Position numbers and translations under genes: made by a program. The notes beneath the pieces are model-generated. The model ran no database searches, was not told the DNA's origin, and was given only the letters and a program-made list of their open reading frames with translations. A stretch of 64,000 nt of DNA from Eledone cirrhosa (Eukaryota), in assembly GCA_964016885.1 (NCBI GenBank), contig OZ024743.1:125488001-125552000 (forward strand), given 5' to 3'. Positions 1-64,000 of the stretch are shown piece by piece. Within the stretch, counting starts at the first letter, position 1, and every line of letters starts with the position of its first letter.

Positions 1-188
1 TTATATTTTACTGAAATTTTATTCTTGTCCTCCTCCTCTTTCAATCTTTTCTATATTTCATCTACCTGTCACTCACCTTGTGGATTGTCTCTCTGTTGAC
101 CACTGGCCACTGGTCTCTATCCTCTGAGGCATTTTTGCTAATCACTGTCTTTGACAGCATTTAGTTGTTTTAACAGCTGTTTTAGCGA

Positions 189-1258
189 TCTAAAACAAAG
201 AATGTCTGTCTGTCTGTCTGTCTGACTCCCTAATACTCAAGAACCACCCAAACGATTTTTTTCAAACTTTACACATGTAATACTTATGGTCCTGTGAGTG
301 TTTTGAGCAAAAGATATTTCGAATTTTCAATGCCCTAGGGACCGCATTAGGCGATTTAGCGATCTCTCTCTATAATTCTTAGTCTGTCTTTTTAGATAGA
401 TACATAGATATAACGTTGCACCCTTATAATATCTGTCTGTATGTCTGGCTGTCTGCATTACGACATTATGACGTCGCTATCTGTGTGTGTGTATATATGT
501 ATATATAGCATGTGTGTAAATATATATAGTGTGTAACGTTTTTCGAAATATTTACTTCTACGTTCACACATTGATTATTTTAGTTTCAGAAGATCCCATT
601 AAAGGTGTAAGCAGCGATTCTTTGCTTAAACTTTATATATGATGCCTGTGTGAGATGCGTGATGCTGCATGGTAGTGAGACATGGGCAGCAACTGCAGAG
701 CATATGCGACGGCTGGAGAGAAATGAAGCAAGTATGCTCTGTTGGATGTGCAATGTCAATGTGCGTGAACGACCAAGCATAGACGAGTTGAGAAAGAAAC
801 TGGGTATAAGAGGGATAAGTTGTGGTGTGCAGGAGAGAAGACTGAGATGGTATGGACATGTGATGCGCATGGAGGATGACCGCTGGGTAAAGTAGTCCCA
901 AGAAATCCCAGTAGAAGGAAGACGCAGTAGAGGTAGACCATGAAAAACTAGGGCGGAGGTGGTGAGAGCAGACCTCAGATCGCTGTAACTCACGGAGGAA
1001 ATGACGAAGGACCATGACAAGTGGAGAGATGCTGTGCTAAATAGGACCCGTCCAACCCTTGCAAGCAGGGAAAGCGGACGTAAAATGATGATGATGATGA
1101 TGATGATAATTATATATTCGTGGACAGATATTTTTGCATACACAATAACAAAATATAAACAAGCGTATTTATTTAACGAAGCTTGATAAGGATAAATATA
1201 TATCAAATATATAAGAGCTCTAGAGCAAATCCCGAGCAACGCCGGGCCATTCTGCAAG
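189..1258 (+). mobile_element. Non-autonomous Helitron (family A), interrupted by an RTE fragment
   Basis: 5' TC with (TGTC)n near the start; 3' hairpin CCCGAGCAACGCCGGG then CAAG|T (decayed CTAG); homologous to 6763-7384 on the opposite strand. Confidence 0.8.
636..1106 (+). mobile_element. RTE LINE 3' fragment
   Basis: MLHGSETWA...RRLRWYGHVMRM; ends in a (GAT)n tail; closely matches 8706-9167. Confidence 0.9.
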
Positions 1259-2532
1259 TATGTATTAAAATTTTTTTTAATAGGTTCATAATTACATATA
1301 TATATATGTGTGTGTGAGAGGGACCATCATCATTATCACCACCATTATTTTTCTTTTGTTTTTTTTTCATGTTGGCATGAGTAGGATGAAACTTTTGGTG
1401 GGTAGATTTCTATGGTCAGATATTCTTCTTGACACCAAATTTTGGTTATTGTTGTTGTTGCTTTCTTCTTAAATAAGGTACTAATCTTTGGATGTCAAAC
1501 TGCTAAGATGGTTGACTTTTGTTTATGTGGGACAAACATCACCAATAGATAGATAGAGAGGCAGACAGATGATAAAGTTCATAGTTATAAGCTAAAATGG
1601 AGAGGAAATGTACCAGAATTGCAACTTGATAAGAAACTGGCTGGTGGATAATGCTTAATACATAAGTTTTGTATGTATGTGTTTTGTAAGTCACCCATAA
1701 AATAGCCAGGCTTTTGGCAACGTGTTGATACACATTATACTAATCCTAGTTTACAAAGATTAGAAGTAATTGGCTTTAAATAATTATGAGACCAGCCACT
1801 GAATAATTATTTTCTTTTCTAAAATCAGATCATTGTTTGTTTATAACACTGACACATTGATTGGATATCAGTAAAAGTGATTATTTATTAATTTGTTTTC
1901 TGGCAAAGTTTACTGTAACAAAACTGGACCTGCTACTATAGGTAAGAAATCAGCAAGTTTTATCATCTTGCACCTTAAAAAGCCCAATTGTTCACAAAAT
2001 CTATATATCTTTTTTTCTTTATCTGGTTTCAGTCTGACTGAAACCATGCTAGGATACCACATTTAGTCAATTATATTGACCCCCAGTGTATGTTTTTTTA
2101 ATGTATGGTACTTATTACATTGACCTCTATTTGTCACACTTTTAAGTTACAATACATAAACAAACAGCACTGGCTGCTAAGCTGTGTAGACGTACACACA
2201 CACACACAAGCACCCACATTAACTTGTGTATTAAGCAACTAAAATATTTGATGAATATATATTTGTAAATATACAGCACAGTATTAATTGAGATTGCATG
2301 AATGTATATCTAAATATACTCATTGAACATATAGTCATGTATCATATCAAATTGATGTATTTGCTTGTAAATGAAAAATATGATAAACATCCTTAATCAA
2401 TGTTCAACCCTTATTAGGTCACATCAAAGGAAATCTATATCAGCAATAAACCACAAAGATATACATATCTGATGGCCTTATAATGCCTACCAAATTTAGT
2501 AACCATGAAATGGAGGTACTAATTTGGATATT

Positions 2533-2794
2533 TGAAATGAGTAAAACTAGCTGTCAAGTTTAACCCATCCTGAGAGAAGCAACCATCTATAAGACTGTCT
2601 TAATCAGAAGTCATTTACTGTCGACAAAAGGCATATTAAATAGCATAATCATAAATGTTGGTGGGGTGAGGTCGCTGTCATGTGATTGTGTGTTTTGTCA
2701 GATACGCAGGTATTTTAAGAGGTGTCTGGGATGTTCCATTATGTTGGGAGAATGGATGTTTAGGGAGAAAATCTTTTGAATTCAGCACATCACG
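2533..2794 (-). repeat. 3' LTR of the Gypsy element
   Basis: Aligns with 10059-10403; minus-strand ends CG(decayed TG)TGATG...TTTCA. Confidence 0.8.
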
Positions 2795-3544
2795 TCCTCC
2801 TGTGGTTTTGAAGTTTATTCCCCTGGCACAATTGTCTTTCTTTTATTCATTTGGACCTTTATAGCTGAATAGCTGCTTGAGCAGATGAAGTTTGTTCTTA
2901 ATTTCCATCAGTTTCAGCTATTTTCTCTGTTTCCTGTATTATGGGTGAATCGGTGGAATCTTCAACTATCGGACTTTTGGAATGCAAATTATTTTTCATT
3001 TGAATTGCTGAACTGCCACTTGGGCCAGGACTTTTGACAGATGGTTTGAATAGATAAACTTCACCTTGATTTTCTTCTGTTGGTACATCGAAACATATTT
3101 GATCATGTCTTCTGTGTTCACCTCCATCTTCTACATCCAAAATTTTCACCATCCGATTACCAATCTCCTCCAATATGATATGAACTTCTAATGATGCAAT
3201 GGATTGGAGGTTTGAACATAAGATATGATTTTTCAACAATTTTGTTGGACTTTCGAATTGTTGCATGAACAGCATTTCGGTATTGAAGCAGAACATTTTG
3301 TATCCACTATATTTTACAAACAAAAGTTATACAATGATGGAAATATTAAAAAAAGATAAAAACAAAATTAAGTAAAGAAAAAGAGGAAGGGGTAAAGAAG
3401 GGCAGATCTGGCTGAATAGGAAAGTAAAGGAAAGGACTATAAATTCTATAAATGAGAGGAAAAGGAGGGAAAGAACAACGACTTTTAGTAAATGGAAGAA
3501 AGAGAGAGGTGATAGACTCTAAACCTAGGTCGAGGTGGTGTTTT

Positions 3545-3825
3545 AGCTGTGCCCTGCAGACAAAACTGCATTTCTGCAGACAATGGCCAGAAATACCTGA
3601 TGCAACGGTCACCCCCACCTCAGATGGCCTGCTGACATTTCAATTTTACAGAGGAGCTTGACTGTATGGGGTCTGGGGATGCCTGAGGTCTCAATGGTGA
3701 CTGGTGCAAAGAGGAATTGGCTGGACAAGCCCCAGTATTTGCTTGTCTTCCTGTCTTCTGCATTGAGGGCTGCAGTTCCAGGGTTTGTGGCCAAAGCGAT
3801 TAAGTTGGAAGCAGAGAACATGTCA
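3545..3825 (-). pseudogene. C-terminal restriction-like endonuclease remnant of a CRE/R2-type non-LTR element
   Basis: AALNAEDRKTSKYWGL..FAPVTIETSG followed by ISLAIVCRNA resembles the AAxxAExxKxxKY...FxPxxxETxG...QRGN motif. Confidence 0.6.
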
Positions 3826-3879
3826 CATCCCAGATGAGAGATTTACCTCCTTCAAATGGAAAGAGGGTAATTCCGTCAA

Positions 3880-6530
3880 TTTTTTAAAACTTGAAATTGG
3901 TAATTTTCATAACTTTGATTGCAGTCTTCAGTGTTACTATGAAATTCTTCACTTTTCCATTATGTCTTGGATTATGTAGAGCAGTAAAGAGATGTTGACA
4001 CTCAATAGTCTTCAACCAGTAAGTAATGCACAAGGTGGCAAAATGAGTTCCATTGTTAGTAACTAAAGCAAGTGGAACTCCCTCGTGACTGAATGTCTTC
4101 TGCAACGCAAGCATTGTGAATTCAACATTTGGTGTTTTTGTGAGATAGATTTCTAGCCATTGGGAATAGGTATCACTCATCATGATCGCATAATATTGCT
4201 GGAGAAATGGACTACAATAGTCAGCATGAACACATTACTAAGGTTGGTTATGGTTTCCACTCTGAATTCTTAGTTTTACCACTTTGGCATGTTGAGCAAC
4301 TTTATGCAATTTGTAGTATATCAGCATTGATCTCTGGCCACCATACTGTCTGATGGGACAACGATTTCATCTTCTCAACACCAAGATGACAGGAATGAAG
4401 ATCTTCAAGTACTGGTTTACACAGTATAGGTGGAACAGTAATGCAATTATTCAGGTAAAGTATAACACCAGGTATTACCAAATCTCTTCTCTTTGAAATT
4501 TCTTCATTATTCAGAAGTTCCAACTTGTTTTCAAAGCTTTCATAATGCTACCATAGCATTTTTAGGTTTCACAACAAAGATCTCAAACTCTTGTTGTGGA
4601 GGATCTATATTTGAATATCATGGTAAAAAAATCAGCATGGGATATATTTTTGCCATTTCTATGAATGATATTATATTTGTAAGCTCTGAGCACAACAGCC
4701 CATCTTTGCAGAACCATGACACTCAAACTCTTTACCAATCAATGACTTATCAAGACTGAAAACAAACATAAGAACCTTATGGTTGGTAGTAGTGGTAAAC
4801 TGAATGTTAAACAGAAACTGATGTAATCGCGTTACAGCCTAGTGTACAGCACCTTGAGTATCATTTGAGCGGACCCTTTTTGTGGCTGATGTCAGACACC
4901 AAGATATACACATTACTGGATCCTCATTTTGTTCTACGACTGCACTGATACCAGGTTCAGATACCAGGTCCATTATGATATTTCTCTTAGCTTTCATGGG
5001 AAACGACTTAACCATGGTATTGGAGGCCAAAAATGAAAGTTCTTGTAGACTTGTCTCTTGTTCAATCTTCCATTGGGATTTCATCAAGGATTGCAGTTGA
5101 AATAATGGGTTTACTTTGCTTGAAAAATTAGGAATGTAACATCATTATCATCATCATCACCATTTAACGTCCATTATTCCACGCTGGCATGGGTTAAACG
5201 AGTTATCGTGTTGTGAGCAATGTTAGCTCAAGTGACCATGCCTTGCTCATACAAAACCAATTTGAACTTTGTTTGTAAAGCTGAATGTCCTTCCTAGTGC
5301 CAACCTTATTTACAGTGATTACAGGGTGCTTTTTGTTGTGACACCTACATGACCACTTTACAGTGTGGGCTGGGTGCTTTTTGCCGAGTTGCCATCATGA
5401 CCACTTTACAAAAAACGTCCAGCCCACACTGTAAAGTAGCCATGATGGTATTTTATAGCTCCAAGAACTGATCACAATGCCACAAAATTACAAGGAGATT
5501 TTGCTTGCAACAAGGGTTTCATACAGGAAGCATCCAGTCGAATTCCATGACCTTGCACAGCATAGCCAAGAATACTGACTTCTATCTTCATGAATTGGCA
5601 CTTAGATGCATTTATTTGGACATTCTTTTCTTTGAATCACCTGAGGCACCCTTTTCAACATGCTTCATGGCTTCACTTATCCTTGGAAAAGACATGTCAT
5701 CTTAGTAAGAAATGACACATAGAGTACCTTTTATGGTATCATTGATTACCTTCTGAAATATTGATGGTGATGCTGATAATCCGAACGGTAAGACATTGAA
5801 CAGAATAACCCAAAAGGGGTATTTACGGTTGTCAGCTGGCTTGATTCCCTCTCCAACAACAGCAGCAGGAGTGCATTCTTCAAGTCTATAGTTGAGAATA
5901 TTGTGGATGAATTCATTTTATTTAATATATCTTTTGGCCCCTCTGTTGTACACCTGTAATTCTGTAAAACCGTAACAGTGATTCTGTAATCACCACAGAT
6001 CCCAGGAGTCACACTATCATGCTTAATTGGTGTCACAATCGGTGTTGCCCATTGAGATGCATTTACAGGGTTTAGAATGCCTTGCTCAACCATCTTGTAT
6101 AATACATGTCTCTCAAACCATTTGAAATCATGCGCCTTTTTATAAATATAGGTTCTCTGGCTACATAAAGGTGGATTTTAGGAATTTTCATGCCACTGTT
6201 GGATTTTGAACAGTGATCTATGAGCTCTTGAATGTCAGAAATGTATTGAGTGGAAAAGAATAAATAAATATTCAAGACTTTCATGGAGTCGAGGCCAAGA
6301 ATTGAGTAGTCAGATACGGATACTTGAAAGTGACAACTTTGCAACTGGTTATTAAAGTTATAAATAGGAATGTTACTCTATCCTACCAGCTCCATGTTGT
6401 GCCCAATCACACCAAAAATGCTGGCAACAGCTGAACGTATTTCTGCTTGAGGGTAAAACCTTTTGACGAAATTCAGGCTTATCAGTGATTCTATGCTACC
6501 CATGTCAATGATGAAATCATGAGTTCTATT
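3880..6530 (-). pseudogene. Gypsy pol remnants (protease, RT, RNase H, integrase)
   Basis: FIIDMGS (decayed DTG); SQWATPIV..ICGDYR..FSTIDLKNA..TPFGLF; Y*DD near 5700; LHSCHLGVEKMK..WWPEIN; TNNGTHF; many stops and frameshifts. Confidence 0.85.
5144..5450 (-). mobile_element. RTE 3'UTR-derived insertion with a terminal inversion
   Basis: (CAT)n tail; matches the 3'UTR at 62700-62943; CTTTACAGTGTGGGCTGG / CCAGCCCACACTGTAAAG inverted pair. Confidence 0.7.
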
Positions 6531-6762
6531 TGTACTTGACTTGAACATCTGCACAATATATCTTGAGCCTGTTGGTGCTAAAGAGATTCACTAGGGCAAT
6601 TTTTTTAGACCTTAAAAATCTTTAGTTTTTAAACCTTATTTTTAGTCCTTAAAATTTTTTTAGAACTTATATAGACCTAAAGATATTAATTTTAACTCCT
6701 GCTCTTTATTATTCATTTTTAAAAAATCAACATCAAATTACAAAATCAAAATTATTTACATA

Positions 6763-6908
6763 CTAGCAGAATGGCCCGGCGTTGTTTGGGATTTGTTCTA
6801 GGGTTCTTATATATTTGATATATATTTATCCTTACCGAGCCTCGTGAAATAAATACGTTTGTTTATATTTTGTTACTGTGTATGCAAAACTATCTGTACA
6901 CGAATATA

Positions 6909-6944
<36 letters not shown>

Positions 6945-7384
6945 TAACAGATTAAAGTTTAAGCAAAGAATCGCTGCTTTCACCCTTAACAGGATCTTCT
7001 GAAACTAAAAAAATCAATCAGTGAACGCAGACGTAAATATTTCGAAAAACGTTACACACTATATATATACACACTATATATATCCACACTATATATACGT
7101 ATATATACACACACACACACACAGCGTCATAATGTTGTAATGCAGACATACAGACAGATATTATAAGGGTGTGATGTTGTAGCTGTGTATCTATCTAAAA
7201 AGAGACAGACTAAGAATTATAGAAGGAGATCGCCTAATCCATTTGAAATTTTCTTTGCTCAAAACACTCACAGGACCATAAGTATTACATGTGTAAAGTT
7301 TGAAAACAATCGGTTGGGTGGTTCTCGAGTTTTAGGGAGTCAGACAGACAGACGTACAGCCATTCTCTGTTTTAGATATATAGA
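6763..7384 (-). mobile_element. Non-autonomous Helitron (family A), intact termini
   Basis: Minus strand reads A|TCTATATATCTAAAAC... then a GC hairpin ending GCCGGG, then CCATTCTGCTAG|T. Confidence 0.85.
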
Positions 7385-7780
7385 TTACCATTGCTGCAAT
7401 ATAAAATTTTATGTTCTCAGAAAAAACCCCCAAAAACTCTGTCTTTAGTTAGTATTTTACCGAGCATTGAAAAACTACGCTCAACATTAACTGATGTAGT
7501 TTGACATTTAAACAAGAGACTGTAGTCCATTGGAGATATTGATAGGTTTTCCATTCGGTAAATTGATCCTAGATCATTTTCTTGCAGCCTAGAACTCAGA
7601 TACTTTTTTATTTGGCACGGATTTGGGGCAAAATTCTAATCAGTAAGACTTTTAAATGTTTCCTCAACTGAATATTGTGAATTCTCTAATTTTTTTTATT
7701 AAATCCTACTGTGGCAAACTCACTTCTATTGTTTGCAAATTTACACATGGTTTGCTTTTTCCATAATAATTCCTCCATCA

Positions 7781-9167
7781 ACGATTCCATTAGATGAGAT
7801 GCAGTTTGGTTTTGTGCCTGGGAAGAGTACAACAGATGCCCTATTCTTGGTGAGACAATTGCAAGAGAGGTTCTTAGAGAAAAATAAGCCACTATACTTA
7901 GCCTTTGTTGACCTAGAGAAGGCCTTTGATAGGGTACCCCGATCTGTCATCTGGTGGTCCCTAAGGAAACTAGGTGTTGAGCAATGGCTTGTGAGGACAG
8001 TGCAAACTTTGTACAGAGGTACTCTCAGTAAAGTCAGGGTAGGAATGGAGTTTAGTGAGGAATTCCAGATACAAGTAGGAGTACATCAAGGTTCGGTCCT
8101 CAGCCCGCTCTTGTTCATTATAGTCCTCCAAGCCATAACAGAGGAGTTTAAGACTGGCTGTCCATGGGAACTTCTCTATGCTGACGATCTGGTTCTTATA
8201 GCAGAATCAGTAGAGGAGCTAGAGAATAAATTCTGGCTTTGGAAACAGCAGTTGGAAGCAAGAGGACTGAGAGTGAACCTAGCTAAGACAAAAGTGTTGA
8301 TGAGTAGAAAAGAGGACAAAACTCTGATTCCGTCAAGGAAATGGCCATCTTCAATATGCAGAAAAGGAACTGGCATAAATTCTATAAAATGCACACAATG
8401 CAGATCCTGGGTACACAAGAGATGTAACGGGATAGCAGGCTAACTAACAGGTAGGGAGAAATATGTATGCCATAGATGTACAGGGAAATTAGACAGTAGA
8501 AGTCGCATTGATAGACACATTTTTCAGATGCAGGAGGGTGCTATAGAAGTGGTGGATAGCTTCCGGTACCTAGGAGATCAGATTAGCATGGGAGGAGGGT
8601 GTTCCAGGGCCATAGTATCTAGAATAAGGACAGGTTGGAAGAAGTTTAGGGAGCTGCTTCCTCTGCTAACGAAGAAGGGTTTCTCCCTGCACACGAAAGG
8701 CTGGTTGTATGATGCCTGTGTGAGGAGCGCGATGCTGCATGGTAGTGAGACATGGGCAGCAACTGCAGAGGATATGCGACAGCTGGAGAGAAATGAGGCA
8801 AGCATGCTCCGTTGGATGTGCAGTGTAAATGTGCGTGAACGACCCAACATGAATATGTTGAGAGAGAAACTGTATCTGAGAGGATAGAATGTAGTGTACG
8901 GGAGAGGAGACTGAGGTGGTATGGACATGTGATGTGCATGGAGGATAACTGATGGGTGAAGAAGTGCCAGGAAATGCCAGCTGAAGGAAGACGTGGTAGA
9001 CCACGAAAAACATGGGCAGAGGTGGTGAGAACAGACCTCAGATCGTTGAAGCTCACGGTGGAGATGACGAAGGACCGTGACGAGTGGAGAGATGCTGTGC
9101 TGAATAAGACCCGTCCCACCCTTGCGAGCAGTGAAGAGCAGACATAAAATGATGATGATGATGATGA
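7781..9167 (+). mobile_element. 5'-truncated RTE LINE (RT domain and C-terminus), decayed
   Basis: QFGF, FVDLEKAFDRV, GVHQGSVLSPLLF, LLYADD, FRYLG; in-frame stop at 8441; (GAT)n tail. Confidence 0.95.
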
Positions 9168-9278
9168 TATATAAATATTTACATAATGTAATTGTATTTT
9201 TGTACCCCTTTTTTTCCTCATTTTTTCCTTCCTTTTCTCACTCTTTTCTTTCTATTTATCTTCTATTTCTAACTCTAT

Positions 9279-9313
9279 CTTCTGATGACGGACTTGTGTC
9301 CGAAACGTTAAGG
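9279..9313 (+). ncRNA. Minimal type-I hammerhead ribozyme motif (Penelope-type)
   Basis: CTT-CTGATGA-C-GGAC(TTGT)GTCC-GAAA-CG-TTA-AGG; downstream tail shared with the copies at 46640 and 35118. Confidence 0.75.
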
Positions 9314-10058
9314 CTCTCTTCCTGCTAATTCAAGCATTACATACTAATATATTTTTTCATTGTACTGTGTAGTTTGCTTTGTTATTTGTTTACTTTTTAT
9401 GTGTGTGTATGTATGAATGTATATATAGGTTGTGGTTTTCAACCTATACTAGATTTATGTCTCCATTTAATTTCTCCTAGGGACTTTGGCTGTAAAACTG
9501 ACCACCATTCTCTTCCCATCAATGGCACCATTATATTGACCATAAGCATATATGTGTGTGTGCATAACTATATAAAAAAAATAGCACATATATGTATGTA
9601 TATATATATACACACATATACTCACACACACACATATATGTGTGTGTGTACGCGTGTAACTATTAACATTGTTTTGGGTTTTATTGCTTGTAGATTCTGC
9701 CCAATGCCAACCAAATTCCCCTGGGAAACTGAACTGGCAGCAGTATTCATGTGTGTGTGTGTGTGTGTGTATGTGCATGTATAAATATATAACATTTAGT
9801 TAAACTCTATCCCCACTGGTTCTAGTTTTCATCAGTAACATTTCTTTTGATTTCTACCCAAAAGTCAAAACAATTCATGCAGTCCTGAACTTCTTCTGCA
9901 GACAAGGAAATGTCTAAGAATTCAATCTTTATGTTCATTTGAAGGGTTGTAGATATAGTTGTGGGACTAAGGAATTATTGAGAACAGTGGTAGAAAGATT
10001 GATGAAGGTTGAACTCTTGAATTTCTCTAGTGATTCTTGATCTTATCTTGTCACCAGT

Positions 10059-10403
10059 TGAAGTGAGTAAAACTAGCTGTCAAGTTAAGCCCATCTTGAG
10101 AGAAGTGGCCACCAATATGAATGTCTGTGCCAGAAGTCATTTACTGTAGACAAAAGGTGTATTAAATAGCATAACCATAGATGGGGAGGGGGTGAGGTTG
10201 CAGTCATGTGACTGTGTATTTGTTAGACATGCAGGTGTTTTAAGAAGTGTCTGGGATGTTCCATTATGTAGTGAGAATGGATGTGGGGAAAGGGCGGCAC
10301 TCTATGGGTATGTGATAAATATGATAATTGAATGAGGTGGATTAAATATTAAATTCTGAGTAAAATATGTGTCCAGAAAGTGTTTCAAATTCAGCACATC
10401 ACA
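10059..10403 (-). repeat. 5' LTR of the Gypsy element
   Basis: TG...CA on the minus strand, followed by PBS-like TGGTGAC; homologous to 2533-2794. Confidence 0.8.
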
Positions 10404-10625
10404 ATATTATTAGTGATTGTGTTTGTAGTTAATGTTAGTAAATATTAAATTGTGCACTAAGCAACCAAAATATATGATGAATATACATCTTATGCAGTTT
10501 CTTCCTTTGAAGGAGATTGACAATTAACTACTGAAAGGACAAACTTTTCTATAAGGGACAGATGAGGCAGTGAATGGTTGTAATATATATATAATTTGGT
10601 TCAGTATATACTTGCTGCAAATATA

Positions 10626-11520
10626 CGAAGTGTGTTAGAACAGAAACAAGACTGGAGTCGCAAAAATATATATTTCAAATCCAAACTACAAACTAAAAGT
10701 TTTCTTTTTCGAAATAATCCCCCTCGAGTCTAATGCACTTCCCCATCCTTCTCTGCCATACCTCCATGCACTCTTGAAGGATTCTCCTGGGATTCTCTGC
10801 AACTCTGTCATCAGGGCTCCCTTGATGGCTTCCTCATCCAGAAAAGGGTCCCCTTGATGACCATCTTGAGTTTGTGGAAAAGGAAAAAGTCTGGTTCTGT
10901 TTGAAGATGAGGATGTCCTGACACACTTGCATGCACCACTCATTCTGGTCATAGTTCAGCAGCTTCAGCACTATCTTCATGCAGATCTTCTGCTTGCCCA
11001 AATCTTCAGTAATAATCTTCTAAAAGCTGTTGCAGTTCACTTGCGATCAGTCAAAGAGTCAGCCAATGATCGCCATGCACCACCTGCCTCACACGCTCAA
11101 CGTTGGCCTCAGTCATGCTTGTTGAAGTCTTTTTGCTCCTGTCAGGAGGAGGGGGGGGGTCATCTTCCATGTCCTTGCATGCCTCTTTGAACCTTTTATA
11201 TCACTAAAAAATCCATGAGCATGACATCGCCGCATCTCCGTACACTTGATGCAGTATTCTGAGTGCATCTGATGGAGTTTTCCCCAACTGAAGCAGAAGC
11301 TTCAAGTTGGTTCATTGCTCTGTGCCCATCACTGGATAACCTAAAACTGAGGAACAGTTAACAAAAGCACATGAAAAAACATACATTGGCTGCAGATAGC
11401 TGAGATCGCAGTTATATACTCCCCGAATATTACATTACACAGTGATACAACCTGCTAACCCTTATCCCTCTCATAGCTCACACAGCACACTAGGTCCTAT
11501 TACTTTTCTGATATACCTCG
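10626..11520 (-). mobile_element. Internally deleted mariner (Tc1/mariner) transposon
   Basis: TA-flanked imperfect TIRs CGAAGTGTGTTAGAACAG / CTTTTCTGATATACCTCG; N-terminal LGKTPSDALRILHQVYGDAAMS and C-terminal EAIKGALMTELQRIP remnants. Confidence 0.85.
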
Positions 11521-14375
11521 TATATCGCATACAGTCGAAACGTTTTTTTTTCCTTCATGTTAGGAATGGCATCCAGGAATAGAGACAATGCCAAAAAAGA
11601 GTTGAGGGGTTACTTCAGTTGTGTCAGCTACCCAACAAGCTTTCTAATGCTGGTGCCATGATAAAACACACTCAGTACACTCTGTAAAGTGGTTGTTGAT
11701 AGGAAAGGTTTCCAGCCATAGAAAATTTACCAAACAAATAGATAGGAGAACTTTTGAGTTGTTACAAAGACAGGGCAACCTCCCTAAAAGTGCTGAAGCA
11801 TATTGCATGTAAGTGATGTGTGGCCCCCAGCTCATCATAGTTGCCAGTAGCTCTGACTAAGTACTGACTTGGTTTGTGACAACCAAGCCAACCTTTACTA
11901 GTGTGGAAAACAGTCGTTAAATGATGATGATTATAAGACTCATTTGACAATAACCTACAAACTATACTATAAAGTTAACAAAATATATTTACACTGTTGA
12001 CTGAAATGCCATGACTTCAAAACCTGCTGCATGAAGTAGGATGCATATTATCTCATTGTTTCAGTCTTTCTTACAGAAAATAGGCTCACATTTGGGTAGT
12101 TCATGTTAGATAGGGCATCAACAACACGACAATAAACATTTTAAGACCATTTATCCTGCTAAAACCGAGGGTAACCTTGCAAACTTCATGACAGGTCTCA
12201 CACTCATCATCAGGTCCTTTTTGAAGTAACGTTTTATGGTCAGGTAATCTTCCTAGCACCAACCCTTTTAGATACTTATGACATGCATAGATATGGTGTG
12301 CCTATTCTAAACTAGATACACACAGCATAACCAGAGCTTCCAGCATCTCTTTTTTTCTTTTAATGAATGTATGTGGTGAGTTGTTAGAATGTCAGATAGA
12401 ATGCTTTATGGTTTTCATTTCGGCTCTCTGCTCTTGGCATTCAAATCCCACCGAGGTCAACTTTGCCTTTCATCCTTTCGAGGTTGTTAAAAAAGTACCA
12501 GTCTAGTACTGGGGTCAAATTCTTCCTCTATATCTCTCTCTCTCTCTCATTTTCTCTCTTTCACTTTCTATCTTTCTCTGAAAGAAATCTGCTGTACTCA
12601 GGTCTGAAGAGGGATGGGCTCCGCCAGGCTTAAAAAATGCCCAAGAAACGGTGTATGTCAACACCGCCCCACCCCCTACACACACACACACACACACACA
12701 AGACTATATCAGGAGTTATGGGACCATACATACATATGTGAGATGACCAGCTTCAGCAGATATCTTGAGATCAATATGCTAAGTTATAGCTTATTTGGTA
12801 TGGAGAGAACAGAGAATATAACACCCTTATAAAATCATAATTGAGCAGTGCAGCAGAGATTGTTGCTATAGAAATCAACTGAGAAGTTTAACTGATTAAG
12901 AACTACATGGTCAGAGACGAAGTGGTTGCGACAGATTTACCAGATCTCCTATAACAAATCATTAGATGAAATCAATGATTATTGTTAACTGCAGTGCACA
13001 AAACAACCGTGCCATATATTAGAGTGAAAAAAATAATGGCAAGTCTGTAAAAAAAATATATATATATATTTATATTGAATCAATTTTGGAATAGTGGTGT
13101 GGTTGAAATAATACAGATTTTATGAATAACCTTGGTTCATAGCAGAACCTAAATTCAGCATTGCAAGTTAATAAAATACTTGTTAATTGTACAGCATATC
13201 AACAGCTTAACTTTTAATGTCCTACATAAAATTGTATTAGCAATACATTCTTGAAAAATACAAAACAGCATTATGACTGCATCATATAAAAATTGAGGTC
13301 TTTACTGTAATATTGCAAAATTTCAGCATAGTCTGTCCAGCAGTAAATATACTATACAGATTTGAATTAACCAACCTATTTTAAAATATTTTCTTCCAAA
13401 TCATTAAGAGTTTAATAATAGTTGAAGCAAAATGGTTAAATGGATAAGGTACTGTTCCTAAATCATAAGTTTAAATGCACTGAAGCCATTTCTGTCCATA
13501 TACAAAATACCCCAGTAAAATGTATTCATTGATGATCATCCTAAGGATGCTTTTCATCATTATCTTATATCACTGATAATCTATTTGTTAAATATATTGA
13601 ATAAGTTTAGTGAATCCATGCTTTAATTCAAAATATTAATGGCAACTTGCTGTATATAATGCATACATGCTTCCCTACTACTTCATTACAACAGAATTGC
13701 ACATGCAAGTAGTTAAAATTTCACAACAATCTCTTCTATATGGGAAAATGGCAATGATATTATAGGAAAAGAAAGCTAATATATGGGTGATGAATTAGCT
13801 GAATCATTAAAACAATGACCAAAATGCCTTAGGGTACATAGTTAGAGCCCTGTACATCCTGAATTGTTGTTGTTTCTTTTTAAAATAATATATTTATCAA
13901 GTATTGGGGTTCAGTTTAATTGACATATTGCTATCCCCAAATTTGAAGCCCTGTTATAATATCAGAAAACAATATTTAGAAAAGCATCAAAACTGATAAA
14001 AATTTCTTTATATTTGAATTCAGACTTTAGGAGACTTATCAAATATACTGATCAATATATGATCAATATCTATATGATTACTATTTAAGATATGTGATTT
14101 CAGTGTAGCTCAGGGGTTCAAAACCTTTTCACTACCAAACACCCTCATTTTTTATATGAATCTTCTCTCAGAACCCCTACTACAGTCCCCTACCCTTCCA
14201 GTGTATTATTCAGCAAGAATAACAAAAAAAGAGAAATATTGATACTTAGAGGAGAATTGTTATCCAGTAACATGTACATATATTTTTAACTCAATACTTT
14301 GACCTTAGGAACCTCTGTTCTAGCTATATAAGGCATGCTAGGTAGCTATGCATCATTTGAGAATCAGAATACAGC

Positions 14376-14651
14376 ATGGCCGAATGGTCGAGGAAGAAGG
14401 AAAACTTTGAGGGAAATGACAATGGTTTATTAAGAGAATTGACAGAGGAATATTTTCAAATAACTGAATGGATGAAAGTCTGGCTTAAACCTTTTAACAT
14501 TTCAATTGCACTTATAGATTAACAGCAAAACTAAGTCTAATTTGAAATATATTTATTTCTTAAATAAAATGGCATTACATTATCTGTTTCAGCAGCAATA
14601 TCTGGAAAAAGATTTACTTGCAGATATTTCAGAAAATCAATTAAGAATTTG
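14376..14651 (+). CDS. Candidate two-exon coding fragment (14376-14477 + 14593-14651)
   Basis: MAEWSRKKENFEGNDNGLLRELTEEYFQITEWMK | QQYLEKDLLADISENQLRI join in frame; good acceptor TGTTTCAG but weak donors. Confidence 0.3.
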
Positions 14652-15628
14652 GTTTATTTTGCTGTTTAGTTAACCTCTTATGAGGTTGCTTTTCATAGAA
14701 TGTTTCTTAGGTGTTTTCATGATAGGGTCTCCAGTCCTATTATGTCACAATTTTTCTGGTGGAATTTTGAACTCAGAATGCATACATACTGCAAGGCATC
14801 CCATCTGATGCTATAATAATTCTATCAAACTACCATCCAGGACTGGTACTTTATTTATTGATTCCAAAAGGATGAAAGGAAAAATTGATTTGATGGGGTT
14901 TGAACTCAGAATTCAAAGAGCTGAAATGAACACTGCAAAGCATTTAATCTAATAATGCTCTAATGACTCTGTCAATTCACCACTTGGTATAATTAAAGTC
15001 AGTCATATGGTATTTTAGTATTTTTTGGACTGTAAATATTGAGCACCAATTTTAAACAGCCAAGCACTAATTTTTTGAAATGTGTCTGAACTGTGAATTT
15101 CAGGAAACATTTCATCATTATTGTAATGTGTTCTGTTATTCTAAGGCAGTCAATTTGGCAGAATTATTAGGGTGTTGGATATTTCTTCTAGCTTTCTAGA
15201 TTCATATACCACTGAGATCTTCTTTGCTTTTCATTATTTTGGGTGGCCAATAAAGTACCAGCCTAGTACTGGTGCAGCCCTCTCACTCCCTGTCAGTTGC
15301 CACACCTTGGATGTTCCATTAGATCAAGAAAGGGAAAAGCAAAAAGGTGTCTATGTCTGCTCACAACCACATGGGCAGCACCTAAAGCCCATAGCAAATA
15401 CATGGTGCATACTACCAAGTCATACTCAGTTGCAAGTAACAGCCATATTCTTTTCTATTATTCTAGTTAATACTAATTGATAGAAACTCTCCTTTCTTCT
15501 CTAGTTTAAGTATTTGTTGTAATCCTTCAAATATAATTTATTGTTTAAATTTCTTCCATCTTTCAAGTATTGTTTTTTATATGGTGCTTCATTCTGCTGG
15601 TGTTAGCATGGAAAGTGGATGTAGAATT

Positions 15629-15668
<40 letters not shown>

Positions 15669-16528
15669 ATTCTTCGATCTCTAGCCTCATTAGTACAGTT
15701 TTAACAACTTGTGTATCATGTTCTTCTCTTGTTTTTGTTTTACTTTAGTTAGTTATTATTTTTAACTACAGTATGTTAGAACATTGAACAAGATACTTCA
15801 TGGTATTTTTTTTCTGATTCCATTGTTTTGATTTCAAATTTTAAAGATATTTTCTTTCCCTCTTTCTATTAGTCTCAGTGGCCCTTAAAAATGTTAAGGA
15901 CACTGACTAAATAATAAAATAAATAAATATGCTAGTAAATATTTTCCAACTAAACCACTTGATTTCTCCTGAAAATGTGTAATACTATTGCTTCTCTCAT
16001 TGAATAACATCTGAGTATTCATTTCTTCTTGTGTATTGTTATAAGAAAAAAAAATGTTTTTTTTATTGATTAATTTTCAATATCCCCGGAGAGAAACTAC
16101 TAAAACCAGTCTAGAGCTTGTTAGATTACTTTATCCATTAACCTATCTAGTTTTTATCATATTATTTCTTTGTAGATTCAAACACTACAAAAAAGACACT
16201 CTAATTATAGATAAACACACACAAATGTATGAGTGCTATTTAAAAACTGATGATAAGCAGTTTGAGGTATTCAGTTATCATCATCATCATCATCTTCGTT
16301 TAACGTCAATCTTCCACGCTAGCATGGGTTAGACGGGTATATCTTTCTCTAACACACACACACACACACATTACCATGCTATTCCTTTCTTACACCGCTT
16401 ATCAAACAAATTTATGGAGAATAGAAGAAGAAAAAAGAAAAGAGGATGAATCTGTTGTCAGAAAACGACTGACCACAATGTGAGAAGTTAGAGTTACGTC
16501 CCTTAGATAATTTTTTTTTTCTTTCAAG

Positions 16529-16720
16529 ATTGTAATAACAAATTATGCAATGCTAGGTGTGCTTCGGCACCTGTTCAGTGGCTACGGTTTTCAGTTGTGA
16601 CTTCAAATACTTTGTTCGTGTCAACAATGACTGAACCCAAATGGTTTGGATTACAATGCTGTACAAATGATATAAGCAATCATTGCTTCATTCCTTTAAT
16701 GTTTACGGGATGTTCCAGAG
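16529..16720 (+). CDS. Candidate symmetric phase-1 Cys-rich exon
   Basis: T10CTTTCAAG acceptor, AG|GTAAGT donor, 192 nt, one open frame CNNKLCNARCASAPVQW...LQCCTNDISNHCFIPLMFTGCSR. Confidence 0.45.
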
Positions 16721-17519
16721 GTAAGTTTGATAAATATCATTACGTCATATATTGTAAACGATCGCCTCATAAAAGTCTGATGCGCCAATGAAAGAAAGTA
16801 ATTATGTTTTTATATATGTTTTTATCTGTGAATTCATTTTTTTAAAACAAATGCATGCTGTTTTAACAAACTAAATTAGATATATGAAGAAATCTAAGGA
16901 TTTTGCATGCTGCTGAGATATTTTAACTGGTTTTTAATTGACAAGTTATTAATTCCTATGTAATGCATTATAAATTAAAACAACATTTTTGTTTGGTTAT
17001 TAATGACCATCTAAAGAAAATGTAAAATATATTTTTTAAATGTAAGGTGATGTTGATTTTTATATATTTTACATATTATTTAATAATTAATACAGAAAGA
17101 TATGAACTGTGCTCACAAAAATGTTTCATTTTTTCTTATTTAGATATTTTTATTATTATATATTATATTTTTTCTTCTTTTTTTTTCACTTTTAAACAAA
17201 TTAGTATAAACTGCATGAAAAAGGCAATAAAATCTATAAAAGATATTGTTTAAATATTATATTATCATCAATGTCCTTTGTCATAATGTTAGTAACAGTA
17301 GCATTATAGATAATCCTATTATTTATTATTGTTGTCTTTGCTGCTATTGTAGCAGTTGTTTCTGTATCTTGAAAAATGTCCAAGATTCTTTAAAGAGATA
17401 TTATCAAAAACATTCCAACTGTTTTTTCAAAATTTCAAAAGTTTTAATTATGTAATAACAGTGTAATATTGATGATGTGCAGAGAATACTAATTTCAAGT
17501 AAATTTCAATAATCTTTAA

Positions 17520-17785
17520 CCCTTTCGTTACCATATTTCTAATGAAAAACAGTCTATGGTTTTAAAATAATTTTCATAATTATCAAGAATTTGAAAGAAT
17601 TTTGTAATATAACTAACTCTTTCAATATTAAACTGGGATTTGGTACATAACTTAAGAAAGGTTCGGATATAAAATCATGATGGAAGGGTTATAAGATAAA
17701 TATAAGCACTTTAAACAAATATTTTTTTTATTGTAGAACTTGAGGTGGTTGTAGGTTTCAGGCCGTTTGGTATAAAAAGCATTTA
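17520..17785. mobile_element. piggyBac-like AT-rich MITE (further copies near 18690-18916, 36670, 37143-37740, 40230-40456, 44570-44922, 56060-56460)
   Basis: Family termini TTAACCCTTTCGTTACC and GGTATCAAAAGGGTTAA with a shared internal AT-rich body. Confidence 0.6.
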
Positions 17786-18332
17786 AAAAAATATATTTGT
17801 TTGAACGACTTTATAAATGTGAATAAAATATAGTATATATATATAAATGTGAAGAAATATATAGTAGCTGTGTAGAAAAGTTTAAGTAGCATATCCTGAA
17901 TATATTCTTTATATTGTCCTTTTCATGCAATTAAAGAGTCTGTGTGGTTTTGTTTTCTTTAGCTCCCATGGGACCTAATTAGAAGTGATTAAAGTTTCAA
18001 CTATTTAATGTTATATCTATGTGTACTAATGGAATTAACCTTGCACCTGTTATTTTAGTTGTATTGGCCAAGACTTGTAATTGTACTTTAACCAAGAATA
18101 GTAAATTGCTGCTATAGTTATTTCGATTCTTTTTCTCTTAGTATTTTAGTCATGGTTTTGATAATTCTAAGGTATCTAAGTATGTAAGTTGAAACTAGTC
18201 TTAAGAGTTTTCTTTTGGTCACACAGTCAGCAGTGCCTCTTTCAGAATATCATGTAAAAATATTGATAACATTTTTACTTTTTAATTCGATATATCTATC
18301 ACTTTTTATTCTAGATTGTGATGATATTTAGT

Positions 18333-18480
18333 TTAGTAGTTAGAGTGTTCATCTCATGATCGTAAGATCATGAGTTCAATTCCTGGTAGCACATTGTGTA
18401 CTTGAGCGAGATACTTTATTTCATGTTGTTCCAGACTACTCAAATGGGAAAATGAGCAGTAACTGTAAATGAAAAATAAC
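18333..18480 (+). mobile_element. tRNA-derived SINE family 2
   Basis: B-box GTTCAATTCC followed by the TGTGT.CTTGAGC.AGA.ACTTTATTTCA core. Confidence 0.7.
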
Positions 18481-19240
18481 CAGTTTTGACTGACACTGTG
18501 TCTCAATGAATCTTCTGTAGAGATTATGTTATGGGTACATGTCTGTGGTATACTCAACCATTTATTTACGTGTTCATTTTTCAAGCAGCTGTTTCATTGA
18601 TCAAACAAATTGAACATCATCATCGAAACCAACAACAGAGATCCATTCCAATCTATATTGTAAAATCTTTCATTATGTTTTCCTTTTCATAACGGTATCT
18701 TTAATGAAATATACTGTATTTCAGCTAATTTAGGACGAATTTGGAAGGATTTAATTAACTGTTTAATTACTTCATTAAGATGGTATAACACAACAAAATA
18801 TTTTTATATAAAATTATGCTGGAAGATATTAATTTAAATAGTAACCTTTTAAAATGGGTAGTTTTGTTTCATAGAACTAGAGGGAGTTTTTGGTGGGTTG
18901 GTATCAAAAGGGTTAAATTAATAAGTTATGAATGGACTAGGGCTCATAACATTAAAACACCCACGAGACTGCCTATGGAATGGTTGTTCTTAAGACATTT
19001 AGCTGGCTTCTTCTGAAATGTAAGCTCATAGGAGGCCAACTAAACCTATGCAGGTGTCTTAAGAACAACTACAAAATGAATAAATTGCACTACATAATTT
19101 AATGTTTTAAATACAGCTTACTGGCATACATGTGATTTGTACGTATATGAGTATTGTTTAATTGTAATAGATTTTTTTAAATGCTTGTCATAATTTAATT
19201 TGTGATAGAATATAAATACTTTTACAAATGTTATTTTTCT

Positions 19241-19428
19241 GTGGATTGGCAGTATCGGTAGAGGGTCGGACGCCATGCTTTGACGCATAGAGTTACGTCC
19301 CTTGCCATTCTGAGTTCAAATCCCGCCGAGGTTAACTTTGCCTTTCATCCTCACGGGGTCGATGAAATAAAGTACCAGTAATGCACTAGGTAATTGCTGG
19401 CCTTGTGCCAAAAGTAGAAACAATTATT
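19241..19428 (+). mobile_element. tRNA-derived SINE family 1 with a Nin/Deu-like core
   Basis: TGGCAGTATCGG A-box, GAGTTCAAATCC B-box, core TTGCCTTTCATCC..GGGGTCGAT.AAATAAAGTACCAGT. Confidence 0.85.
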
Positions 19429-20517
19429 TTTCTGTTAATCAAAATAATTTGTTGTCAATGCCAACATTGATATATTAGCTAAAGAACCTTTTCATAAAGT
19501 AACACATTTGCCCTATCTCTTATTAAGTCCAAATGTAAACAAGCCGCATTAGTTGCAATTGATTGAATTACGACCTTGTAGTATACTTCACAGATTAGTT
19601 TTAGCTGCAAATATAGTTCAGGATATTACTAGTAATTACTTCATTGCCTGAAAGAAAATTAAAGTAACATTGATCCCAAAGAAACATAAACTCAGATCAG
19701 TGGCAATCCATATTATGTCATTGGACTACTAAACCAATATCTTGATTTTTCATTACTGAATGTTTATAGTTTCATTTAAAAGAAATATATTTATATTTGT
19801 CATCATCATTATCATTATTTTAATGTTTGTTTATATCCATATTTCTGTGTATATTTAATTATAAATTTAAACGAATACATTATATAGTAATATAGAATAC
19901 ATGACTGAAATAGTGGTTTTTATACATGGATTTTTACATGAAATACGATAAAATAATAATCTTTTATTGACTTTCTGGCAATAGAAATGGCCTAGACAAT
20001 CCAATAACAAATAATTGTTTCTACAATCCAATAACAAATAATGCCAATAAACTTCTAACCACATAGCATATATGCATTTATAATTATATATATGTAGTTG
20101 CTGCGCGTGCGCGTGTGTATGTACATATGTGCATGTATGAATGTATGAGTAAATATATATATATGGGTGGAAGTACAAGAGTAGTAGTAGAGAAAGAAAT
20201 TAAGATTATTTCTGTTATTATAATTTTGAATGTTTACACAGAGCTCTTCATCACTCTTCTCAAAACTTTCATAGTTTTTCAATTCAACAATGTTTCTCTC
20301 TTTGATATATGTAACACAATCTTTATTTTGTGTAGGAGGATGTTAAAACAAATTTATTTAGCTTTTTTTTTTTATGTAATTCTTCTTAAATGGTTATAAT
20401 CTGATTTTATATTAACATATATTATTCATCTACATCTTTTAATGTGTGTGTGTTTGTGTTAGTTGTGTACTTATTTTTAATCAAGAAATTTGTTGCATTA
20501 TGTATTGGATTTGTAAG

Positions 20518-20619
20518 GATTTCATGGTGAAATCTCTTCCTTGCAAAATTTCTGAAAAGGGAGACAATACAGAGTACACAGTATCTATAAACTTGAGAAG
20601 TGGTGAGTTCACAGAAATG
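20518..20619 (+). CDS. Candidate phase-0 exon
   Basis: TTTGTAAG|DFMVKSLPCKISEKGDNTEYTVSINLRSGEFTEM|GTAAGA, 102 nt. Confidence 0.3.
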
Positions 20620-20767
20620 GTAAGACAAGACTAAGTGATTTTATGTATTAAAAACTAAATACTGAGAGACATGCCATGTAGTTGTAAGAACTAGATGTGG
20701 AAAACAGAAGGTGATGCCTATGATAAATGTATGGTATTATCATCTAATCAATGTTCTATCTCATTTG

Positions 20768-21035
20768 GTATGTTATATCCAAGATTGGGGTATTAAATAT
20801 ATTATATCTAAGACTGGGATATCAAATATATTATACCTAAGACTGGGATATCAAATATATTATATTTAAGACTGGGGTATCAAATATATTATATCTAAGA
20901 CTAGGATATCAAATATATTATATCCATGACTAGGGTATCAAATATATTATATCTAAGACTGGGATATCAAATATATTATATCTAAGACTGGGGTATAAAA
21001 TATATTATATCTAAGACTGGGGTATCAGATATATT
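20768..21035. repeat. 29-bp minisatellite, about 9 copies
   Basis: Unit TCAAATATATTATATCTAAGACTGGGATA. Confidence 0.95.
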
Positions 21036-21289
21036 CAATAATTTTTAAGATGGTAAAGCACAAGTGACATTCCACTTACCTAATAACATCTAGAAGCCAA
21101 TACTTATGTTCAATAACACTAAGATTCACATCTTCAGTTCAAACATGAAGTCAACTCAAGACCTACATCTATCACTGCCTTGAGCGGCTACTCAGAATCA
21201 TTAGCCAATAAATAAATAAATGAGTTAATTAATTAATAAACTCAGCAACAGAGCTTTGTGGAAACAAACCATGTTGACGTGATCAAGTG

Positions 21290-21640
21290 AAGAGTGTGGC
21301 ACTGGATTGGAAGCACCCTCAGAAGAAGGTTCCAGGACAATGTAACAGGCAGTCCCCCTGATGGACTCCACCCATCCAGTGCAAAAGAAAGAACTTCTGG
21401 CAAGACAACACAGAATGTGGCATTGGATTAAACACATTCTCAAAAGAAAGTCCTAGTACAGTGTAATAGGTGGAACCCCTCAGAGCAAATGGAAGAGAGG
21501 ATGAACTCATGGTGATGTGACCTGGAGAAAAAAGTGAGAAGATTTGGACGGAGCTGGGAGTAATTGGAATAGAAAGTTCAGGCTAGGAATGAGCGAAGGA
21601 AAATTGTCGATGGCCTATGCCTAGGTGGGCCCAAAGGCCT
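21290..21640 (+). mobile_element. Old RTE-type LINE 3' remnant
   Basis: Twice-repeated WHWI..xL motif followed by W.PQ..W.RG-like sequence. Confidence 0.45.
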
Positions 21641-21769
21641 GATTGAATGAGGGGGAGTGGCTACATAGAAGCTTCATAATTGGTTTGGTGGAGAGTTGGT
21701 AGAGCACCAGTTTGAATTGAACAATTCCAATCTAATCTTAAGTTTAATCTTTCTATTGTTGATAAAGTC

Positions 21770-22310
21770 TAAAGTCTGTCTTAAGCCAGAAGGCTCATTA
21801 GGCTGAACCTTATCCCGGTTTCATGGCATGAAGCGACTGAGAGCACAAGACTTCCCCCTGGACAGGGCACCAATCCATCGCAGAATTAAACCTCCAGCTA
21901 TTGCTGGTACTCATTTTCAGCTGAGTATAATGGAGCAACGTGAAATGAAGTGTTTTGCTCAAGAATACAACACAGAACCCAGCCCAGGAATCGAACCCAT
22001 GACATTATGATCTCAAGTCCAACACTCTTACCATTAGGCCACAGGCCTCCAGAAATATTAAAGTTAAAGTATGTTTCAAACTAGGAGAGTCATCAGGATG
22101 AAGCTTATGCTGGTTTGATGTGTCATCAAGTAACTAACAGTACAGAAATCCTCCAGCTGTTGCTGATACTCGTTTTCCAGCAGTGTAAACTGGATCAATA
22201 TAAAATGAAGTACCTTTCTAGCTCAAGGACAAAACACACTATCAAGTCTGGGTATTGAACCAATGACCTTATGGTTGTGAGCCAAACACCTAACTACTAG
22301 ACCATGCACC
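21770..22310 (-). mobile_element. Two SINE family 2 copies
   Basis: Reverse-complement GGTTCGATTCC/GGTTCAATACC B-boxes and CTTGAGC core. Confidence 0.75.
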
Positions 22311-22526
22311 TAATATAGGTAATATATTGTTGTCAATTCAATCAGCCACTGTGATTTCACCTACAAAAGTTAATTTTGTGTCTAGTAGAAAGAAACTATT
22401 ACTTTAATTTCATGTAATAACTGCCATAGGTTAATTTTACGGTTTTGGTAAATCAACTCTGCAATCAAATACCCTTAAAACAAGTGCTGTACTAAATTCA
22501 TTACAGTATATAGCAGTGGATTAGTG

Positions 22527-22737
22527 CTGGATTGGCAGTATTGGTAGAGCGTCGGACACCATGCTTCACAACAGAGAGTTACAGCCCTTTACGTTCTCAG
22601 TTCAAATCCCACCGAGGTTAGCTTTGCCTTTCATCCTTACGGGGTCGATAAAATAATGCACACCAGTAGTGTACTGCGGTCGATTTAATCGACCCCCTTT
22701 CAAATTGCTGGCCTTATGCCTAAAGTAGTAACAAGTA
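22527..22737 (+). mobile_element. SINE family 1
   Basis: Same A/B boxes and core as 19241. Confidence 0.85.
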
Positions 22738-22945
22738 TAAAGCAGTGGTTCCAAACTTTTTCAGTGCCAAGGACTCCTTTTATTTAAATGAATTTTCCCA
22801 TGGAGCCTAAGGTCAATCTACTTAAAGCCAGGATCCTTGGAAAGTGAGTTTGTTGCTTGTCAATTTTTATCAACTAGTAAGAACCTCATTTTTCCAGTTT
22901 CCTGGCTTTCAAATTTTGAAAGTATATTTTTATCAACATTATTAT

Positions 22946-23130
22946 GGTGGATTGGCAATATCGGTAGAGGGACACCATGCTTTGACGCATAGTTACGGCC
23001 CTTGCCATTCTGAGTTCAAATCCCACCGAGGTTAACTTTGCCTTTCATCCTTACGAGGTCGATAAAATAAAGTACCAGTAATGCACTGGGATAATTGCTG
23101 GCCTTGTGCCAAAAGTAGAAACAATTATTA
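22946..23130 (+). mobile_element. SINE family 1
   Basis: Closely matches 19241-19428. Confidence 0.85.
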
Positions 23131-24429
23131 TACACCTATAATCCATTATCCCAACTAGAGTTGATGCTTGCATAAAAAGCCAGTATTCTACAAGATGCAA
23201 CTCTCTCTTTTAAGCCAACTCTATGACCCAATGTTTCCTCAATGCCTCCTTAGTGCTAGTTCCATGATAAAAATGCACCCAGCCCACTGTGAAAGGTGGT
23301 AGTACCGGCTGCAGTGATGACGGTGGCGGCAGTAGTGACAGTGGTGGTGGCGATGACAGCGGTGGTGATGCCATCGATGATGATGATGATGATGCTGTGT
23401 CAGAGTAGATTTAATTGAACATACCTCTTTCTGTTGGAAAAGCATAAATATACCAACTGATTTCCTTTTTCAATAAACCAAAGGAAACAATCTATTTTTT
23501 TTATTTTTTAAATTCTGTTGTCAAGACAGCACAAAGTCAATTAGAAAGTTATAATCAGTTGAATTTACACTAAAGTCTAATGTTTATTTTATTTACCTGG
23601 GAGCAGTGGTTTCGAAACTTAGTTTGTTGCAGAACTCATACCTGTATTTTATAGATAATTCCCATCACCATAATTTTAATAAATCATTAAATGAAACAAA
23701 AATGTGTTTTAGAGAAAAAATTTCATCATCGCCATTTAACTTCTGTTTTCCATGCTTGCATGGGTTAAACAGGCTGTCACATTCTAAGTCAAGACAGATC
23801 AGGTGACCATGTCTTGTTCATACACTCTGTCTTTGTTTTAGTTTCTATTGCTGGATGCCCTTCCTAATGCCAATCACTTTACATCATTATACTGGGAGCA
23901 TTTGATTGTGATTTTGGCACTACTACATTACAGTATGGACAGGGCACCTTTTATTGTAGCACCAGCATTACCTCCTTACAGGGTGAACTTGATGCTTTTT
24001 ATTGTAGTTCCATAGGTAACCATACCATAATACTCACTAACTATTTGTGTGCACTCTGTATTTTAAGGTGCAGCTTCTCGACTGCAGGCTTATTATCTCA
24101 TTGAGTGAGTGGATCATGGCCGGAAATCATTGAAATAAGTTTGGTGACTTCTGTATACTATATATAAAAACATGTAATGAATTTTTAGTAAATTTTATTA
24201 AAAGACACCTTATTCCACAAAACCCCAGAATTGTTTTAAGCAACCCATTTTATGAAATACTACCTAAACACTTTGTATGCTCCTACACCTATTTATCCTC
24301 TCAGTCTTTCTTTTGTTTTTTTTTCACTTTATTACTTCCTCTTGGATCCCCCATCGGTTTCTATGATGAGTATTTAGTTGTTTGATCAATTAAACATCTT
24401 CTTTGTTCACTTATTCCTGAGTCCTCAAT

Positions 24430-24635
24430 CACTCATTCCAGTGGGTCCTGTCAGAAGCAACTATCTTTAACTGATCTAGCTGAATCCCCAAGCTAGACCA
24501 GCCAAGCTCATGGATGTTATCCAACCATTTTGTTCGGGGTCTACCCATGGGTCTCTTGCCAGTTGGTTTTGCCCATAAAATCTGTCTAGTGATTGTTTCC
24601 TGAGACATAATAACCACATGCCCATAGTATGTGAT
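24430..24635 (-). mobile_element. RTE-type LINE C-terminal remnant
   Basis: YGHVVIM...GKRPMGRPRTKWLDNI. Confidence 0.75.
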
Positions 24636-26490
24636 TAACAAGAAACTTACATAGATAATGGTTTCCAATTTAAGAGAAAGTCAATGAAATCACCTTAGTA
24701 CTTGACTAGTCCTTTATTTTATCCATCCTGGGAGGATGAAAGTCAAAGTTGACCTCAGTGGGATTTGAACTCAAAACATTAAGAAACTTACATTGATAAT
24801 GATAACGATGTTCGTGATTATGTTGCTTTCAGCAACTTCAAATTGTTTTCTGTATTGATATTCTTTGTGTTTATTATAGAGTTTTATTCACAGTTGTATA
24901 ATATTACAAATTGTTCACAATTCTTTCAGAATGAAAATATAAACACATAATAAATACAATTAATTATTGCTAGGAATCACACATATATAACACACCAAAA
25001 TATATGACCAGAGCAAGAGAAAGAAAGAAAAAAAACAACCATCAATTCACCACCAAGTGCGACAATCAGCCACACAACACTAGGGTCAATGGAAATTTTT
25101 TAGGTAAGCCAACATGCTCGCAGCATTACCACAGGTGATAGCGAGACTAAGGCACTGAAACATCCAGGCACATCTCAGTAAGGTGAGCTGCCAACGGTGA
25201 CAAGAACTTCACTGTCAGCGGTCTAACTCCACCAAACGTCTCAAATGCCAAAGACTGGAAAAGATAATTGTTTGATAGTTCCCAGTGTTTTCAGACGTCA
25301 TTCCATTCGGCAACGGAAGCAGAGACCCTCACATTTGCTGCAGCATCCACGATGTGAGAGGCAGCAAAAGAGTCACTGACTGAGGTGCCCCAAATGAGAA
25401 CCTGCCTCTTACCCTAGGACATAGGATAAGACCGTCTGTTCTCTTTCTATCAATTCTAGATAACCCAGGTGGCTCCAGAACCCGTGGGCCCACTTAATGG
25501 TCAGGTGTAGATGTGGTGGGATGAAGCGACTAGTATTCAGGTAGCAGGACAAACAATGGAGGCCTGTGAAGTAGAGGGGCCTACTATAGTGACATCTCAG
25601 ATCCCCATAAACATTGGCTCCCACTCAGAGAATGATAGTTTAGCCTCAAATTACAGGGGGGAAATATAAGGCAGGACACTCTCGGACGAGAATAGGTTAA
25701 CAAACTGAGTGAGGTTCTCCATGAGCTCAAGGCCAGCATTTCCAGCTGACAAGGAGACACCATCCTTGAAGTGCTCATGTTGTAGACCATCAATCCCTGC
25801 AGGAAAGGATATGACCACTTTCCTGACGTTTTCTTGGGTGAAGACAGGTTGTAACCAACCTGGTGAATCAGGCCATTGTAAGAGGGGCCAGAGGGACCAG
25901 AGGACGTTTTTTCCTCAGTTGATTGAGTGAATCAATAGTGCACTTAGTGAGGGAGGACAGAGAGGAGAGGAGACGAACAACTCCTGTAATGTCAAATTCG
26001 TTGGATTTGGTATTGCTGGCCTTCTTTAAGTCTGATGATCGTCCATTGATCAGAACTGAGTTGATCACCGACAAGAATACACACATGTAGAAACAAATCA
26101 ATTTGCCCACGCTCAAAATCGACAACAGTTTCCTCAAAATGACGAGACTACTGTCATAAATACGTCACTACATACAAAATAACATACCGCCTCCACACAC
26201 AATAACAGTATTACCTAATACATACCGCACCTTTTCCTTCTCTCCTACTTCTACCACTACTCCATTCACATATGAATAATTGACTTCATTATGAACACTA
26301 CAGCTCACACCTGGAGTAGAAAGAGTCTAATGTGCTTATGTGCTTTTCATAAGATTTTATTTATTTACGTTTTTACAAATTGATATCCGGCTGAGGTATG
26401 GGATATTTAGTCATTCATACTCACAATATTGCTGATCATTAAACAACTGTTTTTCAATGTAACATTTTGATATCCATATTTCACACACAC

Positions 26491-26521
<31 letters not shown>

Positions 26522-26562
26522 CGATATTAAACAAATGGAAACTACATTTATAAAACCATATT

Positions 26563-26628
26563 TATTTCATTATATATATTTCAGGGATATCATATTAAAA
26601 ATATGGTATGCCCTCTTCAGACAAAATA
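26563..26628 (-). ncRNA. Hammerhead motif (left arm of inverted repeat 26520-27016)
   Basis: TATTTTGT-CTGAAGA-GGGCATACCATATT..AATATGATATCCCT-GAAA-TATATA-TA-ATGAAATA. Confidence 0.75.
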
Positions 26629-26759
26629 CAATATATAAACAGTTTTATAAATAAATTTGACATACCTTGGAAAATTTACAACTTCCATTTAAAAAGTTGT
26701 TATGGTAGTGAGAATGTTAATGACAGTTAGAAAGAAAGACGGAGAAAAAAGGAAAAAAG

Positions 26760-26863
<104 letters not shown>

Positions 26864-26907
26864 TTTAAGGGTATGTCAATATTTATTTATAAAACTGATC
26901 TATATTA

Positions 26908-26972
26908 TATTTTATCTGATGAAAGCACACCATAATTTAACTTGGTGTCCTTGAAATATGTATAATGAAATA
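26908..26972 (+). ncRNA. Hammerhead motif (right arm)
   Basis: TATTTTAT-CTGATGA-AAGCACACCA..TGGTGTCCTT-GAAA-TATGTA-TA-ATGAAATA. Confidence 0.75.
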
Positions 26973-27101
26973 AATATGGTTTTATAAATATAGTTTCCAT
27001 TTGTTAATATATCGTATTTTTACTCCAATAATTTGTTGAGTGCTTTATATCAGTTATAAAAATATTTGCTTGTTGTATCCCAACAATTTAAATAGAACTT
27101 C

Positions 27102-27156
<55 letters not shown>

Positions 27157-27190
27157 ATAATAATAAATTTGAAGACTAAAATCCAAAGAG

Positions 27191-27318
27191 GGCTCGATAA
27201 GGATAAATATATATATCAAATATATAAGAACCGTAGAGCAAATATTTATTAAAATAACAGAAGATCCCGTTAAGGGTGAAAACAGCGATTCTTTGCTTAA
27301 ACTTTAATCTGTTATTTT

Positions 27319-27320
<2 letters not shown>
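27191..27320 (+). mobile_element. Rearranged Helitron family A fragments
   Basis: Matches 1183-1230 and 586-634 in swapped order. Confidence 0.7.
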
Positions 27321-28240
<920 letters not shown>

Positions 28241-28286
28241 ATTAATTCAAACTATTAACAAAAATAGACATTCGTGTGATCAAGTA

Positions 28287-28353
28287 TATTTTATTATACA
28301 TATTTCAGAGGTACTGAGCTAACTTCAACAGTACGTCCTCATCAGATAAAATA
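28287..28353 (-). ncRNA. Hammerhead motif in element 28238-28612
   Basis: TATTTTAT-CTGATGA-GGACGTACTG..CAGTACCTCT-GAAA-TATGTA-TA-ATAAAATA; about 35-bp inverted repeat 28238-28273 / 28486-28521. Confidence 0.8.
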
Positions 28354-28667
28354 AGATGATGCATGACATACTCTGACATAGTAGATGGTTAAGATTCAGT
28401 CATGGTAGTGAATAAGATATGACAAAACTCAATATTTATATACCTTAAGATTGAGACATGAAAAAATTTACATATAATACAGAGGGAATGTCTATTTTTG
28501 TTAATATTTTGAATTAATATTAATAACTCCGGAAAACCAAACTGTTGAGTGCTTCCAATCTATTGTAAAACTCATTCTTTGATTTATTCATTGAACCTTG
28601 TTTAACCTTTAAATATATATATATGTATATATACATATATATATATCAGCATCATCATCATCGTATG

Positions 28668-28727
<60 letters not shown>

Positions 28728-28873
28728 TGTTATACTTGGAGAGGGTCATATTGTGGTAATAATAACAGAACACACTGTTTGGTTGGTTTTCGCTACTGCA
28801 TCTTTTATATCTCCATAGTTAATTTATTTGGCAATTAATGTTTATCATTGACTGACCAACGGTTAAAAATACA
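28728..28873 (+). repeat. Short TGT...ACA solo-LTR-like repeat (inverted relatives at 29255-29459 and 49273-49373)
   Basis: Shared start TGTTATACTT(T/G)G.GAGGGT.AT.TTG. Confidence 0.45.
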
Positions 28874-29610
28874 GATATAGATATATATACATATATATAT
28901 ATAGCCTAGCAAAGTTCTTTCGTTGCACATCTGCAACATCATCAGTAGTACAATTATCATGTTTCCTCCTATTGTGTTGTATTGTAATGTTCACGCCATT
29001 TTTATTTTATTTATTTATTTATTTATTTTTGTCTCCGTCTCTGCGCATGCGTTTGCGTGTGTGTATAATGTTTGGTGTGTGTGTTCGCGTTTGGGTGTAT
29101 GTGTTTTGATTTTTGTATTCTATCTTTGTTTACTAGTGTGTGTTTATATGTGTTTGTTGTTATTGTACTTGTGTATATATTTATTTATATTTCTCTTAAG
29201 TCAGTATTGTTTGTTTGGGTATGGTTGTTGTTGTTATTCCATTCATTTTTTTTCTGTTTAACTTTGGTTTTCTAAGCTCTATTTCGCTAGCTTCTCTGAT
29301 TTGCCTACCCGTTGGGTCATATCTATGTTTAGATATTATTTTAATTTCTATGTTGTCTATGTTACCGTCATGTTTTTGTCTGGAGTGTTCGTATAATACT
29401 GTTCTGTTATTATTTCTGGCAATATTATTACAACAATATAACCCTCCCCAAGTATAACAATATTTGTTTCGACACACGATTTCATATCAAAAACGTTGCA
29501 AAAGAAATATATATATATATGTAGGAAGTGAGTTTTATTGTAGCACAATAAAGCAATGCAAATATTGGATAAGTAGCACTCTACAGTTTGTAGGACTGGA
29601 GTATATATAA

Positions 29611-29943
29611 TATAAGATCAAAAGATGGTTAAAAGATTTCCAAGTATTTTATTATGCGCATTTCAAAAACAAATAACATCATGAGATGATATCTGCGTTT
29701 TCATCAGATAAAATAGGGATACATGATACGAAGGTTAAAAAACACTTGTGAATAGTGAAGTTTTAAATCAACATATCATATGTTGATTTAAAACTTCACT
29801 ATTCACAAGTGTTTTTTAACCTTCATATCATGTATCCCTATTTTATCTGATGAAAACGCAGTTATCACCTCATGATGATATTTGTTTTTGAAATGCGCAT
29901 AATAAAATACTTGGAAATCTTTTAACCATCTTTTGATCTTATA
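29611..29943. repeat. Near-perfect 333-bp palindrome carrying two hammerheads (29645-29715 minus, 29839-29909 plus)
   Basis: Arms of 166 bp around a single C at 29777; TATTTTAT-CTGATGA-stem II-GAAA-TGCGCA-TA-ATAAAATA in each arm. Confidence 0.9.
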
Positions 29944-29951
29944 TATATATA

Positions 29952-30739
29952 TGGATGAATCTATATCCTGATTCTTTTTGAGTTGAGTTTAAATTATTTT
30001 TCCCACATCTTACGTTAACTATTTTTCCCATTTTGACGCTATAGTGACTTATATATTATGGAATACTGTTGGCTTTTTGCTACAATATTTTCTATACCTT
30101 TCATTTATATATTTATACTCGGATTTCTTTTCTAGAGTGCTTAAATTATTTGTGACCCAGTATTTAAAAAAAAAAACCGCGATAATATTGATTTTTGCTG
30201 AACTCCTTATTGTAGAGTTTTTTTCGGAATGTTTTTGACTGTTGTTTCTTGTAAACAAACATTTGTCTCATTCTGACGTCACCAGCCCTGTTTTTCCACA
30301 TGTGCGTTTTATTTTCATAATCACGCATGATGGTAAACTAGCCTGCTTTTAATTCCCTTTTTGGCATATTAATCAGTGAGTAATTTGGCTATCGAGTTGA
30401 GCTCTGCTGAGGATCGAATTCCAACCGTGACCATCTCCACTGAAAGTTTTCGTGAAATGGTCTTCAAGACTATACAGAGCATTTGTAGTTGTCCCAAATT
30501 GAAGGATGACTATTTTAAACTTTATTTTATCATGAGTTAAGGCTCTATTAATTTTTCCCTGGATTTCACTAAATTCTGTTGGATGAATCTATATCCTGAT
30601 TCTTTTTGAGTTGAGTTTGAATTATTTTTCCCACATCTTACGTTAACTATTTTTCCCATTTTGACGCTATAGTCACTTATATATTATGGAATACTGTTGG
30701 CTTTTTGCTACAATATTTTCTATACCTTTCATTTATATA

Positions 30740-30740
<1 letters not shown>
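29952..30740. repeat. About 160-bp direct repeat (29952-30112 and 30580-30740)
   Basis: GGATGAATCTATATCCTGATTC...CATTTATATA occurs twice, with few differences. Confidence 0.9.
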
Positions 30741-30807
<67 letters not shown>

Positions 30808-30854
30808 ATCAAAAGATGGTTAAAAGATTTCCAAGTATTTTACAAAAACAAATA

Positions 30855-31050
30855 TTTACAGCTGAGTAAACTGGAGCAATGTGAAATAAAGTGTCTTGCT
30901 CAAGGACACAACACATCACCCAGTCTGAGAATTGAACTCACAACCTTTCGATTGCAAGGTCAATATATATATATATATGAGGACGGGTGATGTGTTGTGT
31001 CCTTGAACAAGACACTTTATTTCACATTGCTCCAGTTTACTCAGCTGTAG
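30855..31050. mobile_element. SINE family 2 fold-back pair
   Basis: 30855-30920 is the near-exact reverse complement of 30986-31050. Confidence 0.85.
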
Positions 31051-31793
31051 AAATGAGATGATAGGGATTGGGGTCCCTATCATTCCACGGCAAAAAAGCA
31101 CCCAGCACTCACTGTAAATGAGGTTGGTGTTAGGAAGGGCATCCAGCTGTAGAAATCAAGCCAGAATCAGTTCCCGTCCTCCCACCCTTGCAAGCAGGGA
31201 AAAAGCGGACGTAAAATGAAATGATGATATATATATATAGCGGACGTAAAATGAAATGATGATATATATATATAGCGGACGTAAAATGAAATGATGATAT
31301 ATATATATAATATATATATATATATGTATATATACATACATACACACACACACATATATATATACATATATACATACATGTATATATATTGTACAGGTAT
31401 ATTTTATGATATATTTTTCTTATGTAATACTTAGTCTGACCTGTATAATGAATGACTAAGATTTTATTGAAAAAAGGAAATGAAAATTTCTGACATCAAT
31501 AATTTACCCATAATGTAATTGTTACAGGAAATAAAATTTGAGTTATGGATTTAGTTTCTTATTAACTTATGACTAAAGTATGGTTGACTACACTTGACCT
31601 AATGATAACGAAATTGGAACTATTGGCATTCATTCCATGCATTTCTCAAAAGCAATAGTGTCAAAACTGCAGCCTAGCCGAATGATTAAGAGGTTTGTTT
31701 CACAATTATAATATTCCAAGATCGATATATATATATATTCATTTCATTTTCATTTCATTTCATTTTACGTCCGCTTTTCCCTGCTTGCATATA

Positions 31794-34700
31794 TATCATC
31801 ATCATCGTTTAACATCTATCTTCCACTCTAGCATGTGTTAGACGGGAATTGTCCCACTTGAGGCAAGATTGGTCGGGTGACTGTGTCTCGCTTATATAGG
31901 ACTATCTGTCAGGTTTTCTATGGCTGGGTGCTCTTCCTAACACCAACCACATTTACAGTGTGGACTGGGAGTTTTTTACCGTGTTACCTACACGGCCACA
32001 TTACAGCGTGAACTGTGTTTTTTTGTTGTGACACTTACACAACCTCATTAGTTTGGACTGGATGTTGTGGTACCAACATAACTTTACAGTGAAAGAGTGG
32101 TGTTGGTGGGAGGATGGAGTAGGGGTGTATATTTGGTTAAGAGGTGCCTATTTACAGTAGGTTTTGCTTTGTACATAGGTAAGGCGGGTCTTCTGTATTA
32201 CTGTGTGGCGCCAAAGATCTCAGTCCAGTGACATTGTCTGAGAGAGGTGCAAGTGTGTAAGGTCAGAATTTATCAAATTGTCCCAGATTTTTCTGGGTCT
32301 ACCTACTCCGTAACTTCCATCAATTTTGATCACTCTGCACTTTTTTATACAGCTGTCGTCTGTCATGCGCATCACATGACCATACCAACATAGTTTTCTC
32401 TCAAGTAAACAGCATCTGATCTCTCTTATTCCTAATTTCTCACTTAGTTCATTTATGTTTTGCCATTCGCTACACATGCAACGGAGCATGCATGCTTCGT
32501 TCCTTCGTCTGCGCAGGTCCTCTGCACACAATGCCCATGTCTCACTGCCATGTAACATTGCTGTTTGTATACAGGCATCATACAATCTTTCATTTTTAGA
32601 GAGAAACCTTTTGTGGCCAACAGCGGTATAAGCTCTCTGAACTTTTTTCCATCCCGTTCTAACCCTGGCTACTGTACTTTCAGAGCAGCCTCCACCACTG
32701 CTGATTTTGTCACCCAGGTAACGGAAGGTGTCCACTATTTCTATAGAACCATCTGGGCAATAGAAGGAGCTAGTATCCTGTCTGCACTTGCTACTTATTG
32801 CACCTGCGCATCGGCACACATAAAATCTACGTTCTTAGATAGCTTACCTGTGATCCCACTACATCTTTTATATACCCATAGTTTGCAATTGGGACATAAA
32901 ATGGAATTTCTACCTACTCCTTTCCTACACACTGAGCATGGCCATTTCCCAGAGGGCACCTGTGCCCTATTTTCATTTCTACATACTAGAACTTTAGTCT
33001 TAGACAAGTTAACTTTAAAGCCTTTTGATTCTAGGCCATGCTTCCATGTTTGCAATTTCTTCTCTAGTTTCAGCTATGAGAGTTAGATTCAGCTATGAGA
33101 GTTAGATCATCTGCGCATAGAAGTTCCCCTGGGCAGCCAGTCTTAAACTCCTCTGTTATAGCCTGAAGGTGAATAATAAATAGGAGGGGGCTAAGGACAG
33201 AGCCTTGATGAACATCAACTTTTACGCTAAATTCTTCACTATATTCATTGTTAATTCTAACCTTGCTGATTGTTTCTTTATACATGGCTTGTATAGCTCT
33301 CACAAGCCATTCATCTACATGTAGTTTTCTAAGAGCCCACCAGATAATGGAGCGGGGGACTCTGTCAAAGGCTTTCTCCAAGTCAACAAAAGCTAAGTAG
33401 AGGGGTTTACTTTTAGCTAGGTACTTCTCCTGTAGTTGTTGTACAAGGAAAAGAGCGTCTGTGGTACTTTTACCTGACACAAACCTAAACTGCATTTCAT
33501 CTAGATCAATTCGATCTCTGATTAGTTGTGCTATAACTCTTTCTGTGGCCTTCATGACCTGGTCAACTAACTTAATGCCTCTATAGTTTCCCCTATCTAG
33601 AGCATCCCCTTTACCCTTGTAGCAGTTAATGATGATGATACTATGCCAATCATTTGGTATGACCCCATTCTGTATTACTTGGTTTACTATCCGGGTGACC
33701 ATTGTATGCCCCACCATTCCAGATGCTTTCAACATCTCAGCAACTATCTCCAAAGGCCCAACTGCCTTGCCTGTCGTCATATCTTTGATTGCCTTACTTA
33801 TTATACTACCTTTAACTTGCACAGCTGGTCCCTCTATTGGATCGATTTGGGGCAGACTATCTTTTTCCCATTTTTTCTCTTCATTTAGTAATCTCTCGTA
33901 GTGACACTTCCAAACTACCTTCTTATCAGTATCAGTGAGGGCAAGTACACCATCATCATTACAGACACACTTCTCCCCGACAATATCACGCTTTTCCTTG
34001 ACACATTGTCTTGCAATCCTGAACACCTCACGTTTTTGGTCCTCGAGTTGTAGAACATGCTTGGACTTTCTATCCTCTGCTTCCCTTCTTGCAAAGTACA
34101 CTTGTCTCCTAGCTTCTCTCCTGGCCACTTGATAGTGTTCTCTACTTTCCCCCCATACCCCCCATCCTGCCATACTTTCCAAGCCTGCTTTTTGGCCTTG
34201 ATTTTCTCCTCCACCTTACTGTTCCACCACCAAGTTACTTACCTCCTGCCTATAGGACAGCTCCAGTCACAGATTTCATCTGTCGCCTTCAGCAGGTTAA
34301 CTTTCAAGAATTCCCACTGTTCCTCAATATTGTATGTCTCTAATTGCTCTTCCTTACTGTCAAAAGCATCAAGTAATATACTTTTAGATTTGTTACTGGC
34401 TGTGGGGTCCTTCAACTTCCATATTCTTCTCCTCAGGGTAGTCCTCCTCTGTTGTCGAGTACGTCTAGTCCTGACTATGAGGCCACTAACTATGAGGCTA
34501 TGTTGGGAGGTGCATTCTTCACGGGGGAGGGATTTAGTATTTACAATAGACACTCTGTCACATCTTCTAGTAAAGGATATAATCTATCTGGCTGGTGTGT
34601 TCCCCTGATCTATAGGTGATCAAGTGATTGTCTCGTTTTTTGAAGTTTGTGTTACAGATAGTTAGGTTATTAGCATCACAGAATTCCAGGATTCTGAAGC

Positions 34701-35020
34701 CTCCCTCATTTCTAATACCAAATCCATAGCCTCCATGGATTCCGTCATAGCCATCACAATGTTGTTCAACATGACCATTTAGGTTGCCAGCAATAACTAT
34801 GCAGTCACTGTCGGTTATTTGGGAGGTAGTGAATATTAGCGACTCATAGAACCTGTCGTTTATAACATCAGGTAGGCCAGATTAGGGAGTGTAAGCGGAT
34901 ATTATTGTCACAGTAGTTCTATTTAGAACTAGTCTTATTTTAATTATTCTGTCGTTCACTCTATTTACGGCAATTACCTTATCTACCCATTTTTCTGCTA
35001 ACATAATTCCTACTTCATCC
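31794..35020 (-). mobile_element. Long RTE LINE (APE endonuclease + RT + 3'UTR), decayed
   Basis: IISAYTP, VIAGNLNGHV, GFGIRNEGG (APE); NYRGIKL, FVDLEKAFDRV, LCADD (RT); a short tandem duplication near 33070-33108 shifts the frame; (GAT)n tail. Confidence 0.95.
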
Positions 35021-35117
35021 AGATATATGTGAAAAGTAAATGGAAAAACACAAAGGAATGATACAGTACAATGAAGATATATATTAGTTTAATGCTTGAT
35101 ATAGTCAGAATAGTGTC

Positions 35118-35150
35118 TTAATGTTTCTAGCATTAGCTCCTCATCAGACG
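35118..35150 (-). ncRNA. Degenerate minimal hammerhead (same family as 9279 and 46637)
   Basis: CTGATGA-G-GAGC(TAAT)GCTA-GAAA-CA-TTA; shared downstream tail TCAAGCATTAAACTAATATAT. Confidence 0.55.
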
Positions 35151-35329
35151 ATAGAATAAGAGATAAAAGAAAAAATAGAAAGATAGACAAGAGTAAGAAG
35201 AGGAAAATAAAAAATTTCTTAGGGGAAGCATGTGTGTGTTTAGTCAGGCATTTTAGGTAATTGCAGGCTAGACTGTATATATATATATATATTTATAGAT
35301 ATATGTATAAATATATATATATATATCTA

Positions 35330-35511
35330 AAGTCTGTCTTAAGCCAGGAGGCTCGTTAGACTGGTGCTTATCCCAGTTTTAGCTGAGTATACTGGAGCAA
35401 CGTGAAATGAAGTGTTTTGCTCAAGAATACAACATGCAACCCAGCCCAGAAATCGAACCCATGACATTATGATTGTAAGTCCAACACCCTTGCCACTAGG
35501 CCACGCACCTC

Positions 35512-35513
<2 letters not shown>
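35330..35513 (-). mobile_element. SINE family 2
   Basis: GGAGGTGCGTGGCCTAGTGG...GGGTTCGATTTC tRNA-like head. Confidence 0.8.
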
Positions 35514-35541
<28 letters not shown>

Positions 35542-35542
<1 letters not shown>

Positions 35543-35618
35543 GTGGTGGAGTTCATAGAGGTGGCATGGAGGAGTTGTTATTTATCTCCTCCATGCCACC
35601 TCTATGAACTCCACCACA
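35542..35618. repeat. Perfect 33-bp stem hairpin with an 11-nt loop
   Basis: TGTGGTGGAGTTCATAGAGGTGGCATGGAGGAG and its exact reverse complement. Confidence 0.95.
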
Positions 35619-38600
35619 CTTGTCAAACATCCATTAGATAGAGAGTGCTTTTCAGTCAAGTCAATGACCAGCACACCTCCCTAATGCTGGTGCCACAATA
35701 AAACACACCCATAAAGTGGTTGGTGTCAGGAAGGGCTCCCAGTTGTAGAAACCAGGCTGAAAAGGGTTAAGAAAACATGACAACCTCTCTACTGCTGGTG
35801 CCATGAAAATTTTCTCCTAATACATCATGTTAGGGGGTCATGATAAGAAAAGGCATCCAACTGTAGAAATCATGCCCAAAGAAAAAGGGCTGAGAGGATT
35901 CTTCTGTAGTATCAAAGGCTCAAGAACGTTCTTCGTGTTGGTGCCACAAAAAATACATGGCGCACTCTGTAAATGCAAAATCAGTGACTCCAATTAAATA
36001 CTGACTTGCTTTTGTGATGACCCATTCAAACTTTCCTTGCAGGGAAAGCAGATGTTAAATGATGATAATGATGATGGGGATGTGTGTATAGACAAATGTT
36101 TCAGTCCAATGTTCCAAATCTATATATAAATCTGAGTGACTTCCGTCTATCACACAATGTGAATGTATGTGTGTTTGTGTGAATGTGTGTGTGTGTTTGT
36201 GTGAATGTATGTGTATTTGTGTGAATGAATGTCTGAGTATGTATTTTTGTAAGTGTGTCTGTATTTGTGCGTTTATATTTATATACTCATACATATAAAT
36301 GCTTGCATATGCACATACACACACATATACACATATGCGTCAGCATATGCACATATACACATATGCATCAGCATATTGAACAAAATTCTAGTATTTAAAA
36401 TGACAACACTATTGTTCTCTGGAACAATGGACACCTCTGGAACAGGAGGTTAGAATATTAAACCTAGCTGATAAAACAAAGGTTCCAGATTTCATCCCTG
36501 GCCCAGCTCAGAAATACAGAAGATCATTGGAGACAATGCCAGTTTAAATATGTCAACACATTTAAAATAAGGAAATAATTTGACAAACATCATTATAAGG
36601 TCATCCTGGGGAAACTATATAAACAATAGCACTTTTGACATTCACTTGAATCAAACTAAATCTTTTATGTTTAACCATTTGGTTGCCATATTTCTAATGA
36701 AGGCAGTGCCTTATAATTTTCAAATAATTTTAAAAATAAACAAGAACTTGAAGGGATTTAGTAAAATGATTAACTTTCTCATTATTAAGTTTGTATTTCA
36801 AACACAACTTAATAGAGATTTTCATATAAAATTATGATGGAAGGTCTTTAGATAAATATAAACACATAACACATTTGTAATGAAAATAATCAATAATTTG
36901 AAGGGAATTAGTAAAATAATTTACTCATTATTAAGCTTGTGATTGGAACACAACTTAACAGAAGTTTTCATAAAATTGTGACATTAGTTGAGTCTAATGC
37001 TAGCTAAAGATACATGATTAAAGGGTAGAGTAACTTCAACTCTGTGTATCTTGGTTTTAGCATTGGAACACATTCCTGTGTGTTGTAAGAGGTGACTAAG
37101 AGGGTTGATGATAGGAAGGCCATCTGGTTGTGAAACATTTCAACCCTCATTACCATATTTCTAATGAAAGACATTGACTATGATTTTCAAATAATTTTTA
37201 AAATAAGCAAGAATTTGAAGAGATTTATTAAAATAACATTCTCATTAAACTAATGTTTGGGACACAATAAAGTTTCCATATAAATTGTGATGTGGTTGGT
37301 GCTAGGTAGGACATCCAGAAACTGTAAAAACCCTGCCAAAACACTTCGAGCAAAGTATGACATAACCAACTGGCCAGACCTCTCTCATAACAAAACCACC
37401 CAGCTCCCAAAACACTGTACCACTATTAGCAGGGTATGGCACAGCCAACTGGCAAGATCCTCCTCATAATGGGACCACCCAGTTCCACACTGTAAAAGTG
37501 GTTGGTGTTAGAAAGGGCATCCAGCAGTAAAAACCCAGCCAAAATACAGTTCTGTTTGAGCAAGGTACTGCACAGCTAACCGGCCAGACTTGCCTCATAA
37601 CATGAACAAGCCATCTAACCCATGCTAGCATGGAAAAATAGATATTAAACAGTGATGATGATGATGTTGATGATGATAAACACTTTAAAACAAACAGTTA
37701 TGTATAGTATAAACAAGGGTGGTTTGGTATCAAAAGGGTTAACTTTTGTTTTCTTTCAGTCATTGTAAGAAAATGAAGTTATGTAGAAGAGACAGTGGTT
37801 TTCTTTATGTAATATATAAAACAAGTCTAAGAGAGAGAATTTTTTTCATCAATTTAAACAAAATATGTTTTCTTCTTCTTCTAATAGCCTAAATTAAGTT
37901 ATTCTATAATAGATACATAAATAAAAAGAATTATGTTTGTCTCACTGCCATAGATCATGGCACCTCTTACACATATAGCATATTCAATTCAGTTTCAAGC
38001 AATACCCCACTCCTGGTTAGTCTACCACTCAATTCCAAGAATTTCTTCAATGTGAATTTCATTCACCACTGTTGCCAAGTCTGATCCATTCATTATGTTT
38101 TCACAACTTCCATCTTCACTCTGTTTCCAAAAATCCATCTCGAGATTCCTTCCATATGCACCTCCCTCTCTATATACCTTAGTCAATAACTACATTTTTT
38201 ACAACACTCACCAAACGCACATTATACAAAACCCTTCCTGCACACTGTCCCTGTTATTTCCAACTCATCAAATGAATTACTTTTGTCATCACCATTGCCT
38301 TTCTGATATTCACCTTCATACTCTTTGCCTCCATATAATCCTTCCACTTATTCATCTTCTTCAAACCCTCCATGCTTTCTGCAAATCTAATGATAAACCC
38401 TCCTTTATGCTTTGAGCCAGCACCTTCAGGTTCAAGTTTGTCAACCTCCTTATGGTGGGCCCTGGAAACTGATCACTGATCTCGATCAGGTGAATGACAA
38501 CAACCTGAGACCAACTCATATGCAAGAAGGAAAAAAAGCCAGCGCCTCTGTCACAACTACAAATAGTAGTGGACTTAGTGCCAATCTCTAATGCACTCCA

Positions 38601-39282
38601 ACCTGCATTTTAAAATTATTATGTTTCCAGTCCTCTATCCTTATGCCTGAGCACATCCTCCAATACATTGCAATCACTGATCTAATTACTCATTCCTCCA
38701 CTCTTAACTCTCTCAACACCTATGTCACCACTTCACATGGAAGTCTATCAAAAGTGTTTTCCAAATCATCAAATTGGAGAAACTATTTCTTCTACTCCTC
38801 TAGTTTTTCTTGCCTTACAATAAAAATGGCATTAGCCACTTCCAGTCATCATCAACTTTTTGTTCATTCTAGTTACACTCACCATATTATCTACAAACTC
38901 TACAGAAATTAAAACACTTAACCTTCTGCATACCTTCCTTGCTTCAACTTGATTCCCCTATTTGAATTCTGGTGAGAATCCATAAGGGAGTACTTTGAGC
39001 TGTAACCCACGCATGTGTAATCATACTCATCGTGGTTCTTTCTTTTTTTTTTTTTTAGACAGTGTTTTACGGCTGAATACCTTTCGTTATCAAACCTCAA
39101 AACTAAAGCACACACAGTTAAGATTACACTACCCTTTAATCCAATATTACATTTATCTCCTGTGACTGTGACAGAATTAATTGCTTGATTTCTTTTCAAA
39201 TTAGAGCGAGATACCAACGGGTATCCAGTTTCTTTCTTTTTATGTCCTTTTCAACTGAAATGCGATATATGAAAAGCAGTTA

Positions 39283-39742
39283 CCGTATTTTCCGGCGTCG
39301 CAGACGCTACTTTTTCCCTCAAATAAGTTTCAAAAATCTACCATGGAGGCCGAAGGTTGTTTATTATTATTATTTGTTCAAATCCCGACGAGGTTATCTT
39401 TGCCTTTCATCCTTACGGAGTCGATAAAATAAAGTACCAGTAATTCACTGAGTAATTGCTGGCCTTGTGCCAAAAGTGGAAACAATTATTATTTGGCAGT
39501 ATCGGTAGAGGGTCGGACGCCATATTTTCCAGCAAAGAGTTATGGCCCTTTACCGTCTGAGTTCAAATCCCGCAGAGGTTAACTTTGCCTTTCATCCTTA
39601 CGGGGTCGATAAAATAAAGCACCAGTAATACACTGGGATAATTGCTGGCTTTGTGCCAAAAGTAGAAACAATTATTATTATTTTTATTTTTTTATTTTTG
39701 GTTGTCAAAATTAGAGTGCGTCTTCGTCGCCGGGAAATACGG
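39283..39742. mobile_element. Tc1/mariner-superfamily (pogo-like) MITE with two nested SINE family 1 copies
   Basis: TA|CCGTATTTTCCGGCG ... CGCCGGGAAATACGG|TA; SINEs at about 39376-39492 and 39492-39680. Confidence 0.75.
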
Positions 39743-42700
39743 TATTTAAATTTAATTTTTGGAGTTATTTCCCTTACATCAAGCTTGGAAGTCTATGCTT
39801 TACGTGTTGGCTATATACTGCTTTTGTTGCTTACTTATAACAATGAGCTTCCTCGGACAATAGAGTCTTCCCAAAATGTTAGGCTTGTCCACTCACCAAG
39901 ATTGCATATACCAATACTGTTGTGTATACGGTTCTGAAAGTTAATTGTCCAACAGATGTAAATATTCCAACAAAATTATCTCACTAGTACTACACCCCCG
40001 ACACACCTAATATAGATATGAAAACTGAATCTTATAAGACATTTTTGTGGTTGTGGTGGTGGTGGGGGGGGGGGGGATTACAGCCAAATCACAGTCTCCA
40101 TGGCATACTACATCTTTTAGATTTCCTTTGTTAGACATAAGGCCTGGTATTTTTAAGGAAGGCAAATGAGATGTTGTGACATTCATGCTTTCTTCAAGAT
40201 TATTAGTGTCATTAAAAAGGGAATTTGCTTTAACGTTTTCGTTGCAATATTTATAATGAAAAATACTGTCTATAATTTTGAAGAATAATCAAGAATTTTG
40301 ATAATATAAAACTAACTTTCTCATTATTTAGCCAGTATTTGGAGAACAACTTAAGAAAGGTTCTTATATAAAATTATGGTGAAAGGCTTTTAGATAAATA
40401 TAAACACTTTAAAATAAACATCCTTGTATTATAGAACTAGTGTATCGAAAGGGTTACCTAGAATAAAAATGAAGCTGTGATTGCTGATGCTTTCCTCTGC
40501 TGATTAATATTGATTCATTTCTTTGCTGGGCCTAGGTTCCTAACACTTGAATATATTGATTTTTTTTGCATAAACACAAGGTACAGAAGAAAGGAAATGA
40601 GATATTGAGACATAATCATACATATATATTGAACCTATGTAGTTGTATTCACAATTACATGCACATACATGTAAATGGCTGAGAGGAGGAGGAAATAGGG
40701 GGTGGCAGTTAGTTTTTGATTGATTAGTAAATAGAACCTGTAAATGTGCATGTACTCATATATTATTGTAGTTATGCATCTGTTGAAAAGAAGTAGGCAT
40801 GGTTGAAAGGTGCAAACATAGCTGTGAAAGCTCAGGCATGGCTATGTGGTTAACGATTTCCTACACAACCATGTGGTTTCAGGTTTAATCCCACACCATA
40901 CCTTTGTCAATTGCCTTCTACTTTAGCTTTGGGCACACCATTGCCTTCTGAGTGCATATGTGCAAATAAGATAATTTGTAATTGTTGCTTCGCCCATATA
41001 TGGTACATTTTCAGATTCCTCGTTGACTTGTGTGCGTATGAGTGAAGCACCTCTTATAAATTTTCTTTTTCGTGCATTCACACAATTGCATGTACAATAA
41101 ATTTGATGAATCCTACAGATATTTCGGTTTTCCTATTTCGAACCATAAAGGTAAATAAATATATTTAGCTGGTTTAATAGACCTGCCATTAAGGTGATAA
41201 GTGATTTCATATATATAACATTTGTCCACGGGGTGCACCCCCAACGCCACCGCACCCTAGGCCCAGAGCCCATCACCCCCTCCCTTCCCCTCCTTTTCTT
41301 CTGTGGCCCTAGAGTCTTTGCTTTCTCCCTCCTTTTCTTCTCATTTATAGCTTTTATAGTCCCCTCCTCTACTTTCCTGATTATAGGATTCTTTAACCAT
41401 AGACTTTCAACCACTGTCATCCCATCGTGGATTACATTATCCTTCTTTTTATAAGACAATAGAATGTGATTTCAAGGAGGTTTGGCTACTATTCCTAGCG
41501 GAGTAAGCGGTCGTTTAGAAGTTCCAGCATTGGTTTCGTTGTTATTGTTGTTTAACTCCAAATCAGCATTAATCGAGCTAATCCACGAGCTATGTAGAAC
41601 CACATTATCTAATGTGCCCACCCCTTTTTTTAAGGCAGAGTGATGTGAGTTAAGGGAGATGTTGCTGTTATTTCTAGCAGGTCGTCTGACCACATATCAG
41701 CTCCTTTGTTGGTCCGGTAATTCTCATTGGCGTCCGTCATAGCTTTCATTCACATCGAATGGAAAAACATATGATGTGTGGATTGGCTAAATTTGAATCC
41801 AGAATTTAAAGTTACTGAGCGTCTTATAGTGTTCTTTCCATATAAGGCAATAATTGAGGAGGGTGTGTAACAGTCAACAACCACACTCCCCTTCATTCCC
41901 ACTTTCTCTCTCTCTCTCTTTCACTCTAGATTAATTCTGCTCTTCTATTCGTTTTCTCTTTCTCTCCCCGCCTGCTTACACCTTCCTTTTATTTTTCTTA
42001 CTTTCTCTTTGAACGCTTTCTCAATTCAATTGACTTAATACTCTCTTCTCTCTCTGTCCGTCTCTTACTCTCTATTCTTTCCACACACTCTACCTTTTAG
42101 TCTCTTTTCCCTCTTTTATCCACTTACCCTCTTATTCTTTTCTTTTGACTCTTGTAATTCTCTCTCCTGGTTTCTTTTTCCCACTCTTTTCTTTATTTCA
42201 TTCTTTTATGTGTCTCCTCTCTTTGTACACCTCACATATACATACATATCCACACACCCACGTATCCACACAGCTACCGGTACACACACACACATATATA
42301 TATATATGCACACATAGAGACATACGCACACACTTTCACAATCACATACGCGTACAAACAGACGCACACAGGCACATGGATGTACCAAGAAACACATACA
42401 CACATTGTTTGTGGGCGTTCTTTAGTGTTCCACTAGAAAGTATAATCAGCAGGACAACTAACGCTCTCGTGCAGACATCACCGTTTCAAAGGCAATAGTT
42501 CCGTTTTATTTCAATTTCCACTATTGCTTGCGCAATCTGCAAGTGTGGTCGTTGTTATTATTGTTATTGACAAACGTATAACCAAAAAGAAAGAAAAAGA
42601 GATCATACTTAAAAATAATAACAGATTAGATTTATTTAGATATAAATGAAAGGATAATTTTCAACGAGCGAAAATAACAGAAAAACGAATATAAGATTAG

Positions 42701-45240
42701 AAAACAAAAGTTAAAAATAAACTCTGGTATATACATACAATAACAATCAAAATGTTTGGACGTTCCATTCTTCAGGAATTTCAAGACGATGAGTTTTTTG
42801 GGTAAGTTCACTTAGGTTCTCTCTTTCTCTCTATATATACACTATAAAGTTCACCTTGCTAAATTGACACAATAACACCAACCTATCTATCTATCTATCT
42901 ATCTATCTATTTATTTAGCTAGCTAACTGTCTGTCGATCGATCGATCACCCCACCCCCCTCTTTATACACGCACATATATGTGTGTGTGTGTGTGTGTAT
43001 ACATCTTAGAAAAGAAACGTGTATTGAATTATATATTGATGTGTTTTACTAAATAGACTTACAAACAATATTCTATGTACACCACTAAATAAATATATAC
43101 GATAATGTCTATCAATCGTCGTAAGATTCTTGCTGATTTTATTTATATGTTCATTTATTTATGCAAAAGAATGCGTTAATAAATATGCTTGGAAATCTTT
43201 ATGAATGTGTACAAGTTAAATGGTCTATTTATTAAGCTCTTTACATGTGCGGGGTGAAGTTGGTACATAAAGAATGTATAATCAAGTGTCTGGGTGTATC
43301 TATGGAATGAAGAATGTGTGTAAGCATTGTAACAATTTACAGAATGCCTCAAAGAAACCCCATCATTACATATCAGCATCCATTGATTGATTACATTGGT
43401 ATTAGTGGTGTTAGGTTGTTCGGTAGATCTAATGGCAACGATTTTAGCCGTGGCTAGCCTATCTCAGTTGCTTTTGTTTAGCCCCAGGCTAAATCTGATC
43501 GAACAGAGAAACATATGATCAAAGATGTTTCTGTCTTGAACCAACCGATCTTCAGTTCAATTAATGTGTCCTTTCTTTGTTATTTGAAGACGACAGGAGG
43601 GTAACCTGAGCGAGATTTGACTGCCTTTTTGAGTAGGTAGAATGATCCCAGAGACTTATCTCGCTTGCTTGTCTAGCCGTGTCTTTGGAGGTTATGTCTA
43701 TATTTTGAGGACTGTAGAAAATGTGTTGAGGTAGATTTTGATGTTACATCAATGGCTACTTATTGTAGGGCATTCTTTCGCCAAAACGTCTTGTTCAGTC
43801 ACCTGTTAAAGAAATCCTTGATGTAGGTGAACTTCCTATCTTTCGCCCAACCCGTCTGACTTATCAACAATTAGTTACATATTTCAAACACACCTCATTT
43901 CTGTTAAACTCGGTGAATATTCAATTAAATATTTCGTTCCAGTATTTAAATGTCTTAGTATTGTTTGTTTTGTTTTTATGTGGGATGAGGGGCTGAACCC
44001 ATTAGCTTCGCAAACAGACATGAAAAAGGACGTTCCAGCCGTAACCACCTCACTTTTTTATTCAGCCAGCACACAGACACACACACATATGTATGTGTAT
44101 GTACACACACATATATATGACTGTTATCCAATGTACATTTCAACTTTTAATTAAAGAGTGTAATTTGAGGGAGTTATGATTGTTATTTCCAGCAAGTCGA
44201 GTGACCATATAGATGTCTGATTTGTTCCTTTTAATTGTGATCCCCGCCTCATCTGGATCCATATATTTACATTACAACCTATATAACAGATGTGCGGTGT
44301 CGTTACTATCCACTACTGGAAGCTCTTAGCTAGACAACTGTTATAGAAACGTGTGTACTAACAACATATTGCTTTCTTCGTGGCACTTAAAAAATCGATA
44401 AATGTAGGAAAGCAGTAAGGCGAAAAAGCCGTCTAAAAGTAAAGATTATTTCTTATTATTGTGATTTATTATTTATTACAATTGCATACAGTGATATATA
44501 CTCTTGAGAAAAAGTGCAATATCTTGTATGTAAATAGGGGGTATAAGAATTGATCAAGGTGTTTTCTTTTCGTTATCTAATTTCTAATAAAAGACATAAT
44601 AATCAAGAATATAGAGACATTTAGTAATATAACTCATTATTAATCTAGTGTTTGGAATATAACACAACACAACAAAGTTTCTTTACATGAAATTATGATG
44701 CAAGGTTTTTAGATAAAATTTAATCATAGAACCAAGAAAGGTTTGTCAATAAATCTTAGTGTTGACTTAATATTTTCTTTCCTTTTTTATGTAAAATATT
44801 TGTTATTAAAGTGATATGTATGTATGAGTTGAATTTTGACAGCTATGGCATTTGTGTTTATAATTTCAAACTAATAAGAAATAAAAGAAATATTTTCAGG
44901 ACTGTTTAGTATCAAAAGGGTTAGTGAAATAAGAATATTTCGGTGTGTTTAATCACTTGTCATTCCTAACTAATCGATGGAAGAGCCAGCCATAAGAACC
45001 CTTTTGCTGCTCTTCGATTTGTCCTAGTTATTTTCTACTCCATTTTCTGTTGTCTTATCGATATTTTCTTGTCGTGTTATTATTATTGTTTGTAGTATAT
45101 ATGTAATATTTCATACCAAGCCCTGTGTGAAAAGATATATCGACCCTGTTTGTAGTATGACCTGTATATATATAACAGTAAAGAGAGACGAACACAGATA
45201 TATACATATGCGTTCAAATCACAAGGGACGCAAACCGCCA

Positions 45241-45310
<70 letters not shown>

Positions 45311-45360
45311 GGAAAAAATGAAACGAAATTTCATTTCTCACTCTTAGTACGGCTGTTACT

Positions 45361-45741
45361 TAAATATAAGTATGTATACGTACATACATATATGTATACA
45401 TACGCACAGTAGTATGTATATATATATATATACATGCACACATGTATATATATGTACGTATGGATTCACCGAACATTTATTATAATGCTCGGTGTGTTTG
45501 TAAACAAACATCCCGAATTAAGCCGTAGTGTCTAGCAACCATCGTTGCTCATTTGTTCAACACTGACAAAAGAACGCTGTACTAGTTTCAAGCTTATTAG
45601 CTATCGTCACACCGAGCATTATAATAAATGTTCGGTGAATCCATACGTACATATATATATGTGTGCATGTATGTATATATATATACATACTACTGTGCGT
45701 CTGTATACATATATGTATGCACGTATACATACTTATATTTA
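45361..45741. repeat. About 135-bp inverted repeat around a 110-bp spacer containing a clipped hammerhead
   Basis: 45361-45496 vs 45608-45741; spacer minus strand gTGACGA-T-AGC(TAATAA)GCT-T-GAAA-CTAG-TA. Confidence 0.8.
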
Positions 45742-45912
45742 TATATATATATTTATATATATATATATATATATTGCATATATATATATATATATATATA
45801 TATCATAAAACATGTCTATAGAATCACGTTTTATGATATATAGCTCTGATTATTTAATTTATTAACTTTTCATTGAGCCACAAAGTAACCCGTTGCAAAA
45901 CACGTATATGTA

Positions 45913-46078
<166 letters not shown>

Positions 46079-46215
46079 CATATATATATATATGCAAGAA
46101 GCAAAGAAAATTTCAGTGATACGAAAGATTTCCTGGTGCAAGTTCAGGTAAACTCCGAGTTGGTATCCAGTTTCGGGGTGAAGATCCAACGAATTTGAGA
46201 GGCCCACGCAAGCGT

Positions 46216-46332
<117 letters not shown>

Positions 46333-46361
46333 TAGAAAGTGAACAACACAAAATATAACTA

Positions 46362-46429
46362 CTCTATTACCAAAGGTTTCTGGATCCTAGACAATATAAA
46401 TATACGTCTGGATCGTTCATCAGACAGAA
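46362..46429 (-). ncRNA. Hammerhead motif
   Basis: TTCTGT-CTGATGA-AC-GATCCAGACG..TGTCTAGGATC-CA-GAAA-CC(TTT)GG-TA-ATAGAG; base of stem II mismatched. Confidence 0.7.
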
Positions 46430-46636
46430 ATGTAATGGATAGAAAATATGAAATGAGATTTAAAATCTGTTAAAAATTGGAAGTGAGGTTGGAGAAATAA
46501 CGGAAAATATACATGAGAAAAAATATATAAAAATAACAAGTCCAAGTCAACATGAATGGACCTGTTATTTTTATCTAGACATGTTTTCCAATTCCAACCC
46601 GCCCGTCCCTTCAGTCTATCTTATTTCTCATTCTTT

Positions 46637-46672
46637 CTTCTGATGAAGGACTAGCGTCCGAAACGTTACGAC
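46637..46672 (+). ncRNA. Minimal hammerhead motif
   Basis: CTGATGA-A-GGAC(TAGC)GTCC-GAAA-CG-TTA; same family as 9279. Confidence 0.7.
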
Positions 46673-46752
46673 CCCCTTCCTGCTATTTCAAGCGTAAACC
46701 TAATATATTCCTTCCATATACTGTACCGATTGTGTTGTTATTTCTGTTTACC

Positions 46753-46804
<52 letters not shown>

Positions 46805-47008
46805 TGATATTTTATCTGAGTGACCCGAATCTTCCTGGTCGTTATTTTTCGGCTGCACGGGTGATTTTAGGCATAATCTTTGTGTGTTGGTATCTTAACG
46901 ATAGTTATAGCTCTGATTTATCTGAATTATTGAGCCCTCTGCCACTCATGTCGGATTTGTTTATCGTAAATTCGTGAGCTGATTTTCCGATACTTGATTA
47001 TTCTATTC

Positions 47009-47056
<48 letters not shown>

Positions 47057-47235
47057 CCTGCCAACTTCTGAAAACCCAAACGAAGAGTACCATGAAAAAA
47101 TAGTGCCAGAAAATGGGGAGATTTTACATAATAAAAGCTATACCCATTTTCGTAAGAGAAGACATGTCTCACCCACTCCCAAGCCTATTGGAAATCTCCC
47201 CGTCGGACGAAGAGAGTTGACAGGTCTCTGTGTAT

Positions 47236-47462
47236 ATATATTTAATATTATTAAGGCTTTAAAATGAGTCATTTTACTCTGGAGTTTCGCTTGTTTATCA
47301 CGGGGTCATCAGACAATTTGTCTGATAATGATAAACAGACGAAACTCCCAGAGTAACAGGACTCACTTTTTAGCCTTATTAATATTGAATATTAAAACTC
47401 TTCTTCGGTATTGAGTACTCCTTTCTCTCAGCCGTGTTTTCGTTCGTTGTCTTCGCTTTGTT
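47236..47462. repeat. Decayed fold-back with two degenerate hammerheads
   Basis: Apex ATCAGACAATTTGTCTGAT; GAAACTCC(C)AGAGTA in both arms; the right core is mutated to CTGATAA. Confidence 0.65.
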
Positions 47463-47540
47463 TATATATATATATAAATGAAGTAATTCCGTCGGAAAGG
47501 TCCAGGAAAAAAGAGTGCTCTATGTAGGTTACAGAGCTTA

Positions 47541-47793
47541 ATAGTTATGTAATAAACAACATAAGGCATTATTTCATTTACCAGTTGTTTCTTGAAAGCA
47601 AACAAATTTTGCCTTCAATCATCAGAATGAAAAAATCCTGGTGTATTTATTGAATGAAAAAATCCTGGTGTATTTATTGTCAATAAATACACCAGGATTT
47701 TTTCATTCTGATGATTGAAGGCAAAATTTGTTTGCTTTCAAGAAACCACTGGTAAATGAAATAATTGCCTTATGTTGTTTATTACATAACTAT
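47541..47793. repeat. Palindrome with two hammerheads (47572-47632 minus, 47701-47761 plus)
   Basis: TTTCATT-CTGATGA-TTGAAGGCAAA(ATTTG)TTTGCTTTCAA-GAAA-CC(ACT)GG-TA-AATGAAA; 27-bp tandem duplication in the left arm. Confidence 0.9.
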
Positions 47794-47820
47794 ATATAGA
47801 GATATATATATATATATAAT

Positions 47821-48151
47821 ATAAAATCAAAAGATGGTTAAAAGAGTTCCATGTATTTTATTATGCGCATTTCAAAAACAAATATCATCATGGGATGATA
47901 TTTGCGTTCTCATCAGATAAAATAGGGAGACATGATATGAAGCTTAAAAAACACTTAAAAAACACTGCTCAACATATATATTGATTTAACAAGTGTTAAA
48001 TCAACATATATGTTGATTTAACACTTCACTGCTCGCAAGAGTTTTTTAAGCTTCATATCATGTCTCCCTATTTTATCTGATGAGAACGCAAATATCATCC
48101 CATGATAATATTTGTTTTTGAAATGCGCATAATAAAATACATGGAACTCTT
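47821..48151. repeat. Palindrome with two hammerheads (47854-47924 minus, 48069-48139 plus); paralog of 29611-29943
   Basis: Same ribozyme and same apex AAATCAACATATATGTTGATTT. Confidence 0.9.
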
Positions 48152-48409
48152 ATATATTATATATATATTATATATATTATATATATATATTATATATATA
48201 TATTATATATATATTATATATATATTATATATATATTATATATATATATTATATATATTATATATATATATTATATATATATTATATATATATTATATAT
48301 ATATTATATATATATATTATATATATTATATATATATATATATATTATATATATATATTATATATATATATATTATATATATATATTATATATATATATT
48401 ATATATATA

Positions 48410-48542
48410 TACGTCCCTTTACAATCTGAGTTCAAATCCCGCCGAGGTTGACTTTGCCTTTCATCCTTACTGGGTCGATAAAATAAAGTACCAGTAATGC
48501 ACTGGGTATTTGTTGGCCTTGTGCCTAAAATAGAAACAATTA
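48410..48542 (+). mobile_element. 5'-truncated SINE family 1
   Basis: B-box and core. Confidence 0.85.
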
Positions 48543-48570
48543 TATATATATTATATATATATTATATATA

Positions 48571-48641
<71 letters not shown>

Positions 48642-48711
48642 CGTTTCTGAATTTGTTTAGCAAGATTCTTTATCTGAAATCGTGTGTATATAATAAATAT
48701 ATATCTATCTC

Positions 48712-49262
48712 TCTAAGGCGGGTAAAATTCCCGAGATCCATGGACGAGTTCTCTCCAGCGGTCTCTGTCCCTCATTATCGCTGCCATGTCCTGCGTCTCC
48801 AACAGACCAGTGTCTGTCCTTAGGGCATCAACATATGTTAACCTTGGTCTTCCTCTTCCAGTGTGTCCATGTAGGGGCTCCCAAAGGAGCACTGAGTGCA
48901 ATGTCAACTCTGGATGTCGGTGAGCATGTCCAGCCAACCTCAGTCTCCTCTGTGTCACTTTTGAGCTGACTTTTGGGAGGCTCCCATACAGCTCTGAGTT
49001 TTTCATCCTCAGTGTATACTGATTAATGTTCAGAGCCATCCTCAGCATTCTCGTGTAGCACCCATCCACCATCTGAGTGAGTCTCTTGGTCAGTGTCCAA
49101 GTCTCAGACCCATACAGCAGCACAGACTCCACTACAGCAATGAAGAGGCGGATTTTCAGGTCTCTACGAAGGTCCGACTTCCACACCGATCTCAAGCTGT
49201 GGCACGCCGCCCAGGCCTTGCTCTTCCTCTCAACCACATCATCCTCCGTATTCCCAATCTTT
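48712..49262 (-). mobile_element. 3' fragment of a different RTE-like LINE, reading frame still open
   Basis: VESVLLYGSETWTLT...QRRLRLAGH...GRGRPRLTYVD...RDRWR. Confidence 0.85.
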
Positions 49263-49699
49263 GCTCCCAAATACAGTATAAATATATATTTAAATATATA
49301 ATATAATAAATTGAAGTGAAAGCAACTGGTGCGTGTGTTTCTTATTGGCAACATGACCCTCCCAAAGTATAACACTATATATATAATATATTATATATAT
49401 TATATATATATATATATATTATATATATATATATTATATATATATATATTATATATATATATATTATATATATATATATTATATATATATTATATATATA
49501 TATATATTATATATATATATATTATATATATTATATATATATTATATATATATATATTATATATATATATTATATATATATTATATATATATATATTATA
49601 TATATATATTATATATATATTTAGTATCGCTAAAAAGCTTTCTCCGATATTGTATTTATTTATTATATATGTTATATATATATTATATATATTATATAT

Positions 49700-49798
<99 letters not shown>

Positions 49799-49956
49799 TT
49801 TACGTATCGAGAAAGAGAGAAAAAAAGGAGGGATAGGTGATACATATAGTTATTTGCCAAGTAGCGTATGCCAAAGGTGCTCGATACTAGTGCCGGCAGT
49901 ATTAAATATTCGAAGTGTTAATATTTAGTGGGCTAGAGAGTTAGCAGAGCGTAAGC

Positions 49957-50180
49957 ACGTGGGAAAGTGAAAAATCGGAGAATAGACCGTTAAAACATGT
50001 TTATTGAAAATATCACCTACGTACGTTTCGCCCAGTTGGGCTTCTCAAGGACATAAACTATATAAGGAACACTTGTGACTGTTTATGCCCTTGAGAAGCC
50101 CAACTGGGCGAAACGTACGTAGGTGATATTTCCAATAAACATGTTTTAATGGTCTATTCTCCGATTTTTCACTTTCCCAC

Positions 50181-50182
<2 letters not shown>
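49957..50182. repeat. Inverted repeat (102-bp arms) with two U3-A8 variant hammerheads (50011-50055 minus, 50084-50128 plus)
   Basis: CC-TTGAGAA-GCCC(AACT)GGGC-GAAA-CGTACG-TA-GG in both arms. Confidence 0.75.
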
Positions 50183-52957
<2,775 letters not shown>

Positions 52958-53682
52958 CAGAAAAGAGGAAGGCCGTTGACAGAGAACGCTAACTTCTGGC
53001 ATTAATGAAAATATCTTACAACTATTTTGTAAGAAATCGTTGCTCTATTGAACGACTACTCTTCCCCCTCTCACGCAACGCGTGTCCTATAATCCATTTC
53101 CATCATTTCAAAATTGAATTTGTGACTTTTTTTATGACTTTTGGAATCTATTGAAAGTTTGCTTAGGAGAATTTTTTTTTTTCACAGCAGACATTATATA
53201 AACTTGACACAGTTCGATCTAAAAACACATACATTTAACACTTAACATTTCAGTTTCGGTTTCAGGGGCACAGGAAACAAAAAAAAAAAGCCTTCCAATT
53301 TTCTAAATATATGGATTTAAGTTTTTTTCAGTTAATCTTGTATTTATATTTGGTAATTTGCCCAAAACACCTTTAGATTTCTGGTGTGATTTTACTGCAA
53401 GCTGCAATATAGTAGGATTTTACTTTAAAACAAATTATTTAGTTAAATAGAGTTTATAGGGATGAACACATCGATCATTCGTTTTGTTTTGTGCTGTTTT
53501 TGTTTTTACATTCGAAAAGAAGGTATTAAATATTATGAAATATTATGTTGAAATATACTGGATAAAAACATGACTTTGTTTTTTTATTTGTCATCCTTTG
53601 CCCTTTATATATTTCTACCGTATTTCTACCGTATTTCTGAAACACATTAGTAATTTACTACATATCTCACAAAGCTTCATAT

Positions 53683-53771
<89 letters not shown>

Positions 53772-53814
53772 CAAAATATTAATAAATGAAAAATATTCTC
53801 ATAACCAAAATATA

Positions 53815-54022
53815 TATTTTATTATACATATTTCAAAGGTACAATGGTGTTTCAGTACGTTTTCATCAGATAAAATATGAGAGATTGGATATGCGACATA
53901 CCGCTAAGGTTTTGATTATTCAATTCCTGTAGTGGAATTGAATAATCAAAACCTTAGCGGTATGTCGTATATCCAATCTCTCATATATTTTATCTGATGA
54001 AAACGTACTGAAACACCATTGT
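53815..54022. repeat. Palindrome (arms 53841-53927 / 53934-54022) with a full hammerhead on minus (53815-53877) and a truncated one on plus
   Basis: TATTTTAT-CTGATGA-AAACGTAC..GTACCTTT-GAAA-TATGTA-TA-ATAAAATA; the right copy stops inside stem II. Confidence 0.85.
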
Positions 54023-55002
54023 CTCGAATGTCACAGACCAGCTCATACTCAAGAAGAATAAGCCATAGACTAGAAAAAATAGTTTACCGAATAATTTTTG
54101 TGAATTTAGAATTTTATTCCGTTTGGCTGCTGATACCGCAGCATCCAGGCGTCTCAAATAAGACAACTATTTCTTGCCCAGAGGCAACTCTGGACAATGC
54201 GACTGGCTTCAAAATTGTTGGATATTGACTCGAGTCAAGACTCGTTCGATAATTAAGTCCAGCTCGGTGTAGCGAGTAAAGTGTTCAGACGGGAAGACAC
54301 TTCATGAAGACCCGTGGAGTCAAGGGGCCTTCACAACGTTTAAACCCCACACAGATGTCGGTTCCGACTCGGAGCGCAATGGAAATGCAGAGCTCATCCA
54401 GATTGAGTAGGCCAACACATTGAGAAGCATCGACTCACCCACCCTGAGAATTTGGCATTTGCAGAAAGTGACACTTTGAATATTAAATAGAAATTAGAAT
54501 CAATCATAATCAACAAGGAGCCTCCAATTGAACCCTTTACTGGCTGGAAATAGCAGCCAAATTCCCTTAGAGTTATACCCTATTTTTGTTTTTATTTATT
54601 ATTTGTGGTGGAGGGCAGAAACGGACCCACTGGTTTAGCTAATCCTAAATACAATGTGTCTGAAAAAAAAAAAAAAGATGAGATGGATACGGTTGAAATA
54701 CCTTTTGATCATATGTCTAATTTATCCGCACCGACTTGAGACTTAATGACAAAAACAAAACAGTTATATTATTACCTCCCTTAGACAGATAAATAGACAC
54801 TTGTTTTATTATCAGACTTCTAATTAATTAATTTATTTAATCAATTTAAACCTCCGAAGTAAGCCATGATAGCTCCTTACAATTAAGAAACTAAAAAGAA
54901 AAGAACGAGAATGACAGTAGGAGTCAGAAGAAGCATAAATAATTTTCAAGTTATAAGACAGCTAAAAAGTTTTTGTTTGTTGTTTGTTTGTATGTACGTA
55001 TG

Positions 55003-55261
55003 CAGGGGCCTTGTTTGCCTGAAAAATGTGAGGGGGAAAAACCAACATTTGTTGATTCTTAAAGGAGCATAAATTGCTTATGCTGCCTTTCCAGGACTCT
55101 ATCACATAAGTAAAATTTTACGCTAAATAAATTTTATATATTCAAATGAAGTTCAGATATAAAAAAAAATAAGCTTAAAAATAATTTATTATATCAAATA
55201 AACAAAAAATAAAATATAGGCGTTTGAAAAAGTTTGGTATCCCCCTGAAACAAGGCCCTTG
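55003..55261. mobile_element. MITE
   Basis: TIRs CAGGGGCCTTGTTT / AAACAAGGCCCTTG; TATG on both flanks. Confidence 0.7.
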
Positions 55262-55289
55262 TATGTGTGTGGGGGGGGTGCATATATAT

Positions 55290-55344
55290 AGTCTTGTCTG
55301 ATGATCCGATTAATATTCAGGAGAAACTCCAGTATAACAAGACT
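55290..55344 (+). ncRNA. Hammerhead motif (family of 47236-47462)
   Basis: AGTCTTGT-CTGATGA-TCC..GGA-GAAA-CTCCAGTA-TA-ACAAGACT; 8-bp stem I, weak stem III. Confidence 0.65.
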
Positions 55345-56142
55345 CATCATTTAGCCATAATATAGAATATTGTGTGTGTAGGCGCGCATTTATGTCCCGC
55401 GACTTAACGCTTTGATAAAATAAGTACCATATTTGAAAAGCACTGCCGTTGATATGATCGACTAAATCCTGTTAAAGCGCTGCTTCAGCTTGAACACAAT
55501 CTGATGGCTGAAACTAGTAAAAGAATACAGTATCTAATTCTCTTTAGAACTTTGCGTTGACTCATTGTTTATTCTTCGTTTTATTGTTTGTTGGAAATAG
55601 TGTCAGCCTGCCTGCTCATCTCTATTGATTTGTGTTATTAATTTTCCCCTTTATATAAACGAATTAACATGCTCCAAGCCTACATGATATCATTTAGTAG
55701 AGTTTTTTTAATTTTCCGATTAAAAAGAAAAATATTGATTTCTTTGAATGTTGTTGCATGTAACAACAATCTACGGTATCAAAAAGTTAGCATCTCAAAG
55801 ACGTCAACATTAAAGATGTCTTACTGATAGATTTTTCGCCTTCTAGCTTAGGTGATCGCCTAATAACAATCCCCGCTATAGTGTGCATGTTTTTTTTTCT
55901 TTTCTTTTTTTTTTTTCTTTTCTTTTTTTTTTTTCTTTATGACTCATTTTTAGTGTTATTGTCCATTTACCCTTAACTTCACCACAGAATCCAGGATTGG
56001 GAGGTCACTAACTTAATATTTTAAAAACATAAATTCTAGCTGATTGGTTAGAAGAATATCTTGTTACTGTAGCTGAATCTCTAATGAAATACTTTCTCTA
56101 TTTCAATTAATTAATGAAGAATTTTGAGCGATTTACTAACAT

Positions 56143-56330
56143 TAGCAATATCGGTAGACGGTTGGACGCTATGCTTTGCAGCATAGAGTTACGACCATTT
56201 ATGGTCTGAGTTCAAATCCTGCCGTTGTTAGCTTTGCCTTTCATCCTTACGGGGTCGATCAAATAAAGTACCAGTAATGCATTGGGATAATTGCTGGCCT
56301 TGTGCCAAAAGTAGAAACAATTATTAATTA
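56143..56330 (+). mobile_element. SINE family 1
   Basis: A/B boxes and core. Confidence 0.85.
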
Positions 56331-56537
56331 TTTCATTATTAAGATAGAACTTAAAATATGGTTCTTATATAAAATTATATTGGAAGATTTTAATTTAAAT
56401 AAGAATCCTTTAAAGTAGGTAGTTTTGTTTCCTAAAACAAGTGCCAGTTGGTATCAAAAGAATACAGTATCTAAGTACCTTAAGAATGACTTGGAAAAAA
56501 ATAAACAAAGATATCAATATGATCAATTTTAAAATGG

Positions 56538-56703
56538 TACCTTAGCATTGCCACAGTTAAATCACTAAACCCAATAAAAGAAATATAGATATATAGAAAT
56601 TAATGCTGTTCATTTAACATACCTTAGCATTGCCACAGTTAAATCACTAAACCCAATAAAAGAAATATAGATATATAGAAATTAATGCTGTTCATTTAAC
56701 ATA
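56538..56703. repeat. 82-bp tandem duplication
   Basis: TACCTTAGCATTGCC...TTTAACA twice. Confidence 0.95.
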
Positions 56704-56979
56704 TCTTAACAAAGATTACTGAAATTTTAGTTTGAATGACTGCCATATAAAAAGAATTGGGTCAAAAAAGAATTGATTATTATTGATTATTTACTTAATA
56801 ATTGAAAATAGAAATTTACACTCAAATTGTTTGTATGATTGTAATGTATATGTATATATATTTATATATATATGTGTTTAATATAGAAATGGCTATATAT
56901 ATATGTGTATATATATCATGTTTAATATAGAAATGGCTATATATATATATATATATCATGTTTAATATAGTTATCTCCT

Positions 56980-57258
56980 TATAATATATAACCAGCAATT
57001 TCTCTGTCTGTCTGTCCGACAGTGGAAACACGTGCACGCGTGCAAATGTTTTTTGCGCACGCGACGCGTAGAGAGAGAGTGAGAGTGAAAGAAAGAGACA
57101 GACTACAAGAGGGGGATAGCGGGAGGGAGAGAGGGGAGAATTGAGGAGTGCTACAGAAACATATATATACACACACAGAAATATATATACATTTCTGTGT
57201 GTGTAATATATATATATATATATACACACACAGAAATATATATACATTTCTGTGTGTG

Positions 57259-57328
<70 letters not shown>

Positions 57329-57404
57329 TACACACACAGAAATGTATTTATATATACACACAGAAATATATATACATCCCTTAGCTACTGTACTGGATCT
57401 GTTG

Positions 57405-57455
<51 letters not shown>

Positions 57456-57982
57456 GCTATCCCTCTCTTTTAGTCTGTCTGTTTCTCTCACTCTCACTCT
57501 TTCTCTTTGTAACACACTAACATTCCTCCCCTCTATCGCTGTGACGAATGGGGAGATGGAGGAGGAGAAGAGAGTCACTTCGTCACTTCACCTCTGCCTT
57601 TCTTTCTTTCCCCTCTCACTCCCTCATTACGTACAGACATTAGGGCGGTGGATTGGCAGAATCTGTAGAGAGTCGGACACCATGCTTCATAGCATGGAGT
57701 TACGTCCCTTTACGGTCTGAGTTCAAATACCGCCGAGGTTAACTTTGCCTTTCATTCTCACGGGGTCGATAAAATAAAGTACCAGTAATGTACTGGGTAA
57801 TTGCTAGCCTTGTGCCAAAAGTAAAAACAATTATTAGAAACATTGCTTCATTTTTACATATCTAAGCATTCGTAAAATAACTAATAATTTCAAAAGTAAT
57901 TTTTCAATTCCAATTGTTATGAACAGCAAAACATTAATAATAATTTTGTTCTAAGAAATATATATATACATTTCTGTGTGTG

Positions 57983-58021
<39 letters not shown>

Positions 58022-58049
58022 GAAATATATATACATTTCTGTGTGTGTA

Positions 58050-58082
<33 letters not shown>

Positions 58083-58611
58083 GAAATATATGGGCATTTC
58101 TCTGTTTGTCTGTCTGTCTGTCCTTCCCTAAAACTCAAATGTTGGTGCTACAGAAATATTACCTTCCCCTTCCTTTCTCCACTTTGGTACTACCAAGAGA
58201 AACACTGTCGCTATAGAAACATTACCTTCCCCTCTCCACTGACTTTGGTCACTTAGGCCGAGGGAATCGCTGGTTGCTATAGAGACACCTTGCACAAGCC
58301 AGAAGTAACCAGTTCGAGGCGGTTCTGACTTGACACCATGCCAAGGACCATTTGAAGATATATTTCCATCGTTATATCATAACGTTTATATTTCCGTCAC
58401 TAATCTCTTTTTCTCCTTTTTCGTTTTAACATATATTTATTTCAAAGATTTCACCGTATAGATAACATATATATTTATACATGCATAAAAGACACACCGA
58501 GAGACGGTGAACATGTGGTGCCGAAAACATTTCTCATCCAAATTTCAACAATATCAGTATATACACTAGATTTGCTAGCAGAAAACCGCCCACCGGGTGG
58601 TTTTCTGCTAG
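56980..58611 (+). mobile_element. Probable non-autonomous Helitron (family B) with a nested SINE at 57644-57836; 5' boundary uncertain
   Basis: (CTGT)n near the start; ends CCCACCGGG-TGGTTTTCTGCTAG|T. Confidence 0.5.
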
Positions 58612-58632
58612 TCTATATATATAAAACTGAGG

Positions 58633-58685
<53 letters not shown>

Positions 58686-59227
58686 TGTGAGTTTGAATCC
58701 TTAAGACTCGAGAAGTACCCAACCGATGTTTTTCAAACTTTACATGTGTATTACTTTTTCATCCCCTAGGGCTCACATTGGGTTAAAAACTGCGTTTTTT
58801 CCAGTTTTTTAGGGGGTTTTTGAGGCGTTACATCAGACCGATTTCCTTGAAATTGTAACTATGTATTAGTCGGTCTCTTCTTCATACCGTGAGCAAAGAA
58901 AATCCAACTTTTTTATGGCCTAGGGCCCGCATTAGGTGAAAACTTCATTTTTTCAGCTTTTTAGGATTTTTTGAGGCGTTAAATCTAGCCGATTTTCCCG
59001 AAATTTCAAGGCATATTATGCACATAAAAAAAATTCATTTTCTAGGGCCCGCATTAGGTGAAAACCTGCATTTTTTCCTGTTTCATCTAGGAAAATCTTA
59101 GATTATCCAGCCATCAGAGTATTCGGTTTATTTTATTTACATATTGTCCAGGCATGCAGTTTTAGGTCTGTTGGCGGCCTGCGTTCCAAAGTACCTTATC
59201 CCGTGCAATGCCGGGTGTCACTACTAG
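58612..59227 (+). mobile_element. Non-autonomous Helitron (family C)
   Basis: TCTATATATATAAAAC start, (TG)n, 3' hairpin CCCGTGCAATGCCGGG then CTAG|T. Confidence 0.8.
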
Positions 59228-59238
59228 TATATAATATA

Positions 59239-60231
59239 CTAGCTGACGTACCCAGCTTCACCCGGGTAAACAGATGATAAGAGAAGACAGGTAAAAGAAA
59301 AAATAACTGTATTGGATGTTTGTCTGGTTACAGTATGAGGCGAGTCCGTGGTGTCTGTGTGATACAAAAAACAGTAAAAAACATATTTCAGATATACCAG
59401 ATTCTTCGTTGTACCATTTGTGCATAGTATATGAACAATTCTAGGTGCTCCCACCTAGAATAGTGACATGCTACGAGATGGTTCATCTTCTGCCTGACTG
59501 TAAAACGTGTATCATTGCATAGACGTAGTTGTTCCACGTTTCTTAAAAGGATGATGGAAGTTCCAATCTTTTATATTATATGTAGATATAGATAATTAAT
59601 ATAAAAGATGTCCGTCATTGTAAAAAAGGTCCCTATTTACTTGAAATGGTTTATACAAATGCCAAATTAATATTAATGCATGTTAATGCTTATCTATAAG
59701 TGGTCAGCTATAATAATAAAACAACAAATTATATGACACAAAAATAAATATAAAAGATGTCCGTCAATGTAAAAAAAGGTCCCTATTTACTCCCTTCACA
59801 ACTCTGTGTATGTTAGACTGACAGACAGGCACACAGACAGATAAACTGCATGGCGATTGTGGAACGCCACACACATACACGCATGGAAACACGCACGCAA
59901 ACTTACGCATAGTTTTTACTTTCTGTGGAATGCTGCACGCACGCACACATAAACATACACGCACGTACATACACATGCACACATGTTAATAGTTATTGCT
60001 TTCCTTCCCCTCTTATTTCCACACACATCACACCTCTCTACACTGCCACATATACATAGTGTATCCAACACAGCGTTCACACTCTCCCCTCTCACTCCAT
60101 CATTGGCGTTATGCATATTAATTTCAGTTTGGCGTCGTTGGGGTGGGCGGAGTCGTTTGAAACCTATGAACCAATGATAATCGAGAATTATGACACACGG
60201 AATACTGACATTCTTGAAATTAATATATAGA
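59239..60231 (-). mobile_element. Helitron deletion derivative with a RepHel helicase C-terminal remnant
   Basis: A|TCTATATATTAAT start; GAPRIVHILCTNGTTKNLVY resembles the SRVG...G.TKNIVY end of Helitron Pif1-like helicases; hairpin CCCGGGTGAAGCTGGG then CTAG|T. Confidence 0.75.
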
Positions 60232-60631
60232 TATATATATATATATATTATGTTGGTACCACAAAACATCCAGCCCACACTGTAGTGGTCATGTAGATGT
60301 CACGACAAAAAGCACCCAGCACACACTGTAAATGTGGTTGGCGTTAGGAAGGGTATCCAGCCATAGAAAACCAGCCAGAAACAGCCCTATATGAGCGAGA
60401 CCCAACTTGCCTCTAATGGGACTAACCCATCTAACCTATGCTAGCATGGAAGATAGATATTAAACGGTGATGATGTTATATATGTATATATTCAATAGTT
60501 CATTTACTTTTAGTTTTTTAATTGTTCACCCAAAAGTAAATTTAGTTAGTTATGTCTTTTTTATTTGAATGTCTAGACAACATAAACTTGATAACTCATG
60601 TTTGTTTGTATGAGTGTGTGTGTGTGTGTGT

Positions 60632-60687
<56 letters not shown>

Positions 60688-60859
60688 ATGTGTGCAGGCA
60701 TACACGTAAGATACTGGTAACTCGGATTGTGGCAACTATGTCACCATGGAAAGCAATGTAAAATGATGATGATTATACATACATATGTATATATACACAC
60801 ATCGTCATCTTCATCATCATATATATATATGTCTATATATATATATATATATATATATA

Positions 60860-62943
60860 AATCGATCCAATAGAGGAACCAGCAGTACCAGTTGAAGGTA
60901 GTTTAATAAGTAAGGCAATCAAAGATATGAAGACAGGCAAGGCAGCTGGGCCTTCGGAGATAGTTGCTGATATGCTGAAAGCATCTGGAATGGTGGGACA
61001 CACTATGGTCACCCGGATAGTAAACCTAGTAATACAGAATGGGGTCATACCAAATGACTGGCGTAGCAGCATCATCATTAACTGCTACAAGGGTAAAAGA
61101 GATGCCCTAGACAGGGGAAACTATAGAGGCATTAAATTAGTTGACCAGGTCATGAAGGTCACAGAAAGAGTTATAGCGCAACTAATCAGAGAGCGAATTG
61201 ATATAGATGAAATGCAGTTTGGGTTTGTGTCAGGTAAAAGTACCACGGACGCTCTTTTCCTTGTACGACAACTACAGGAGAATTACCTAGCTAAAAGTAA
61301 ACCCCTCTACTTAGCTTTTGTTGACTTGGAGAAAGCCTTTTGACAGAATCTCCTGCTCCATTATCTGGTGGGTTCTTAGAAAACTAGGTGTTGATGAATA
61401 GTTTGTGAGAGCTATACAAGCCATGTATAAAGAAACAGTCAGCAGGGTTAGAATTAACAATGAATATAGTGAAGAATTTAGCGTAAAAGTTGGTATTCAT
61501 CAAGGCTCTGTCCTTAGCCCCCTCCTATTTATTATTCACCTTCAGGCTATAACAGAGGAGTTCAAGACCGGCTGCCCATGGGAACTTCTATATGCAGATG
61601 ATCTAAGTCTCATAGCTGAATCAATGGCTGAACTAGAGAAGAAATTGCAAACATGGAAGCATGGCCTAGAATCAAATGGCCTTAAAGTTAATTTGTCTAA
61701 GACTAAAGTTTTAGTATGTAGGAAGGAAAATAGGGTACAGGTACCCTATGGGAAATGGCCATGCTCAGTGTGTAGGAAAGGCGTAGGCAGAAATTCCATA
61801 TGTCCCAAATGCAAACTATGGGTACATAAAGGATGTAGTGGGATCACAGGTAAGCTATCTAAGAATATAGATTTTATATGTGGCCGATGCTCAGGTGCAA
61901 TAAGTAGCAAGTGCCCACAGGATACTAGCTCCTTCTATTGCCCAGATGGTTCTATAGAAATAGTGGACACCTTCCGTTACCTGGGTGACAAAATCAGCAG
62001 TGGTGGAGGGTGCTCTGAAAGTACAGTAGCCAGAGTCAGAATGGGATGGAAAGAGTTCAGAGAGCTTATACCACTATTGGCCACTAAAGGTTTCTCCCTA
62101 AAAATGAAAGGCAGATTGTATGATGCCTGTATACGAACAGCAATGTTACATGGCAGTAAGACATGGGCATTGCATGCAGAGGACCTGTGCAGACTGGAAA
62201 GGAACGAAGCATCCATGCTCCATTGGATGTGTAATAGTAATATACGCGAACGGCAAAGCATAAATGAACTAAGTGAGTAATTAGGAATAAGAGGGATCGG
62301 ATGCTGTTTACTCGAAAGAAGACTACGTTGGTATCGTTACGAGATGCGCATGAAAGACGACAGCTGTATAAAAAAGTGCAGGGTGATCAAAATAGATGGA
62401 AGTTACGGAGTAAGTAGACCCAGAAAAACCTGGGACGATTTGATAAATTCCGCCCTTACACACTTACACCTCTCTAGACCGAGAGCTTTGGCGCTATGCA
62501 GTAATACAGAAGACCCGCCTTGCCTATGTACAAAGCGAAACCTACAGTCAGTAGGCACCTCTTAACCAAATATATACCCCATCCCACAGCCCCTACTGCA
62601 CCCCACCCCTTACTCCCACCAACACAACCCTTTCTCTGTAAAGTTATGTTGGTACCACAACATCCAGTCCAAAATAAATGAGGTCGTGTAGGTGTCTCGA
62701 CAAAAAAAACACACAGTCTACGCTGTAATGTGGTCGTGTATGTAACACAGTAAAAACCTCCCAGTCCACACTGTAAACGTGGTTGGTGTTAGGAAGGGCA
62801 TCCAGCCATAAAAAAACCTGCCAGACAGTCCTATACGAGCGAGACATGGTCACCCGACCAATCTTGCCTCAAGTAGGACAATTCCCGACTAAACATATGC
62901 TAGCGTGGAAGATAGACGTTAAACGATGATGATGATGATGATG
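60860..62943 (+). mobile_element. 5'-truncated RTE LINE (same subfamily as 31794-35020), decayed
   Basis: KAAGPS, NYRGIKL, LLYADD, FRYLG; frameshift near 61340; 3'UTR and (GAT)n tail. Confidence 0.95.
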
Positions 62944-63112
62944 GTATATATATATATGTATATATATATGACCAAAGATTAATATGGTTCATTGATTACT
63001 CAATGAATATAGTTTTACAATAGATTAAAAGCACTCTACAAAAAAGTTTTCTGGAGTTATTAATATTATTCAGAATATTAATAAATGAAGACATTCACAT
63101 AATCAAAATATA

Positions 63113-63178
63113 TGTTTTATTATATATATTTCGAAGGTACTGTGCTGGTTTTTCAGTACGTCCTCGTCAGATAAAATA
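63113..63178 (-). ncRNA. Hammerhead motif in element 62968-63390 (paralog of 28238-28612)
   Basis: TATTTTAT-CTGACGA-GGACGTACTG..CAGTACCTTC-GAAA-TATATA-TA-ATAAAACA; 33-bp inverted repeat 63065-63097 / 63356-63388. Confidence 0.8.
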
Positions 63179-63539
63179 CATGAATGATGTATGACATACC
63201 CCAACCGTCTTGATGGTTCAATTCTAGTATTGGCAGTGATTTATTACAACAAATCTCAACATTTATATACCACAAATAATATGATAAACTTAAATTTAAT
63301 AAAGAAGAGGATGTGGAGCGAGATATGGGTATAAGGAGGGGGTGAGTAAATTATATGAATGTCTTCATTTATTAATATTCTGAATAATTTGTATATATAT
63401 ATATATATATATATATTCAGGAGATAAGGATGCAATTCACTTCAAGCACTCAACTTCATATTACTTCTTTAAAATAAGGAAGATGGAGTATATTTATAAA
63501 GAGGAAAATGTGATGTTGTTAGTGTCTTTTATTAATTGA

Positions 63540-63590
63540 GCTGTTAAACATTTTTCCATGATGATAATTGTCATGATTTCTTCAGACAGC
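63540..63590 (-). ncRNA. Hammerhead motif in fold-back 63416-63670
   Basis: GCTGT-CTGAAGA-AAT-CATGA..TCATG-GAAA-AATGTT-TA-ACAGC; the right arm keeps only GAAA-TATGTA-TA-ACGGC. Confidence 0.65.
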
Positions 63591-63694
63591 AAAATTGAGT
63601 AAAAGGAAATATGTATAACGGCTCAATTAATAAAAGACTCTAACATCTACAACTTAACATTTTTCTTTTTATATATGTGTATATATATATATGC

Positions 63695-63736
<42 letters not shown>

Positions 63737-64000
63737 AACTATATATGATATATAATTATAATGTAATCAAAAAGATTCTTACAAGCATGGCCCAAGATGG
63801 AAAATGTGTATAACACTGCCTACAAGAGTTGAACCACATATGTAGCTGACGACTGTCTTACTGATTAAAGCAAACTTGAACAGCTCTAGCCATCAAATTA
63901 ATGCTTCTCAGCATCTTACTCATCTCTCATGAGGATAGCCACTTGACCAACCAGTAGAGATCTCTCCAACAATGGTTAACATAGTCCAATATGATACTGA

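Follow-up and report, generated by a model that had tools for sequence, protein, structure and literature searches.

Palindrome B (47821-48151) and its paralog A (29610-29944) are, to judge from their sequence, most likely short insertions of a Penelope-like element (PLE), each consisting of two 5'-truncated, hammerhead-bearing pseudo-LTR ends placed head to head in (TA)n with their 3' ends outward. Both lie in the window, the 64,000-nt stretch of Eledone cirrhosa contig OZ024743.1 analysed here. Both arms of each palindrome were probably written from one source at insertion, sharing the haplotype of that source, and then decayed independently (probability roughly 0.83). Priming of two cDNAs, within the PLE insertion reading, is put forward tentatively as the route by which A and B formed, with a chance just short of even.

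Organization of palindromes B and A

The features of the two palindromes and of a related fragment are as follows.

47821-48151: palindrome B, two inverted arms, paralog of A by arm alignment
47821-48008 (-): B left arm, putative PLE pseudo-LTR-type segment; sense strand oriented from apex to the left
48009-48151 (+): B right arm, same putative PLE segment; sense strand oriented from apex to the right; lacks the outermost ~21 nt
47991-48026: B apex, perfect 36-nt palindrome with a 0-nt loop, centre 48008/48009
47957-47990 (+): patchwork insertion in the B left arm, three short pieces with B-type alleles
47790-47820: (TA)n tract at the B left end, common to B and the neighbouring palindrome E
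48152-48410: TA-rich satellite at the B right end
29610-29944: paralog A, arms of 167 nt each around a 1-nt loop at 29777, predicted hammerhead motif in each arm
29521-29609 (-): probable 3' extension (tail) of the A left arm only, ending in (TA)n
30808-30855 (-): fragment C, 3' end of the A/B family; A-type alleles; 12 nt of the ribozyme GAAA/stem III deleted

B is a real palindrome, as the first-pass annotation had it, but not a clean one. Its right arm ends about 21 nt early, at the TA-rich satellite, and its left arm contains a patchwork of about 34 nt that replaces about 10 nt and has its sources at 47943-47955, 48027-48034 and 48001-48023. The apex of B reads ACATA/TATGT within an 18-bp perfect stem, and that of A reads ACATAT-C-ATATGT, with the unpaired C at 29777 as its centre and a 47-bp perfect stem. 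The two apices coincide within 3 nt; the earlier description of them as identical but for the central bases is incorrect, as they differ by 3 nt and not by one. In both palindromes the shorter arm is nested in the longer. The ends are asymmetric, A having a one-sided extension and B a short right arm. No constant target-site duplication is discernible at either locus, the ends of which lie within (TA)n, and symmetric terminal inverted repeats with such a duplication are absent from both. The tail of A (about 85 nt) resembles the 3' extension of a sister family, described below, in the same register; the score was reached by 2 of 1000 shuffles in the comparison with sister unit H and by 37 of 1000 in that with sister unit I.

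Several other repeats adjoin these features. Palindrome E (47541-47793), of an unrelated family, lies directly to the left of B and has a hammerhead in both arms, a 1-nt loop at 47680 and, in its left arm, a 26-nt duplication beside the apex. Long TA-rich satellites with periods of 11-15 nt occupy 48152-48410 and 49300-53000, and GC content is 3.6% at 50001-52000. Inside the TA run to the right of A, an element at 29954-30745 has 166-nt direct repeats (98% identity, 628-nt period) and a hammerhead at 30407-30474 (+), and looks like a partial tandem or retrozyme-like unit. Directly after fragment C, at 30857-31049, there is an inverted duplication of a presumably SINE-like segment with a TA run in the spacer, which is possibly a host RNA captured by the same machinery. 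A dispersed SINE-like repeat, which may be an octopus SINE, is found at 12440, 19315, 22601, 23015, 39377, 39562, 48431, 56211 and 57722.

Hammerhead ribozyme motifs

Each of the four arms of A and B encodes an intact type I hammerhead motif that reads outward from the apex. The two motifs of B are as follows.

47854-47924 (-): predicted type I hammerhead motif, B left arm; core CUGAUGA at 47916, with the cut predicted after 47862
48069-48139 (+): predicted type I hammerhead motif, B right arm; core at 48077, with the cut predicted after 48131

In A, the cores are at 29707 (-) and 29847 (+) and the predicted cuts fall after 29653 and 29901, respectively. Core-to-core spacing within the locus is 140 nt in A and 161 nt in B. 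Stem I has 8 bp, stem II is long, and stem III has 2 bp and a palindromic GCGC loop; CUGAUGA, GAAA and an AUA site are all present. The motif contains the complete conserved core (CUGANGA, GAAA, NUH and three stems). A descriptor scan of the window found 13 hammerhead cores, compared to 0-1 in each of 30 Markov controls, and a second descriptor found 12, again with 0-1 in the controls. Twelve of the 13 cores are located in the arms of eight inverted structures, and all 12 read outward. Among nine motifs from the A/B family and the sister family, 99.3% of cells pair and two-sided changes occur at four of six stem II pairs. This covariation score was reached by 0 of 500 shuffles, a figure that is not a probability because the sequences are related and the structure was drawn from them. 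The presence of a covarying hammerhead in every arm suggests selection on the RNA.

A search of the whole window against Rfam gave no hammerhead match at the gathering score (0 hits of any family). With a threshold of E≤10, the region 47150-48250 gave 89 hits, none of them to a hammerhead family; these are mostly hairpin-shaped miRNA models far below their cut-offs and were discounted as matches to generic hairpins. Left unconstrained, the monomer does not take the hammerhead core as its minimum-energy fold, which lies 1.3-1.7 kcal/mol below the hammerhead-constrained fold, as expected for motifs that are thought to work as dimers (PMC4209133). A joint in the sequencing reads with its start at 29902, which is the predicted cut +1, is a hint only of self-cleavage (three reads, 3-nt ambiguity).

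Further inverted structures and hammerhead-like matches are present elsewhere in the window. Palindrome J (47230-47400) is older, with arms about 80% identical and a hammerhead-like core recognized by eye; a related piece is found at 55294-55362. Palindrome K (49957-50182) has arms that are 97% identical and what looks by eye like a hammerhead with the U3-A8 variant of the core (PMC4209133), missed by the descriptors. A decayed inverted unit at 63492-63676 has a hammerhead core at 63585 (-). The inverted repeat at 45361-45741 has a hairpin and a microsatellite tail in each arm and a non-palindromic middle of about 100 nt, and a hammerhead was not found in it. A short TA-flanked hairpin at 35542-35618 lacks a hammerhead core, and a compact hammerhead-like match at 9282-9309, outside any palindrome, was recovered by the relaxed descriptor only.

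Relationship to Penelope-like elements

A and B are assigned to the PLEs on the basis of four non-coding features: a type I hammerhead in a terminal repeat, an inverted 5'-truncated copy in head-to-head orientation, a tail at one end and an AT-rich or (TA)n target. Of 15 hand-picked arm ends, 12 are no more than 15 nt from a TA run, compared to 5.4% of positions. No ORF joined to the A/B family was found in the window, in which the sole PLE-type remnant (in unit P, below) belongs to another family. The window also contains LINE-type RT remnants at 31795-34182, 60859-62936 and 7733-8940 (RVT_1; two with weak PHD-finger matches), including an inverted pair with 89% identity.

Head-to-head inverted pLTRs and junction palindromes have been described in PLEs, and self-priming has been inferred for them (PMC3846280). 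The inverted 5'-truncated copy, the tail at one end, the (TA)n bias and hammerheads in the pLTR are likewise published (PMC8557442; PMC8969392), with a tail length of 30-40 bp, and opposite-strand hammerhead pairs are known at distances of 100-700 bp (PMC4209133). How the tandem and inverted structures form is stated to be undefined (PMC8557442). A purified PLE protein has been shown to cut and extend the two target strands, with two internal start sites that define the tail (PMC11167929).

A and B resemble the EN+ PLEs (Penelope/Poseidon, Neptune and Nematis; PMC3846280, PMC8557442) in their inverted arms, junction palindrome, hammerhead-bearing repeat, 5' truncation, 3' extension at one end and AT-rich or (TA)n targets. 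They differ in having no ORF between or beside the arms, near-equal arms with a recurrent apex, and an extension of about 85 nt, compared to 30-40 bp. The minimal hammerhead pairs of Schistosoma mansoni, which derive from truncated PLEs (PMC4209133), are similar to those of A and B in being type I, with a tiny palindromic helix III, on opposite strands, and in their long helix II, where several copies leave a base unpaired after the core; stem I is 8 bp in A and B, compared to 4-5 bp in the S. mansoni pairs. Arm haplotypes and junction positions are not analysed in the portions of PMC4209133 covered. Non-LTR retrozymes (10.64898/2026.07.22.740005; PMC7229834) are also short, non-coding and PLE-derived, with a type I hammerhead. 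Retrozymes are head-to-tail tandem arrays (10.64898/2026.07.22.740005), whereas the motifs of A and B are inverted and cannot share one sense transcript; the classification of A and B as a retrozyme array was rejected because their motifs are on opposite strands.

Arm haplotypes

The first-pass annotation had observed that the arms of each palindrome share sequence variants, and all six of the motifs that it quoted as common to both arms of a locus were found at the positions given. In the four-arm alignment of A and B, eight columns are common within a locus and different between loci, while none groups left with left and none is crossed. The chance of eight such columns out of eight under a star tree is (1/3)^8 = 1.5e-4. 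Across a 112-nt common core, the two arms differ by 4 nt in A and by 2 nt in B, compared to 9-11 nt between loci. The annotation had proposed a tree of left and right arms from all genomic copies. In a tree of 10 arms, the split between A arms and B arms has support values of 98/99, and a left-only or right-only group occurs in 0% of 200 bootstrap trees. The grouping of arms by locus thus stands. Six arm-private differences (four in A and two in B) are uncorrected. These comparisons concern the two complete loci of the A/B family that were seen, both of them within the 64-kb window.

The A/B family in sequencing reads

Reads and contigs of four of 10 listed sequencing runs were matched to the A right arm (29778-29953, 176 nt). 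Matches were found in 3098 contigs of run X1, 45 contigs of X5 (which carries another organism label), 3475 reads of X8 and 3845 reads of X9. The runs may derive from a relative of the species of the window (best share of words 0.51), and in RAD reads a few loci are over-represented; the summed contig depth of about 1e6 is not a copy number. The A/B family is high-copy and polymorphic. It includes half-length and asymmetric forms, both in the reads and as fragment C, and so is not uniform in length or structure. Pattern scans of metagenome, viral and prokaryotic genome contigs recovered 0 loci of the family.

At the eight sites that separate A from B, the B allele has shares of 0.007, 0.13, 0.73, 0.40, 0.32, 0.75, 0.78 and 0.999 of X1 depth. 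The six shares of 0.13-0.78 suggest ordinary family variants that predate the insertions. The designation of the shared variants as copy-specific was therefore mostly wrong, as both alleles are common in the family at six of eight sites. The A letter at 29917 is rare: the other letter accounts for 99.9% of X1 depth and for 2479 of 2501 reads in X8 and 2929 of 2949 in X9. This rare letter is present in both A arms and in fragment C, and could represent either a small subfamily or a conversion event. The B allele at 29792, within the apical stem, has a share of 0.7% in X1. The A arm-private letters at 29862 and 29868 are alleles of about 1% in X1 that have been left uncorrected. Counts of A>G and T>C in the reads are 14-15 and 9-11, on 56 A and 74 T.

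Asymmetric opposite-strand joints, among the joints listed, connect 29782 to 29902 (three reads) and 29813 to 29882 (five and four reads). In the 29782/29902 joint, one arm ends near the apex site and the other starts at the predicted cut +1. None of the listed joints is symmetric at the apex, which, with reads matched to the right arm alone, is no evidence on apex constancy. The commonest loose end among those listed (1217 and 1642 reads, from two other individuals) continues into the A left flank, 29521-29609, which is on this comparison a probable element tail and not host DNA. These reads could alternatively come from an orthologous locus whose arms have other alleles, a finding that would imply conversion. 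This interpretation was set aside because the flank resembles the sister-family extension, but with modest significance, so that it keeps some probability.

Sister family and unit P

Four units of a sister family and one unit of another family are present in the window.

28237-28625: sister-family unit H; hammerhead in the long arm (-); short inverted arm at 28486-28625, extended 3' by ~100 nt
53775-54018: sister-family palindrome D; apex 53928-53933; arms 82/83 identical
62968-63390: sister-family unit I; hammerhead plus extension in the long arm; inverted tail of 39 nt
26519-27017: sister-family unit G; both arms with a hammerhead; 87% arm identity; middle not palindromic
28724-29507: unit P, another family; putative 5'-truncated PLE with degenerate hammerhead core and tail; short inverted arm
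29238-29411 (-): GIY-YIG C-terminal remnant in P, 58 aa

The four sister-family loci have four different junctions. Arm identity within the locus is 36/37 in H, 38/39 in I, 82/83 in D and 133/153 in G, and identity between loci is 71-88%, with one pair at 67%. The apex of D falls on a near-palindrome that is seen in the unfolded relative I. The long arm of H contains the ribozyme and about 190 nt upstream, and ends at the recurrent TA-rich site. Its short arm continues for about 100 nt further 3', with a local score of 67 to the I extension compared to 16 to H's own long side. Similarly, the short inverted arm of P has a 43-nt extension that is absent from the P long arm. Because the arm-unique sequence of H and P is reciprocal, neither arm can have been copied from the other, barring a subsequent loss of the extension from the long arm. 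One-sided 3' extensions of 43-130 nt, mostly longer than the published tails, are found in A (left arm), H, I and P.

The remnant in P shows similarity to an RT+GIY-YIG protein (37% identity over 52 aa, pairwise E-value: 7e-11). It resembles the C-terminus of several unnamed relatives; in one of these proteins, RT and GIY-YIG match weakly, with scores under the Pfam cut-offs. The remnant itself has no Pfam match, no longer homologue in a word-indexed search and no meaningful PDB match. In the Atlas, GIY-YIG is found in 15% of a cluster at 0.92, which serves as a lead only. From their cysteine linker, the relatives may be Neptune/Nematis-like (PMC8557442).

Proposed model for palindrome formation

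Two-cDNA formation of A and B would proceed in the following way. A PLE RT/GIY-YIG protein, supplied in trans, would nick both strands of a TA tract. Internal start sites immediately 3' of the ribozyme, one proximal and UA-rich and the other distal, would serve to prime two cDNAs on the element RNA, and use of the distal site would leave a tail at one end only. The 3' ends of the two cDNAs would then anneal by microhomology. Where both cDNAs reach the self-complementary sequence ACATAT(C)ATATGT, about 70 nt upstream of the ribozyme core, the product would be a near-perfect palindrome such as A or B. Where one cDNA stops early, a long arm and a short inverted arm would result, as in H, I, P and the read joints. 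The RNA intermediate, the trans-acting PLE protein and the priming route are inferred. LINE-1 twin priming is comparable to this route in its two target-strand primers, single RNA and microhomology-joined cDNAs. Twin priming inverts a non-overlapping upstream part of LINE-1. In the route proposed for A and B, the two cDNAs would instead overlap in the template and give an inverted duplication.

The first-pass annotation had proposed that the second arm is copied from the first by snap-back priming at a fixed hairpin. Under this explanation, which involves the same element and timing, a single cDNA would fold at ACATAT(C)ATATGT and prime its own second strand (self-priming, PMC3846280). A and B alone fit snap-back and two-cDNA priming equally well, and several observations are what a folded cDNA would give: the 0-1-nt loops at A, B and E, the nesting of the shorter arm in the longer in A and B, the position of the D apex on the near-palindrome of unfolded I and the locally templated patchwork beside the B apex. 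A and B do fold at the same short self-complementary site, and a third copy ends near it (joint 29782, three reads); as other junctions occur in the reads and in the sister family, this apex is recurrent but not strictly fixed. The B right arm stops 21 nt before the recurrent end site, as a second strand left unfinished would, and so counts against two-cDNA priming, as would a later loss of extensions from the H and P long arms, which could have occurred. On the other hand, snap-back cannot make H and P, with their reciprocal arm-unique sequence, or the junctions of I, G and the read joints, which are asymmetric; all of these would need a second mechanism. Of the earlier claim, then, a single template at insertion stands, while copying of one arm from the other cannot hold for H and P. 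Two-cDNA priming is favoured because it covers both symmetric and asymmetric units and because PLE protein extends both target strands (PMC11167929); snap-back is the less probable of the two, although a real possibility.

The other route suggested in the annotation was gene conversion. If the palindrome arose once or rarely, its arms could have been homogenised after insertion by conversion or by replication template switching, a known process in inverted-repeat arms (PMC8604942). The A allele at 29917, which is below 1% in three runs and yet found in both arms and in C, would fit such an origin, as would the 0.7% B allele at 29792 in the apical stem and the template switching that is apparent in the B patchwork. 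Conversion is not needed, since six of the eight shared sites are common family variants and the six arm-private differences, two of which were checked and are about 1% alleles, have gone uncorrected. The older units have decayed to arm identities of 87% (G) and 80% (J) and junctions differ among copies, so that homogenisation is improbable as the main cause. A length of about 330 bp, a palindrome of near whole length, TA at both ends and high copy number would also suit a palindromic non-autonomous DNA transposon (MITE or foldback) that moves whole, with symmetric subfamily masters. The palindromic Harbinger repeats of frog (PMC5625713) are comparable in being self-folding, high-copy repeats of 200-330 bp with the potential to form dsRNA. 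A and B lack the symmetric termini and target duplication of palindromic MITEs (A has its one-sided extension and B its short right arm), their junctions vary, half-length and asymmetric forms occur, and the hammerhead in every arm covaries at the RNA level; a transposon of this kind is accordingly a very improbable source. The least probable explanation, to which hardly any weight is given, is a fold-back chimera of library or assembly, or equalization of the arms by polishing. Palindromes are error-prone, and no read or contig was seen to span the apex of B or A. The two arms nevertheless show several differences and unequal ends, at least eight structures of graded age have palindromes that match element boundaries, and opposite-strand joints occur in raw reads from another study. 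Polishing would also impose majority alleles, whereas A keeps a rare one.

Implications

The inverted structure of PLEs and the idea of self-priming are already published, and A and B are an instance of these and not a new system. No arm-haplotype analysis of such elements was found in the open-access main texts searched, and the term "twin priming" was found in none of the four PLE papers covered. A dense, polymorphic family with arm haplotype markers makes snap-back, two-cDNA priming and conversion separable from genome data alone, and two units of the window, H and P, already argue against plain snap-back.

More speculatively, and with considerable doubt, a two-cDNA reaction may make the inverted repeats of PLEs in general, and a self-complementary site built in upstream of the ribozyme would then turn it into a source of thousands of near-perfect hairpins of about 330 bp. 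In Octopus bimaculoides, an exceptional fraction of loci is able to form long near-perfect dsRNA, and A-to-I hyper-editing has been described (PMC5625713). If the proposal is true and the host is an octopus, such hairpins would be a main source of the unusually abundant dsRNA potential and hyper-editing described for O. bimaculoides, and hairpins of the A/B type may supply dsRNA for editing or for small RNAs.
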